DNA of 64,000 nt from Candidatus Bathyarchaeota archaeon (GCA_963715865.1 OY970280.1:2080001-2144000), one strand, 5' to 3'. Shown: positions 1-64,000, counted from the stretch's first letter. A program made the numbers and translations. The notes: generated by a model from the letters alone, not told the origin.

Positions 1-1
1 A

Positions 2-412
2 AAAATCGGCGACGGAACCACCATAGGAAGCTTCTGCGACATAGGCAAAAACGTAATTTTAGGCAAAAACTGCAACATACAAGCACACGTAACCATCTCA
101 AACGGTTGCGTACTAGGCAATAACGTGTTTATCGCTCCAAACAGCTCACTTCTAAATGACAAGTACCCAAAAAGCACTTTCATGACGCCACCAATCATCA
201 AAGACAACGCTGTTATCGGCGGAGGCGTCACCATACTACCCGACGTGACCATAGGAGAGAAAGCTGTGATTGGCGGGGGAAGCGTCGTCACCAAAAACGT
301 GCCGCCAAGAACAGTGTCAACTGGCGTTCCAGCAAAGGTGGTAATGACTTTAGAAGAATATGAAGCCAAGCGCGACGCTTTCATACAGGCAAGACGCAAG
401 GTGAACAAATGA
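2..412 (+). CDS. Hexapeptide-repeat sugar N-acetyltransferase (WbpD/WxcM-like), 5'-truncated by window edge
   Basis: Frame is open from base 2 (KIGDGTTIGSFCDIGKNVILGKNCNIQ...) into the ORF-track protein; left-handed beta-helix hexads, NDKYP and GVPAK motifs. Confidence 0.85.
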   Translation, partial: KIGDGTTIGSFCDIGKNVILGKNCNIQAHVTISNGCVLGNNVFIAPNSSLLNDKYPKSTFMTPPIIKDNAVIGGGVTILPDVTIGEKAVIGGGSVVTKNVPPRTVSTGVPAKVVMTLEEYEAKRDAFIQARRKVNK

Positions 413-1389
413 GAATATGGTATGACGCCTGTACTGGCAAGCACGTCAGGTATGGTGCCGCTATTGCGCAGCGTCTCAGGAAATCAGGACACGAATTTGT
501 TTTTACTACGCGCGAGCATCCAGACACTATACCAGTGGCGCGAATCCTCGGAGAAAAACCTATCGTCATAGGCAAATACAACCCATCAACGCTTTTCTCA
601 AGGTTGGAAGAGAGCGCCGAACGCATAATGCAGTTTTCCAAGCTCTTCAAGGATAATCTTCCAGACATTGCAATAGCTCATCAATCGGTTGAGCTCTGCC
701 GAACCGCTTTTGGTTTAGGAATCCCAATAATTTTGACTGCTGATACGCCTTACGCTACAGCCGTCAATAGGCTAACAATACCCTTTGCGCACACAGTCGT
801 AGTCTCAGAGGCTTTGCCTAAGCGTTTTCTGAAAGATTATTGCGCCAAAAATATTGTTCCGTTCAAAGGAGTAGACGAAGTTGCTTGGATTAAAGATTTT
901 AAGCCTTCAAAAATTGATGGTTTAAAGAAGCCTTTGATAGTTATTAGACAGGTGGAAGCCAAAGCAGCCTATGCAGGGGGAAAGCAAGACCTTGCACAAA
1001 TCCTTGCAGAAAAACTTGCCACCTTGGGGAATGTGAATTTTATCCAAAGATATAACCAACATGGTAAAACGTTCGGAGTAAAGGAAGCCTTTGTGGATTC
1101 AGCACGTTTGGTTGCAAATGCTGATTTAGTCGTCAGCTACGGAGGAACTATTGCAAGAGAAGCAGCCCTTCAAGGTGTTCCCAGCATAGCTATTTCTGAA
1201 ATGGCTAAAACTTACGTTAACAAGTATCTGGCTAAGAAAGGCTTTCCACTATTCGCCACAACGGAGCGAGGAGTGCTGAGGTATGCGAAGAAGTATCTTG
1301 GTGAAAGATTTGATGTGCATAGCGAGCTTGCAAAATTAGAGAATCCCGTTGATGTGATAGAAAAAGTTGTAGATAGTTTGAGAAACTAG
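409..1389 (+). CDS. DUF354 family GT-B-fold protein
   Basis: IWYDACTGKH start, GVDEVAW and GGTIAREAALQGVPSI motifs; overlaps upstream stop (ATGA). Confidence 0.75.
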   Translation: MRIWYDACTGKHVRYGAAIAQRLRKSGHEFVFTTREHPDTIPVARILGEKPIVIGKYNPSTLFSRLEESAERIMQFSKLFKDNLPDIAIAHQSVELCRTAFGLGIPIILTADTPYATAVNRLTIPFAHTVVVSEALPKRFLKDYCAKNIVPFKGVDEVAWIKDFKPSKIDGLKKPLIVIRQVEAKAAYAGGKQDLAQILAEKLATLGNVNFIQRYNQHGKTFGVKEAFVDSARLVANADLVVSYGGTIAREAALQGVPSIAISEMAKTYVNKYLAKKGFPLFATTERGVLRYAKKYLGERFDVHSELAKLENPVDVIEKVVDSLRN

Positions 1390-1408
1390 CACTTTGGCGC
1401 TTTGCCTG

Positions 1409-2185
1409 TTAAGCAACTGTAACTACGATTTTATCTCCAACTTTCGCATGAAATTTTTCCGCTGCGCTGCCTTGATTTAGGGCTATTTCCATAAAACCGT
1501 GGCTTCCTATTAGGACTATGGGTTCTTTAGGTTTCGCTTGGGCGTAGGCTTTGCCGAACGTGAGTATTAGCGAAATGCTGGGCAATTCTACGTTGACTTT
1601 TTTAGCGTAGTTTTGGACCATTTTCTCGTTTATGTTTGTGATTATGTTACCAAAGCCATCTATGTGCATGACTTCGCCGATTAGAGAGTCGTGTCCTCGT
1701 TTGACTTTGGCGAATTCAGGGTTGATTGGGTCGTTTATTTCTGGTCCAAATTCGATGGGTTGTACTCCCTTCTCTAAGTGGGCTGCTGCAGGCGCAAAAA
1801 TGTCTCTACCGTGAAATGTGCTGGAAATGTTAGGCAACATAAACTTGGGATTTGTAAGTTGGTATACGTGTTCTATTCCTTGACTTTGGGCTGCTAAAAT
1901 CAAAATGCCGTTATCGGGCCCAACAAAAAAGCCCTTCTTAGTCTGTATTAATATAGCGCGTCTTTGGGTGCCGACGCCTGGGTCCACAACAGCCAAGTGA
2001 ACGGTGCCTTCTGGAAAGTATGGTGCAGCCGAAGCCAACATGAAAGCGGCCATTCGAATGTTAAATTTTTCAATATCATGTGTTATGTCGATTAATGTGG
2101 CTTTTGGGTTTATGTTCAAAATCACTCCTTTCATCTCTGCCACATAAGGGTCTTTTAGCCCAAAGTCACTAGTCAAAGTTATCAT
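1409..2185 (-). CDS. SAM hydroxide adenosyltransferase (chlorinase/fluorinase, DUF62 family)
   Basis: ITLTSDFG, VVDPGVG, GPDNG, STFHGRDIFAP, IDGFGN motifs. Confidence 0.92.
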   Translation of the reverse strand: MITLTSDFGLKDPYVAEMKGVILNINPKATLIDITHDIEKFNIRMAAFMLASAAPYFPEGTVHLAVVDPGVGTQRRAILIQTKKGFFVGPDNGILILAAQSQGIEHVYQLTNPKFMLPNISSTFHGRDIFAPAAAHLEKGVQPIEFGPEINDPINPEFAKVKRGHDSLIGEVMHIDGFGNIITNINEKMVQNYAKKVNVELPSISLILTFGKAYAQAKPKEPIVLIGSHGFMEIALNQGSAAEKFHAKVGDKIVVTVA

Positions 2186-2191
2186 TTGAGG

Positions 2192-2476
2192 TTAACCGCC
2201 GTGAACAACTGGTACAAAGACGATTTCGTCTCCATCCTTCAATTTGGTTTCTAAACCGTTTAAAACGCTGATTTCTCTGCCATTTATGAGTATCAGCGCA
2301 TTTGATCGTGAATCGTTGAGTTGTTGGTCGCTGAAGGTTTTTTCTAACTTTGGCATTTGTTGGCTGATTTTTGTTACTAATTCTTTTAGTGACATTCCTT
2401 CTTGGAAGTTAATGGTCAATTGTGTTTTGCCTGATAAGTGGCGTAGTGCACCGATGAATTTTATTGTTAATGCCAT
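2192..2476 (-). CDS. MoaD/ThiS/SAMP-family ubiquitin-like sulfur carrier
   Basis: 94 aa beta-grasp pattern with C-terminal PVVHGG. Confidence 0.9.
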   Translation of the reverse strand: MALTIKFIGALRHLSGKTQLTINFQEGMSLKELVTKISQQMPKLEKTFSDQQLNDSRSNALILINGREISVLNGLETKLKDGDEIVFVPVVHGG

Positions 2477-2551
2477 TTGTTTTCTGCGCTCATTATATTT
2501 ATAGAATTATTCTTTATGTTAAAATTGTTTTGCACTTTTTTGATTGTGAGG

Positions 2552-2929
2552 TTAAAAGTTTTGGAATCTTTCTTCTGTTAATGTTTCGACGATGTCGGTT
2601 GCAATTTCAACGATTGAATCTGCCTGTTTTATCATTGCTTCGCCGTTTACTTCTTCTAGTTGTGATATTTGTTGTATGATGCTTTCGATTTCTATTAGAA
2701 ACCGTAAAAGTGAATCATTTGTCGTTGGGTTTTTCATGACTTCTTCGCGTATGAGTATTTCTATAAAGGCAGGTTCACCTAGACTGTAGTATATTGCGTT
2801 TCTTGCTTTTCTGATTGCTTCTAAAACTAAACCAGGTGCCATATAAGGTATTTTTCGCGCTGCTTCCAATTCGGCTTTTGCCTCACGAAGGTACCTTAGT
2901 GCCCATCCTTTCCTGTACTCATCCATCAT
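2552..2929 (-). CDS. Hypothetical helical protein, possibly HEPN-like
   Basis: WALRYLREAKAELEAA...EAIRKARNAIY helical pattern; in operon order after rps17e; start taken at MMDEY. Confidence 0.55.
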   Translation of the reverse strand: MMDEYRKGWALRYLREAKAELEAARKIPYMAPGLVLEAIRKARNAIYYSLGEPAFIEILIREEVMKNPTTNDSLLRFLIEIESIIQQISQLEEVNGEAMIKQADSIVEIATDIVETLTEERFQNF

Positions 2930-2957
2930 GCGGGATTCTTTTCCTAAAATTACTTGT

Positions 2958-3194
2958 TTATTCTGATGCTTCTTCTTCGCTAACATCAGGTTCAGTTGAA
3001 GAGCTGGCTTGAGCTAATGATAGCTTACGCGTTATATATCCAGCAATCTGATTTCTTACTCGTGTGGTTGTTCCTTGCGTTAAAGAGTCAACTAAACGCT
3101 TGTTCTCGTCAAAGTTGCTGGTGAATTTATTTGGAAAACGCGCCATTAGTTCTTTGCCGACTCGTTTAATTTGTTCAGTCTTAACTTTTCCCAA
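2958..3194 (-). CDS. rps17e: 30S ribosomal protein S17e
   Basis: GKVKTEQIKR...F..NK...RNQIAGYITR; TTG start at 3194 preceded by GGAGG. Confidence 0.95.
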   Translation of the reverse strand: MGKVKTEQIKRVGKELMARFPNKFTSNFDENKRLVDSLTQGTTTRVRNQIAGYITRKLSLAQASSSTEPDVSEEEASE

Positions 3195-3355
3195 ATCAGT
3201 GATTCCTCCGATCATCAACGTTTTTAGTGTCCGACGCTTGATAGCGTAGAAGCAATTCTCAATAGATGATAGGCTTAATTTAAGTTTACGCCTTATAGCG
3301 CGAATTAACTGACCGATAAATCGTAAGGCAGATTATGAAGGGTAAAATAAAATTT

Positions 3356-4129
3356 TTAGTTTACTTTTATGTTAAAGAAAACCTCAAAGTTTTTGGCGAT
3401 TTGTTCGGCAACGTCACCAACTTGCATTTTCTTGATTTCAGCCACTGCTTCAACTACATTGCGTATGAACGATGGCTTGGTTAATTGTCCATTGTAAGGG
3501 CGTTTCCAATATGTCACTGGACCGTCGGTTTCTGTTAACAAGTTTGTTAATGGTACTTTCTCCACGACTTCGCGGATGCCGTTAGAGTAAGTTACAGGTG
3601 GTCCTTCAGTGATAAAGTAGCCGTTGTCTATTGCCTTGTATAGTGCGCTCATTGGGTGACTGAACCAGTGCAGCAGCACTCGCTTGAGAGTGTATGAGGG
3701 AAGCATGTCTACTATTTTGTCGGTTGTTCCACGTGAATGAATAATTACGGGAAGGTCAAGCGTTTCGGCAAGGTGAAGCATTTTATCGAAAACCATCGTT
3801 TGCTTTTCCCATATAGTTTCATACTTGTAGTCTAAGCCGATTTCGCCTATTGCTTTAACAATGTTTTTTTGTTTTTGAATGAAATCGATAGTTTCTTCAA
3901 GTTCGTTTTCTTTGAGAACGTTTACGTTCCATGGGTGAATCCCTAAAGCGGGATAAACTATATCAGGGTATTTTTCTGCTAATTTAATGTCGTTTTGACA
4001 AGTTTTTAGATCCATTGAATTTGTAACTAACGCTGTTATGCCTGCGTTTTTTGCGTCCGCTATTAGCTCATCGATGTGGCCGGTGTATTCTGCGTCGGAG
4101 AGGTGGATATGGGCGTCTATTAGCTTCAT
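3356..4129 (-). CDS. tatD: TatD family nuclease/hydrolase
   Basis: DAHIH, GIHP, IGEIGLDY, IHSR, LTETDGP motifs. Confidence 0.93.
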   Translation of the reverse strand: MKLIDAHIHLSDAEYTGHIDELIADAKNAGITALVTNSMDLKTCQNDIKLAEKYPDIVYPALGIHPWNVNVLKENELEETIDFIQKQKNIVKAIGEIGLDYKYETIWEKQTMVFDKMLHLAETLDLPVIIHSRGTTDKIVDMLPSYTLKRVLLHWFSHPMSALYKAIDNGYFITEGPPVTYSNGIREVVEKVPLTNLLTETDGPVTYWKRPYNGQLTKPSFIRNVVEAVAEIKKMQVGDVAEQIAKNFEVFFNIKVN

Positions 4130-4207
4130 TTTTCTCAGCGCTATTATCACGGTTGAGCGTTTTATAATTTTCTTTGCTTATAATGGCAAGTTTTATGTTA
4201 ACGGTAT

Positions 4208-4510
4208 TTTAGAAGAAAAAGCGATAACAAAGGTTAAATATTGCTTTAAAAAGAAAAAGAAGCTACGGAGTAGTCGTTATGACCGAATTAGAAATAGCTG
4301 TAGCTCCCATGCACAGGTTATGCAAAAAAGCTGGCGCTGACAGAGTAAGTGAGGCAGCAGCAAAGGAACTTGCAAAGGCACTTGAAGAAATTGGTGTAAA
4401 GATTGCTAAAGAAGCACTTGATTTTGCGATGCATGCTGGAAGAAAAACAATCAAAGCGGAAGATATTGAGATCGCCGCTAGAAAAGTCATGGGAAAATAG
4501 TAACCTAATA
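4208..4510 (+). repeat. Histone gene plus promoter, copy 1 of a dispersed duplication (copy 2 at 16961-17263, minus strand)
   Basis: The 71 nt upstream of the ATG differ at only 5 positions between copies; coding regions align without gaps. Confidence 0.9.
4279..4500 (+). CDS. Archaeal histone (HMf family), canonical copy
   Basis: KAGADRVS and [12 protein letters not shown] histone-fold signatures. Confidence 0.96.
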
Positions 4511-4651
4511 ACTCAAGTTCTCCCTTTCTTCTTTTTTGTTAAAGTTATTTGCGTTCTATGGCTCGGAAGGAACTTGCCTCTCTTATATGGAGCACTTTTT
4601 GGCATGATAAGAGTTTAGGTTCTTTTTGCGTCGAAAATGGAACGGTTTTTT

Positions 4652-5419
4652 TTAAGCGGTTGCTGATGAGTCCCATAGGAATTGGAAGTACTCTCGTGCA
4701 AAACCGACTAAGCCCACGTGGTTGCTCCATATGACTAGGCTTGGCTTGTCCTCGCCTAGAAGTAGCATGGCTTCTTTGCCGTCAGCAATTATGCCGCCGC
4801 CGAACATGTGGTCTCTAATTCGCAGCTCGTTTAAGCCAGGGTATTTTTTTATGAAGAGCCAGTCTTCCTTTTTTCCAGCCGCCATCAGTTTAACGCTAAC
4901 AGTTTTCTTCAAGCCGCTACCCAGCAAGGGCTCAGCCATGGCGATTACTGGTTTAGCGAATTCTGGTGCTGCAATCACGATTTCCATTGTGGCTTTTTTG
5001 AGGACTTCTTCAAGTTTAGTTAAGACGGCTTGTTGACCACGCAAGATCAGCATGTCTGGTCGCTCAACGAGTTCGCGTTTTTCGTACAAGGGCTGAAGCG
5101 CTTCGGCAACAGTGTTTTCCCAGTTCAAGTATTTGTCTTCCAACCGCAGCTTTGTGAATCTTGTTGCTTCGAGCGGTGGCACTGGGTAATATTTGAATGG
5201 ACGACTTTCGCTACTTTTAATCCAGCCCTTTTCTTTAAGCGAGTTGAGAACCTCATACATTTTGCTGTAGGGCACTTTAGCTTCCTGGCTTATCTCCATA
5301 GCCGTCATTTGCCCACCTTCCAGCAACACTATGTAAGCGTCAATTTCGTAGGCGTTCAAGCCCATTTCTCGCAAAGCATTCCGAGTGTTCTCGTTAATTG
5401 ACACGTCTTTTCCCCTCAA
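4652..5419 (-). CDS. TrmB family transcriptional regulator
   Basis: GLNAYEIDAY...EISQEAKVPYSKMYEVLNSLKEKGWI wHTH; C-terminal effector-like domain. Confidence 0.9.
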   Translation of the reverse strand: MRGKDVSINENTRNALREMGLNAYEIDAYIVLLEGGQMTAMEISQEAKVPYSKMYEVLNSLKEKGWIKSSESRPFKYYPVPPLEATRFTKLRLEDKYLNWENTVAEALQPLYEKRELVERPDMLILRGQQAVLTKLEEVLKKATMEIVIAAPEFAKPVIAMAEPLLGSGLKKTVSVKLMAAGKKEDWLFIKKYPGLNELRIRDHMFGGGIIADGKEAMLLLGEDKPSLVIWSNHVGLVGFAREYFQFLWDSSATA

Positions 5420-5505
5420 TCACCATAGGAAACGTTTGGAAACCTTATTATCATCAATGGCTCTTAAGCACTTCGAAAGCGCTCAGATGTAAGAAGGACA
5501 AAAGT

Positions 5506-6996
5506 ATGAAAGATATCAAAACCACAAGAAGCATTTGCCCTGAATGTCTAAAGGCTATAGACGCAACCATTTTTGAAGATGAAGGCAAAGTCTTCATTAA
5601 AAAAGAGTGCCCTGAACATGGGGCTTTCCAGGAAATTTACTGGTCAGATTACGATCAATACATGCGGGCAGAAAAATTCCGCTATGATGGCGAGGGAATA
5701 AGTAACCCTCGAACCGAGAAAAAGAACGGTTGCCCGTACGACTGCGGCATTTGCCCAGAACACAAATCTCACACTGCCCTTGCAATAATCGACGTCACAA
5801 ACAGGTGCAACCTTACTTGCCCGGTTTGCTTTGCTAATGCTGCGGCTGCAGGATACGTTTACGAACCCACTAAAGAGCAAATTACTGGAATGCTAGAGAA
5901 CCTTCGAGCCAACAAGCCAGTGCCAGCCACAGCTCTACAGTTCTCTGGCGGAGAACCAACAATCCGCAAGGACCTCTTCGACTTTGTTCGAAAGGCAAAA
6001 GAGCTTGGCTTCAGTCACGTGGAGATTAATACGAATGGTCTTCGACTCTCGCAAAGCGTAGATTACTGCCGAGACCTCAAAGCGGCAGGCGTAAGCACCA
6101 TTTACCTGCAGTTCGACGGGTTAACCCCTGACGTTTACAAGTTCATTCGCGGAGTAGACCTTCTTGACATAAAAATGAAGGCAATCGAAAACCTTCGCCA
6201 AGCAGGAATAGACAGCATCGTCCTAGTAGTCACACTGGTGAAAGGCGTTAATGATCACCAACTTGGCGACATAATCAATTTTGCTGCCAAAAACTTCGAC
6301 GTGATAAGATGCGTAAACGTTCAACCAGTCAGCCTCTGTGGAAGACTGCCACAAAAACAACGCGAAAACATGCGCATCACAATCCCAGACTTCATGAAAA
6401 AAGTTGAAGAACAAACAAACGGAACAATAAAAGTATCAGACTTCTACCCCGTACCTACGGTTGTGCCAATTTCAAAAGCCGTCGGCGCACTAAAAGACAG
6501 ACGATATTTAGAGTTCACCGCGCATCCGCACTGTGGTATGGCAACTTACCTTTTAATTGAAAACGGAAAAATCGTTCCAATCACACGCTACGGAAACATC
6601 GACAAATTCATCGCCGTAATGAACAAAGTTTATGAGACTGCGGCAAAGGGAAGCAAGACCAAAGCTAAATTACGCTTAGTCAGTTCAATGCGTTACATAA
6701 AATTCGGTTTCCTAAGAAAATACGTTCTAGGCGTAATAACAAGCGGCGACTACAAAGCCCTCGGCGATTTGCAAAGGCAGGCGATTCTGCTTTCGGCCAT
6801 GCATTTCATGGACCCATACAACTTTGACCTTGAAAGAGTACAACGCTGCCTAATTCACTATGCCGTGCCAGATGGACGCATAATTCCATTCTGCACCATG
6901 AACTCCATCCATAGGACTGAAGTTGAAAAGAAACTTGGCGTCCCAATCAAAGAGTGGAAGGACAAACATAAAGTTGAAATAAGCCAGCCATTCTAG
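5506..6996 (+). CDS. tes: Tetraether lipid synthase (Tes/GDGT-MAS-type radical SAM enzyme)
   Basis: N-terminal CPEC..CPEH and CPYDCGICPEH metal sites, CNLTCPVC radical SAM motif, HPHCG, FMDPYNFDLERVQRC.IHY..PDGRIIPFC; start set at ATG 5506. Confidence 0.85.
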   Translation: MKDIKTTRSICPECLKAIDATIFEDEGKVFIKKECPEHGAFQEIYWSDYDQYMRAEKFRYDGEGISNPRTEKKNGCPYDCGICPEHKSHTALAIIDVTNRCNLTCPVCFANAAAAGYVYEPTKEQITGMLENLRANKPVPATALQFSGGEPTIRKDLFDFVRKAKELGFSHVEINTNGLRLSQSVDYCRDLKAAGVSTIYLQFDGLTPDVYKFIRGVDLLDIKMKAIENLRQAGIDSIVLVVTLVKGVNDHQLGDIINFAAKNFDVIRCVNVQPVSLCGRLPQKQRENMRITIPDFMKKVEEQTNGTIKVSDFYPVPTVVPISKAVGALKDRRYLEFTAHPHCGMATYLLIENGKIVPITRYGNIDKFIAVMNKVYETAAKGSKTKAKLRLVSSMRYIKFGFLRKYVLGVITSGDYKALGDLQRQAILLSAMHFMDPYNFDLERVQRCLIHYAVPDGRIIPFCTMNSIHRTEVEKKLGVPIKEWKDKHKVEISQPF

Positions 6997-7033
6997 GTGT
7001 TGAGAACAAAAAAATAGCAAGGTGAAAAAAATT

Positions 7034-7363
7034 ATGGGCGGGAAAAAGAAGCTCGGCATAAAGCAGATGGAAAAGCAGCAGGTTAAGGAAGACGAAGACA
7101 AATCGAAAGAGAAGAAGAAAGATAAAGCTGGAATGTCAAAAGAAAGAAAAACTATCGGAATAATGCCTCCAGACGCCAAGAACGAAAAAATCGTCAGCGA
7201 AGTAAAGAAAATGAACGTTCTAACACCGTACGCTGTAGCAACAAGGTTTAACATTCGAATTAGCACAGCAAAAGACTTCTTAGAACAACTGGAAGCGAAT
7301 GGTGCAGTGCAGCTTGTATCCGGCAGCCACAACATCAAAATCTACAAGCCCGTAGCAAGTTAA
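7034..7363 (+). CDS. rps25e: 30S ribosomal protein S25e
   Basis: Lys-rich N-terminus, then VLTPYAVATRFNIRISTAKDFLEQLE..G. Confidence 0.9.
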   Translation: MGGKKKLGIKQMEKQQVKEDEDKSKEKKKDKAGMSKERKTIGIMPPDAKNEKIVSEVKKMNVLTPYAVATRFNIRISTAKDFLEQLEANGAVQLVSGSHNIKIYKPVAS

Positions 7364-7396
7364 CTTGCTCCAAGATTAATCCTTTATCTTAAATTT

Positions 7397-7900
7397 TTGC
7401 AATTGGGGTTTTGTTTTCGTTTGAATTTTCCTGAAAGAGTTTACACGGCTAAAGAAGTAAAAACCGCTAAAGCACTAATCGATGAAGGCTACAAACACAA
7501 CCTAACAATTGAGGGCGCACCAGATTTTAAAGAAAAAGTTATCAGTGCCCTTGAACTAATCAAAACAGCAGGTTACTTTGAGTTTTTAAGAACATACATA
7601 AGGAAAATAATGGAAATCGACGGCATAACTCAATTGCGCGAAACAGAAGTAGCCATCTGGGCAAACAAGTTCGCTGTAGAAAACCCAGTTGACGCCGCCA
7701 GCCTACTCATCCAAAAAGCCTACCACATGAAAGAGTACCTAGAGGGCGAACTCTACTATGGCGGCAACGCAGAAAAACGCTCAGTTGCAAAACGCGTCGA
7801 GTTCCTGCAGGTTCTTAGAGATAAAAGCGGCGACAAAAACGTAAAAGAAGAATGCGAACGGCTACTCCAAATGTGGAAAGAGAGTTCATTAGCCTTTTAA
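7397..7900 (+). CDS. Hypothetical protein
   Basis: 167-aa ORF with normal codon style, co-oriented with rps25e; start uncertain. Confidence 0.6.
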   Translation: MQLGFCFRLNFPERVYTAKEVKTAKALIDEGYKHNLTIEGAPDFKEKVISALELIKTAGYFEFLRTYIRKIMEIDGITQLRETEVAIWANKFAVENPVDAASLLIQKAYHMKEYLEGELYYGGNAEKRSVAKRVEFLQVLRDKSGDKNVKEECERLLQMWKESSLAF

Positions 7901-8283
7901 GCTGTTAACAATTCAACCTTAATTGTTGCTCCACTTTTAACTTGCTTAAAAATCTCCAAATTACTTGTTATTTTTCCAAGTATACTCACGGGACTATAGG
8001 GCTGTGACTTGCCGTAGAATACGCATAAGGCGCTGCCCATAGGCCAAAAAGCGATAGTGCCAGTTTCCACGGTTGGCTTTGCTTTTTCTTCGCCCATTTT
8101 AATTGGAATTTCAAAGTAAACCTCTTCTTTCCACAACGCAGCTCTGCCTTCAACTGGAAGCTTCCGAACGATAGCGTCAATGGTTCTTGGCGCTAAAAAT
8201 CTAACTAATTCACCTTCAGCTTCGCCTAAGCCTTCGATGAGAAACTTGACTTTTACACGGGAGATGTCTGCTTCATTACTCAA
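7897..8283 (-). CDS. Cyclophilin-like fold protein (DUF369-type)
   Basis: LPVEGRAALWKEEVYF, GTIAFWPMGSALCVFYG, SPVSILG motifs. Confidence 0.8.
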   Translation of the reverse strand: MSNEADISRVKVKFLIEGLGEAEGELVRFLAPRTIDAIVRKLPVEGRAALWKEEVYFEIPIKMGEEKAKPTVETGTIAFWPMGSALCVFYGKSQPYSPVSILGKITSNLEIFKQVKSGATIKVELLTA

Positions 8284-8409
8284 CTGTTTTCATGCTCCTT
8301 TAAAGAAAATCCAGTAAATCTCTAAGGATAGCTATTCTTAACGCGAAGTTCAATTTAACTCTTACAGTCGGTTATTGGTGAAAATCGTTTAAATCAGTCG
8401 CTAATCTGG

Positions 8410-9513
8410 CTATAGGAGGCTTAGAAGAGTTTTTCCTATAAAATCAACCTGTTCAACGGTGACCCCTGGATGAATTGGCAGTGAGAAAACCTGTTTTGAC
8501 GCTTTATCCGTTTCAGGCAATTTAGCACTTCCAAAGTTCTCTCGGTAAAACGGCATCTGATGCACAGGATTAACGTAATACACTTCAGCACCAATCCCTT
8601 TTTTCTTCAACGCTTCCACAATCTTGTTGCGTTCAGTTTCCGTGCCATCCTTCAGCCTTGCGGTGTACAGGTACCAGCTGTGCTGTCGATCTTTTAATTC
8701 CCACGGCAAAATCAGTCTGCTACTTTTTTCTAGGATTTTTGTTAGTTGTTGCGCGTTTTGGCGGCGTTTAGCCAAAAAAGAGGGCAACTTTTCCAGTTGC
8801 ACGTTACCTATTGCCGCTTGCACCTCGGACATGCGATAGTTAGTTCCAAGCATGAGTGATGCGTACTTAGCTTTTTCACCATGAGTCCTAATCATCCTCA
8901 GGGTTTCAGCTATTTGATCATTGTTTGTTGTGATTACTCCACCTTCACCTGTTGTAATATTTTTGCTTGCGTATAAGCTCCAGCAGGCGACATCAGCGAA
9001 CGCTCCCGCAGGTTTCCCAGCGTATGTTGCTCCATGCGCTTGAGCAGCATCCTCAACCAACGCTAAACCATGTTTCATGGCGATTTCCCGCATGGGTTTT
9101 ATATCGGCTGAAAAACCGTACAGGTCCACGGGCAGTATAGCCTTGGTATTTTTTGTTATAGATTTTTCAACCGCACTAGCCGATAAATCGTAAGTTTCAG
9201 CATCAATGTCAGCGAAAACTGGTTTCCCGCCAGCTAACACGACTGCCTCAGCTGTGGCTACGAAAGTGAAGCTGGGCAAAATAACTTCATCACCTTGCTT
9301 TACACCGGAAGCCACAACAGCAGAGTGCAAGGCGGCAGTGCCAGTGTTAACGGCTACAGCATTTTTTACGCCAGCGAATTTGGCAAAGTTTTTCTCGAAT
9401 TCTGTTACCATCGGGCCAGCTCCAAGCCCGCTTGTTAACATTCCGCTTCGAAGAACTTTAACTACTGCCTGCACTTCCTCTTCGCCGATTTTTGGCAGGT
9501 TAATCGGTATCAT
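8410..9513 (-). CDS. DegT/DnrJ/EryC1/StrS family PLP aminotransferase
   Basis: AVNTGTAALH, PSFTF.AT, EDAAQAHG, SLYASKNITTGEGG, NYRM. Confidence 0.95.
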   Translation of the reverse strand: MIPINLPKIGEEEVQAVVKVLRSGMLTSGLGAGPMVTEFEKNFAKFAGVKNAVAVNTGTAALHSAVVASGVKQGDEVILPSFTFVATAEAVVLAGGKPVFADIDAETYDLSASAVEKSITKNTKAILPVDLYGFSADIKPMREIAMKHGLALVEDAAQAHGATYAGKPAGAFADVACWSLYASKNITTGEGGVITTNNDQIAETLRMIRTHGEKAKYASLMLGTNYRMSEVQAAIGNVQLEKLPSFLAKRRQNAQQLTKILEKSSRLILPWELKDRQHSWYLYTARLKDGTETERNKIVEALKKKGIGAEVYYVNPVHQMPFYRENFGSAKLPETDKASKQVFSLPIHPGVTVEQVDFIGKTLLSLL

Positions 9514-9587
9514 TTTTTAGCCTCGCTTTGTTAGGATACTGGTCACGTGCTACTATTTCATTTTTCCGACTATTAATAGTAATTCCA

Positions 9588-10724
9588 TTATTCAACAGCC
9601 ACTTTTTGTATGCTTTTGTAGTCGGTTACAACGTTAATTTCATGTGCTTTAAGCTCATTTTCCAGTTCTGTGTCTCCAGTGTCAACCCTTAAACTTTTCA
9701 ACCTGTCCAATTTGCTTTTAGTCGCAATCACAACAATGTTGTCTAAACCTACTTGGCTGATTACTTTGGGGCTTATCTGCTGGTTTCCTCTGCCAAAAAT
9801 GAATCCTTGCCCCCCAATCGGCGTTACAATTATCCATGCGGCTTTTCCACTTATGAAATCTAGTATTTGTTTTTCGTTTACGTCGCTTGCGATTATTTTC
9901 TTGTTCTGGAAAAGATCCACGCCTAAAAGGGTTTTTTTAGCGTCCAAGAGATCACCGATAGTACGGGTGGTTGTTCCTGGACCAATTATGTAAATGATGT
10001 CTGGTTTCATTTCTTCAATAATGTAAATTGCTATTGCTGCTTGGTTGCGAACTTCGCTCTCAGTCATTGGACTTTCAAGCTTATTCCCCTGAATCAAATG
10101 AGGCTCATAAGGGCTCAACATGTACCCGTAGAGTTCAGCGGAAAGGCGACCTTCTCTGAAGGCTTGCTCATCTACATCCATCACCTCCGCTTCTCGCAGG
10201 GGCAATCCGCCCCAAAGATAGCTGATGGCAACTCTTGCGGCAGCTTGAGGGCTCACGGCGAATATGGCGCTGTGCATTTTGACGCCTGTTGGAACACCAA
10301 GCACAGGAACCTTCATGCCAACGGCTTTTAGTATGTCGCGGGTTGTTCCGTCGCCGCCGCAGAAAACAAGCAAATCAACACCAGCCTTCACCACTTCTTT
10401 AGCGATATTTTGCGTGTCTTCGGATGTGGTTTCTTTTTTTCTTTCGCCGATAACTTGGCAGGTGAAGCCGCATTTCTTTGCTTGGTTCTCACCCATGCAG
10501 CCAGCGCCAACAATCAGTTTTAAGCTTTGTTTGGCTGGATAAAGTTCTGAGAGGAAGGTTTCTGCTCTTTGCGATGCTATGGGTTTAGCTCCTAGGGATA
10601 TGGCTTTGTTTAGGATAGTTTTGCCGTCTGTTCCTTTTAATCCGACGGCTCCACCCATTCCAGCAATAGGGTTTACGATGAATCCGATTGTTTTTGTTGG
10701 CAGAGTTTTTTCAGGAACATTCAT
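9588..10724 (-). CDS. ATP-NAD kinase family protein
   Basis: NPIAGMGG, GGDGT, GVPTGVKMHS, GGQGFIFGRGNQQ. Confidence 0.85.
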   Translation of the reverse strand: MNVPEKTLPTKTIGFIVNPIAGMGGAVGLKGTDGKTILNKAISLGAKPIASQRAETFLSELYPAKQSLKLIVGAGCMGENQAKKCGFTCQVIGERKKETTSEDTQNIAKEVVKAGVDLLVFCGGDGTTRDILKAVGMKVPVLGVPTGVKMHSAIFAVSPQAAARVAISYLWGGLPLREAEVMDVDEQAFREGRLSAELYGYMLSPYEPHLIQGNKLESPMTESEVRNQAAIAIYIIEEMKPDIIYIIGPGTTTRTIGDLLDAKKTLLGVDLFQNKKIIASDVNEKQILDFISGKAAWIIVTPIGGQGFIFGRGNQQISPKVISQVGLDNIVVIATKSKLDRLKSLRVDTGDTELENELKAHEINVVTDYKSIQKVAVE

Positions 10725-10791
10725 GCGAAGAACCAAATTTAATATTAGATTAGCTGAGATAAAAAGAAGAATAAAAGAAGGGTATTGGGGT

Positions 10792-12204
10792 TTAGAGTGG
10801 TTCGCAGCTTATGTATTTCTTGTTAACCTCGTCTAGCCACGGATACAGCGTATGAAGTTTCTTCATTGATTCCTCGACTTTCTTAGTTGGGTACTCATAT
10901 GGTTGCAGGTTGCCGCTGAAGTATTCATCGTATGCCGCCATGTCAAAGAAGCCGTGACCACAAAGCAAGAACAGAATGGTTTTTGCTTCGCCAGTTTTTT
11001 TGCATCGGAGGGCTTCGTCGATAGCGCCTTTGATGGCGTGGGCAGGCTCAGGTGCAGGGATGATTCCTTCAGCTTGAATGAATTGTTTGGCTGCGTCGAA
11101 GACTTCGACCTGATTGTAGGCTTCGGTGGTCATCTGTTTCTCCTGTGTTAGGAGGCTTATGGTGGGCGCAATTCCATGGTAGCGGAGTCCTCCAGCGTGG
11201 ATGGGTGCCGGGATGAAGTCATGCCCCAGGGTGTGCATGGGAACCAAGGGTGTTATTCTGGCGGTGTCTCCATGGTCGTATTGGTATTGCCCTTTGGTAA
11301 CTTTGGGACAGGCTGAGGCTTCGGTGGCTACGAACTTTGTTTCTTTTGGTGCCTTTTTGGAGACTTTATCGTAGTAAAATGGCCACATGAGACCACTGTA
11401 GCTGCTTCCTCCGCCTATGCAACCGTACACAACGTCTGGATAGTCATCAACCATTTCTAGTTGTCTCTTTGTTTCTAAGCCTATGACTGTTTGATGTAGC
11501 AGGACGTGGTTGAAGACGCTACCTATGGTATAGTTAGTTTCTTCTTCGTTGACGAGGGCATCTTCGACAGCTTCACTGATAGCTATGCCGAGGCTGCCCT
11601 TGCTATCTGGATCTTCAGCAAGGATTTTTCTTCCCGCTTCTGTTCGGTTACTTGGGCTAGCAAAACATTCTGCGCCGAAAGCGTTCATCATCATTTTGCG
11701 GTAGGGTTTCTGGTCATAGCTTGCACGCACCATGTAAACTGTGGCTTTGAGCCCGAACATCATGGCTGCAAATGCCAAGGCGGAACCCCATTGGCCTGCG
11801 CCTGTTTCTGTTGATAGGCGTTTTGTGCCTTCTTTCATGTTGTAATATGCTTGGGGTACGGCAGTGTTTGGTTTGTGGCTTCCAGCAGGACTTACGCCTT
11901 CGTATTTGTAGTAGATTTTTGCTGGCGTTTTTAGCGCTTTTTCTAGACCGATGGCTCTGAAGAGTGGTGTTGGTCTCCAGATTCGGTATACTTCTCGGAC
12001 TTCTTCAGGTATGTCTATCCATCGTTCTTGGCTTATTTCTTGACCGATAATTGCTTTTGGGAATATTCGTGGGACGATTCCGACCCCTGGCTGTTTTGTT
12101 GCTGCATCTATGAATGGTGGAAGCGGCCTAGGTAAGTCGGGAACTATGTTGTACCATTGTTTTGGTATTTCGTCTTCGTTTAATAGGATTTTTCTAGTTG
12201 GCAT
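10792..12204 (-). CDS. trpB2: TrpB2 (tryptophan synthase beta-like PLP enzyme)
   Basis: [42 protein letters not shown]; no trpA nearby. Confidence 0.93.
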
Positions 12205-12354
12205 TTTGTTCGCCTTTATGTATTTAGGGTTATGAATCGTACGTTTAAGTTTTATTTAAGGCTTTTGTGTACAGTTTTGTTCATTGAAAAATGCTCAACC
12301 GTTAAACAACACATTTATACCCAAACGAACAAAAACATACACAAGCGAAACAAA

Positions 12355-12858
12355 ATGTGGAACAAAATAAAAACCCAACTGCAAGAATACCCCGAACGAC
12401 TCAAAGTAGCACGCATCCTCATAGAAAACGGACTTAGCGTCCAAGACAACAAAATATACCTAAACCAAATTGAAATCCTGCCAGTACGCATAGCAAGAGT
12501 CGCCGGAGTAGACCGACGAACAGTAAACGAAACATTAAACATCATCAAAGCGAGCCCTGAACTCAAATTAATTTTTGAAGAAATACGTCCAGCAGGACAT
12601 TCACTAAAAGAAATCGCTAAACACATCAATCTGGGAGTCCTAGAAATAACCCCTGTAAACGCAAAATCGCCCGGAATCTTATCCAACGCAGCTATGATTC
12701 TCAACAGGGCAGGATTAAGCATCAGGCAAGCAATCGTAGATGACCCGGAACTCTCACCAGAACCAAAACTTACTTTGATAGTTGAGAAAAAAATCCCAGG
12801 AGAACTAATCCCTGAACTACTGAAAATACCAGGAATAGCCAAAGTTTCAGTCTACTAA
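12355..12858 (+). CDS. ACT-domain regulator of amino-acid metabolism (COG2150-like)
   Basis: IARVAGVDRRTV HTH-like segment plus ACT segment PGILS...IRQAIVDDPEL; divergent from trpB2. Confidence 0.8.
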   Translation: MWNKIKTQLQEYPERLKVARILIENGLSVQDNKIYLNQIEILPVRIARVAGVDRRTVNETLNIIKASPELKLIFEEIRPAGHSLKEIAKHINLGVLEITPVNAKSPGILSNAAMILNRAGLSIRQAIVDDPELSPEPKLTLIVEKKIPGELIPELLKIPGIAKVSVY

Positions 12859-13009
12859 GCCATGGCAAATATGAAACGAAGGAAACCGTAAAAGCAAGTT
12901 AATGATGCAAAAATCGCTTGCCTAAGCTTTATTCATTATGCCTTGCCTAGAAAAACTTATATGGCTAGTAATATTCTGTTGTTGTTCGCATTAAAGGAGA
13001 TTACTTGAT

Positions 13010-14686
13010 TTGTCATCATTTCCAACACAAGCTGGCGGAGTGCCTGTTCTCATATTAAGAGAAGGCTCAAACAGGTCCCGTGGAAGAGAAGCACAACACG
13101 GAAACATAACTGCCGCCAAAGTGGTAGCCGAAAGCGTCCGAAGCGCTTTAGGCCCAAAAGGCATGGATAAAATGTTAGTGGACAACTTCGGAGACGTTAC
13201 AATAACAAGTGACGGGCGCACTATCTTGGATGAGATGGATATTCAGCATCCAGCGGCCAAAATGCTGGTGGAAGTTGCCAAGACACAAGACAATGAAGTT
13301 GGGGACGGAACAACATCTGCGGTTATAATTGCAGGTGAACTTTTGAGCAGAGCAGAAGAGCTGATAGACAAAAACATTCATCCCACAATAATAATTGATG
13401 GCTACAAGATGGCAGCTGAAAAAGCTTTAGAAACCCTTGACAAAATAGCCATGCCAGTAGACTTAAAATCACAGGATTACCTAAAGAAAGCCGCAATAAC
13501 TGCTATGGCAAGCAAATTAGTAGCTGAATATAAAGAATACTTAGCAGACATTGTTGTCAAAGCAATGATGACCGTGGCAGAAAAACAAGATAACACCTAC
13601 AAAGTAGATGTAGAGGACGTAAAAGTTGAAAAGAAAACAGGCGAATCCCTCAGAAATACAAGCCTAATCAACGGCGTAGTTTTAGACAAAGAAATCGTTC
13701 ACTCTGGAATGCCCAAACGAGTAGAAAAAGCAAAAATCGCTTTACTTGACGCTTCACTAGAAAACGAAAAACCAGAGTTAGACGCTAAAATTAACATTGA
13801 AAACCCCGCTCAGATTGAAGCCTTCCTAAAGCAAGAAGAAGCAATGCTAAAGGACATGGCGGATAAAATTGTAGCTTCAGGCGCCAACGTTGTAATATGC
13901 CAAAAAGGCATCGATGACATGGTTCAGCATTTTCTTGCAAGAAGAGGAATAATCGCCATTAGAAGAGCCAAAAAATCAGACATGGAGAAACTCGCAAAAG
14001 CCACGGGCGGAAAAATAGTATCAAGACTAGACGACATTTCGCCTGCTGACATTGGATACGCGGCTTTAGTTGAAGAACGCAGAATCGGCGATGATAAAAT
14101 GACCTTTATCGAAGGTTGCAAAAACCCCAAGGCAGTGACCATCCTAATTAGAGGCGGAACAGAACGCCTGAACGCGGAAGCAGAACGCTCAATCCACGAT
14201 GCACTATGCGTTATTCGAGACTTAATCCTAGAACCTAGAATTGTTGCTGGGGGAAGCGCTCCAGAACTTGAAATGGCAAACGCACTTAAAAAATATGCTG
14301 AAACCTTACCCGGCAGAGAACAGCTTGCAGTAAGAATATTCGCTGAAGCACTAGAATCAATAACAATAACATTATCTGAAAACGCAGGCTTAGACCCCAT
14401 CGACATACTGTCCGATTTAAGGTCTAGACATGAAAAAGGAGAAACATGGGCTGGCATAGAAGTAATAGAAGGCAAAGTGCAAGATATGTCTAAAGTAGGC
14501 GTTTTCGAACCAGTCGCAGTTAAAAAACAGATAATCAAATCAGCAAACGAAGCAGCATCCATGATTCTCAAAATTGACGACATTATTTCCTCTAGCAAAA
14601 TGAAGGCACCTCCAATGCCACCGGGAGGAGGGATGCCAGGCGGAATGGGCGGTATGGGTGGATATCCAGGCGCTGGAGAGTATTAA
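13010..14686 (+). CDS. ths: Thermosome (group II chaperonin) subunit
   Basis: [23 protein letters not shown]; C-terminal GGM repeats. Confidence 0.97.
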
Positions 14687-14689
14687 AAT

Positions 14690-14935
14690 ACGTCAGAACA
14701 AAAAATAACTGTAGGACCACCAAAAATTACTCGCTTCGAGAAAGCAAGAATAGTTGGAGCTAGAGCTCTTCAAATCTCGATGGGAGCACCGATTTTGGTG
14801 GATGCTTGTGAAAATACAAACCCGATTGACATAGCTCTAAAAGAACTTGAGGCTGGAATACTACCGATAACTATCAGAAGAACCCTGCCAGATGGAACCT
14901 TCCAAGATATTCCATTAAAATGGCTACTAGCTTAA
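14690..14935 (+). CDS. rpo6: RNA polymerase subunit Rpo6 (RpoK); absent from ORF track, no canonical start codon
   Basis: Manual translation: (T)[33 protein letters not shown]...[23 protein letters not shown]; in frame immediately after thermosome TAA. Confidence 0.9.
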
Positions 14936-15420
14936 CCACGCATATCTTTTTTTTCCAATTTTGCCTTTGCTTCATTTAGAATGTCGCAGATTTTTTTCCA
15001 GTGCGCTCCTTGCCAATAGACTTGCCCGCAATTAGGACACTTCCAAAACTTATCATAATAAATGAATGTGTTTTTCTCTAATTCGCCTGAAAGCAGCTCT
15101 TTTGGCGTTGCCTTAAGTTTAGTGTTGCATATTGGGCAACGGGACTTTTCCATATCTATCGCTAACGTTAAGCCATATCGCTTGCCAAGTTCCGCCAGCC
15201 GTTCAGATTCCTTCTTGCCTTCAAGGTAGAAAGCGTCTACGCCCTTGGCGATGGCGCGTTGGTAGAGCTCCAAATCTTTAGTTAACAAAACGCGGTTTTC
15301 CTTTTTTGCCACTTCAAGAAGTTCAGAATCACTTAGCTGGACGGAGTATATGACGTCTTGTCCTAACATGCGCAGCCAACGTGCAAGTTTTCCCAGCATA
15401 CCATCCGCTAGGAACTTCAC
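14932..15420 (-). CDS. Mut7-C RNase domain protein (DUF82)
   Basis: [38 protein letters not shown]. Confidence 0.92.
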
Positions 15421-16763
15421 ACATTGCCTCTCCGAACAATTGAGCCACTACCTGCTTTAGCAACTATTTCCCCCTCATCAAAAACTAACAATCCGTTAAC
15501 GAAGGTTTTTACTGGTTTACCCTGAACGTCCCACCCATCGTAGGGCGAATATTTTGCTTTAGACTTGAATTTTGAGGCATCAATTTTGAATTTACGGTTA
15601 AAATCTACCACCGTTAAATCTGCATTTTTCCCTTGTTCCAAACGACCGCGATCATTCAAACCGTAAATTTCTGATGGTTTCTTTGCGAGAAGTTGAACCG
15701 CTTGGGCTAAGGATAACCGATTCTTCTTTACAAGTGTCAAAATAAGTGGCAAAGTAGTTTCTAAACCTGGCACGCCGACTTTAACATCCCAAACGCTGCT
15801 TGCAGACTTCTCACTCAAAGCATGCGGTGCATGGTCTGAGCCTAAAGCATCAACCCAACCCGCTTCCAAGCCTTTCCATAATGCTTCAATGTGATTTTTG
15901 TTGCGAAGCGGGGGCGTCATAATCAGCATTTGCCCATAACGGTTTAAATCATCACTTGCCAGCAGTAGATGGTTAGGGGTAACTTCGCATGTTACTTTTC
16001 CGCCTGATTTTTTAGCGTCCACAATGGCGTTTAAGCCCTCTTCAGTTGAGACATGGCAAAAATGCAATCGCACACCAGTCGGCGCACTTATTTTTAGTAG
16101 GCGTTCGATGGCTTTTAGTTCAACTGTCTCCGAATGCACCTTTAGAAAAGCGGCAGTGTTACTTTTTTTGGCTTGTTTTAGTTTTTCCTCGTTGGTTGTA
16201 AGCAAAGCCTTGTCTTCGGCGTGCACCGCCACTGGCACATTCAACTCGGCGACTTCTTTGAACGCATCCTGCAAGGCTTGGTCATCATCAACGTTTAATC
16301 CGCCGATTTGGCAACCCATGAAAAGCTTGAACCCTACTGCCCCTTCCGAAACGATGTCTTTTGCTTCAGCCAGTTTTTTGGGAAATTCAGAGTAGAACCC
16401 AACGTTAACAAGGACTTTTCTTTCGGCGATTCTCATGCGGTTCCTTAAAGTTTCCATGCTCATTGTGACTGGCTCGTTGTTAGGCATGTCTAAGACGGTG
16501 GTGAAGCCCCCGGCGGCTGCAGCAGCGGTTCCTGTTTGGAAGTCTTCTTTGTACGCTTTTCCCTCATCCCGCAAGTGAACATGCTCATCTATCAAGCCTG
16601 GTAGCACTAGAAGGTTTTTTAGGTTAGTTTTTTGGTCAGCGTTAGGCATTTGGGTTTCTTTGCCGATTTTGAAGATTTTGCCTTCTTCGATGGCGAGGCT
16701 ACAATCGATGATTTGCCCGTTGAGGTAGGCTTTGGCGTTTGTGAGGACAGAATCAACAATCAA
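15417..16763 (-). CDS. pyrC: Dihydroorotase / cyclic amidohydrolase
   Basis: PGLIDEHVHLR, DMPNN, HAED, HVST, SDHAPH motifs. Confidence 0.9.
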   Translation of the reverse strand: MIVDSVLTNAKAYLNGQIIDCSLAIEEGKIFKIGKETQMPNADQKTNLKNLLVLPGLIDEHVHLRDEGKAYKEDFQTGTAAAAAGGFTTVLDMPNNEPVTMSMETLRNRMRIAERKVLVNVGFYSEFPKKLAEAKDIVSEGAVGFKLFMGCQIGGLNVDDDQALQDAFKEVAELNVPVAVHAEDKALLTTNEEKLKQAKKSNTAAFLKVHSETVELKAIERLLKISAPTGVRLHFCHVSTEEGLNAIVDAKKSGGKVTCEVTPNHLLLASDDLNRYGQMLIMTPPLRNKNHIEALWKGLEAGWVDALGSDHAPHALSEKSASSVWDVKVGVPGLETTLPLILTLVKKNRLSLAQAVQLLAKKPSEIYGLNDRGRLEQGKNADLTVVDFNRKFKIDASKFKSKAKYSPYDGWDVQGKPVKTFVNGLLVFDEGEIVAKAGSGSIVRRGNV

Positions 16764-16960
16764 AGTCAGTTCACGGTCTATAGTGAATAGCGAGTGGTTT
16801 GATTAATTAAAGTTTATCAAGCTATTCGTTTTGATTTCAGTTTAAATTTTTTAATCCAATGAAAAATAAATTGGAAAGCCGGGGTTGATTTGAACCCCTG
16901 CCAGAGTGAGGTATCACCTGAACAACCTTTATTTTTTCCAGTGTGCTCTCCCTGCGCTGA

Positions 16961-17263
16961 TATTAGATTACTATTTTCCCATGACTTTTCTAGTAGCGAT
17001 CTCAATGTCTTTCGCTTTAATGGTTTTTCTTCGGGCATGCATAGCATAATCAAGTGCTTCTTTAGCAATCTTAACGCCAATCTCCTCGAGAACGTTTGCA
17101 AGCTCCTTCGCTGCTGCTTCACTCACCCTGTCTGCTCCAGCTTTCTTACATAATCTATGCATTGGAGCCACAGCTATTACTAATTCGTTCATATCGACTT
17201 CTCCGCAGCCTCTTTTTCTTTTTAAAGCAATATTTAACCTTTGTTATCGCTTTTTCCTCTAAA
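16961..17263 (-). repeat. Histone gene plus promoter, copy 2
   Basis: Reverse complement aligns with 4208-4510. Confidence 0.9.
16971..17192 (-). CDS. Archaeal histone paralog (8 substitutions vs copy 1, including G54R and E61K)
   Basis: 73 aa, 65/73 identical to the 4279-4500 product. Confidence 0.93.
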   Translation of the reverse strand: MNELVIAVAPMHRLCKKAGADRVSEAAAKELANVLEEIGVKIAKEALDYAMHARRKTIKAKDIEIATRKVMGK

Positions 17264-17563
17264 TTAGAAAGCAACATCTTCTTTTTTTGTTTCTAAATTG
17301 ACTCATGTAAGGCTTTTTAGCTCCAAATTACAAGCTATTCGAAATGGAACCATTTAACTGAATAAGAAAGATGCCCTGATTCCCATATTATTTACATTCC
17401 GCTTACGCAATTAATAATTTCTACCTCTGCATCAATTATCATTCACTTCTGAATGGTTTGTCCAAGGCAAGCAATCGAAACCCAGACTCTATTAGAGATT
17501 TCATGGCTTAATTCTTGCGATTTCAATTAAAGAGCCTCAAATACAGCCATTGGCTTTAACAAA

Positions 17564-17572
17564 TTATAAATA
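17564..17572 (+). promoter_or_regulatory. TATA box of the micropeptide transcription unit
   Basis: TTATAAATA preceded by purine-rich AACAAA, ~40 nt upstream of GTG 17611. Confidence 0.5.
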
Positions 17573-17610
17573 CAAATTACTGACATATACAAAATCCCGA
17601 GGTTATATCA

Positions 17611-17667
17611 GTGGCGAAGAAACCAGTTAAGAAAGCAGCGAAGAAAGCTCCGGCAAAGAAAAAGTAA
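17611..17667 (+). CDS. 18-aa Lys/Ala/Pro-rich micropeptide MAKKPVKKAAKKAPAKKK
   Basis: GAGGT SD just upstream, GTG start, TAA stop, upstream TATA, downstream T-tract. Confidence 0.6.
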   Translation: MAKKPVKKAAKKAPAKKK

Positions 17668-17695
17668 AACCTCGGCGTAGGCACATTTACTTCTC

Positions 17696-17703
17696 TTTTT
17701 TTT
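17696..17703 (+). terminator. Oligo-T terminator
   Basis: T8 run within a longer pyrimidine tract, 28 nt after the micropeptide stop. Confidence 0.55.
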
Positions 17704-17838
17704 CTTTTCTAACGAGATCACTAATCAAAATTTTTAAGCTACAAAGCTAACTATTGTGCAGGTTAGCTATAGCTCTCCCCTGCACTGAAAGGCTTTTGCC
17801 ATTTGCCTTCTATTGGCATCTTCAGCCTATGGCTAATT

Positions 17839-18015
17839 ATGCTTGATTTAACTAGACCTTGTGATGCTTGCGGAAAGATGATTGGTGGCGGCTTCAGGTG
17901 TTGTCCTAAATGCCAAATTTACTTCTGCTTTCTATGCTCATATGAACTAATGTGTAGCCAAAAGAAGTCCCCACTGAAGTGCCCTATGTGCGGTGGAAAG
18001 CTTCTATATCCTTAA
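17839..18015 (+). CDS. 58-aa Cys-rich protein with C4C4 RING-like spacing
   Basis: C-x2-C-x10-C-x2-C-x4-C-x2-C-x14-C-x2-C. Confidence 0.65.
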   Translation: MLDLTRPCDACGKMIGGGFRCCPKCQIYFCFLCSYELMCSQKKSPLKCPMCGGKLLYP

Positions 18016-18117
18016 AGCAGTATTTTAGCCTAGTTTTCATTGGTGGGTCGACAAGATTCAAAATGTCAGTAGCAAAAGTGAGATAACCTTAAGAGCTAAA
18101 AATATCGAGTTATTGAT

Positions 18118-19158
18118 ATGCAAGAAAAAGAAGGCTCACGCGAACTTTTTATCTCTTATTCAACTGAAGATAAAGAATCAATTGCTAGACCCGTTGCTAA
18201 CGCATTAGTTAGGCAAGATTTTTCTGTTTGGTTTGATGAGTTTGAACTAAAAATTGGAGATAGCATTCGTGAATCAATCGATAAGGGGCTATCCCAATCT
18301 TCTTATGGCGTTGTGATTTTAAGCCCAAGTTATTTCGAAAGATATTGGACAATGGCTGAATTGAATGCCTTGGCAGCTCGTGAGAGCAATGGTAAGAAAG
18401 TAATCCTTCCTGTTTGGCATAACGTGGATAAAGATTACGTTCTGAAAAAGTCTCCTCTATTAGCAGATAGGTTTGCTGCTCGTTCCTCAGATGGAGTTGA
18501 AAACATAGTGCGAATGATTTCTGCTAAAATTAGGAAGGATGCCCCCGGTACAGTTATGGCTGAAATGGAAGGCATTCTTAGTGCTTTAGAAAATAAAAAA
18601 ATAGAAGAAATGAAGCAAGTAATTTCACAGGAGGATTTCGCCAAATTAAGAAAAGAATATAGAAATGTGCTTTGTGGCATAGGCTTTTTTGATATTAGTC
18701 CTACACCATCCAACATTAACATTTTTAGGTATTTGAGAGAGGCTATCGTTAATCGACCTGAAAACGAAGCTAAGGCGCTTTTTGAAGTTCTCTTAGAGTG
18801 GTATGTTGAAACGACAACCCCTTTTTCGAATGAGATGCTGTTGGAAATCTTTTCGGGTTTGGTTAAATTGCCTTTTGCCAAGGATGCTGTTAGGGAGAAG
18901 AAATTCTCAAAGTTGTTTGTTACCGAATTTGGGAAGAGTCATAATTGGGATAGGGCACTCATAACAACTCAAATTCTAGTTAATATTCAATCATTACTGT
19001 CTAAAAGCGAAAAAGCGAGAATCGTCGAATATATAATCTCTAATGATCAAATATACAGTTCATATGCAGCAAAAGGTTACTTGCAAAAGCTTCTGGATTA
19101 TTTTGAGGGCGATGTTGATCCGGGAAGACTTGATTCAGCAAGGAAATCGCTTGGATAG
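18118..19158 (+). CDS. TIR-domain protein with helical C-terminal region
   Basis: LFISYSTEDK, VWFDEFELKIGDSI, YGVVILSPSYF..YWTMAEL, VILPVWH. Confidence 0.9.
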   Translation: MQEKEGSRELFISYSTEDKESIARPVANALVRQDFSVWFDEFELKIGDSIRESIDKGLSQSSYGVVILSPSYFERYWTMAELNALAARESNGKKVILPVWHNVDKDYVLKKSPLLADRFAARSSDGVENIVRMISAKIRKDAPGTVMAEMEGILSALENKKIEEMKQVISQEDFAKLRKEYRNVLCGIGFFDISPTPSNINIFRYLREAIVNRPENEAKALFEVLLEWYVETTTPFSNEMLLEIFSGLVKLPFAKDAVREKKFSKLFVTEFGKSHNWDRALITTQILVNIQSLLSKSEKARIVEYIISNDQIYSSYAAKGYLQKLLDYFEGDVDPGRLDSARKSLG

Positions 19159-19271
19159 ATACTGTCGGAAAAAGTTTGTGCAATCAAATCTTGATTCAAT
19201 AGCAAAGTTTATTTTTAAAACCGCTGGGGTAGCCATTTGTTAGGAACTTATTGCATCGTTCTTGATTGTTG

Positions 19272-19955
19272 CTATTCAAAATTCTTGTATTTTCGAATGT
19301 AGTTACATAGCTCATAGATTTCACGACTATATACTAGACAGTTGTAAACGTCACATTCGTTTTTCCGAAAATATTGTAGAGCATGCTCCAAACTCTCTTC
19401 AGGTGGCAATTCACCGTTAGCTCTTAGGGTATAGAAGTATTGTCCTTTTCCATCAAACCAGAATTCCTCAACTTGAGGTTTATATATTAAACCGAATTTG
19501 CTGTATGTAGAAAGAGTTCCAAGCTCTACTACTATGTACTTTTCCGAATCCATTTTCCCAAGAACATCAACTTTATTGCCACCATAAAACCATTCTTCAA
19601 TTTGAATTTTATCAAAAGGAATTCTTTTGTATTTATTTAAGCAATGTATAGCCTGATGCAGGTTTTCATGACTACCTTGCTTTATAGACCCATCTTTGAA
19701 ACCCCTAGATTGAGGAGTCTCCCAATAACCACAATCATAAACGGTTCGTGAGCTATCATTGTCTTTTCTTTTCTTCTCGACAATCTCACTAATGAATGAA
19801 ATAGAACTTATCTTCCAATATTGTTTCCTTACAATCTTACTTAACCATTCGATGTAGCATGGTGTAAGACGACAATCCCATCCAATATCAAAAATTTGTA
19901 TTATTGCATCGTGATTATTCTTTATGTTAGCTGTTCCCATGTTGGTTATTTTCAT
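19272..19955 (-). CDS. Hypothetical protein, possible PD-(D/E)xK-like nuclease fold
   Basis: H..L...I....IQIEEW....KVDVLG...YIVVELG pattern; weak. Confidence 0.55.
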   Translation of the reverse strand: MKITNMGTANIKNNHDAIIQIFDIGWDCRLTPCYIEWLSKIVRKQYWKISSISFISEIVEKKRKDNDSSRTVYDCGYWETPQSRGFKDGSIKQGSHENLHQAIHCLNKYKRIPFDKIQIEEWFYGGNKVDVLGKMDSEKYIVVELGTLSTYSKFGLIYKPQVEEFWFDGKGQYFYTLRANGELPPEESLEHALQYFRKNECDVYNCLVYSREIYELCNYIRKYKNFE

Positions 19956-19973
19956 ACTATGCAGATTTAAGAC

Positions 19974-20321
19974 TTATTGCCACCAATGCTTTTTCGGTTC
20001 AATAAAGAGAACTCTGTCATTTTGCGTTAATTCGCAAACCTTATTCAAACCGTATTTTTCGACTTTCACTTCATAAGAGCCCTCTGCAAGTTCAGCAGTT
20101 ACGTTACCATTATTGTCGGTATTCATCGAGAGTATCAACTTTTTAAATGGAGTTCCATTTTTGAGATTTTCAGCCCATTGTTTGAGCGTTATTGGTGTCT
20201 TTTCCAATCTGAAAACTTTAACGTTAACATCCTTGATTGGTTTATTTCCTTGAAAATTCACCACTCTTACAACAATCACATAAGTCTTTTCTAAAGCGAC
20301 AGCAACTTCTTGTGTGTCCAA
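19974..20321 (-). CDS. Carboxypeptidase-regulatory/prealbumin-like beta-sandwich protein
   Basis: PIKDVNVKV...TDNNGNV...LAEGSYEVKVEKYG pattern; no signal peptide. Confidence 0.65.
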   Translation of the reverse strand: MDTQEVAVALEKTYVIVVRVVNFQGNKPIKDVNVKVFRLEKTPITLKQWAENLKNGTPFKKLILSMNTDNNGNVTAELAEGSYEVKVEKYGLNKVCELTQNDRVLFIEPKKHWWQ

Positions 20322-20553
20322 TGTAAAACCCTGAATAATTTTATTCTGTAACTTGCAGATTTAAGACTTTTGAACAGAGGATCGGTTAACTCATAGCTGG
20401 CTGAATGCGTCCCTCTTAACGGTTGGATTGCGTGCGACAACAATAAACTTTTCCCAATGTTTAAGCCATTGGTCGCTGATGCTAAAAGTTTATCGTTGGC
20501 GCTTAATTTTCAACGCATCAACAAAAAAAATTACATAGCGGTTCTTGACTGCG

Positions 20554-20731
20554 TTGCCCTCACTCAAACGGGCAATAAACAAGAACTAAATGAGCGGACT
20601 CGCAAGACCGCGCATTTGAGCTGTCTTGACAGCTCCTCGTAAAATTATTAAGCAAAAGTTCTTTCTGGCATCTCTTTTTTGCAAGAAAGAGTGCTTAGGT
20701 TGGCGTTCGTGCGAAGCGGGCGAAGCCCGCT
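20554..20731. repeat. Cluster of five inverted repeats
   Basis: TTGCCC/GGGCAA 20554-20575; AAATG.GCGG..TC-GCAA-GA.CCGC.CATTT 20588-20617; GAGCTGTC/GACAGCTC 20618-20635; CTCTTT/AAAGAG 20672-20691; AGCGGGC-GAA-GCCCGCT 20715-20731. Confidence 0.75.
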
Positions 20732-20849
20732 GAGCCTTTCCTTGTTAGCATAAATACAAAACTTCACGTTTTGCTTAGAACTGAGATAATAAACTTGTTA
20801 ATTTTCAGAGCCAACGCTACTTAATCGATAGTATTAGATTTGAAGCTCA

Positions 20850-21056
20850 TCATCTGCAGAAGTATTCTAGTGGAGCATACCAGTAGACCGTGAATGTTTT
20901 TTTGCAATCTTGGTTTTTGCACCTTACTTTCTTTTGAATGATTTTGCCATGGGAACCTTTTTGTGTTGGCTTTGCTGATGAGAATGCTGAGTGGAGTTTA
21001 TCAGGCGCTTCGACTTCAAGGATTTCATTGCAGGATGGGCATTCAAGAACAGCCAT
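20850..21056 (-). CDS. Small zinc-ribbon protein
   Basis: CPSC...CKNQDC, 68 aa; SD-like GGTG upstream. Confidence 0.7.
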   Translation of the reverse strand: MAVLECPSCNEILEVEAPDKLHSAFSSAKPTQKGSHGKIIQKKVRCKNQDCKKTFTVYWYAPLEYFCR

Positions 21057-21330
21057 AATGCACCATCTGTATTATTAATACGCTGAACTTTATTATAAAT
21101 CCTGATGTTCTCGGAGGAATGTATTTTCGTTTGTTTTGGTTCTTGTTTCTGAGCCAGAAAGCGCCTGTTCCAACGTGCTTATGCGTCTTTCTAAGGATTT
21201 GAGTGCTTTTTGGCTATTTCTATGCTGTGCAGATTAAAGACTTTTTAATTAGGCAAAAAACCAAAAACGCCCAAGAGGCAGGAGCTATATTGGCTTAAAA
21301 AAGAAACAATTTTGATGCAAAGTTCTTACA

Positions 21331-21522
21331 TCATCTTGCGAGAACTCTCTTTACTACTGGCGGTTTCGTCTTCTTTAAAACTCTGTATCCGCATACGATA
21401 CATTTGATTTCGCCGCCTCTCTCATCAATGTTTTCGCCCATCGTGGTTGCTCCGCACCGAAGGCACTCGTAAGATTGATTTCCTCCCAAATTTCTACGTG
21501 GGCTTCTACCATATTCGAACAT
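21331..21522 (-). CDS. rpo12: RNA polymerase subunit Rpo12 (RpoP)-like protein
   Basis: YECLRCG...RGGEIKCIVCGYRVLKKTKPPVVKRVLAR; start either ATG 21522 or TTG 21489. Confidence 0.8.
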   Translation of the reverse strand: MFEYGRSPRRNLGGNQSYECLRCGATTMGENIDERGGEIKCIVCGYRVLKKTKPPVVKRVLAR

Positions 21523-21574
21523 GTTCAAATTTTCCATTTTTTTCATATCATTACTTAAGCAATTATTTACCATC

Positions 21575-21697
21575 CTACTTATGCCTACCTTTCTTATACT
21601 TCCCCATGCCACAATCAAGACACTTAACGACATCTTCATCTTCTTCAAGGCGAGTGCTACCACAATAAGAACACCTTGGACATAAAACGTTATTCAA
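21575..21697 (-). CDS. 40-aa zinc-ribbon microprotein (not in ORF track)
   Basis: Manual translation MNNVLCPRCSYCGSTRLEEDEDVVKCLDCGMGKYKKGRHK; TTG start. Confidence 0.55.
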   Translation of the reverse strand: MNNVLCPRCSYCGSTRLEEDEDVVKCLDCGMGKYKKGRHK

Positions 21698-21737
21698 TTT
21701 TTTCTCTGTTGTTATTTGGCTTCACTCTTTGTAGTTG

Positions 21738-21878
21738 TTATTTAGTTTCACCCTTCTTCTTGGTGTCCGTATAGGTTTTCTTTTTCACTTTCTTTCTAAT
21801 CGGGCAATTAAGTCGAATACTCGATTTGCACCTGCGACAGTTCTTAACTAAACCTGCTCTATATTGACACATTTTCAT
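21738..21878 (-). CDS. 46-aa basic Cys-containing microprotein (not in ORF track)
   Basis: MKMCQYRAGLVKNCRRCKSSIRLNCPIRKKVKKKTYTDTKKKGETK; GAGGT SD; ATGA overlap with upstream ORF. Confidence 0.55.
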   Translation of the reverse strand: MKMCQYRAGLVKNCRRCKSSIRLNCPIRKKVKKKTYTDTKKKGETK

Positions 21879-22039
21879 TTACCTCTTTTCTCATGTTTAC
21901 ACTCATTGCTCTTATGTTTATACTCATTGCTTTTTTTAGCTATGAAGCATTCGTATTCTGGATAGTGACCGTTCCGCATCTTCGGGTTAACTGAACAAGT
22001 CTTAAAAGTGTGGCAGTTAGGACATATTCGTTTTATCAT
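21875..22039 (-). CDS. 54-aa Cys/His microprotein (not in ORF track)
   Basis: MIKRICPNCHTFKTCSVNPKMRNGHYPEYECFIAKKSNEYKHKSNECKHEKRGK; AGGTGA SD. Confidence 0.55.
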   Translation of the reverse strand: MIKRICPNCHTFKTCSVNPKMRNGHYPEYECFIAKKSNEYKHKSNECKHEKRGK

Positions 22040-22060
22040 TTTTTTCACCTGCCTACCTTT

Positions 22061-22240
22061 TCACCTAAAATTTAATGAGTTGCTTAAATTTTCTCGGAAA
22101 ATGAAGGCTTCACCTTGACCTTTTAACCAGCGTTGAAAATATTTATTTTTGCCTTCAAGCCATCGTTCAACTTCAGATTGTTGCTCCAGAATGGCTCTAT
22201 CTGGGATTTGCGCCTCAATTAAGTCACTATTTTGTTCCAT
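22061..22240 (-). CDS. 59-aa microprotein, probably leaderless (not in ORF track)
   Basis: MEQNSDLIEAQIPDRAILEQQSEVERWLEGKNKYFQRWLKGQGEAFIFRENLSNSLNFR; TTTAAATA at 22260-22267. Confidence 0.5.
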   Translation of the reverse strand: MEQNSDLIEAQIPDRAILEQQSEVERWLEGKNKYFQRWLKGQGEAFIFRENLSNSLNFR

Positions 22241-22508
22241 GACTTACGTACAAGGAGGATATTTAAATAGTTTTTGAAACGCTCACTTTGATAAATTAAA
22301 GTTTATTTATGGTACAATACAATGACTATATTAGGCTTAAACGTTTTAGAAGTGGTTTTTGTTGCCTAGCCAGAAGAACTCCCAATTCAACATAACCAGC
22401 GGCATGGTGCGGGGGGACCAGCGGAAAAGCCACTTAAAACTTATCTGGTTGAGGAAAGAGAAAATTTCGTGTTTATCGATTTATAGAAGATAAGCAAAAA
22501 AGAAAATA

Positions 22509-23087
22509 TTATTTTTCTTGTTCCAGTTCTATTCGGCATTCGTCACAGATGTTTTGTCCGTTTCGTTCCATCAAGTTTTCAGAGTACATGTTGCAGCGGT
22601 CGCAGTATCCAGAGAGAGGAACCTCTTCAGTTTCTTCAGTTCGGGCAGCGCCTTCGATACGTGACTTTTCCTGGATCATCTCTATTAGTTCAGGCATTAC
22701 GCCTAGGATGTCTTTGCTTGAGATTATTCCGACAAGGTTGCCTTTGTAAATCACGCCGAGCCGTCTAATGTCCAGCCTGTTCATTCTTCGAGCTGCTTCA
22801 CTTATTGTTGCATCAGGTTCAATTGTTACCAATGGGGTTGTCATGATTTCTTTGGTATTAACTGTATCAGGCTTGAGGTTTTTAGCTAAAACCCTAATCA
22901 CCAAGTCTCGCTCGGTAATAATGCCTATTGATTTTCCAGCTTTATTCGTGACTATTACGCAGCCTAAATCGTTTTTATCCATAACAACGGCTGCTTTGTT
23001 TGAAGTTTCATCTTCATTCATGGTTACAACTGGGCTGCTCATCACGTCTTTTACCAGCATTCTTGTTCTCAATCCAATTTCAGACAT
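22509..23087 (-). CDS. CBS-pair protein with C-terminal zinc ribbon
   Basis: VKDVMSSPV..GIITERD; second CBS repeat; GYCDRC...ICDEC. Confidence 0.9.
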   Translation of the reverse strand: MSEIGLRTRMLVKDVMSSPVVTMNEDETSNKAAVVMDKNDLGCVIVTNKAGKSIGIITERDLVIRVLAKNLKPDTVNTKEIMTTPLVTIEPDATISEAARRMNRLDIRRLGVIYKGNLVGIISSKDILGVMPELIEMIQEKSRIEGAARTEETEEVPLSGYCDRCNMYSENLMERNGQNICDECRIELEQEK

Positions 23088-23218
23088 CCTAAATTTCACT
23101 TCCAACAATTTGGATAGGCTTAGCTTCACTGCAACAATAAAGAAACGCATAATTTAAGATTTGCTTAAATGAAAGGCATTCTATGAAGTTTTATTAGACT
23201 CCTTGCGGATAGGACACA

Positions 23219-24127
23219 ATGCCCAAAGAGGAATACCTTATGCTTCGAACAAACACTGAAAAACTCATAAAAATATCAGTCATGGGTGAAATAGCCAGCC
23301 CAACAATCAGGTCAGTCTACAACGTTTCGGCAACAGGAAAACCGCTAGTGTTACCCGGAGTAGGCGGCATAACCTATAATCTAAGAGTAGGCGATCCAGC
23401 ATGCGGGTGGGAAGCTGACCATGTGGAGCCAGGCGTTAGCGTGGAAAACAAGGAAAACGATGCCCGCTCAGGGCAGGCTGCTAACACGGCATTCAACGTT
23501 CTATCATGCGTTGGAAACGAAGCAACAGTAGTAAATGGCGACGCGAAAGACGCTAAGGGAACTGTCACAGGCAAGCACGGTGGAATCGAGCATGTGTTGG
23601 TTGATTTTCCCGCGGAAGCTTTGGAGAAGCTTGTGCTTGGAGATAGGATTCTTGTGAAAGCTTTCGGAGTAGGCTTAAAACTGGTTGATTTCCCAGAAAT
23701 TAAAGTCTTGAATATGGATCCCATGTTGCTTGAGGCGTGGAACCCCAAACCGAAAGGTGATAAATTGGAGGTGCCTGTTACGCATATTGTTCCAGCGGCT
23801 ATCATGGGTTCAGGTTTAGGTTCTAATCAGGTTAATTCGGGGGATTACGATATTCAATTGTTCGATGAAGCAGTCGTTGAGCAGTATGGGCTGGAAAACT
23901 TGAGGCTTGGCGATTTAGTGGCTATCATTGACGCGGACCACTCGTTTGGCAGAATTTACCGTCAAGGCGCTGTTTCAGTCGGCGTAGTAGTCCATACGAA
24001 TTGTGTTACGGCAGGACATGGTCCTGGAGTTACAACTTTGATGACGTCGCCTGATGGAAAAATTATCCCTCAAATAAATCTGAAAGCAAACATTGCCTCT
24101 CTCTTAAAGTTACGGGCAGATATATAA
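23219..24127 (+). CDS. DUF4438 family protein
   Basis: PGVGGITYN, DHVEPGVS, GKHGG, SGDYDI, GHGPGVT motifs. Confidence 0.8.
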   Translation: MPKEEYLMLRTNTEKLIKISVMGEIASPTIRSVYNVSATGKPLVLPGVGGITYNLRVGDPACGWEADHVEPGVSVENKENDARSGQAANTAFNVLSCVGNEATVVNGDAKDAKGTVTGKHGGIEHVLVDFPAEALEKLVLGDRILVKAFGVGLKLVDFPEIKVLNMDPMLLEAWNPKPKGDKLEVPVTHIVPAAIMGSGLGSNQVNSGDYDIQLFDEAVVEQYGLENLRLGDLVAIIDADHSFGRIYRQGAVSVGVVVHTNCVTAGHGPGVTTLMTSPDGKIIPQINLKANIASLLKLRADI

Positions 24128-24177
24128 GAAAGTTTATTCCATATTTGGGAGATAAGGAAAAAAAGAGGTTAAAATAG

Positions 24178-24471
24178 TTGCCATCTAAGCGAAAAAGCCG
24201 AGGAAGATCGAAAGGAAGCAAAGGCAGTAGCAGCCTCGTTCAATGCGCCAATTGTGGGGCAATGGTGCCGCGGGATAAAGCAAAGAGAAACACTCGCCGC
24301 GTTTCATTTGTTGAGCCTCAGTTAGCTAAGGAGCTTAGGCAAAAAGGCACATTCTTAGCTTCTTGGGTGGACACTAAATATTACTGTATTTCATGCGCTG
24401 TGCATCGTGGTATCGTTAAGGTTAGAGCCGAAAACGAAAGGCATTCAAGAGGTTATAAAAGAAGATACTAA
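24178..24471 (+). CDS. rps26e: 30S ribosomal protein S26e
   Basis: KRKSRGRSKG..VQCANCG..VPRDKAK..YCISCAVH.GIVKVR. Confidence 0.95.
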   Translation: MPSKRKSRGRSKGSKGSSSLVQCANCGAMVPRDKAKRNTRRVSFVEPQLAKELRQKGTFLASWVDTKYYCISCAVHRGIVKVRAENERHSRGYKRRY

Positions 24472-24475
24472 GCGG

Positions 24476-25117
24476 CTACACTATTTTTTTCTTTAGTTCC
24501 TTGTAAACGTGAAGTGCTCTTTGTATAACGGTTAGGTTTGCAAGCACCGCCAACAAGAATATACCATAACCTAAGGCTGGTAACCAGAAAAACGCCACTA
24601 TGCTCACGGCGGCTAAAATAAGCATGCGTTCTGCTCTTTCGGCCAAACCCACTGACTCCATTTTTATTCCAACTGCTTCAGCCCTTGCCCGACTATAACT
24701 AACCAGCAAGGAACCTGCTAAAGCTGCTAAGCCCCAAATTGGGCCCCAAGTTGGACCCCAAGCCGGGTTGCACAATCCAGCGATTATTATTCCTGCGTAT
24801 ACGGATGCGTCCGCGTACCTGTCAAGCAGAGAATCCAGGAAGCCGCCAAGTACGGTTGCTTGCTGATAGTTTCTAGCTATAATTCCGTCCAATGTGTCGC
24901 AGAATCCTGAGGCTAAAAGGAAAAACGTTGCTAGGAGAAGAAGCCATGAGGGTTGATTGGGAGTAAACGCGTATACTGCAGCTGACGATAATGCAAGAAT
25001 GAATCCTATGATGCTTACTTTGTTGGGAGTTAAGCCTATCTTATGTGCGGCTTTTGCTTGGGAAGTTAGCATTTGCTGAACTTTTTTCTTAAGTTTAGTA
25101 AGCAAGTTAACTCTCAA
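24476..25117 (-). CDS. CDP-alcohol phosphatidyltransferase (archaetidylinositol phosphate synthase-like)
   Basis: DTLDGIIAR....T..GGFLDSLLDRYAD signature; SYSRARAE. Confidence 0.92.
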   Translation of the reverse strand: MRVNLLTKLKKKVQQMLTSQAKAAHKIGLTPNKVSIIGFILALSSAAVYAFTPNQPSWLLLLATFFLLASGFCDTLDGIIARNYQQATVLGGFLDSLLDRYADASVYAGIIIAGLCNPAWGPTWGPIWGLAALAGSLLVSYSRARAEAVGIKMESVGLAERAERMLILAAVSIVAFFWLPALGYGIFLLAVLANLTVIQRALHVYKELKKKIV

Positions 25118-25223
25118 CCTGATATGTGTTAAAGTTCTTTATTGGCTGGCTGTAGAAAAGCCTTTCCCGTTAACTTGCTTATGGAAATTGTTGAATGGTT
25201 CTTGTTTATGGGTGTTTTTCAAT

Positions 25224-25241
25224 GGACTTATAAGGAAGTCC
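25224..25241. promoter_or_regulatory. Palindrome straddling TATA-like element upstream of alba
   Basis: GGACTT-ATAAGG-AAGTCC. Confidence 0.3.
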
Positions 25242-25333
25242 CGTATTAAGTTGGGCAGTAACGTTCCGTTACAAGGCAAATGCTAGTAACAGCAACGTTA
25301 CACAAAGCAACAACAAAAAAGGAGCAAAAGAAA

Positions 25334-25621
25334 ATGACTCAAAACGCAGATGTTATCTTCGTCGGAAACAAACCTCCAATGAGCTATGTTCTGGCAATCA
25401 TAACAAGCCTCTCCTCAGGAACCCTCAAAGAAATCACTTTGAAAGCTCGAGGCCAAGCCATAACCACCGCTGTTGACGCCGCTGAGATAGCAAGAAACCG
25501 GTTCATAAAAGACCTTAAAGTTAGCAAGATCGCTATCGGAACAGCAGAGATGCCACCACGTGAGGGAGAGAGCAAGTCCAGAATGGTTTCAACGATGGAG
25601 ATAACGCTAAGCAAAAAGTAA
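25334..25621 (+). CDS. albA: Chromatin protein Alba
   Basis: IFVGNKPPMSYV, LKARGQAITTAVD.AE, VSTMEI. Confidence 0.95.
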   Translation: MTQNADVIFVGNKPPMSYVLAIITSLSSGTLKEITLKARGQAITTAVDAAEIARNRFIKDLKVSKIAIGTAEMPPREGESKSRMVSTMEITLSKK

Positions 25622-25956
25622 AACTGGAACAGAGCAAACATAAGCAAGAAACCACTTCAAAACTTTCTTTTATTTTTTGATACTAATTGCTTTTTTACAT
25701 TGGCATTTCAAATTTGACCCTAACCTTTGAATCTGCATCCTGCTCATTCAACAGCGCCATCACAACCAAAAGCGACATTCTGGATCCAAATATCTTGTAC
25801 CCCCAATTCATTATTTTGTAAATTCAAAATATTAAAGAGGAGGAGATAGGTCACGCCTGAGTACTAGAGAACGTAAACTTGCAACTTAAGTGTTGTTTGC
25901 ATCGTAAGGTTAAATAGCTGATTTTGTTAGTTAGAGAATTATTTCGTGTGAGAGCA

Positions 25957-27247
25957 ATGTTAGATATCAAGCTTATTCGTGAGAACCCGGAATTTGTAAA
26001 AAACAATTTGGCGAAGCGTGGCAACCCTGAAGCCATCCAAATGCTGGAGGATTTAATCGCTGTTGACAAGGAATGGCGATTGAATCTCACTAAACTAAAC
26101 GAGCTGCGCCACCAGCGAAAGCAGGTAACTATAGAAATCGCTAAACTAAAAAAAGCTGGCAAGGAAGCCACAAGCGAAGTTGAAAGAGCACAAGACATCG
26201 ACGAAAAAATTACTTTGTTAGAAAAACAGGTAACCGAGCAAGAACAGAAAACACACGGCTACCTCATGCAACTCCCAAACCTGCTAGATGAAAGTGTTCC
26301 GCTTGGAAAAGACGCTAACGACAACGTTCAAATAAAAACCTGGGGAACAATCCCAAAATTCAATTTCCCAATAAAAAATCACATCGACTTAGCCTTAGAT
26401 TTAGACCAAATCGATATGGAAAGAGCAGGAAAAATATCTGGCGCAAGATTCTTCTACCTCAAAAACCAAGTCGCACTATTAGACATGGCGCTGATGAGCT
26501 TCGCCATCGAGGAACTAACAAAAAAAGGCTATACGCCAATTATACCGCCATATTTGATGAAGCGTGAAGCATACGAAGGCGTAACAGCACTAGGCGACTT
26601 CGCCGATGTCCTCTACAAAGTGGAAAACGAAGACCTATACCTAATCGCCACTTCAGAACACCCCATGGCTGCAATGTTCATGAACGAAGTCTTAAAAGAA
26701 CAAGACATGCCGCTAAAACTCGCTGGAATAAGCACTTGCTTCAGAAAGGAAGCTGGAGCACACGGCAAAGACACAAGGGGAATATTTCGCACCCACCAAT
26801 TCAACAAGATAGAACAATTCATCTTCTGCAAGCCAGAAGACTCAGCTAAGCTAGCATGAGGAACTACTGCAGAACGCTGAGGATTTACTTCAAAAACTTG
26901 AATTGCCGTATCGTGTTGTCAACGTTTGCACAGGCGACATTGGAACCGTAGCAGCCAAAAAATACGACATCGAAGCTTGGATGCCAGCGCAAAACGGTTA
27001 CCGCGAAGTTGTTTCATGCAGCAACTGCACCGATTACCAAGCAAGGCGCTTAGGCATTCGTTACCGGGAAAAAGAGGGTGCGCCACCAAAAGGGTTTGTT
27101 CATACATTAAACTCGACAGCCATAGCTACAGGCAGAACCATAGTTGCCATACTAGAAAACAATCAACAACAAGACGGCACAATAAACATACCGAAAGCCT
27201 TAAGAAAATACATGGGTAACCTCGAGAAAATAGACAGAAAACGCTAA
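25957..27247 (+). CDS. serS: Seryl-tRNA synthetase, one apparent +1 indel at ~26854
   Basis: [25 protein letters not shown] in frame 1; [33 protein letters not shown] after the shift. Confidence 0.92.
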
Positions 27248-27297
27248 ACCTTTTAATATTTCCTTGAGAATGTTGAGGCACGTTCGGAGAAATAAAT

Positions 27298-27912
27298 TTG
27301 TCTTCAAAAACAAAACATGTACGAGATAAATGGCGTGGAAAAGGATGGTACATGGTGATTGCGCCATCCTTCTTTGGCAACGTTGAGTTAGGTTCCATAC
27401 CAGCGCAAGAGCCAGAACAACTCATCGGCAGAGTTGTTGAAGCAACTTTATATGATATAACAAGCGACTTTTCTCATCATTATTTGAAAATGTTTTTCCA
27501 AGTTAACGAGATTGACGGAAAAACCGCCAAAACGCTCTTTAAGGGTCATGAATACTCACGAGATTACCTCCGAAGCCTGGTTAGAAGAAGAACAACAAAA
27601 GTTGATGCATTAATCAACCTCACTACAAAAGACGGATTCAAACTTAGAATTGCAGTTTCAGCGCTGACACTTTCCAGAATAAAGACATCACAAGAAAAGA
27701 TAATCCGCAAAATAATGGAAAAAATAATACATGAAAAAGCCGACGCATTATCACTCGACCAGTTCGTTCAAGAAATGGTTCTTGGAAAAATCGCTTCAGA
27801 CATCTACAACCAAGCTAAAGAAGTTGCACCACTAAGGCATGTCGGTATAAGAAAATCCAAATTAATAGCGCAACCGCAAGCGCCACTGCAAGAAGCCCAA
27901 GCTGAAGCATAA
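27298..27912 (+). CDS. rps3ae: 30S ribosomal protein S3Ae (eS1)
   Basis: DKWRGKGWY...IGRVVE.TL.DIT.D..DYLRSLVRRRTTKVD. Confidence 0.95.
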   Translation: MSSKTKHVRDKWRGKGWYMVIAPSFFGNVELGSIPAQEPEQLIGRVVEATLYDITSDFSHHYLKMFFQVNEIDGKTAKTLFKGHEYSRDYLRSLVRRRTTKVDALINLTTKDGFKLRIAVSALTLSRIKTSQEKIIRKIMEKIIHEKADALSLDQFVQEMVLGKIASDIYNQAKEVAPLRHVGIRKSKLIAQPQAPLQEAQAEA

Positions 27913-28008
27913 CCTAACTTATTATCATTCCTTTTCTTAAGGGCAAAATACTTTAGAAGCGATAATCTAAAATAAAATTCTTCAGGTGAACACTAAGGGG
28001 TATTATAT

Positions 28009-28467
28009 TTGTCGGCAAAAGCAGGAGTACATGAAAAAGGAACCTTCACAGTTCAAGACACCATAAACAACATTAAAAAAGACACCAACTACCACAAAGC
28101 CGGAGCAATAGCACTTTTTATCGGCGTAGTAAGAGGAGAAACCTTAGAGGGAGAAAAAGTCGAAAAGCTCAAACTGGAAGCATACGAAGAAAAAGCCAAC
28201 CAAGTCCTCACCAAAATATGCGATGACTTATCCAAAAAACCTGGAATAGTTAACGTTCAAATCCACCATTTACTCGGCGAATTCAACGTTGGAGACGATT
28301 TAGTTTATGTTGCAGTTGCTGGTTCTCACCGAACAGATGTTTTTCCAGTCCTGCGGGAAGCTGTAGAGAGATACAAAAGCGAAGCACCTGTTTTCAAAAA
28401 AGAACACGTAGTTGATTCAAAGGGTTCTGCAGCTGAATATTGGGTTTCAGAAAAACACAACCATTAA
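28009..28467 (+). CDS. moaE: Molybdopterin synthase catalytic subunit MoaE
   Basis: GAIALFIGVVR, LEAYEE, HR.DVF...EAVERYKSEAPVFKKE. Confidence 0.92.
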   Translation: MSAKAGVHEKGTFTVQDTINNIKKDTNYHKAGAIALFIGVVRGETLEGEKVEKLKLEAYEEKANQVLTKICDDLSKKPGIVNVQIHHLLGEFNVGDDLVYVAVAGSHRTDVFPVLREAVERYKSEAPVFKKEHVVDSKGSAAEYWVSEKHNH

Positions 28468-28501
28468 CATCTTCCTAAATCATCAATTGGCATGAAAGGG
28501 T

Positions 28502-29419
28502 ATGATTACGGCTTTAGCGGGTGGTGTTGGCGCAGCCAGGTTTCTCACTGGCTTATTGAGGCTTGTTAAAGAGGAAGATGTGTCGGTAATAGTGAATACT
28601 GGCGACGACATTGAAATGTTCGGTTTGCACATTTCGCCAGACATCGACATTGTAGCATACACTTTAGCAGGCATTGTTGATGAGGAGAAAGGTTGGGGAA
28701 TAAAAGGCGACACTTTTCAATGCCTCGAGATGCTCAAAAAATTCGGCTTAGAAACATGGTTTGCCTTGGGCGACAAGGATTTTGCAACTCATATTTTTCG
28801 AACTGACTTGATGAAAAAAGGGTTTACGCTTTCGCAGGTAACCGATGAAATTTGCCGTGCTTTAGGGATTAAAGTTAACATTTTGCCAATGACGAATGAT
28901 AAGTTTGAGACCAGGATAAAAATTGAGGAAGGGTCAGTTCATTTCGAAGAGTATTTTGTTAAAAGACAAGCGAAAGACAAGGTTTTAGGCGTTGAGTTTG
29001 TCGGTGCCGTTAACGCGAAACCTTCACCTAAAGTTATAGATTCAATCATGGATGCGGAAGTGGTTGTTATTTGTCCCAGCAATCCGATAGTTAGCATTGG
29101 CACCATTCTGGCGGTTGATGGAATAAGAGATGCATTGAGGAAGACAAGCGCCAGAGTTGTTGGGGTTAGTCCTATAGTTGCTGGTGCTCCGATTAAGGGT
29201 CCTGCAGATAAACTATTACGTGGTTTAGGTTTTGAAGTTTCAGCTTTTTCTGTTGCTAAGCTTTACGCTGATTTTCTAGACACTTTTGTCATTGATAATA
29301 TGGATGTTGCTGAAAAAAGTCGCATAGAGAATCTTGGAATCACCGTGAAAATTACGAATACCGTAATGAAGAGTTTAGAAGATAAAGTTCAGTTGGCAAA
29401 GGCTGTTCTGGAAGACTAG
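28502..29419 (+). CDS. cofD: 2-phospho-L-lactate transferase CofD
   Basis: LAGGVGAARF, NTGDD, SPDID, LGDKDFATH, PSNPIVSIGTI, GPAD. Confidence 0.95.
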   Translation: MITALAGGVGAARFLTGLLRLVKEEDVSVIVNTGDDIEMFGLHISPDIDIVAYTLAGIVDEEKGWGIKGDTFQCLEMLKKFGLETWFALGDKDFATHIFRTDLMKKGFTLSQVTDEICRALGIKVNILPMTNDKFETRIKIEEGSVHFEEYFVKRQAKDKVLGVEFVGAVNAKPSPKVIDSIMDAEVVVICPSNPIVSIGTILAVDGIRDALRKTSARVVGVSPIVAGAPIKGPADKLLRGLGFEVSAFSVAKLYADFLDTFVIDNMDVAEKSRIENLGITVKITNTVMKSLEDKVQLAKAVLED

Positions 29420-29835
29420 CTTAAAAATCAGGAAATATATAGACTACTTAACTGTCTATATACTATTTGGATAGTCTAAATAAGCCAGAAAAAGAAAGTT
29501 TCTTCCACACAGGAGTGCCATGCAAATGAAGAAAGCAAAAAAGCGGCATGCAAAACTCGAAGTGTCATGGTACTTCATCCATGTGTAATGCAGGGTTAAG
29601 CATGTTAAGGGTTTAGTGAGGGGGGTAAATTGTGAAGGGAAAGATGAGTGATAAAAGGCAGGCACAGGCTAAAAAGACTAATCTTGTGGATTGGCTTTTG
29701 GCGATTGATGCATGCTTGATGTGACATATCCAAAAAGGAAGCATTTGGAAGAAAACCTATGCGATTGAAGTTATGCCATATTAAGAGAAGGGTTATATCT
29801 GAAACCAATTCAATAATGTAAGCAGTGATGAGGCA

Positions 29836-30504
29836 ATGGAAAGAAAAAGTTACGATTGGTTTGAGCAGCGCCGAAAAACAAGAGGTTTAGAGCTTGCGCA
29901 TGAACAAATAACCAAAGCTTTTGACACAGTAACGTGGCTGTATAAAGCTACCAAAAGCTTTTCAGAAAAAAATTTCAAAGAATCGAAAAAGTACATTGAA
30001 AACTTGTATAAGACCGAAGAAGGAGTTGACCAGCTTCGAACAGATGTCTTCATGGAGTTATCCAAGGGTGCAGCTCTTGTAGCAGATTATCGTGAAGACC
30101 TGTTACACCTTGTTAAACGATTAGATACGTTGGCAGATCACACTAAAGATGCCGCAAGATGCCTTGAAATGCTTGCTGAAGCAGAAATTCCACAGGAGCT
30201 ATGCGAAAAAACTGTTCTCATGACTGCAAAACTTGTTGAAACAGCTCAGACATTAAGAAGCAGTATAGAAAAAATCTCATCGAACCCAACAGAAGCCATT
30301 AAAGAAGCGAAACAAGTCGGGGAAATAGAACACGCAATAGACATTGAATACCTTAAAACCAAAAGCTTATTCGTGAAATACGGCGTAAACATAAACTGCG
30401 GAGCCATGGTAATATTCGACGACCTGATAGAATTTATCGAGCAAGCAGCAGACATGTGCGCTGACACAGCAGACTACATTCTGGTACTCTCAAGCAGAGA
30501 ATAA
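29836..30504 (+). CDS. DUF47 / PhoU-like family protein
   Basis: E..VDQLR...REDLLHLVKRLD.LAD; EHAID; EQAADMCADTAD. Confidence 0.85.
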   Translation: MERKSYDWFEQRRKTRGLELAHEQITKAFDTVTWLYKATKSFSEKNFKESKKYIENLYKTEEGVDQLRTDVFMELSKGAALVADYREDLLHLVKRLDTLADHTKDAARCLEMLAEAEIPQELCEKTVLMTAKLVETAQTLRSSIEKISSNPTEAIKEAKQVGEIEHAIDIEYLKTKSLFVKYGVNINCGAMVIFDDLIEFIEQAADMCADTADYILVLSSRE

Positions 30505-30685
30505 ACAGCCCTTAACTGTTTCTTTAATTATTTATTTTTTAGAATTCCTTTACGTTATCGTCTTAGGGCTAAATTGCTTTTTATAAGTTTTTTATAATTT
30601 GGTGGCGGGCACGGTGGACTTCGTTGATGGTTCTTGAAGTTCAACAGTTTATATATTCTATTCTTACATGTGATTTCTTGTAAGG

Positions 30686-33109
30686 ATGGCAATGAGAAAG
30701 CACAAGTGGTTGCTAATTATCCTAATTTCCCTTATTCTAATTCAGTCATACTGTATGTCGGTAGCCTCAGGTACCAGCGACAATTCCAGCACCGACGACT
30801 GGACGATGTTCCGCCATGACCCAAACCACAGCGGCTACACAACTTACAACAATCCAACGAATTCCGCCATACTCTTGTGGAATTACACAGCAGGCAGAGA
30901 TGTACAGTCTTCCCCCACAATAGCTAACGGCTGCGTTTTCGTAGGTTCCAGAGACAGCCAGGTTTACTGTCTCAACTCCTCCAACGGGGAACCAGTATGG
31001 AAGTTCCCAATTAGAAGTGAAGTATGGTCATCGCCTGCCATCTATAATGGGCGTGTCTACATAGGCGCAGATGACGGATTTATTTACTGTCTAAACAGTA
31101 CCACAGGAATACCTCTTTGGAGATCGCCAGCCGGAGGTCAAGTGAGGTCTTCGCCTGCAATTGCGGATGGTCGCATCTACGTGGGTTCAGGGGACCACAA
31201 TGTTTTCTGTATTAACGCTTCAGATGGAGCTACAATATGGAGTTACCCAACGTTATACCGTGTAGATTCATCGCCTGCAGTCTCAGACGGCATAGTGTAC
31301 GTTGCCACCGACGACTATTGTGTTTACGCTCTTAATGCGTCTACAGGCATCGAAATATGGAACCGCCACACTGGAAGTACCATCTCCTCGCCTAGCGTAT
31401 ACAATGGTTGCGTCTACATAGGCTCATACGACGGCTACGTCTGTAGTTTGAATGCTTCCACAGGCGCCCAGATTTGGAAATATCAAACAGAAGATTGCAT
31501 GAACTCTTCTCCAGCTGTCGCTTACGGATGCGTTTATATAGGCTCCGAGGACAATAACGTTTATTGCCTAAACGCTTCAAACGGCAAGAAAATATGGCAG
31601 AGCCCAACTGGCTATTGGGTCCGGTCTTCCCCTGCAGTTGCAGACGGCAACGTGTATGTCGGCTCTGAAGACTACAGCGTTTATTGTCTTGATGCTTTTA
31701 CAGGGGCAAAGAAATGGAGTTACGAAACTGGAAATATTGTAGAGTCTTCGCCAGCTATTGCGAACGGTACGCTTTACGTTGGTTCTAACGACTTTCGTGT
31801 CTACGCTTTTGCCTTATACAATTCGACCGCTGAATCCTTACCTTTACAATCTACCAACTCTTTAACATGGACTACGATTGCGTTTGATGCAATTGCATGT
31901 GGTGTAGGGACCGTGATTATTTTTGAAATCATACGCTTCGTTAACTCGACTAGGCGAGCCAAGCGAAAAACTAAAGTCACGAAAATTTCTGCACAAAAGG
32001 TGCCTTGGTTTTCAGCACATGCCGACGCCCTTTGTATTTTGACAATTCTGGCTTTTTCAACAATATTCTTCGTTAATCTAGAAAGCGGATCTCTTTGGGC
32101 TGCCGACGAGCAAACGTACTCTCAATGGGCATTCCACATGGTTAAGAGCGGAGACTACCTGACGCCTTGGGCTTTTGGCACTTTAACATTCTGGGTAAGT
32201 AAACCGCCGCTCTTCATGTGGCTGATGTCTCTTGCCTACCAAGTCTTCGGGGTTAGTAATTTCTCCTCAAGGCTTTGGAGTCCCATATTCGGCACCTTAT
32301 CCTTAGTTCTTGTCTTCTATTTGGGAAAGAAACTCTATAACTCGTACGTAGGGTTTCTGTCGGCTATAGTTTTAGGGACGTTTACAACCTTCTTCGCGTT
32401 TGCAAGACACGCTATGACTGATGTTCCTTTCGTCTTCTTCATGTTAGCTAGCACATACTTTTTTGTTTTAAGCGAGAAAACAGAAAATACTAATCGATAC
32501 GTGGCTTTAAGCGGCCTGTTCTTTGGCTTGGCGTTAATGACAAAGCAGATTGAAGCCTTGTTACTTCCGCTAATCATGTTTATCTATTTAGCGGCCACAA
32601 AGAAAAGCATCCGGTTTCTCTTCACAAAACGCTTTACTCTTTTTTTGGGAATTGGGTTTCTATTTTTTTCCCCTTGGCTGATCTACATGAACTTTCGTTT
32701 TGGATCGGAGTTTTGGCAGTCCTATTTCGTGTATAGCGCCGTTACGCGAACGGTTAGTCCTATTGAGGGTCATGGTGGAGGTTACCTCTTCTATTTTAGC
32801 TACTTAGCCACTAACGAAATGGTTTGGGCAATATTGCTGCCTTTTGCGGCAGGCCTCTGTGCAGTCAATGCCGTTATTAAGCGTTCAAAAGAAGACACTT
32901 TAATTCTTACTTGGATGTCGATTGTGCTTGTAGTGTTCACTTTTGTTCAAACAAAACTTTACTGGTATATCCTGCCAGCTTTACCGGCTTTCGCCATTGC
33001 CATAAGCAGTTTTCTATATCAACTATCAAAGAAAATACATTTCCGCACGCTACCTTCATCTAAATCCCAAAAGGCGGTTGAAATAGCTAAGTTCCAGAAG
33101 CAGCGATAA
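30686..33109 (+). CDS. PQQ-type beta-propeller fused to ArnT/PMT-family (GT-C) glycosyltransferase
   Basis: Signal-like N-terminus, DWTMFRHD, eight SSP.....VYVGS.D..VYCLNA.TG...W repeats; then DEQTY, KPPLFMW, RHAMTDVP, GLALMTK and multiple TM helices. Confidence 0.85.
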   Translation: MAMRKHKWLLIILISLILIQSYCMSVASGTSDNSSTDDWTMFRHDPNHSGYTTYNNPTNSAILLWNYTAGRDVQSSPTIANGCVFVGSRDSQVYCLNSSNGEPVWKFPIRSEVWSSPAIYNGRVYIGADDGFIYCLNSTTGIPLWRSPAGGQVRSSPAIADGRIYVGSGDHNVFCINASDGATIWSYPTLYRVDSSPAVSDGIVYVATDDYCVYALNASTGIEIWNRHTGSTISSPSVYNGCVYIGSYDGYVCSLNASTGAQIWKYQTEDCMNSSPAVAYGCVYIGSEDNNVYCLNASNGKKIWQSPTGYWVRSSPAVADGNVYVGSEDYSVYCLDAFTGAKKWSYETGNIVESSPAIANGTLYVGSNDFRVYAFALYNSTAESLPLQSTNSLTWTTIAFDAIACGVGTVIIFEIIRFVNSTRRAKRKTKVTKISAQKVPWFSAHADALCILTILAFSTIFFVNLESGSLWAADEQTYSQWAFHMVKSGDYLTPWAFGTLTFWVSKPPLFMWLMSLAYQVFGVSNFSSRLWSPIFGTLSLVLVFYLGKKLYNSYVGFLSAIVLGTFTTFFAFARHAMTDVPFVFFMLASTYFFVLSEKTENTNRYVALSGLFFGLALMTKQIEALLLPLIMFIYLAATKKSIRFLFTKRFTLFLGIGFLFFSPWLIYMNFRFGSEFWQSYFVYSAVTRTVSPIEGHGGGYLFYFSYLATNEMVWAILLPFAAGLCAVNAVIKRSKEDTLILTWMSIVLVVFTFVQTKLYWYILPALPAFAIAISSFLYQLSKKIHFRTLPSSKSQKAVEIAKFQKQR

Positions 33110-33178
33110 AGTAAACAGTAAGTTAGTCATTTTCTACGATTAAAAAATGTGCCAGCAGAAGTGAATATTTACATGGGG

Positions 33179-33257
33179 TGGCGGGCCCGCTGGGATTTGA
33201 ACCCAGGACCTCCGGCTCCGCAGGCCGGTGTCATAATCCGTACTAGACGACGAGCCC
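33179..33257 (-). tRNA. tRNA-Arg(GCG)
   Basis: GGGCTCG acceptor, CCGGC-CT-GCG-GA-GCCGG anticodon arm, GGTTCAAATCC T-arm, encoded CCA. Confidence 0.95.
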
Positions 33258-33314
33258 AGTGCTTGTTTTTGTGCCCCGAAAATGAGGGCAAAATAGTAAA
33301 TACTTTGCTTAAAC

Positions 33315-33485
33315 TTAAAAATAGTGGTCTAATATGGCATGTGTTATTTTTGTTTCTTTAGGAAAAGTTATTTTGAATTGGGTTCCTTTGCCAACTTTGC
33401 TCTCAAACGTTATTCTGCCACCCTGTGCCTCAACTAAGCGTTTAACAACGGCTAAACCGAAGCCTTGCCCTTTAGAATATGTATC
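33315..33485 (-). pseudogene. C-terminal fragment of a histidine-kinase HATPase_c domain
   Basis: SKGQGFGLAVVKRLVEAQGGRITFESKVGKGTQFKITFP with no start and an upstream in-frame stop. Confidence 0.8.
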
Positions 33486-33759
33486 TTTTTTGCTATGAAG
33501 ATTAGGTCAAAAAAGAGGGAAGGGAAGGTCAATTTTAACTAGTAAAACTAGGTCCAAAAATGAGGTACCGATAGGTAGCGTGCTATTAGCATGGAAATCA
33601 CTTCAAATTTGAGGTGTAGGGGCAGGCCTCTTTTTAGCTAGGAGAACTACTCTTAAAAAGAGGGTACCCCTTTGGGTCAGCCGCTTGAAGCAAACCTTTG
33701 CATGCTTAGGACAGATGGTTTATTTGCAATTCAAAAAAAAGAAAGTTACTGCTAAACTG

Positions 33760-35362
33760 CTAACTTTTGCTTACGACCCTCTTGAGAGCAGCGATGACGT
33801 TTTGTTTGCCCATAGCAAGCACATATGGACCTAATCGTGGACCCTGCGGCGCGCCCATCAAAATCTTATACAGCGTTTTGAAGAAGCCGCTGGGCTGTAT
33901 GCCGTTGTTTTTTGCAGCGTTAAAGATGGCGTTTTGGATTTTATCCGCTTCATTTTCAGCTTCCAGTTTTGTGATTAACTCGGTGATAGCTTTTTTCTCT
34001 TCGCTTGTCAGGGTTACATCTGTTTCTTTGATTTCTTCAAAGTCCCTAATCCAGTTCAACGCGAACTCAATACGCTGCTTTAAGCCAGCGTCTAAGGCTT
34101 GGTTTTTCTGGAGGTAACCGTAACTTTGCAGTTTCTCAGTCACGTAATCCTCTAGGCATTCTTTGGGCGCCATTTTAACAAGAAACGCCATTAAATTATA
34201 GGGCACGTGAACGCTGGGCTTAGCTGGTGGCTTCATGACATAGCAGTACTCAAACAAGCCGCTAAGCTTCGTGGCTTCTTTTTCGCCTACTTGTTTTTTG
34301 CCGAAATAAACGTCTTCGAGGTAATCAAGCTCATTCATGTATGCTGGAATATCAGATACATCCAAGGTTCGTGTGCCAACAAACCGTTTAAGCATCAGCA
34401 AAAGCAGCGATTGAGGAGAACCGTAACGGAACCACACCTGTGGCGTGAAAACGTTGCCAGCAGATTTGGAAATTTTCTTTCCGCCTTTATCGAGGAACAT
34501 TTCGTATTTTGCGTGCGAAGGCGGCTCAAAACACAGGACTTCACGGCATATTCGATCGTTGATTTTCACTGAGTCAGCGATGTCTTTTCCGTAAGCTTCA
34601 AACCGTATATCCAAAGCTTTCCAGCGAGCTGCAAACTCGCCTTTCCAAGTTAATTTCCCCTCACCTTTAGTTATGTCGGCTTCGCCTTCGTGCCCACAGC
34701 CTTCGATAAGTCTGCCACGGATCTCTAAGCCTTCGCATCTGTAGAGGACTTTATCAGTTTTTGGGTCGAATTTGTAGGCTCTTGTGGTGTAGATGCGTCC
34801 GCAGTTACTGCAGACTGGGAAGAAAGGCAGAACTTCGGTGTAGCGTTCTTGGCCGACTTCTTCTTTGACAATTTCGCCTACTTTCTTGGCATTCAATAGT
34901 ATGGTTCTGATTTCGTTTAGCAGCAAGCCTTTCTCGTAGACTTCCTTAGCTGAAAAGTAGCGGTATTCTATTCCGCACTTATCCAGAGACTCAAGAAGAA
35001 GCGAACTCATGTGTTTACCGTAGCTTTCATGACAACCAAACGGGTCAGGGATACTGGACACTGGATAACCAAGATACTTCTCCAAATCCTTTGATAACCC
35101 AACCGGAACTTTTCGTCAAGCCGTCCTTGTCGTCGCAGTAAGCAACCAACTCAGAATTAAAACCTAAACCCTTCAAAGCAAGCGTAACGGCGTACGAACG
35201 TGCGGCGTCGCCTAGGCTGCCGATGTGTGGGAAACCTGAGGCGCCGAGACCCATCTCCGTGCGGATTTTATCCATGTTTCTGCCTAGCTGACGCTCTCTG
35301 TCGATTACTTTCTTGGCCATCATGTCGTACCATGTGCCGCGTCCAATAGTCTCTTCACTCAT
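33760..35362 (-). CDS. lysS: Lysyl-tRNA synthetase class I, apparent +1 indel at ~35116
   Basis: GASGFPHIGS, DDKDGL, then KYLGYP, WKARW-like WKGEFAARW, GKDI, KISKSAGN, QGPRLG. Confidence 0.92.
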
Positions 35363-35429
35363 AACGTTGAGCCTTCTGCAATTGTGACTGTGCATTGGAA
35401 TAGAAAAATGTTTAGAGCCGAAAAAAGGC

Positions 35430-35777
35430 TCAAGGTTTCTTTCGTCTCAAGGCTGCAACGATGGCTATGGCGCCGAGCACAAGCAGTAGTAAAGCTAACG
35501 AGTAAAGATAGCTTGTCTTGAACAGCAACCAAGCACCGCCTAAAGCCATGAGAATCACGCCCATTTCCAGTGTACCGAATGGTTCACGTTCGTATTTCTG
35601 CGGGCTTTGAGCTCTGATGCCGGCAAGGATTAGTAGCCATACTCCAAACAGAACGAAGATTAAAGGGAAAATATTCAGCCAGTCTGCGAACACTTTTGCC
35701 GCGTATAGGAGTATGGCGACTACTGCGATTATGAAGAAAACGCCTATGGAGAGCAGTTGCCGTCTACTTTCAGACAT
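35430..35777 (-). CDS. Small four-helix membrane protein
   Basis: Four hydrophobic segments, basic C-terminus. Confidence 0.7.
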   Translation of the reverse strand: MSESRRQLLSIGVFFIIAVVAILLYAAKVFADWLNIFPLIFVLFGVWLLILAGIRAQSPQKYEREPFGTLEMGVILMALGGAWLLFKTSYLYSLALLLLVLGAIAIVAALRRKKP

Positions 35778-35789
35778 TACTATGCCATC

Positions 35790-36773
35790 CTACGATATTG
35801 TTGCACCGCATTCGGGGCAGAACTTGGAGCTCGCAGGAATTGAGTGGCCGCATTTGGGACAGTTCATTGTGGCGGCTGAGGGAGGCGTAAGAGAAGTTCC
35901 GCATTCAGGACAGAACTTTGATGTAGCTGGAACATGTGCGCCGCATTTGGGACATATCACTAGTGCAGCTGTGGGCGCTTGTGCCTGAACCTGACCTTGC
36001 TGATTCATAATTTGAGGTATGAGCACCATGCCTGTGCCTAAGCCTGCACCGCCACCGCCTGATTGACCTAGAGACTGCGCTGCACTCTTCACCGTTTCCA
36101 TGCGCAAAACTGTGTCTGCTGGGGTGCTTCCAGTTTTAAGCCAAAACAGCCGTTCACGGTACTCAGGTGTGGTGTCGATGCCTTCGAAACGTAAGTCTGT
36201 TAGCTCGATGCCCACGCGTTTGAAGTAATCTAAGACCGAGTTTTTAACGATCACGGATGTCTCTTGAAGCCTAGTGAAGACCGTAATCAAGTCGTAGTGG
36301 GAAAGTTCTGCAATTATCTTTTCGTTAAGGAAGCCTCGGAGAAAGTTGTTGACATCTTCTGTTGTGTAAGCGTTTTGTCCACCCACAACTTCATTCACGA
36401 ACAGCGAAGCATCTTCGATTTTGAACAGGAATTGCCCAAACACTTTGAGTGGAGCCAACTCAGTGGTTTGTGCACTTGTACCCCATTTGCCATTGAAAAC
36501 TTTAGTGGCGATGTAGATGACTGCCGCTTTAAACGGCTTGTTGCTACCGAACCCTGCCAGACGCGTCAGTAAACTTGTAAGCAAAGGCAAATTCAACGTT
36601 GTCAGTGTGTGCCTGCCAGCATTGAAAACATCATAGGCTTTGCCATCCCTGAAGAACACTGCCATTTCGTACTCGTGCACGATAAGTTGGGCGCCCCATG
36701 TGATATCTTCGTTTGGGTACCTCCAAATTATGTCCTCTGGGCCAGCGTTTGTCCATTCTATTACTTGTGGCAT
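35790..36773 (-). CDS. SPFH (band 7) domain protein with C-terminal double zinc ribbon
   Basis: GAQLIVHEYEMAVFFRDG, GRHTLTTLNLP; two CPxCG....SKFCPECG ribbons. Confidence 0.88.
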   Translation of the reverse strand: MPQVIEWTNAGPEDIIWRYPNEDITWGAQLIVHEYEMAVFFRDGKAYDVFNAGRHTLTTLNLPLLTSLLTRLAGFGSNKPFKAAVIYIATKVFNGKWGTSAQTTELAPLKVFGQFLFKIEDASLFVNEVVGGQNAYTTEDVNNFLRGFLNEKIIAELSHYDLITVFTRLQETSVIVKNSVLDYFKRVGIELTDLRFEGIDTTPEYRERLFWLKTGSTPADTVLRMETVKSAAQSLGQSGGGGAGLGTGMVLIPQIMNQQGQVQAQAPTAALVICPKCGAHVPATSKFCPECGTSLTPPSAATMNCPKCGHSIPASSKFCPECGATIS

Positions 36774-36774
36774 T

Positions 36775-37296
36775 TTAACTCGCTCCTAAGATTACTTCAT
36801 TACGTTGATCAAACGTGTTTTCTAAACTTTCAAGCTTGTCAGTTACATTCTGAACTCTGGTCTTCAGGTTCGTAGTTACGCCGCTGGCTAAATCTGCTTT
36901 AAAAGCGTCAATTTCAGTAGTCAATGCGTTTATTCCGTCTATAAGCTTATTATCGAAATCTATCATGTGATCAAGATTTTCTTCTCTGACTTTGACAGCG
37001 TCAAAAAAGCCGCTGTACCCGTAAGAGGCATGATTAATTTTCTCAACAACACGGTCCATCTTAGCTAACAGGCGATCCATATCTGTCAGGACGTCGAAGT
37101 AGCGGCGGTCAGCCAACTTCTGCGAAATTTCCCTCAGATCTGTCTTTTCAATTGACAGTTTCAGGTACAGGTGATTCCTGATTAGCCTATCGCTTTCGCG
37201 GCGCAGTTCCTTCTCTTTGTAACCGCGGAAACCTGGAATAAACGCGGCTATCCGCTCAGGAAGGCGACATTTGACCTTGAACGTTTGATAATTCAT
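36775..37296 (-). CDS. Conserved helical hypothetical protein
   Basis: IPGFRGYKEKELRRESDRLIR and HASYGYSGFFDAVKV motifs; coupled to SPFH gene. Confidence 0.75.
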   Translation of the reverse strand: MNYQTFKVKCRLPERIAAFIPGFRGYKEKELRRESDRLIRNHLYLKLSIEKTDLREISQKLADRRYFDVLTDMDRLLAKMDRVVEKINHASYGYSGFFDAVKVREENLDHMIDFDNKLIDGINALTTEIDAFKADLASGVTTNLKTRVQNVTDKLESLENTFDQRNEVILGAS

Positions 37297-37386
37297 CGTT
37301 TTTATCGCTCATTTTACATATCCGCCTTTTTTATTATTCGTTGATAATGAAAAGTCGCTTTTAAAGTTTGTTAGAGCAAATAAAGC

Positions 37387-38133
37387 TTAGAATCTTGAAG
37401 ATGGAATGTCACCTTTTAAGGCTGTTCCACGGTTCCTTCGATTATCAGTTGGTAATCTTTGCCTTTGTATTCATATTTGATGAACCAGATGGGCGCGTGC
37501 AGATAGACTGTCTGTTTCGGGGTTACTTCCGTTTTTATCTCAACTATTTTATCCACGTCCTGCTGGAGAAGGAAGCGATGGTGATCCTCGATTTGTTGCT
37601 TGGCAATTTCCAAGGCGGCATCGCGGTCCATTTCACTGTTTAAGAGTTTGGCGAAGCCTTCGATTTTGCGGAAGTCGAATGGGATTTTGCCTTCCAGAGG
37701 AACCTCGTATTCGTGAGTGGGAAAACCAGAAGCTTCCCGTGCCAAAACCAGCCATTCATATTCCTTGGAGATTGTGCCCTCTTTAACTATGGCTGGAGCT
37801 ATGCGTTCGAATATGCCCTTGTAAGTGCTCTTAGCCTCCACTGAAAACCACCCAAAACGGCAAATAAACCAAGTCTTTCTCAGTAATCTTTGATTTCCTA
37901 GCGAGGTCGCCTGGTTTCAAGAAGCCGCCGCGCATCCAAGCCTGAATCGGCTCATCTATACTTTTTTGATCAAACTTGTTCAGAATAAGCGAATGCTCAA
38001 ACGTGAATGCTTGTCCTGTCTCGATGACTGTGGTGAAGCCGCAGTATTTGCAGGTAGCAATGATTTCTCCTGGTTTAAACTCTACTGGAGCGCCGCAGTG
38101 GCTACACCTGATTTCTTGGGCTACAGCATCCAG
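37387..38133 (-). CDS. Zinc-ribbon protein (CSHC..CKYC), apparent indels at ~37845 and ~37427, candidate CTG start
   Basis: Manual translation DAVAQEIRCSHCGAP...CKYCG...YLPFWVV, joining the 37416-37841 ORF after removing one T. Confidence 0.7.
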
Positions 38134-38136
38134 TGT

Positions 38137-39526
38137 TTACGCCTTCAAATGTTCACGTTTCAAGATTTCCCGCGCAACGATTACGCCTGAAGATGAAGAT
38201 TGAATTAAGCCACGTGTTACGCCTGCACCGTCGCCGATGGTGAACATGTTTTGGATTTTGGTTTCCAACGCATTGGTTAGTTGCAGGTGTGAAGAGTAAA
38301 ATTTGACTTCTATGCCGTAGAGCAGCGTGTCTCTTGAGTGGATTCCTGGCGCTATCACGTCTAAGGCTTGAAGCATCTCACGTATGTCTGATAGGTAACG
38401 GTAGGGCAAAACGAAACTTAAGTCTCCTGGTGTAGCGTTCTTCAATGTTGGTACAACTACGCTTCTTGCTAAGCGTTCAGGTGTTGAGCGCCGCCCAGTA
38501 ACTAAGTCGCCTAAGCGCTGAACCATTACTCCTCCGCTTAAGAGGTTTGAAAGACGGGCAACATATTTGCCGTAAGCAATAGGTTCTTTGAAAGGTTCTG
38601 TGAAAGAGGTGCTGACTAGGATGGCGAAGTTTGTGTTATCGGTTTTTCTTTCAGCATAGCTTCCGCCGTTAACTGTTAAGACGCCATCATATGATTCCGT
38701 CGTGACTTCGCCGTAAGGTGAGACACAGAAAGTGCGGACTTGGTCATCGAAGAGTCGTGAGTAATAAACTAGTTTTGGCTCGTAAAGCTCTTTGGTTAGA
38801 TTCTCCATGACTGAAGCTAAAACTTCAACGCGTACGCCGATGTCAACTGGGTTGTTTATGGTTTTTAATCCGCGGACTTGAGCTTCTGTTTGAAGCCATT
38901 CTGCTCCGCTTCTGCCAGGAGCAATTATGACGTATTTGCCTATGGATTTTTTCGCCGTCAACTGTTTCCACTCCTTGGATGAGGTGGTTTTCAGCGATTA
39001 ATCCTTTCACATCTGTTTTTGGTCGGAATGTGATTTTGCCGTTGAGTTCTTTACGCATTCGATGTAGCGTTTCTAGGCATTTTTCTGTGCCCATGTGGCG
39101 AACTTCTTGCCTGATAAGCTTTAAACCCGCAAGTGACGCTTGGCGTTCGATTTCATCTACTTTTTCGCTGTCTCCGCCGTAAACTTGCTCGCTTGCCCCG
39201 AATTTTAGGTAGATGCTATCTACGTATTTTACCAGGGCTTGGAGCTCTTTGGTTGAAACGTACTGGTTTAGCCAACCACCAACTTCTGTTGACAAAGTTA
39301 GTTTTCCGTCACTGTAAGCGCCTGCTCCACCCCAGCCTGAAAGAACTGAGCATGGTTCACAATGGACACATTCGAACCCTCGGCTGGATGGGCATTTGCG
39401 TTTGTCTATGTCTGGTCCTCTGTCGAGTATTAGGACGTTTAAGTTTGTTTTCTCTGTTAGTTCTAGCGCTGAGAAGATGCCTGCTGGTCCTGCACCCACG
39501 ATTATTACGTCATATTTCATAGGCAC
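38137..39526 (-). CDS. NAD(P)/FAD-dependent oxidoreductase, apparent +1 indel at ~38941
   Basis: DVIIVGAGPAG, GWGGAGAYSDGKL; after the shift APGRSG, VDIGVRVE, YGIEVKFY, GDGAG.TRGL. Confidence 0.85.
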
Positions 39527-39683
39527 TGCCCCCTTGGAACCCAGAACTACATGTAACAGGTGGCATATATTTGTTAGTGCATTTAATCATGGAAGCAGAT
39601 TGTCGATGCTTTTTGGGGAATTGCATAGGTATTTTTAAGATATATCTAAAGAACATTTATAATAATAAAAATGCCAATAGTGC

Positions 39684-40184
39684 ATGAAGAAAAACATGTC
39701 CAATAAGACACAATCCGAAAACATAGATGAATTAATCTCCGACTTCTCACGCTTCTACATACTCACCATACTGTACGAGGGACCAACACACGGTTACAGC
39801 ATAATCAGCAGATTCAAAAAAAGAGTCAAAAAAGAAGTGAGCCCAAGCCTAGTTTACCCGTTCCTGCAGCAACTAGAAGAAAAAGGCTTAGTTAAACACA
39901 CAATAAAACCGGTGGGCGAAAAAGAAAGAAAAATTTTCGAGCTAACACAGGCAGGAAGAGAATTATGCACTGATCTTTTCAAGCGCTTTGCCGAGCTAGT
40001 AGCAATCGCTATTGAACCAAGCCTCTACGTTTGCGCCCACTGCGGATGCAAAGTCTATGAAGGCGGCTACCGAGAAATCATCGATGGCAGAGAGACAGCG
40101 TTCTGCTGCATACATTGCGCTTACTCATATAAGGAAGCAAAGAAACTGGCAAAACAACTAAATGATACTGAGAAGCAAGCGTGA
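39684..40184 (+). CDS. PadR family regulator with C-terminal TRASH-like metal-binding motif
   Basis: ILTILYEGPTHGY..SPSLVYPFL..LEEKG..RKIFELT..G; CAHCG...FCCIHCA. Confidence 0.85.
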   Translation: MKKNMSNKTQSENIDELISDFSRFYILTILYEGPTHGYSIISRFKKRVKKEVSPSLVYPFLQQLEEKGLVKHTIKPVGEKERKIFELTQAGRELCTDLFKRFAELVAIAIEPSLYVCAHCGCKVYEGGYREIIDGRETAFCCIHCAYSYKEAKKLAKQLNDTEKQA

Positions 40185-40238
40185 GCGATGCTAACTTTTT
40201 AAGAAAATAATTGAAAACAAAAAGTTTTTGAAGACTGA

Positions 40239-40517
40239 CTAGTCTTTTATTGCTTCAATAAAACTCATAACATTCCAAAGTTTTACCCGCGTGTAGGGCG
40301 GCATGTTTGGGTCTTGCAAAATTTCATCCAGAAGCGACACGGCGTTTGAAGCTCTCACTGCAGGCGTATATTCAGAGCTTTGCAGGGAATTCATAGCGTC
40401 TTTTGCGGAACGCCTGATGTTTCTTGGCGTTGTGCTGTCCTCAGAAACCTCTCCAAGCACTACTAACGCTTGCTTAATTTTGGCTTCGTATTCTTCAGCT
40501 TTTTTCTTTCGAACCAT
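40239..40517 (-). CDS. UPF0147 family protein
   Basis: D.TTPRNIRR.A...RASNAVSLLDEI..DPNMP.YTRVKLW. Confidence 0.92.
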   Translation of the reverse strand: MVRKKKAEEYEAKIKQALVVLGEVSEDSTTPRNIRRSAKDAMNSLQSSEYTPAVRASNAVSLLDEILQDPNMPPYTRVKLWNVMSFIEAIKD

Positions 40518-40594
40518 AAATCGGCACTACCTACTGCACGTCACGCAGTAACTGCTTATATAAGCATTGATACGTATTTACTTTGGGGTTCTAA

Positions 40595-40949
40595 TTGCAA
40601 GAAAAAAAAGAAAACACACCTATTAAACGCATGGCTGACTTGCTAAGGCAAGGCGACACTTTAACCGACCTGTCATGCCCAGTCTGCGCTTCCCCACTCT
40701 TCAGACTAAAAGATGGCACATTATGGTGCGCAAAGGATGAAAAAAAAGTAGTAATAGTTAAAGAAGGCGAAGAACCACCAAAACAAGCCGCAGCCAGCAC
40801 AGCCTACGATAAACTCGAAGCAACACTCTTAGCGAAGATGCAAGATATTACAAGGCAAAATCGAAAAAACCGAAAACTTAGAAGAACTGCAAAAACTCAG
40901 CGTTGCACTATCTGAATTGCTAAACAGCCTGGAAAAGATAAGAAAATGA
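40595..40949 (+). CDS. UPF0148/Sjogren autoantigen-like zinc-ribbon protein, apparent +1 indel at ~40850
   Basis: MADLLRQG.TLTDLSCPVCASPLFRLKDG.LWC; coiled-coil tail continues in shifted frame. Confidence 0.8.
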
Positions 40950-40971
40950 AGAAAGCCTGAGCAGGAATATC

Positions 40972-41466
40972 TTGACACTGGGTTTTTATGAAAATTTCCC
41001 CTCAAACATTCACATGGTTGAGAGCTTTAATTCAACTCTCTCAAGCAAGCAACTTCAACAAAGGCTAATCCAAGTTCTTTATGAAATAAACAGAAAGGAA
41101 TTCAGTTTTGAAGAAGTCGCTAACCCAACCATACCTGAATGTAAATTAATTTTTGAGTTCGGTTTGGCGGACGCTGAAGGCTTCAACTACATTGATGAGG
41201 AAGAAGCTAAAAAAAGTACTGAATCTTGCTTGGGAAAAGAGCATTTGCATACAATGGATTTCTTCTGTGCCATACGTTACTACAAGGGCAATGCAGAAAA
41301 AAAGACCGCGCTAAAATTTGATTATTACCTTCTCCGAACTGTATACAACAGAGACATTTTGGAAATTCAAGTTTTCCATGAAAGAGGCCCAAGATACATT
41401 TCGCCAGAAGATTTAACACTGTTTATCTTTAACAAAACAAATGAAGCCTCAAAAGGAAAATTTTGA
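40972..41466 (+). CDS. Hypothetical protein
   Basis: 164-aa ORF co-oriented with neighbours; possible small indels. Confidence 0.6.
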   Translation: MTLGFYENFPSNIHMVESFNSTLSSKQLQQRLIQVLYEINRKEFSFEEVANPTIPECKLIFEFGLADAEGFNYIDEEEAKKSTESCLGKEHLHTMDFFCAIRYYKGNAEKKTALKFDYYLLRTVYNRDILEIQVFHERGPRYISPEDLTLFIFNKTNEASKGKF

Positions 41467-41626
41467 AAAAAGCAAACCCCTAGTTTCCATGCAATGGAAA
41501 GACAACGAGAGATATTTATTCTATATCCGAAAGTTATATTTCTAACAACAGTAATTCCGTAAAAGCGAAACGGCAACAGAACAAGGCAACTCATAAAAGA
41601 ACCAAGAAAACAGGAGCAAAATATAG

Positions 41627-42587
41627 TTGATTCCAATTGAAGTTTCTGCTCTCAAAAAATGCTATGGAGATTTGAAAGCCGTAGATGACATCTCATTCAC
41701 AGTTAACAAAGGTGAAGTTTTCGGTCTTTTAGGTCCAAACGGCGCAGGCAAAACCACCACCATAGAAATTTTAGAAGGCTTGCGAGAAAAGGACGGCGGC
41801 GACGTGAAGGTTCTTGGTCTTGACCCATGGAAAAACGGTTATGAACTTCACAAGAAAATCGGCGTTATACCTCAAGAGTTTACTTTTTTTGAAAAAACAA
41901 CTCCAAGAGAAGCCATAATATATTACGCTGACCTTTTCAACGTTAAAGTTAATCCAGATGAAATTTTAAAAGAAGTTTTGCTTGAGGATTCCGCTAAAGT
42001 CAATTTTGACAGCCTTTCTGGCGGACAAAAACAGAAAACAGGACTTGCTCTCTCACTTGTGAACACGCCTGAACTGCTCTTTCTTGACGAGCCCACCACT
42101 GGATTGGACCCGAACGCTCGAAGAGCAATCTGGGATGTCATACGGGGATTGAAAGCTAAGGGTAAAACAATCATTTTAACCACTCATTACTTAGATGAGG
42201 CACAGCAATTATGCGACAGAGTAGCCATCATGGACCATGGGCACATTGTTGCTATGGGAACCTCAGATGAAATCATTGAAGCAGCATGGGTCAGGAGAAA
42301 GACTTGAAATTCACGGAAGCCGAAAAATTGGCTGATTACATTAAAGCAAACACTGAATTACAAGTTGATTACGATAGAGCACAGAGGAGAAATCAGCATA
42401 CCGCTAAAACAGAAAATTGATGCGCTAGCAGCTTTGGCAGCTGCTGAACAGTCAAAAATGGACTGGGGAGAAATCCAAACACGCCAAGACAGCTTAGACG
42501 ACGTGTTCGTCAAGCTTGTCAGCGGAATGAGTTAATGAACAAGGCGAAATCGCATCTGAAGAAAATGAAAGCAAAACCAACAAATAA
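41627..42587 (+). CDS. ABC-2 type transporter ATP-binding protein, several indels in the 3' third
   Basis: GPNGAGKTT, LSGGQKQK, LFLDEPTTGLDP, TTHYLDEA; SLDDVFVKL in another frame near 42490. Confidence 0.88.
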
Positions 42588-42606
42588 TAAACGGAGGCGC
42601 TAAAAA

Positions 42607-43731
42607 ATGGTTAGTGGAAAAAGAATCTTTTCAGATTTCAAAGTCTTCAGCCGCGGATACTTAAGAAACAGGTTTGGATTATTCTTCGGATTAATATTCC
42701 CAGTAATTTTAATCTTGATTTTCGGCGCAATTTTTTCAGGCAGGTCTCAGGAACAATTAATGTTTATGCGCAAAACCAAGACACTGGACCGTTTGCTGTC
42801 ACCACAAATGGATATAGCTTCACAGTTTTTAAATGCGCTTAACAGTTCAAGCACAATCAGAGTCATAACAGTGAATGCTTCAGAGGACTTTTCAAAGTAC
42901 CTAGCTGCTCATTCATCATCTGACGGCATAGTTATTCCTGAAAACTTCTCTGCTAACTATTTGGCAGGCAATCAGGTGAACGTAACAGTTTACGGTAATC
43001 CAACATCAAGCACCAGCGGCATCGTAAGTGGAACAGTTAATGGAGTTATCAAACTATTTCAACCTGAACTATTACAAACAAAACGCCATACCCATCATCG
43101 GCATAACCCAGACTACGGTTAACACTCAGCAAACAAAATACATTGACTTTCTAATTCCAGGCTTGATTGGTTTTTCCATACTTGTAAGCCCAATGTTCTC
43201 TCTGGTTAACATTTCCTCAGAATACAAGAAGACAAAACTGTTCAAGCAACTATCGCTTACACCGCTGACAAAAATGGAGTGGCTAGCCTCTAAGGTGCTT
43301 TGGTACATTGTTTTGACAATCGCAAGCTTTCTGCTCATGGTTGGCGTGGGAATCTTTGCTGTTCGGTGCACACGTCACCTTAACCGTTTGGCTCATACCC
43401 TTCCTAGTTTTGGGTCCAATGCTTTTCGCTTCACTAGGCATGCTTGTTGGAACAGTAACAAAGAACCCTGAAACTGCAGGCGTAATAGGCAACATAGTGA
43501 CTTTTCCAATGATGTTCCTTTCGGGCACATTCTTCCCCATCAGCATCATGCCACAATACTTGCAGACCATCGCTCACGTGCTGCCACTATTCTACATAAT
43601 TGAGGGCTTAAACAACGTCATGGTTTACGGAAACTACATGGGAGCAGTAATTGACCTTGCAGTCGTCGCAGTCATAACAGCCGTAATCTTCGTTGCTGGC
43701 AGTTAGACTGTTCAAGTGGAGAGAAGACTAA
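42607..43731 (+). CDS. ABC-2 type permease, several indels
   Basis: YLRNRFGLFF.LIFP; YIDFLIPG; LSLTPL..EWL; FPMMFLSGTFFP across frames. Confidence 0.8.
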
Positions 43732-43759
43732 ACCACAAACTTTTCACTTTTTTCAAGTG

Positions 43760-44360
43760 CTATTTACACGTTTTAAGTAAACTCAAAACTTTTGAATACA
43801 GTGCATCTGCTACTGCATCTTTTGGTTTGTCACCATCTATCCTGATAAGCTCACCTTTCTCAACGAACTTAAGGTAGACTTCTCGAACTTTTTGCTGTAT
43901 TTCTAAAGTTTCCATCACAGACTTCTTTCTCTGCAAACGCTCCAGCACTCGTTCTGGAGAAACATCGATAAAAATGCCGAAATCTGGCTGCAAAGCATGA
44001 GAGTTAATTGTTTTAATCCAATCTAAGCTAAGACCAGCACTGCCTTGGTAGGCTAAAGACGAGTAAATGTAGCGGTCGCAGATTACCAGTTTCCCTTCGG
44101 CTAAAGCGGGTATTATCTCGTTTTCTATGTGCTCAATGCGGTCTGCGGCAAACAGTAATGCTTCAGCTTCTGTTGGCAGACGTTTTTCTTCGTAAAGGCA
44201 GCATTCTCGGATGAAAGTGCCTATTTTGCCATGGCTAGGTTCTGAAGTGTAAACTGCATTGTAGCTTTTGTGAGAGCCTTTCGGTAAGTAGTTCTGCCTG
44301 TGTGGTTTTTCCGCTTCCGTCTAAGCCTTCGATGCAGATGAAAACGCCTTTCTTACCCAT
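43760..44360 (-). CDS. tmk: Thymidylate kinase, apparent +1 indel at ~44267
   Basis: FICIEGLDGSGKTTQ at 44360 start; then TSEP, LLFAADR, DRYIYSSLAYQG, PDFGIFIDV. Confidence 0.9.
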
Positions 44361-44431
44361 GTTTTTCAACTCGGCTGGTTAGCGTTACACATTATAGGGA
44401 GATACATAAATATAACTTACAACTGCGAGGC

Positions 44432-45717
44432 TTGCTTGTGCCTAAGGCTTACTGGGGAGAAATAAAGGATCCCGTACACGGGTACGTGTACATTACCGAA
44501 GCAGAAAAAAACATTATTGATTCGTATCCAATGCAGCGACTAAGGCGACTGCGGCAACTGGCAGGTTCAGAATACGTTTACCCAGGCGCCAACCACACAC
44601 GTTTTGAACACTGTGTCGGCGTCATGTATTTGGCAGGCAAAGTTTTGGAGAACCCTAACATTTCACGCGTCGTAAGCGATGAAGAAGTGGACATGTGCAG
44701 GATTTCAGCGTTGCTTCATGACGCTGGACATGGACCTTTCTCGCATGTTTTTGAGCAATTACTGATAAAAGAATTGGAAAAAACGCATGAGGACATCACT
44801 TCATGGATTATTGAGAAAAGCGAAGTAGGCGATAAACTATCAAAGATGGGTTACAAGCCTCAAGAGGTAGCAGGACTTGCCGTTGGAAAACTGCATAAGC
44901 CAGGCAAAGCGTTTCTTGACCAAATAATAAGCAGCGCCGTGGACGTTGACAAGCAGGACTTCATCGTCCGAGATACTTATCACACTGGCGCTGAGTACGG
45001 TTTCATCGAGTTTTCCGTCTTATACATGCGCTTGATGTTTTAGGCGAAAATTTAGCCGTAGAACTCGGTGCCCTGTCAGCGTTGGAAGCGTTCATGATTG
45101 CTAGGATTGAATCGTTTAAGAGCATTTATTTCCACCGTGTTGGCAGAGCAGCGCAGATTATGCTGGCGACCGCCATGGAAAAAGCAAACAGCGAGTTAGG
45201 GTTGACGGCGTTTAAGACGCCTGAAGAGTATTTGGCGCTGGATGACTACACGGTTTGGTCAGCCCTCAAAAAATGTGAAGCATCCAAAGGAATAATTGGC
45301 AACCTAGAAAGGCGCAGAATGCTAAAATGCGCTTATGAGCGAACTTTCTACGAGAAGGACACTATGATATCGAATATTTTTGGTCGCGAATCATACAGGC
45401 GCCAAATGCAGAGTGAAATCGCCAAGGAAGCAGGCGTCGGCATTGAATCAGTGATAATTGACGTGCCCACGGTGCCATCCGTACCTTATCACCATGCGGT
45501 ACTTATGGAGTCGATGGAGATTCCTGTTTTCACAAGAAACCAAGCGGGCGAGAAAACGCTGCAGCGGCTAAGTGAGATTTCAAAGATTTTTGAAACACTC
45601 AAAGGCTTCATGAATATACTACGCGTGTACACTGATGCAGCTGACCGTGAAAAAGTGGAGAAGGCAACCGCTAAAATCTTGGGCAAAATTCCATCCGCAG
45701 CAAAAATCTCGTTTTAA
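44432..45717 (+). CDS. HD-domain phosphohydrolase (SAMHD1/dNTPase-like), apparent -1 indel at ~45009
   Basis: IKDPVHG, QRLRRLRQL, HTRFEH, LLHDAGHGPFSH, DVDKQD; YFHRV after the shift. Confidence 0.88.
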
Positions 45718-45791
45718 CGCTTTTTCTTAAATACTAGTCATGCTTAAGAAGAAAATAGAGAGAGCTTTAGATAGCGCATGGAAAGGGAGCA

Positions 45792-46321
45792 ATGGTGTCG
45801 AAAGAAACTAAAGATAATCTGAAGACAAGAAAATTATAAGTGTCAGAATTAAAAGAAAAACTGAACCAAAGGCAGAGCCTGCTTTACTTTTCAGTCAAAA
45901 AGAGATTCGAAGATTCGTCATGGAATTCGTTTCTTCATGGATAAGAGGAGACATCATAATCCGTTTCCCAACAGCAGCTGAACTAGCCAAAAAGACCCCG
46001 CTAAGCATTGCATTTCCAACTGACCCTTCGGTTAACGCTGAACTAAAAATTAAAGAACACTATGTGGACCAGTTATCCATAATTGCTGGAATAAAACCCG
46101 CTTCCGCTGATGAGCAAGAAAAAGCCATATCTGAAGTTTTCAAAATGCTGCTAATGTTCCGCTCAGCAAACAGAATCGAAGGCAAAATCATCTCAAATGA
46201 CCTAGAAAAAAGAATCGAAGAACTAGAAAAAACGGCAAAAAACCAGGGCAAACTTGTTGAGCAGATAACTGGATTTTTGTTTAAACCAAAAAGCCAAAAC
46301 AAGAAAGCCCAAGCTAGCTAA
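45792..46321 (+). CDS. Hypothetical protein with C-terminal coiled coil; 5' part probably frameshifted
   Basis: The 45920-46321 frame stays open upstream to ~45818; ATG at 45792 is in a neighbouring frame. Confidence 0.5.
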
Positions 46322-46391
46322 AAGCCTGATTCTGGAAGGGTAAGGTTTATTCGAGTGAAAAAGCATTCTGCTTGATGCTTTTAAGCAAAGG

Positions 46392-46469
46392 GCTCCGGTA
46401 GTATAGTCCGGTCAAGTATTCCGGCCTTTCGAGCCGGCGACCCGGGTCCGAATCCCGGCCGGAGCACCA
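46392..46469 (+). tRNA. tRNA-Glu(TTC)
   Basis: GCTCCGG/CCGGAGC acceptor, CCGGC-CT-TTC-GA-GCCGG arm, CCA end; T-loop reads TCCGAAT. Confidence 0.92.
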
Positions 46470-46652
46470 ATTATTCTACAATCGAACGCACAAAACATCC
46501 CAAATGATAATCGTTAACATCAACCATACAAGTCCTAACCGATTGGTTAGCAACAAAAAAAGTATTTCAGGGAAGGAGCTAAATAGTCTTCACTGAGCAA
46601 TATAGTTTTTAACAAGGCATTAACGCAAAACAAATGAAGGAGAAAAATCACT

Positions 46653-48189
46653 TTGACTACTAACGCCATAAATTCAGTTTACAAGCAACTTTTAGCAAAA
46701 ACTGAAGATCTAATGGTGCTACAAACAGCTGAAGGCATAATCCACTGGGACATGGAAACCATGATGCCCCCAGGAGCAGTAGAGCAACGAAGCCAACAGT
46801 TGTCATTGCTAAGTCGGATTCATCATAAAATGAGCACTGACCCAGAAATAGGAAAACTCTTGAACACCATACAAGCAAGCTCCGAATATGAAGCGCTCGG
46901 CCAAGCGGAAAAACGCAACATTTACCTAATCCAAAAAAGCTACCGAGAACAAACTAGTTTGCCTGAAAAACTAGTGGCTGACCTTGCCAAGCAAGAAGTA
47001 ATAACGGTAAATGTTTGGAAAAAAGCTAAAGCCCAAAAAAACTTCAACCTCTTCAAAGCTGACCTGCAAAAACTTTTAGATTTAAGCAAGCAAGCTGCAG
47101 AAATTCTTATGAAAGTTAAGGAAACCAAAACGTCATATGAAGCGGCGATTGATAATTTCGAACCTAAAATGACTGCGGATCAGATTACGGCAACGTTTAG
47201 TCAACTTCAGCAGGGCTTAAAACAGCTAATAGGTAAAATTCAAGCTATCCCAAACAAGCCAGATACAGCAATACTTTATTTGCCAGTTCCAGCGGAGAAC
47301 CAACGCCAAATCGCTCAACTCTTAACACAAACATTAGGCTACGACACTACCTCGCCTGCGGCGCATGGAAGAATTGATGAGACAGAACATCCCTTTACCA
47401 CAGGCTACTATGACGATGTACGCATAACCACGCATTATCACCTAAACAATTATGCAAACTCAATCTTCTCCGTACTTCATGAGACAGGACATGCGCTCTA
47501 CGAGCAGAACCTCAACCCAAAATGGAAGTATCAACCAATAGGTTCCACATGCTCCTATGGTGTACATGAGTCGCAATCACGCTTTTATGAAAACGTAATA
47601 GGCCGCTCGAAAGAGTTCTGGTCAAGCTTTATGCCTAAACTCAAAAAAGCAGCCCCAGACCTTGCCAATGTTGAATTAGACCAGTTTGTCCACGCTATCA
47701 ACAAGGTTGAACCGTCAAAAATCCGCATTGAAGCCGATGAGGTAACATACAACTTGCATGTGATTATACGCTTTGAAATTGAAAGAGACCTTTTCGCCGA
47801 TAAAATCGACAGTCAACGAGCTCCCTGAGGTATGGAATCAGAAATACACTGATTATCTTGGCGTAAAAGTTGAAAATGACTCTGAAGGAGTAATGCAGGA
47901 CACGCATTGGGCAAGCGGATTATACGGTTATTTCCCAAGCTACACGCTAGGCAACATTTACAGTGGACAAATAACCGCTTCAATCACCAAAGACCTCCCG
48001 AACTGGCGCAACCAACTCTCACAAGGAAAACTAAACCTCGTTAACGATTGGCTAAAAAGAAACATTTACAGTCAAGGAGACCTCTATGACCCAGAAGAGC
48101 TCATCAAGAAAGCAACTGGAAGAAATTTGGATTCTGAACCCTACTTACAATACCTAAATGAAAAATACGGCAATCTTTATGGCTTTTGA
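46653..48189 (+). CDS. Thermostable carboxypeptidase (M32), apparent +1 indel at ~47811
   Basis: WDMET.MP, HPF, HETGHA (HExxH), HESQS, IRIEADEVTY, QDTHW, YFPSY.LG. Confidence 0.92.
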
Positions 48190-48392
48190 ACGGGCGTTTT
48201 CTTTGTCAATTCCTTGTATATGTAAATAATAAGGTAGGCTGCGATTGCGCCGATGAATAAGTAAACGCCAATGTAACCGATAATTGTATTATAAGTGTTG
48301 GCGCCGTATAGGAAGAGCAAAAAACCCAATACGAATATGCCTAAACATGCCCAGTCAGTCCAAGACATCCGGATTGCCTCATAATGAAGCAT
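48177..48392 (-). CDS. Small two-helix membrane protein
   Basis: Two hydrophobic segments; likely start MSWTD. Confidence 0.6.
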   Translation of the reverse strand: MLHYEAIRMSWTDWACLGIFVLGFLLFLYGANTYNTIIGYIGVYLFIGAIAAYLIIYIYKELTKKTPVQKP

Positions 48393-48586
48393 TCAATAAA
48401 ACTTTAAGGTATATAGATTTACCGATAAACTTTTCTCAAGGACACCGTTTACCGCTTCCCCAAAGAAAAACAAACATTGATCGACAACCTACCGCTAAAA
48501 TCAGACCGACCATCCTTAATGCCTTTTCAACCTTCCGACACTTTTATATATAAGATGAGATAGAGAGAGCGCTGAGGCTAAAATAA

Positions 48587-50029
48587 ATGTCGGGAGCAGA
48601 TGTTAAAAAGCCAGAAACTCGAGAAGAATTTATTAAAATGTTGACTGAAGCAGCAAAAAAAGAAGTTGGCTCAAAAAATAAGCCGACAAAACCGACAATC
48701 GTCGGAACAGCAAAAGAAATAGACATTCACAGGGATACACTTTACACATGGTTAAAGGAGTTCAATGTCGATTTCAAAGAGATTGTTGACCGTATACCGA
48801 CAGTGGTTGCTGACGTCGCTGACGAAAAATCAGGAAGCACTTACTTAATCGGTGAATCTTTGGTTGGAGAAGGAAACGAAGTAGCACACATCGATCTGAT
48901 GATAGGCGACAAAAATGGCCCAGTTGGCCAAGCGTTCGCTAATGGCATGACAAGTCTATCAGCCGGCCATACGCCACTGCTCGCAGTTATAAGACCTAAT
49001 TTGCCGCCGAAACCCCACACACTAATAGTGCCTAAAGTAACCATTAAGAACATGGAGGACACAGGAAAAATTTTTGGCCCCGCACAAGCCGCAGTTGCCA
49101 AAGCTATCGCTGATTCTGCAGAAGAAGGAATCATCCCCGCAGACAAACTTGATGAGTGGGTTATCATTTGCAGCGTGTTTGTTCATCCAAAAGCAAGCGA
49201 TTACCGAAGAATATACCAGTACAATTACGGCGCAACAAAAATGGCGCTGCAACGAGCATTAAAGAAGTACCCATCACTTGAAAAGATAATCTATGATAAA
49301 GACCGTGCAAAGCATCCGATAATGGGCTTCAAAGTTCCACGCTTATGGAGACCCCCATACCTGCAGATTTCAATGGACGCACCCGAGCTTGAGAAAACCA
49401 AGAAAATCCTCGCTCAACTTCCAGGAAGTGACAGAATTATCATTGAAGCCGGAACACCACTAATCAAACGTTACGGAACAAGAGTGATCAATGACCTGAG
49501 ACAAGTAGCGAAAGACTCGTTCATAGTTGCAGACCTAAAAACGCTCGACGTTGGAAAAGTCGAAGTGGACATAGCCTATGAAGATACCGCAGATGCAGTG
49601 GTTGCTGCTGGATTAGCGCCACCTGAAACTCTTGATGCATTCGTACATGAAGCAAAAAGACTTGGAATATACGCTGTCATAGACATGCTAAACGTTGAAG
49701 ATGTTCTTGAAAAACTCAAATCACTCAAAGAATTCCCTGACGTCGTCATATTGCACAGGGGAATCGATCAAGAAAGCGGAAGAACCTGCGGACTTGAACG
49801 TATACAAATGATACGCGAAGCTTTCCCAAACAAAAAATATCTAATCGCTGTTGCAGGCGGAATAGTACCAGAAACAGCCAAAGAAGCCTTAGAAAAAGGC
49901 GCTGACATCCTAATCGTCGGAAGATACGTCACGCAGTCAAAAGATATTGAGCGTTCAGTAAGAGACTTCCTTGAGCTAACGCCAAGCATGCGCGAAGACA
50001 TCGACCTATTCAGAGTCCACACAGAATAA
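48587..50029 (+). CDS. fae-hps: Bifunctional formaldehyde-activating enzyme / hexulose-6-phosphate synthase with extra N-terminal HTH
   Basis: [26 protein letters not shown] (Fae); [31 protein letters not shown] (Hps); [16 protein letters not shown] (HTH). Confidence 0.9.
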
Positions 50030-50078
50030 ACTTGAACCCGAGCGAAAGCTCGCTCTTTCTTTTTTCTTTGTTCACGTT

Positions 50079-51308
50079 TTACGAGAACAATTTTAGAGTT
50101 ATGAAGGCAATCAAGAAAACTACAGCGGCAACTAGGAAAGTTGGTAGATAATTCAAGTGTGTAGCAAGGAAAGGTCCAAGGAAGGAGCCTACTGCTGCGC
50201 CTAAGCCGACGAGCCCGTCGAAAAAGCCTGTTTTTCCCTCAGGTATAAGCTCCATTGAAAGGGAAAGCATCATAATATAGTACATGGCATACGCGAAGCC
50301 GATGAAAATTAGAAAAATCCCAGTCAGGATCGTAGGTGAAAAAGCAAACTCAATAACGCCCACGAAGGCAAAAATGAGGAGGCTTCGTAAGAGCACAAAG
50401 CGCGGCATTTGTTTTCTTATATCCATCGTTCTTGCCCGGCCACGAATTAAAAAGTAACCCGCTGTTGCCCCAACCGAGTTTAGAATGTATGCGAAGTATA
50501 CCATAGACTGCTGCCCGCCAAAAAGTCCTTTTAGATATATTGGTAGCGGCGTAAAGAAGAGGCTTGATGCAAGAGAAAACATCACTATTGCCAAGGCAAA
50601 CCCAAGAAAACTATCTTCTTTAAGCGAACCATCCCAGCGCAATCCATCCATAAGCCTAGATGAGGATTCTACGCCACGATAGGTGTAATCTATCCTTCTC
50701 TCTATGCCTACTAAGCGCCTTTCAAAAATCATCAATGGGTCGGCAATAAGCAATATGGATAAGACGAATGCAGTCACACTCAAGCCACTGCAAAGATACA
50801 GAGTGTAAGTTGACAAAGTAGCAATGCTAAGACTCGATGCAAACGCGAATAATCCAATGGCTAGACCAACAATGAAGCCGATTTCTGTGAGCCCCTCATA
50901 AAAGCCGTAGGATTTTTCCCAGTCATCGCGGCTATAATGCTCGGCGATAAGCACGTTTTTGGGCGATTCGTGTGCTACATGGAGCATTTGCATGACAACA
51001 TACAAGACAACAAATAGAAGGATGTTTTGGGCAAATGGAAGCGTCATAAGGAAGAGAATAACCGCTGACGAAAGGAAAGAAAGAAGAATAAACACTTTGT
51101 AATGTCTCGTGGCGTCACAAAGGTACCCCCATAGGAACGAGGCAGGAATGGAGCAGAATATGGCGATTGACGTCATGACTCCCAGAGCAACCAGCGGCCC
51201 ACCTAGGATGCTGGTGTTTTTGAAAGCTACCACGTACAGCGGTATGAAGACGCTTAGTAATCCGAACGCTATCTCGTGAAAGAAGAACCCTAGCCGCCAC
51301 ATAGCCAA
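50079..51308 (-). CDS. MFS transporter
   Basis: About 12 hydrophobic helices, WGYLCDA..HYK motif A-like loop. Confidence 0.85.
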   Translation of the reverse strand: MAMWRLGFFFHEIAFGLLSVFIPLYVVAFKNTSILGGPLVALGVMTSIAIFCSIPASFLWGYLCDATRHYKVFILLSFLSSAVILFLMTLPFAQNILLFVVLYVVMQMLHVAHESPKNVLIAEHYSRDDWEKSYGFYEGLTEIGFIVGLAIGLFAFASSLSIATLSTYTLYLCSGLSVTAFVLSILLIADPLMIFERRLVGIERRIDYTYRGVESSSRLMDGLRWDGSLKEDSFLGFALAIVMFSLASSLFFTPLPIYLKGLFGGQQSMVYFAYILNSVGATAGYFLIRGRARTMDIRKQMPRFVLLRSLLIFAFVGVIEFAFSPTILTGIFLIFIGFAYAMYYIMMLSLSMELIPEGKTGFFDGLVGLGAAVGSFLGPFLATHLNYLPTFLVAAVVFLIAFITLKLFS

Positions 51309-51449
51309 AGGACGACTTCAAAGCTAAATTAAAACGTTTACCTGAATAATCTTAACTCATTTAAAAGGTAGGCATAGAGACAACATTTTTCATAAATCCT
51401 TAATAGAGAGTTGCCCAACTTCATACTCCGCTGGAGAGTTAATCAGCAA

Positions 51450-51842
51450 ATGGCAAAGTTTAAGATAATAGTATCCGATCCAGAAGCAGGAACTTCAAAA
51501 GTTGTTGAGCTTGAAGAAGCACGGGCAGTACCGTTCATTGGTAGAAGAATTGGCGAAATAATCGATGGCGCAGTAGTAGATTTACCAGCGCATAAAGTGC
51601 AAATAATGGGCGGCTCCGACAAAGATGGCGTCCCCATGAGAGGAAACGTTCATGGTGGCGTTCGCCGAAATGTTGTGCTTAGCGGTGGAGCGGGCTTTAG
51701 CCCTAAGAAAAAAGGAGAAAGAAAACGTAAAGCAGTTCGAGGAAGCACAATAACAGATGAAATCGTGCAGATTAACATGAAAATTGTTGAAAAACCAGCC
51801 GCAAAAGCAACTGAAGCCAAAGCTCAACAAGCTGCAAAATAA
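51450..51842 (+). CDS. rps6e: 30S ribosomal protein S6e
   Basis: FKIIVSDP..GGSDKDGVPMR..GERKRKAVRG. Confidence 0.95.
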   Translation: MAKFKIIVSDPEAGTSKVVELEEARAVPFIGRRIGEIIDGAVVDLPAHKVQIMGGSDKDGVPMRGNVHGGVRRNVVLSGGAGFSPKKKGERKRKAVRGSTITDEIVQINMKIVEKPAAKATEAKAQQAAK

Positions 51843-51935
51843 GCACCAATTTGATGAAGTACATGCTTAAAACTTATAAACTTCCATAATTAATTCTTCC
51901 ATAATTCATCAGATTTATGTAAGAAGAAGAATAAC

Positions 51936-53186
51936 ATGAGTAACACTAGTAAAGCCTTGCCTAAGCAGCCAGAAGTCAACATCGGCACCATAGGCCACGT
52001 GGACCATGGGAAAACAACACTGGTGCAAGCATTAACTGGCGTTTGGGCGTCAAGGCATAGCGAAGAACTCAAAAGAGGCATCACCATAAAACTGGGCTAT
52101 GCGGACATGCCAATTTACAAGTGCCCAAAATGCGAGCCTCCAAAAAACTATACAGTTAAGCCTTATTGTGAAGGCTGTAATTCTGAAGCAGAATTTGTTC
52201 GAGCTATAAGTTTTGTTGACGCACCAGGGCATGAAGCGTTAATGGCTACTATGCTTTCTGGTGCAGCCATAATGGATGGCGCGATTTTGGTTATTGCAGC
52301 TGATGAGCCGTGTCCTCAACCGCAGACACGAGAGCACCTTGCAGCTGCTGAAGTTAGCGGCATAAAGAATTTGATTATTGTTCAGAACAAGATTGACATT
52401 GTAGATGAGAAAAGAGCGCTAGAAAGCTATAAAGAAATCAAAAACTTCGTTAAGGGCACAGTGGCCGAGAAGGCGCCGATTATTCCAATCTCAGCTCAGC
52501 GTGGAATAAACATTGACGTGCTGCTTGGCGCTATTGAAACAATTATTCCTTCGCCGAAGAGGGATGAAACCAAGCCGCCGCTCATGTATATTGTTCGCTC
52601 TTTTGACGTTAACAAGCCTGGAACCGCCATTGAGGAGCTGGAAGGCGGCATCATCGGTGGAACCATAGCTCAAGGAAAATTTGCTGTTGGAGAAGAAATA
52701 GAAATTCGCCCAGGAATCAGCGTTGAAAGAGAAGGCAAAACCGTTTACGACCCATTAATCAGCGAAATAGTTAGTTTGCATGCTGGCGAAGGAAGCGTGA
52801 AAGAAGCCACTTGCGGAGGTCTGGTTGGAGTAGGAACCTTACTGGACCCATCATATTCAAAAGCAGACGGCTTAACAGGCAGCATCGCTGGGAAAGCAGG
52901 AATGCTTCCGCCAACATTGACAGAGCTTACTTTGGAAACTCACGTTTTGGAGAGAGCGGTGGGAACAAAAGAGCTTTTGAAGGTTGAAAAATTTAATCCT
53001 GATGAAGTATTGTTGCTTCATGTTGGTGCCGCCGTGAACGTTGGCAAAGTTGTTTCAATAAAGCAAAACGTGATTAAAGTTAAGTTGACTAGGCCGATTT
53101 GCGCTTTGCCAGATTCCAGAGTTGCCATTAGCAGGAAAATTACTGCTCGTTGGAGACTTATTGGATACGGGCTCATAGTAAAGTAG
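51936..53186 (+). CDS. eif2g: Translation initiation factor 2 gamma subunit
   Basis: GHVDHGKTT, RGITIKLGY, DAPGHE, NKID, RSFDVNKPG, WRLIGYG. Confidence 0.97.
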   Translation: MSNTSKALPKQPEVNIGTIGHVDHGKTTLVQALTGVWASRHSEELKRGITIKLGYADMPIYKCPKCEPPKNYTVKPYCEGCNSEAEFVRAISFVDAPGHEALMATMLSGAAIMDGAILVIAADEPCPQPQTREHLAAAEVSGIKNLIIVQNKIDIVDEKRALESYKEIKNFVKGTVAEKAPIIPISAQRGINIDVLLGAIETIIPSPKRDETKPPLMYIVRSFDVNKPGTAIEELEGGIIGGTIAQGKFAVGEEIEIRPGISVEREGKTVYDPLISEIVSLHAGEGSVKEATCGGLVGVGTLLDPSYSKADGLTGSIAGKAGMLPPTLTELTLETHVLERAVGTKELLKVEKFNPDEVLLLHVGAAVNVGKVVSIKQNVIKVKLTRPICALPDSRVAISRKITARWRLIGYGLIVK

Positions 53187-53194
53187 GCAACTGT

Positions 53195-53632
53195 TTATTC
53201 TGTAGGTTTTATTATGCCCGTTTTCTTTAAGAAATCGTGTGCTTTTTGCAATACGTCCTTAGCGTTTTTGAAGGTTAGTTTTTCCATGGCATGCTGGTAG
53301 TCTAGCCAGGCGTAGTCTATGTGCTCGAAGGACAACTGTACTTTATCAGTGTACGCTTCTATTAGGAAGAATACGACTTCTTTGTGGATTGTTAAGCCTT
53401 GCCGCCTGTAAAAGTAAGCGATTGTTTCTTTGAAGCCATCTATGAATTGGGCGTTGGTTATGCTTGTTTCCTCTTTTAGTTCACGAATAACTGTTTCTTT
53501 TTCGCTTTCATTTGGTTCAACATTGCCCTTAACAAAATCCCAATGTCCCGCTTCATAATTGAGAAGAAGATAATCTGTAGAGGCATCTTTTTTTATGAAT
53601 ACTACTGCACCACAAGATTTCTCACGGAGCAT
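53195..53632 (-). CDS. NUDIX hydrolase (Ap4A hydrolase-like)
   Basis: GHWDFVKGNVEPNESEKETVIRELKEET Nudix box; LSFEH..YAW. Confidence 0.92.
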   Translation of the reverse strand: MLREKSCGAVVFIKKDASTDYLLLNYEAGHWDFVKGNVEPNESEKETVIRELKEETSITNAQFIDGFKETIAYFYRRQGLTIHKEVVFFLIEAYTDKVQLSFEHIDYAWLDYQHAMEKLTFKNAKDVLQKAHDFLKKTGIIKPTE

Positions 53633-53788
53633 AAATTCACCTGACTGTTGCTCAATTCATTTACTTAAGGTATTTAAAGTGATAGTAATATCAAGACTAT
53701 GCTGTATCCTATCAAGTGCGAGAAAAATTTTTTGTGAAAATTTTTAAGCACGCAAAATAAACGTTTAAGGAATCAGGAGCCATGCCAA

Positions 53789-54211
53789 GTGTCCGCTTCA
53801 CCTAAGAGAAATGAACCGTTAAAAGTTATTTTGGATTCAAACGCATTATTTGTTCCGCTTAAGTTTAAACTTGATATTTTTGTGGAAGTTGAGCGTTTGT
53901 TGAATCGGAATGTTGATTTTGTTTTGCTTTCGCCTGTTAAACGCGAACTTGAACTTCTCGCCGCGAAGGATTCGCCTAAAATTCGTAGGGGAGCTGTTTA
54001 CGCGTTGAAGCTCGCCGAAAAATGCAGGTACGTTGCAGTTGATGACGATGAAAAGTTGCAAACTGACGATGTTATAGTTAAGGTGGCTAAAGCTTGGAAT
54101 TCGCCTGTGTTTACCAACGATAGGCAATTACGGAGGAGGCTAAGAAATATAAGTGTGCCAGTGATTTATGTGAGACAAAAATCGCGCTTAGAGATTGAAG
54201 GATTGATATAA
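53789..54211 (+). CDS. PIN domain protein (Fcf1/Utp24-like)
   Basis: VILDSNAL, V..EL, TDD.I, VFTND..LR.RL....VPVIY.R. Confidence 0.9.
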   Translation: MSASPKRNEPLKVILDSNALFVPLKFKLDIFVEVERLLNRNVDFVLLSPVKRELELLAAKDSPKIRRGAVYALKLAEKCRYVAVDDDEKLQTDDVIVKVAKAWNSPVFTNDRQLRRRLRNISVPVIYVRQKSRLEIEGLI

Positions 54212-54213
54212 CT

Positions 54214-54801
54214 ATGTTTAAGCTCATAACACTACAGGATACTATCCGCATTCCGCCCGAAACCTTCGGCAACCCTTTGGAAAAAGTGGGCCGTGAACAG
54301 GTTAAACAGAAGTATGAAGGAATCGTAGATGAGGAATTAGGGTACGTAATTGCAGTTACAAGTATAGAGGTAAGCCCTATTGGCAAAATAATTCCAGGCG
54401 ACGGAGCAACCTACCATAAAGTATCGTTCTCACTGTTAACGTTCTACCCGATAATTCAGGAAGTTGTGGAGGGAGATGTGGTTGAAATCGCAGATTTCGG
54501 CGCGTTCGTACGCATCGGACCAGTTGACGCGCTACTTCATGTTTCACAACTTATGGATGACTACATCTCTTATGATGAAAAGCAAGGAGTGTTGCTTGGA
54601 AAAGAAACTAAAAGAAAACTAACAGCAGGCGACCAAGTGCGCGTTAGAATAACCGCGGTTTCGCTTGGCAGAGCTGGAAGTTCAGGAAAAATCGGCGTCA
54701 CCGCAAGACAACCATCCTTAGGTAAACTTGAATGGTTAAAGATGGAGACACCTGAGGCGTCTCAGAAGAAACCAGCTGAAGGTAAAGAAAAAGAAGAATA
54801 A
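54214..54801 (+). CDS. rpo7: RNA polymerase subunit Rpo7 (RpoE')
   Basis: IRIPPE.FG, GDGATYH, FGAFVRIGPVDALLHVSQ. Confidence 0.96.
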   Translation: MFKLITLQDTIRIPPETFGNPLEKVGREQVKQKYEGIVDEELGYVIAVTSIEVSPIGKIIPGDGATYHKVSFSLLTFYPIIQEVVEGDVVEIADFGAFVRIGPVDALLHVSQLMDDYISYDEKQGVLLGKETKRKLTAGDQVRVRITAVSLGRAGSSGKIGVTARQPSLGKLEWLKMETPEASQKKPAEGKEKEE

Positions 54802-54818
54802 ATCAGGAGTGGATTTGA

Positions 54819-55004
54819 ATGAATGAGAAAGCATGTACAAACTGTCATTTTATAACTAAAGAAAACGTATGCCCCAAATGTAAATCGACAAGTTTTAGCG
54901 AAGACTACAGCGGCTTAGTGGTTATGTTTGACCCGGAAAACTCCGCTATCGCAAAAGCTATGAACATAAAAGAAAAAGGCAAATACGCTCTAAAAGTGCG
55001 GTAA
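54819..55004 (+). CDS. spt4: Transcription elongation factor Spt4
   Basis: KACTNCH..CPKC..SEDYSG..DPENS.IA..GKYALKVR. Confidence 0.95.
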   Translation: MNEKACTNCHFITKENVCPKCKSTSFSEDYSGLVVMFDPENSAIAKAMNIKEKGKYALKVR

Positions 55005-55071
55005 TCCGTAAAGAGATAGCGCGGTAACTTCATAACATACCAAGTCTTTCTATTCGGTAAGGTTTGAGACA

Positions 55072-55620
55072 ATGACTGTAGCTTACAGTGTTACACCGGA
55101 GCTACGCACGAAATTCAAGGAACCATTTGGCACCCTAATTCAAGGCTCATTCGACGAAACAATGAGTAAAATGAAAGAACTAATTGAGAAGGAAAAGCCG
55201 CCAAAGGTAATTTCAGTCGGAGATGTCGTCTCACGCAACTTACATGAACATAATATTCACCCTCAACTTACCATAATCGATAATAAATTTCTCAGAAAAC
55301 AAACCATGCCCGAAAAAGCTTCAGTAGAAAAAACGGTTCACGTGAATAATCCCAAAGGAACAATAACACATGAAGCAATCTTAGCAATCAATGAAGCCTT
55401 AGAAAAAAACGAGCACACGCACATTGTCGTTGATGGCGAGGAAGATTTACTTACACTCATAGCCGTTTTAAACGCTCCAGAAAACGCTGTTGTTGTTTAT
55501 GGGCAACCGTATTCGGGCATTGTTGTCGTTAAGGTTACGTCGGAAAAAAAAGCTGAGGCTCGGCAATTCCTAAAAGCTATGAAACCCTTCGAAAAGCTAA
55601 ATAAGAAGAAAACTGTATGA
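55072..55620 (+). CDS. GTP-dependent dephospho-CoA kinase (DUF359)
   Basis: LKEP-like KEPFG, SVGDVVS, NPKGTI, VDGEEDLL, VVYGQP. Confidence 0.9.
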   Translation: MTVAYSVTPELRTKFKEPFGTLIQGSFDETMSKMKELIEKEKPPKVISVGDVVSRNLHEHNIHPQLTIIDNKFLRKQTMPEKASVEKTVHVNNPKGTITHEAILAINEALEKNEHTHIVVDGEEDLLTLIAVLNAPENAVVVYGQPYSGIVVVKVTSEKKAEARQFLKAMKPFEKLNKKKTV

Positions 55621-55643
55621 ACTTACGCCTTAAGTGAATATTA

Positions 55644-55955
55644 ATGCAAGTCAAAATAGATTCAACCAAGGATAACCCGCTTCTGAAACGAAAAGAAGTA
55701 GGCTTCACTATTATTCAAGGTCCAAAAGAGAAAACTCCCCAGAGGCTAGAAGTAAAGAAAGCTATAGCCATTGAAATGAAAATTGGTGATGAGGTAGTTT
55801 TCGTTAAGAGAATGCATACTAAAACGGGAACGAACATTACGCAGGGAGTTGCTAATGTGTACCAGACTGTTGAGCAAGCTAAACTAGTTGAACCTGAATA
55901 TATCAGGAAACGTAACAGTCCACCTGAAAAGCCCAAAGAAGAGGCGACGGCATAA
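55644..55955 (+). CDS. rps24e: 30S ribosomal protein S24e
   Basis: NPLLKRKEV..TP.R..T.TG..G.ANVY..EPEYI. Confidence 0.95.
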   Translation: MQVKIDSTKDNPLLKRKEVGFTIIQGPKEKTPQRLEVKKAIAIEMKIGDEVVFVKRMHTKTGTNITQGVANVYQTVEQAKLVEPEYIRKRNSPPEKPKEEATA

Positions 55956-56251
55956 TGTCCAAGAAAGTAGCAAAGAAAGAAGACCCAGCAGCAGCACCAA
56001 AGAAGGAAGAGGCAAAACCAGCGGCAGCGGCGGAAGCAGCGCCAGCGGCGAAACCTCAGAAAGCTGAGAAAAAAAGGGAAAAGAAACACCGAGAGGAAAA
56101 AGGAGTTCACGCAATGTACAAAATAGAAGGAAACAAAGTCGCTAGGGCACGCCCAACCTGCGAGCGATGTGGACCTGGATACTTTATGGCAGACCACAAT
56201 GACAGGTACACTTGCGGGCACTGCGGTTTTACAAGGTATAAGCAGAAATAA
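55955..56251 (+). CDS. rps27ae: 30S ribosomal protein S27ae (eS31) with Ala/Lys/Glu-rich N-terminal extension
   Basis: YKIEG.KV.R...CERCGPG.FMADH.DR.TCGHCG. Confidence 0.92.
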   Translation: MSKKVAKKEDPAAAPKKEEAKPAAAAEAAPAAKPQKAEKKREKKHREEKGVHAMYKIEGNKVARARPTCERCGPGYFMADHNDRYTCGHCGFTRYKQK

Positions 56252-56296
56252 ACAGTTTTAAATTCTCCTAGCACGATTAGGTTCTGATGACCCGTA

Positions 56297-56725
56297 ATGC
56301 TTAGAGTAAACGTGGTAATAACCAGCATTTCTGCTGAACGCTTTTGGGATATAAGGAAACCAATCCCGCCCATTCAGATAAATACCAATATCAACGTTGT
56401 CGGTATGGAAAAGAAGCAGGATGAATCTTTGGAAGTACCATTTGTTTTATCAATTGCCTATAATCCATCCATCGCTCAGATGAGTCTAAAAGGAAATGCT
56501 TACGTCACAGGCGAGAAAACTGAAGTTGACAAAGTTCTCAAAGAGTATGATCAAAAGAAGCCTCCAGCACCAATAATAATTCAATCGATTTCCAATGTTG
56601 TCTTCATTGAATCAGTGCTTATATCTAGAACATTGAACATTCCGCCGCCAATTCCGCTGCCGCAGATTCCTGAAGCTGGAAAACCGCCGAGCTCTAAACC
56701 TGAAGGAAGAGACTACAGCGCTTAA
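56297..56725 (+). CDS. Conserved archaeal hypothetical protein
   Basis: 142 aa, ends with IPPPIPLP motif; co-oriented with rps27ae. Confidence 0.7.
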   Translation: MLRVNVVITSISAERFWDIRKPIPPIQINTNINVVGMEKKQDESLEVPFVLSIAYNPSIAQMSLKGNAYVTGEKTEVDKVLKEYDQKKPPAPIIIQSISNVVFIESVLISRTLNIPPPIPLPQIPEAGKPPSSKPEGRDYSA

Positions 56726-56782
56726 CTGCCAATGTTCTTCAGAGGAACCCTTTAAATTTCCAAGCTACGGCATCAGCAATTT

Positions 56783-56977
56783 TTAGTTCAATTGGAAACT
56801 GAGAATGTGCACAGTAAAACCTTCTTCCTGCAGTGAAGCAGCTAAATACAAAAGGGAAAGTGGAACCTGTGGGTCAGGCGCTTTAAGTTTTCCTGGAAAA
56901 ACAAGCAAAACATCTCTTCGATTATCGCCGAAATATACGTTGCAAAAATGTGATAAACATGTCTGGGGATTAATCAA
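56783..56977 (-). pseudogene. N-terminal fragment of a B12-binding radical SAM protein
   Basis: DVLLVFPG...PLSLLYLAASLQEEGFTVHIL, then stop with no continuation in any frame before the convergent gene. Confidence 0.7.
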
Positions 56978-57178
56978 TCCTAAAAAGCCTCGCTAGTAAA
57001 CCATTCAGAATTGCCCTTTTAATCCTTCCTAATTTTTTTTAAAAAAAATGAAGTGCTACGTTTAGACCTATGGTCTGTTAGAACACTGTTTTGAGTAAGG
57101 AGTCTAGTAAATCCGGCAAAAGAGATTTTTGTATACGAAAGCATCAACGAAACAAAGTAAAAGTTGGAAAAAACGGGT

Positions 57179-57583
57179 TTATTTTAGCGGTACATACATT
57201 GAAGAGCGTGATGCACCGATACCTGGTGTTCCATGCCTAACAGGCTTGTTTGTTATCGCGAATTCGCCAAGGTAATGCCCAATCATTTCAGGTTTAATGT
57301 CGACTTTAACGAATTCTTTGCCGTTGTGCACACTGATTTTTGAGCCAACCATTTCTGGCAGAATAATGAGGTCGCGCACGTGAGTTTTAAGGTTGACTTC
57401 TTTGCCTTGTTTTTGAGCTTCTTTAGCTTCTCGCAACTTCTCCAGCAAAATGCGTTGTTCAGGAGTTAAACCTCTCTGCAAGCTTCTTCTTTGACGCGAA
57501 GGAAGCAAATTAATGAATTCATCCATAGACATGCCTATCAAACTATTCAAGCTGTGTCCACGGTAACTAAATTCTTTCGGCAT
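57179..57583 (-). CDS. rps19p: 30S ribosomal protein S19 (uS19)
   Basis: [36 protein letters not shown]. Confidence 0.97.
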
Positions 57584-57637
57584 TTTTTATCTTCACCTTA
57601 AACTCATTCTTAAACGCTATAAACCTTCTGCCAATTC

Positions 57638-58378
57638 TTAACGGATTGCGCGCTTCTTTTTCTGTCCTGGACCTCTTGCAGCGATTAATCCAACTTTTTG
57701 TCCTGGTGGTGCGCCGTGAGACGTTGTTGTACATCTGCGAGCGCTTCGTTTACTGCTACCGTATGGGTGGCAAGCGGGAACCATTTTTCGTCCGCTAGTT
57801 CTTGGATACTTGTGACCTTTAGCTTTCATCCAATGGAATTTCGCGCCTGCCTTCAGGAAAGGCTTCTCGATTCTTCCAGAGGCAGAAACGACACCTATAG
57901 TTGTCAAGCAGTAATCATTAACGTATCTTGTTCGCCCTGAAGGCAACCGTATCATTGTGCCTTGTGGAGTGTGACCGACAACAGTTGCGTAAGCACCTGA
58001 AGATTTCGCCATTTTGCCACCATCGCCTGGACGAAGTTCAAGGTCACAAACTATAGTTCCTTCAGGCACTTTTCCCAAAGGAAGAATGTTGCCTATTTCA
58101 GCTGTTGCTTTTCCACCGAAGCAAATTTGCTGTCCAGTGAATATACCTTCAGGAGTAACAGTGTAGCATGATAAACCATTTTCAAATTTCACTAAAGCTA
58201 ATGGTGCACCACGTCCTGGATCATGAACAAGGGAGTCTACAACACCGCTAATCGAAGCCTCAAAAGCTTCTTTAGGCGCTACTGCAGGATACTTCGCAGG
58301 AGCAACTCTCTTGTGCGTTGAAGCCCGCCAGTTTTGGCCACCGCGACCACGTCTTTGAACACGAATTCGTTTTCCCAT
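57638..58378 (-). CDS. rpl2p: 50S ribosomal protein L2 (uL2)
   Basis: MGKRI..QRRGRG, HDPGRGAPLA, RLPSG, GRIEKP, APPGQKVG. Confidence 0.96.
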   Translation of the reverse strand: MGKRIRVQRRGRGGQNWRASTHKRVAPAKYPAVAPKEAFEASISGVVDSLVHDPGRGAPLALVKFENGLSCYTVTPEGIFTGQQICFGGKATAEIGNILPLGKVPEGTIVCDLELRPGDGGKMAKSSGAYATVVGHTPQGTMIRLPSGRTRYVNDYCLTTIGVVSASGRIEKPFLKAGAKFHWMKAKGHKYPRTSGRKMVPACHPYGSSKRSARRCTTTSHGAPPGQKVGLIAARGPGQKKKRAIR

Positions 58379-58398
58379 AAGTCATGCCTTCAAATAAT

Positions 58399-58659
58399 TT
58401 ATAATATTCCAAGTTTAATAGCAACATCTGAAGCCTTGAATTCAGGAGTAAGTTTTACAAAGGCTTTTTTTACGCCTTGAGGAGTGATAAGCAAATTTAC
58501 TTTGCTTACTTTAACTTCGTAAAGTTGCTCAACAGCGCGTTTCACGTCGCTTTTGTCAGCTTTCAAGTTAACTATGAATATAAGCTTGTTATCTCGTTCA
58601 ACCATTAAACTTGCTGATTCCGTCATTAACGGGTGAGATATAACTTCGTTGACGTCCAT
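58399..58659 (-). CDS. rpl23: 50S ribosomal protein L23
   Basis: P.MTE, NKL.FIV, V.KVN, KKAFVKL. Confidence 0.96.
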   Translation of the reverse strand: MDVNEVISHPLMTESASLMVERDNKLIFIVNLKADKSDVKRAVEQLYEVKVSKVNLLITPQGVKKAFVKLTPEFKASDVAIKLGIL

Positions 58660-59453
58660 TATGCACTTTCTCCTTCACCGTAGAGTTTATCCAATCTTTC
58701 AATTGCGCCATTTGTCCACAACGTTAATCGTCCCGGATGAGTCCCTGGCGCCAACATTTCAGTATTAAGGTTAGCTACAGTAGTAACTTCAACGCCTGGA
58801 ACGTTACTTGCAGCGTTCGCTAAGCCTTTATTCTCAACCATCACAATAAGTGGTCCAACGGCTTGCTTCATTTTTCTGCCTCTGTGCTTGCCTTTGCCTG
58901 CGCGGATTTTTCGGCTGTCTCGCACTCGAGTAATGTCTTGTATGACGCCTAATTTTGTGAGGGCTTCCTCGACTTCTTTAGCCTTCGTTAAACCTTCGAT
59001 GGCATTGTCAACTATCAAGGGTATCTGAAGAGCATTGTCAATCCTGTGACCGCGTGAAGCTACCGTGTCTTTTTGTGCGGTGGCTGCAATCGCTGAAAAT
59101 AATGCTAATTTAGCCTCTTTCTTTGGGATGCTTTTTAGGATTTTCTTTTCGGCTCTTGGCGGATGAGGTTGCCTTCCTTTAACTGTGCTTGGGGCAAAAG
59201 CTGCTCTTCCTCCGCCGCCTTTAAGGCGGGGAACTCTTGAAATTCCGCCGCCTGTTCCGCGCGATTCTGCAGTGGTTCTTTTTCCAGCCATGGGGTCTCT
59301 GCCTTGAGGCTGCAGTCTGCTGGATTGTATGGCTAGTACTGCACGTTTTATCACGTCTGGTCTAAGCGGTGTTGAAAAAACGTTTGGAAGTGTTATTTTT
59401 CCTGTTGATTTGCCTTGAATGTCAAAGATTTTTGCGGTTTTCTGTTTTGCCAT
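58659..59453 (-). CDS. rpl4p: 50S ribosomal protein L4
   Basis: RPDVIKRA, AGKRTTAES.G.G, GGRAAF, LAPGTHPGRLTLWT. Confidence 0.96.
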   Translation of the reverse strand: MAKQKTAKIFDIQGKSTGKITLPNVFSTPLRPDVIKRAVLAIQSSRLQPQGRDPMAGKRTTAESRGTGGGISRVPRLKGGGGRAAFAPSTVKGRQPHPPRAEKKILKSIPKKEAKLALFSAIAATAQKDTVASRGHRIDNALQIPLIVDNAIEGLTKAKEVEEALTKLGVIQDITRVRDSRKIRAGKGKHRGRKMKQAVGPLIVMVENKGLANAASNVPGVEVTTVANLNTEMLAPGTHPGRLTLWTNGAIERLDKLYGEGESA

Positions 59454-59465
59454 GATTTTTCAACC

Positions 59466-60479
59466 TTATTTTCCTTGAGGAGATTCCAGCGATATATATG
59501 TGACTTGTGGTGGAGCTTCAGGTATTTCTCTTGGTGGGCGAGCAGGAACACGCAGGCGTATTTGGCGTTTTTCTGTTCCTGGAACACTTCCTTCAATTAA
59601 GATGTATGGTCCTTTAACTTCGCCATAGCGGATGTAACCGCCTTTAACAGTTACTTCTTTGCCGTCTTTGCCGATTTTTAATATGCGCTTGTTATATTCT
59701 ATGCGTTGGTGGTAACCCATTTGTCCTGCTCGTGGTACCGAGTACGTGACATGGTGAGGGTTCCATGGACCTAAAGTGGCGACGCCACGTTTTGTTTTTC
59801 GGCCTTTATGCTGAAGTATGGCTACTCCCCAACGTTTAACTGGACCTTGGAAGCCTTTGCCAGTGGTGATTCCAGCAATATCTGCGTATTGTCCATCTTT
59901 GAATACTTCTTCTGGTGTTACTGTGTTTCCTAAAAGTTGTTTGGCGTATTCTAGTTGTTGCGGGATTGTTCCTCCGCCAATTTGGATTTCTGAAATTTCA
60001 GGTTTCTTTTTGGAGAGGCTGGTTTGTGTGGGTTGAGTAGCTGTTACAACGCGGATTGTGACGGTTTGGTCGAGGTTTTGCTGGACTTTCTCGAGCATTG
60101 CTTCTGTGTTAAAGTTTTCTGGAAGAACCAGTGCACGGTCTAGGATTGCTGGTGGATCTTTCATCCAGACTTCTGTTATGTTTTGGAGCCCGTATGGTGT
60201 TTTCATGTAAGTTCTAAAGCCACATACAAGTATAGGTGGCGTTTCTAGAATGGTTGCTGCTCGCATGACTTCTTTTCCAAAGTGAGGAGAACGTTTACGA
60301 TCTTCAATGGCAAAGACATAAGTCATGCCTGCTTTATAGGCTGAAAAACCCAAAAGCCTAGGAGAATCAGACTTTATCACTGGCCAGTAACGGATTCGCG
60401 CAACTGGTTTTTTAGCGCGTTTCATAGGTAAATAAGCAAGTGAACCATGTTTTGGAGCATGCTTTTTACGATGTCCCAT
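59466..60479 (-). CDS. rpl3p: 50S ribosomal protein L3
   Basis: P.HGSLAY.P.KRA, YKAGMT, KGFQGPVKRWG, RAGQMGYHQR. Confidence 0.97.
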   Translation of the reverse strand: MGHRKKHAPKHGSLAYLPMKRAKKPVARIRYWPVIKSDSPRLLGFSAYKAGMTYVFAIEDRKRSPHFGKEVMRAATILETPPILVCGFRTYMKTPYGLQNITEVWMKDPPAILDRALVLPENFNTEAMLEKVQQNLDQTVTIRVVTATQPTQTSLSKKKPEISEIQIGGGTIPQQLEYAKQLLGNTVTPEEVFKDGQYADIAGITTGKGFQGPVKRWGVAILQHKGRKTKRGVATLGPWNPHHVTYSVPRAGQMGYHQRIEYNKRILKIGKDGKEVTVKGGYIRYGEVKGPYILIEGSVPGTEKRQIRLRVPARPPREIPEAPPQVTYISLESPQGK

Positions 60480-60633
60480 TGTACTTCCACTTCGCGCCTT
60501 TAGCAAATAGTAAATAAAGTTATAAACGTTACCATTAAAAATAAGAAACCAAGTTGCTTTCTAGTAATCATACAAAGTACAGTTCCTTATTTGGTATAAA
60601 ATATCTTTTTGGCTTGAACTTAACCTAGATTTT

Positions 60634-60781
60634 ATAGTCGCAACTAATCGCAGCGCAATAGTCGCAACTATTGAGCCTGTTTTGGAGATGATTTTTTGTT
60701 CAGACAATTGAGTTGTCAGAGTAGCCTGCTGTAGTATAGTGATAGTGAAGCCAAACGCTAAAGTGATGACTATTGAGCCTG
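60634..60781. repeat. Short direct and inverted repeats upstream of the rpl3 operon
   Basis: ATAGTCGCAACTA at 60634 and 60658; hairpin CAATAGT-CGCA-ACTATTG 60656-60673; ACTATTGAGCCTG at 60667 and 60769. Confidence 0.6.
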
Positions 60782-61114
60782 CTTCGGCGCATTTATGATA
60801 AAGGCAGTTTTTCTTGGAGAGCGGTTGATGTTATAAGAATGCATGTCAAAGGCTAGGCGCGAATGTTCAAACATCCCGTAAAAGTTTTGTTCAAACAATC
60901 CAGCCCGCAAAGACTTGAGCCCGAAAAGACTAAAGTAGTATAGTCAAAGTCAAGCCCGATGGCAAAGTTATAACTATTAAGCCCTCTATAGACGCTTCGA
61001 GCTTTATGACGGTAGTATAATTCGCACTTTGCCCACATCAATAGTGCACACTAAGAGACAGCTTTCTCTCGGCTGGAAATGTTTTTAGACCACTGACGCA
61101 ATCGTTCTATTCAA

Positions 61115-61236
61115 GCCGGGGTGGCAGAGCGGTTAATGCGCCGGCCTCGAGATCTTAGAAAAGAGGGCTAAGCCAGAAGGCAAGTTAGCCGGTGGGCCTT
61201 GTGCTCGCAGGGGTTCGAGTCCCTTCCCCGGCGCCA
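61115..61236 (+). tRNA. tRNA-Ser(CGA) with 35-nt intron at 37/38 (61152-61186)
   Basis: GCCGGGG acceptor, CCGGC-CT-CGA-G/intron/A-GCCGG, long variable arm, GGTTCGAGTCC T-arm, CCA. Confidence 0.92.
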
Positions 61237-63151
61237 CTTCAATGTTAGCATGAATACTCGAATCGCGCGTTATTTGCTTTTTTTCTTTCATTTGTCTTTT
61301 TTTCTTGACGTAGACTACTGCTGCTGCAAAAGTTGCGACTAAGAGAATTAACAAGTAAACGTTTTGAGCTGACAATCCGCTGCCGCCAGTTGCTTTATTA
61401 TTGTTCTCGGGTGGTTGAGTGGTGTTATTTGGAGTTTGGACTTTCAAATCTTTGAAAATTACGGCGCTGTCTACGTTATTTGTTATTAACATTGTCATTT
61501 CATTGCTGTTCAGTGTATCGTATGGAGTTGCCATGCTTTCTATGAGAGTCCCATCTGAGTTGTATAAATTAGCGGTTATTCCGTTCTCTGATATGCTTGC
61601 TGTAACCTTATACCAAGTGTTTTCTGTTATGCTCTCAGTAGCGTTCATGAAAGCGGTGTTGCTTCCATTATCTTGTCTTATGGTAGACACGTCATCATCG
61701 TTTAGTCCTCTAACGTTTAAGCTGTAATTTCCGTTATTATTTTGAAGGATAAAGCAAAACTGATTGTTTATTGTTTGATTAAAATCGTCTGGCAATCTTA
61801 GAGGCGCCATATCTGTCGGCACATTTATTGGTACTGTTATTGTCTTCTCAGGTATCTCTATTGTTTTTGTTTGCCTGTTTCTTCCAGTGATTATTGTAAG
61901 TTCGCTTGCTGGTATTGTTACTGTCTTTGTTGGAACGTTCGATACTGTATGCCCTGCTTGTAATACAATGAAATCGTAGCTAAATGAAACATTTGCCCCC
62001 AAGGAGATACTGAGAAAATCGTTAACCCCCTGCATTGGGCGAGTTACATAAGCTGCAGCGCTTGCTTGCCCATATATGTAGTTATAGTCGTCAGTCTGAA
62101 ACTGAACAAATGATGCAGGCCCGACAAAAACTGTTAGTGTTTCGCTGTCGGCACCAGCATAATTTGAAGCACCGCTCCAGCTTGTTGTAATGTAGTATGT
62201 GCCTGCTGAGGTGAAGTTCCAAGTCATCATGTACCTGCCAAAATCATCTGTAACTGTTCTGAAGTAATCATAGGAAGATCCGGCACGACTACTACTAACG
62301 TATATAGAGACGTTTTCCCCTGAGTACGGTGGTGAAATTGAGCCTGAAATCGTAAGAGCCCGGGTATTTTCTTCAACGCTGGATGGTCCTTGGGACAGAT
62401 TTACGGTTATGGAAGAAGGGAGTAAAGAAGTGTCCAAACTTGATGAAACCTGTGCTGGTGATGATTTCTCAGTGTTCTCAAGGGAAATAATCACAGGTAT
62501 CGCGTTAGCAAGGAGTTCAGATTGGTCACCAACCTTCCAGTCCGCTTCAGGGGTGGCTTCAGCTGTCCAATAAGTTTTGTTGTTGTACTCGAAACTGGTG
62601 GGCGTCAACAACGAAGTGTGATAGATGGGCGTGTAGGGTAGGTAAACTCCAACATTCATGTGACCGGGGTTTATCCCTGTGTAGTGAATTAAAACAACAT
62701 CTAAGCCTCCTGCCTTCATGATGGAAGCCGCAAGTAGTGACAGCGCAACGCAATCTCCAGAATTGTCTACAAGGGTTTCAATAGGATATTTGGGGCTGCT
62801 AATATTATATGGGATTTGATGAACCAGCGTTAACACGGCATCAGCAAACTGTTCGTTGCTGTAGGGCAGATTGCGAGTAATTTTTTGAATGCTCTCCGCG
62901 ATGGGTTCGACAGCTTGAGGCGTTACAAATTTTGCGTAATCACTGTCGCAATTTACTGTATGGCTTATGTTACTATAATAGTCGTAGAGTGAAGGCGGTT
63001 CAGAAACATACAACTTTTGGTTGAGGAGCCCGTACTGAGCTTGAAAAATATAGGTTTTTTCGTAGGTGCCTGCTATAGAGGTAGGTGTTATGAAAACTAG
63101 TAACAAAATGCTAATGAGAAGGACGCTGGCTTTCAGGTACTTAAAACTCAT
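61133..63151 (-). CDS. Secreted, membrane-anchored transglutaminase-like (Cys-His) protein with Ig-like domains; 3' end uncertain
   Basis: N-terminal hydrophobic signal, IPY...P.ETL..NSGDC...SLL..H catalytic pattern, Ser/Thr/Asn-rich beta domains, C-terminal TM plus KKKR. Confidence 0.8.
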   Translation of the reverse strand: MSFKYLKASVLLISILLLVFITPTSIAGTYEKTYIFQAQYGLLNQKLYVSEPPSLYDYYSNISHTVNCDSDYAKFVTPQAVEPIAESIQKITRNLPYSNEQFADAVLTLVHQIPYNISSPKYPIETLVDNSGDCVALSLLAASIMKAGGLDVVLIHYTGINPGHMNVGVYLPYTPIYHTSLLTPTSFEYNNKTYWTAEATPEADWKVGDQSELLANAIPVIISLENTEKSSPAQVSSSLDTSLLPSSITVNLSQGPSSVEENTRALTISGSISPPYSGENVSIYVSSSRAGSSYDYFRTVTDDFGRYMMTWNFTSAGTYYITTSWSGASNYAGADSETLTVFVGPASFVQFQTDDYNYIYGQASAAAYVTRPMQGVNDFLSISLGANVSFSYDFIVLQAGHTVSNVPTKTVTIPASELTIITGRNRQTKTIEIPEKTITVPINVPTDMAPLRLPDDFNQTINNQFCFILQNNNGNYSLNVRGLNDDDVSTIRQDNGSNTAFMNATESITENTWYKVTASISENGITANLYNSDGTLIESMATPYDTLNSNEMTMLITNNVDSAVIFKDLKVQTPNNTTQPPENNNKATGGSGLSAQNVYLLILLVATFAAAVVYVKKKRQMKEKKQITRDSSIHANIEVAPGKGLEPLRAQGPPANLPSGLALFSKISRPAH

Positions 63152-63309
63152 ACAAACCCAGCAAGTACTTTTTTTTACTATCATCCGAGCTTTGAATAAA
63201 GCGCGTTATATATTTTTTGCGTTTCTGCCCCTTTTATTTATTTTTATGTTTCGGTCAACAGTCTCTGAATGGAATTAATTTAATATAGTCGAGAAGGATA
63301 GTCCTCTGT

Positions 63310-63348
63310 GGTAGTTTCCGTATTTAACCTACCTTAAAAAACCGGTGA
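63310..63348 (+). promoter_or_regulatory. Candidate preQ1-I (preQ0/preQ1) riboswitch
   Basis: P1 GGTAG/CTACC, loop starting T and ending AAC, tail TTAAAAAAC, loop CCG complementary to CGG overlapping SD GGTGA; directly upstream of queT. Confidence 0.65.
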
Positions 63349-63352
63349 GAAA

Positions 63353-63844
63353 ATGAAACTAAATACCAAAAAACTGACAATTATCGCTGTTTTTGCATCC
63401 TTATACACGGTCGGAGTAGTCTTCTTGGCACCAATAAGCTTCGGTGTCTATCAAGTAAGGTTAGCCGATGCTATGCTTCCACTATCGATGATTTTTGGAG
63501 TCCCAGGTGCATTGGGTTTTAGCTTGGGCTGCATAGTCTCTAACGTTTATGGCGGGCTTGGAATAATTGATGTTGTTGGTGGTGCAGCCGCAAATCTTGT
63601 TGCCTGCACTCTAGCTTGGTATATAGGCGGTAAGGGGCGAGGTATTCAACGATTTCTGGGAAGTATTGTAGAAACAGGAATCGTCACTTTGATAGTTGGA
63701 GGATATCTTTCACTGATATTTCAGGTTCCTGTGGAGGTCGGTCTTTTGGGAGTACTTGTTGGGTCTACAATAGCGATAAACGTTATAGGGTTTCCAATAG
63801 AAGAAGTAATTCGGCGAAGCAAAATTTTTAGAAAATACAGCTAA
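63353..63844 (+). CDS. queT: QueT family queuosine-precursor transporter
   Basis: AVFASLY...APISFGVYQVRLADA, G..LGCIVSN..GGLG..DVVGG. Confidence 0.9.
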   Translation: MKLNTKKLTIIAVFASLYTVGVVFLAPISFGVYQVRLADAMLPLSMIFGVPGALGFSLGCIVSNVYGGLGIIDVVGGAAANLVACTLAWYIGGKGRGIQRFLGSIVETGIVTLIVGGYLSLIFQVPVEVGLLGVLVGSTIAINVIGFPIEEVIRRSKIFRKYS

Positions 63845-63892
63845 GATTAAGCAAAAAGTATTTATCAACGCAAGATGCTTAATTTAAGCTTT

Positions 63893-63933
63893 AACTGATA
63901 TCGGTATTTCGATATCGGTTAGGCGGCGATATC
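63893..63933. promoter_or_regulatory. Putative operator with three GATATC cores
   Basis: AACTGATATC-N8-GATATCGGTT imperfect palindrome plus a third GATATC at 63928; upstream of AGGAGG and ATG 63987 at the window edge. Confidence 0.45.
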
Positions 63934-64000
63934 AAATGTGGGGTCATGAACATAAATGGAAGTATTTCAGGAAAGGAGGACTCAGAATGTGGGTTCTCTC

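Follow-up and report, generated by a model that had tools for sequence, protein, structure and literature searches.

Class I preQ1 riboswitches are small H-type pseudoknots (PMC11625349), described as types I to III. In type I, UU follows the 5′ strand of P1, UC precedes its 3′ strand and the tail carries a conserved C; type II has AC before the 3′ strand; and type III combines UU with AC and places the Shine-Dalgarno sequence (SD) inside P2 (PMC11625349). Contacts to the ligand come from a specificity C, from the U that opens the loop, from the A that ends the tail and from the G-C pair on top of P1 (PMC10622847), with the specificity C pairing to it as C15 in E. coli, C17 in Carnobacterium and C15 in Thermoanaerobacter (PMC10622847, PMC8752633). 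Type I uses U6, U7, A30 and C31 to read two stacked preQ1 molecules, the second being read by U7 and C31 (PMC8752633). Affinity for preQ0 differs between subtypes: in the E. coli type III element it is 133-fold lower than for preQ1, and the Thermoanaerobacter type II element binds preQ0 at 35 nM (PMC10622847). Archaea use preQ0, which archaeal TGT inserts and whose salvage is likely (PMC5372724). Archaea go unmentioned in the text of PMC11625349 and PMC10622847, and no archaeal preQ1 or preQ0 riboswitch was found in the literature that we searched.

We analysed a 64,000-nt stretch of a Candidatus Bathyarchaeota archaeon (GCA_963715865.1, OY970280.1:2080001-2144000; hereafter the window), in which the original prediction had placed a preQ1-I-type riboswitch in front of queT. 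Direct reading of the sequence recovered each of the bases and elements listed there at its coordinates, giving the following layout.

63279-63287 (+): TATA-like box TTTAATATA, read directly; its function as the queT promoter is inferred
63310-63314 (+): P1 5′ strand GGUAG, pairing with 63329-63333; the predicted transcription start site (TSS) is at or just before 63310
63315-63328 (+): 14-nt loop TTTCCGTATTTAAC, with T first and AAC last
63315-63317 (+): L1, UUU (UUU in 36 of 37 variants, UUC in L143)
63318-63320 (+): P2 5′ strand CCG, complementary to 63343-63345 and the same in all 37 variants
63321-63327 (+): L2, UAUUUAA, holding the only freely variable positions of the motif
63328 (+): candidate specificity C, preceded by A and adjoining the P1 3′ strand; invariant
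63329-63333 (+): P1 3′ strand CUACC, the complement of GGUAG
63334-63342 (+): L3 tail TTAAAAAAC (RNA UUAAAAAAC), six A and then an invariant C next to P2
63343-63345 (+): P2 3′ strand CGG, invariant and complementary to the loop CCG
63344-63348 (+): Shine-Dalgarno GGUGA, its first two G inside P2, 4 nt before the ATG
63353-63844 (+): queT, S component of an ECF transporter for 7-deazaguanine precursors (PF06177, E 9e-24)

The PF06177 match bears out the naming of the gene as QueT, present as a single copy in the 2.35-Mb genome. The gene upstream of queT is divergently oriented, placing the element in a promoter and leader and not in a 3′ UTR. The 3′ end of the genome's own 16S rRNA (GGAUCACCUCCU) is complementary to GGUGA (duplex -7.6 kcal/mol), and the Shine-Dalgarno reading therefore holds. 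Elsewhere in the window, a tRNA with an intron (119 nt, 46.6 bits; 61115-61233, +) lies antisense to the last ~33 codons of a surface-protein ORF (61133-63184, -), which encodes 683 aa with Big_3_5 and LamG-like matches.

We term the window-type queT leader element type A. It fits the description of an H-type pseudoknot (P1 of 4-6 bp, short L1, P2 of 3-4 bp, A-rich L3), and the bases expected to contact a ligand (C63328, U63315, the A run 63336-63341 and the pair G63314-C63329) are all invariant. It sits directly 5′ of queT, where its CGG shares GG with the SD GGUGA. The class I layout that had been claimed for the locus (P1, loop, A-rich tail and P2) is thus complete, and is kept in 37 distinct variants.

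Types II and III (T. tengcongensis and B. subtilis; E. coli yhhQ) resemble type A in plan. Type A has in common with them an H-type pseudoknot of ~35-40 nt in which G-C tops P1, AC precedes the P1 3′ strand, L3 is rich in A and the 3′ strand of the 3-bp P2 falls within the SD, together with control of a 7-deazaguanine transporter; with type III it also shares UU after the P1 5′ strand. The E. coli 36-mer is built of P1 AUUGGG, loop UU-CCC-UCA-C, P1′ CCCAAU, a linker ending in AAAAA, and GG. The corresponding parts of type A are GGUAG, UUU-CCG-UAUUUAA-C, CUACC, the tail UUAAAAAAC and CGG. The differences are a loop of 14 nt against 9 in type III, with an L2 of 7-8 nt that is longer than in the bacterial examples compared (as the original prediction had conceded in calling the loop slightly long); P2 of CCG/CGG in place of CCU/AGG; a C (or CC) that parts the A run from P2, whereas in E. 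coli type III the ligand-contacting A adjoins P2 directly; and G-C instead of U-A as the pair next to the pocket. Type A is archaeal whereas types II and III are bacterial, and type III prefers preQ1 where an archaeal switch should see preQ0.

Type I, represented by the two-ligand element of Carnobacterium antarcticum, resembles type A at other points, namely UU after P1 and A-C before the P2 3′ strand. U63315 and U63316 are counterparts of type I U6/U7 and of E. coli type III U7/U8 (PMC8752633, PMC10622847), A63341-C63342 matches type I A30-C31 (PMC8752633), and C63328 is, by comparison, the counterpart of the bacterial specificity C. Of the six key bases in type I, type A thereby has invariant counterparts for five (U6, U7, C17, A30 and C31); the sixth, U16, is an A. 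Its tail UAAAAAAC is also the consensus tail of the Rfam preQ1-I family, RF00522. Type I, however, always has UC before the P1 3′ strand where type A has AC, continues after the tail with CUA where type A has CGG, and has a different loop, of 12 nt (UUCG..C.UC).

A search with the Rfam preQ1-I model by Infernal had been proposed as a check, and it failed to support the assignment. No Rfam family matched, either at the gathering threshold (39 bits for RF00522) or at E ≤ 10, whether the query was the whole window, a stretch of 151 nt or of 45 nt, or any of 16 related loci. Across the window's own genome, RF00522 returned 13 weak matches elsewhere and none at the element (150 candidates scored per genome), and in five bacterial genomes the same, insensitive scan (again 150 candidates per genome) found no match. 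Two controls qualify this silence. Run on 151 nt as before, RF00522 likewise misses the validated E. coli type III yhhQ element at E ≤ 10, and it gives 20.5 bits (E 0.026), far below 39, to a queT leader from Lachnospiraceae (L189) that has type I features. The printed RF00522 consensus is type-I-like (loop UUCG.AA.C.UC, tail AUAAAAAACUAAGG), and because the model covers type-I-like sequences only, its silence does not exclude the class. Type A would then lie outside the type-I-like sequence family, with class membership not excluded, and we set RF00522 aside as a criterion of membership. Type A is absent from Rfam 15.

A covariance model that we built from type A gives 60.9 bits for the window and 49-57 bits for copies in a second genus, and it retrieved neither a bacterial type I leader nor the type III leader of E. 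coli. A match in L190 (578-601) falls on what looks, by its frame, like coding sequence and is most likely due to chance. As to the bacterial elements themselves, 5414 of the 5426 complete E. coli genomes carry the yhhQ leader (L166, 401-436), with no RefSeq annotation there. Two Clostridia queT leaders (L189, 1996-2043, -; and L190) have type I features, with loop UUCGAGACCUUC and tail AAAACUAAAGGAG; L190, which precedes the queT at G489:C66:14864-15301, carries an insertion of ~45 nt in L3.

Judged by comparison of leaders, type A is a real element and not a chance arrangement. It precedes all QueT orthologues down to about 58-60% protein identity. Within the genus it is found in 19 of 120 genomes, and in 19 of the 19 whose QueT is 60-96% identical to the window protein; it recurs in another genus of that family (G294, G266 and G579, with the MAG behind L096 carrying a motif identical to that of G579) and on 42 metagenome contigs from peat and wetland, which were selected by QueT protein alone and not by leader. 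In every orthologous leader examined across these two genera and 42 contigs the motif is nearly invariant, as had been required of a genuine switch. Mean pairwise identity is 0.90 for the motif, compared with 0.47 for the spacer between TATA box and P1, 0.33 farther upstream and 0.73 for the first 87 nt of the coding sequence.

Among the 37 distinct variants, P1 GUAG/CUAC, UUUCCG, the AAC before the P1 3′ strand and the succession of A run, C and CGG are essentially fixed, with the A run and final tail C invariant. UUUCCG is followed by UA in all copies but that of G266 (AA), and L2 in relatives conforms to UA-N-W-UAA, of 6-8 nt. Only two positions of L2, the outer pair of P1 and the base that follows CGG vary freely.

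The element is also exclusive to its position. There is one copy in the window's genome, and a pattern scan of 185,579 species (one genome each) found true copies only in Bathyarchaeia MAGs, each of them preceding a queT-like start; the other matches lack P1 complementarity or are plainly unrelated sequence (L112). Recent horizontal transfer from bacteria was considered and set aside: the strict pattern has no true bacterial copy in the 185,579 species genomes, and the nearest relatives of QueT are archaeal. Two of the matches, L067 (CAWHDI010000026.1) and L115 (DATHCJ010000026.1), come from MAGs labelled Chloroflexia and Limnocylindrales. Both hold the Bathyarchaeia type A queT locus, with leaders like those of the genus, and that of L115 matches L050 of G079, a genome within the Bathyarchaeia genus; mislabelling, or mis-binning of the contigs, is the probable cause.

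Of 61 relatives, 49 have a QueT homologue, and the leaders are of two types. The second, which we term type B, is a GC-rich queT/queC leader pseudoknot of Bathyarchaeia, seen in 23 loci and running GGCGG-GUGAG-N-CUCCYAC-CCGUU-CCGCC-(A-rich)-AUAAAACCCGGG-AGUAGGGAGG. Compensatory changes are present in it (GGCGC/GCGCC in two loci, and paired loop-tail changes in L025), and it is absent from Rfam and from the papers searched. Both types lie at the start of queT mRNAs in Bathyarchaeia and have in common the loop CCGU and the tail AUAAAAC-C-CGG. Type B is larger (~70 nt, with P1 GGCGG/CCGCC), carries an insert of 15-22 nt (GUGAG...CUCCYAC) pairing with its SD, GGGAGG, and has only UU before the P1 3′ strand, without a C at the specificity position; its pocket, if related to that of type A, is built differently. 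The type B pattern has no match in the window's genome, and the window element falls short of the type B description save for CCGU and the AAAACC(C)GG tail.

The genomic settings of the two leaders also differ. Type B precedes queT-queC operons in preQ0-making genomes, whereas the queT behind type A stands alone, mostly in genomes that lack QueC. In type B genomes queC follows ~40-80 nt 3′ of queT (for example G012 C18, 43969-44448 and 44524-45132). Two genomes, G029 and G110, carry both leader types. The type B leader of G029 precedes queT-queC (L163, G029:C1:388500-389300) and that of G110 a small membrane ORF and a divergent queC (L164, G110:C17:45300-45700); in both, type A stands before a lone queT.

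Conservation upstream of type A gives an indication of where its RNA begins. In 43 of 47 unique related leaders a YTWAWATA 8-mer ends 22-29 nt 5′ of P1, with a mode of 27-28; in the window the spacing from the TATA-like 8-mer to P1 is 22 nt. The TATA-to-TSS spacing in archaea is usually 22-27 nt, and for this reason we infer, from TATA spacing only, that P1 lies at or within about 5 nt of the 5′ end of the mRNA, the RNA starting 0-6 nt before it. For the window the inferred TSS is ~G63310, with no transcript data behind it; one metatranscriptome run matched a small part of a wider stretch but no part of the gene.

We estimated the chance level with a descriptor of the published class I layout (a 5-bp stem, a U...AC loop of 10-15 nt, a tail rich in A and three or more nt able to pair with the loop). 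Counting both strands, the 2.35-Mb genome has seven matches to it, whereas shuffled sequence gives ~1.2 per strand, and one of the seven is directly 5′ of the sole queT. The descriptor was written after the candidate had been seen, and the figure is rough; the main weight is therefore placed on the comparative data.

Covariation in the queT leaders, another check that had been suggested, is almost absent because the core helices do not vary. In 20 distinct motif variants P1 GUAG is invariant but for one U-to-C change (L153), leaving a C-A mismatch in mid P1. Three of the five P1 pairs never vary, and the outer pair is G-C in 15 variants, A-U in three and unpaired in two or three, so that the only compensatory change in P1 is G-C to A-U (three variants). 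The P2 core CCG/CGG shows no variation. At its edge, the third loop U faces the base after CGG: 14 variants have a G there, 10 an A, 11 a U and one a C, and one further variant has C-G. A fourth standard P2 pair, U-G wobble included, is available in 25 of the 37 variants and mismatched in 12 (pairs were counted by script, as MAFFT misaligns the CC(C)GG tail). Covariation is thus too thin to prove the fold, whose support comes from conservation, position and the match to a known architecture, and the invariant helices could equally mean a constraint on primary sequence.

One such constraint would be a protein-binding site, either a DNA operator formed by the inverted repeat GGTAG-N14-CTACC over the TSS or the target of an RNA-binding protein. 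Archaeal repressors often bind over the TSS. The arms of the repeat are invariant and their sole double change, AGTAG/CTACT, leaves both the DNA palindrome and the RNA stem intact, so that covariation cannot tell this explanation from the RNA reading. The asymmetric loop and tail are nevertheless as invariant as the arms, where dimer operators usually tolerate changes in the spacer, and the U-G, U-A and C-G combinations at the fourth P2 position, the wobble in particular, would be meaningful only in RNA. Every class I ligand-contact base is present, the motif is tied to the start-codon region with its CGG overlapping the SD, and the queT flanks (ORFs of the window locus only) suggest no dedicated regulator. 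We regard a protein site as very unlikely.

A second such alternative, that the leader is conserved for mRNA stability or as a translation enhancer, for example, and merely looks like a riboswitch while sensing no small molecule, draws on the lack of experimental data and on the weakness of the helices. Both are short. P1 amounts to -3.0 kcal/mol and is missing from the unconstrained minimum-free-energy fold (z-score 0.71), which uses the start of the coding sequence and is not conserved; for a pseudoknot dependent on its ligand this z-score carries no information. P2 has only three pairs in the window genome, a weak point that the original prediction had rightly named, and its duplex with the loop comes to -3.3 kcal/mol, compared with -4.2 to -5.3 kcal/mol in relatives that have the fourth pair. 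Weak folding without ligand is, however, typical of class I aptamers (PMC11625349). The rarity of the descriptor in the genome, the exclusive link to queT, the match at all pocket positions and the parallel with the type B queT/queC leader further speak against coincidence, to which we give only the slightest credence.

The gene content of the window's genome bears on what an RNA switch at this place would sense. QueC was not found there (only PP-loop matches of 20-26 bits) and QueD/PTPS gave no match, whereas arcTGT (283 bits) is present together with a second TGT-like gene. Two EcfT genes (124 bits) lie away from queT. Since QueC and QueD are missing and arcTGT is present, preQ0 import is required, and the earlier idea of preQ0 salvage fits this set of genes, EcfT among them. 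QueC is missing from 16 of the 19 type A genomes, compared with 11 of the 101 other genomes of the genus; these counts run over related genomes and may reflect a single event. An organism that imports preQ0 would be a natural setting for feedback on the importer.

We therefore favour, as the probable reading, a preQ0-responsive translational OFF switch of class I architecture, for which fold, ligand and direction of control are inferred. With transcription starting at about 63310, itself an inference, the first ~36-40 nt of the queT mRNA (63310-63345) would fold into a small H-type pseudoknot aptamer. When enough 7-deazaguanine base is in the cell, most likely preQ0 as the substrate of arcTGT, the ligand would stack between P1 and P2. 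By analogy with the bacterial structures, it would form Watson-Crick pairs with C63328, U63315 and the last tail A would give edge contacts to it, and U63316 and C63342 might form a second contact pair. Bound ligand would lock P2 (CCG 63318-63320 with CGG 63343-63345), which would take up the first two G of the SD GGUGA and reduce translation of the transporter; without ligand, P2 would be open and queT translated. In about two-thirds of relatives (CCCGGRUUGAAU..AUG) no good SD adjoins P2, and many of these have an in-frame UUG or AUG right after CCCGGR. There P2 may act on the start-codon region.

The same fold and OFF logic might serve another ligand, be it preQ1, guanine, archaeosine base, queuine or another 7-deazapurine from neighbouring bacteria. 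The choice of ligand in class I depends on subtype, as the 133-fold and 35 nM values of types III and II illustrate, and the longer L2 and the extra C before P2 set type A apart from every solved pocket; that G029 and G110 carry both leader types could mean two effectors. On the other side, preQ0 is what archaeal TGT inserts (PMC5372724), and with QueC and QueD absent and arcTGT kept the level of preQ0 matters. The C, U and A contacts also suit a guanine-like Watson-Crick face, as in preQ0. A ligand other than preQ0 is accordingly unlikely in our estimate, though it cannot be put as low as the protein site.

If the preQ0-responsive OFF switch is true, it is a type of riboswitch unreported in archaea. 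Should preQ0 be bound, one of the smallest aptamer folds would work in Archaea on a precursor of archaeosine and not of queuosine, and an RNA of ~36 nt would offer a test case for translational riboswitch control in these organisms. Bacterial types I-III and archaeal types A and B would then form a natural series for the evolution of pocket and expression platform. The biology implied is that of a peat Bathyarchaeia lineage in which preQ0 synthesis has been lost and the base is supplied by neighbours.

A wider reading, which we hold to be possible but doubtful, makes types A and B two branches of one archaeal 7-deazaguanine riboswitch family that shares ancestry with bacterial preQ1-I and senses preQ0. 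On these terms type A would have kept the bacterial-style pocket, including the U-U and A-C pairs of bases that read two stacked ligands in type I, and the archaeon would sense preQ0, possibly as two molecules, by an RNA of ~36 nt at the mRNA 5′ end, with translation controlled through the SD. Cells like those of G029 would run two versions of the aptamer, one for salvage and one for the queT-queC operon. Were this true, a classic bacterial riboswitch class would extend to Archaea with a different natural ligand.

Sequence similarity between the two leaders is slight but exceeds chance: the type A model gives weak matches (7-12 bits) on eight type B leaders, where ~0.3 would be expected. One metagenomic type A copy (L154, 504-548) has a long, type-B-like linker CCAAAAAUAAAA, and its 17-nt L3 (UCCCAAAAAUAAAAAAC) resembles the type B linker; L154 may be an evolutionary bridge between the two.

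In a QueT tree (unrooted, with long branches flagged), the type A proteins form one group with support of 85/90. The group is sister to the QueT of another family and stands among the type-B-led QueTs of other families, far from the type B QueTs of its own genus. We interpret this as an origin of type A on a second copy of queT, followed in most carriers by loss of the queT-queC operon with its type B leader. The closest QueT to the type A clade (L015; G054:C3, upstream of 86369), at 58% identity and from another family, has neither leader. All that precedes it is a GGCGG-N8-CCGCC hairpin at a distance of ~100 nt, possibly the remnant of a type B leader.
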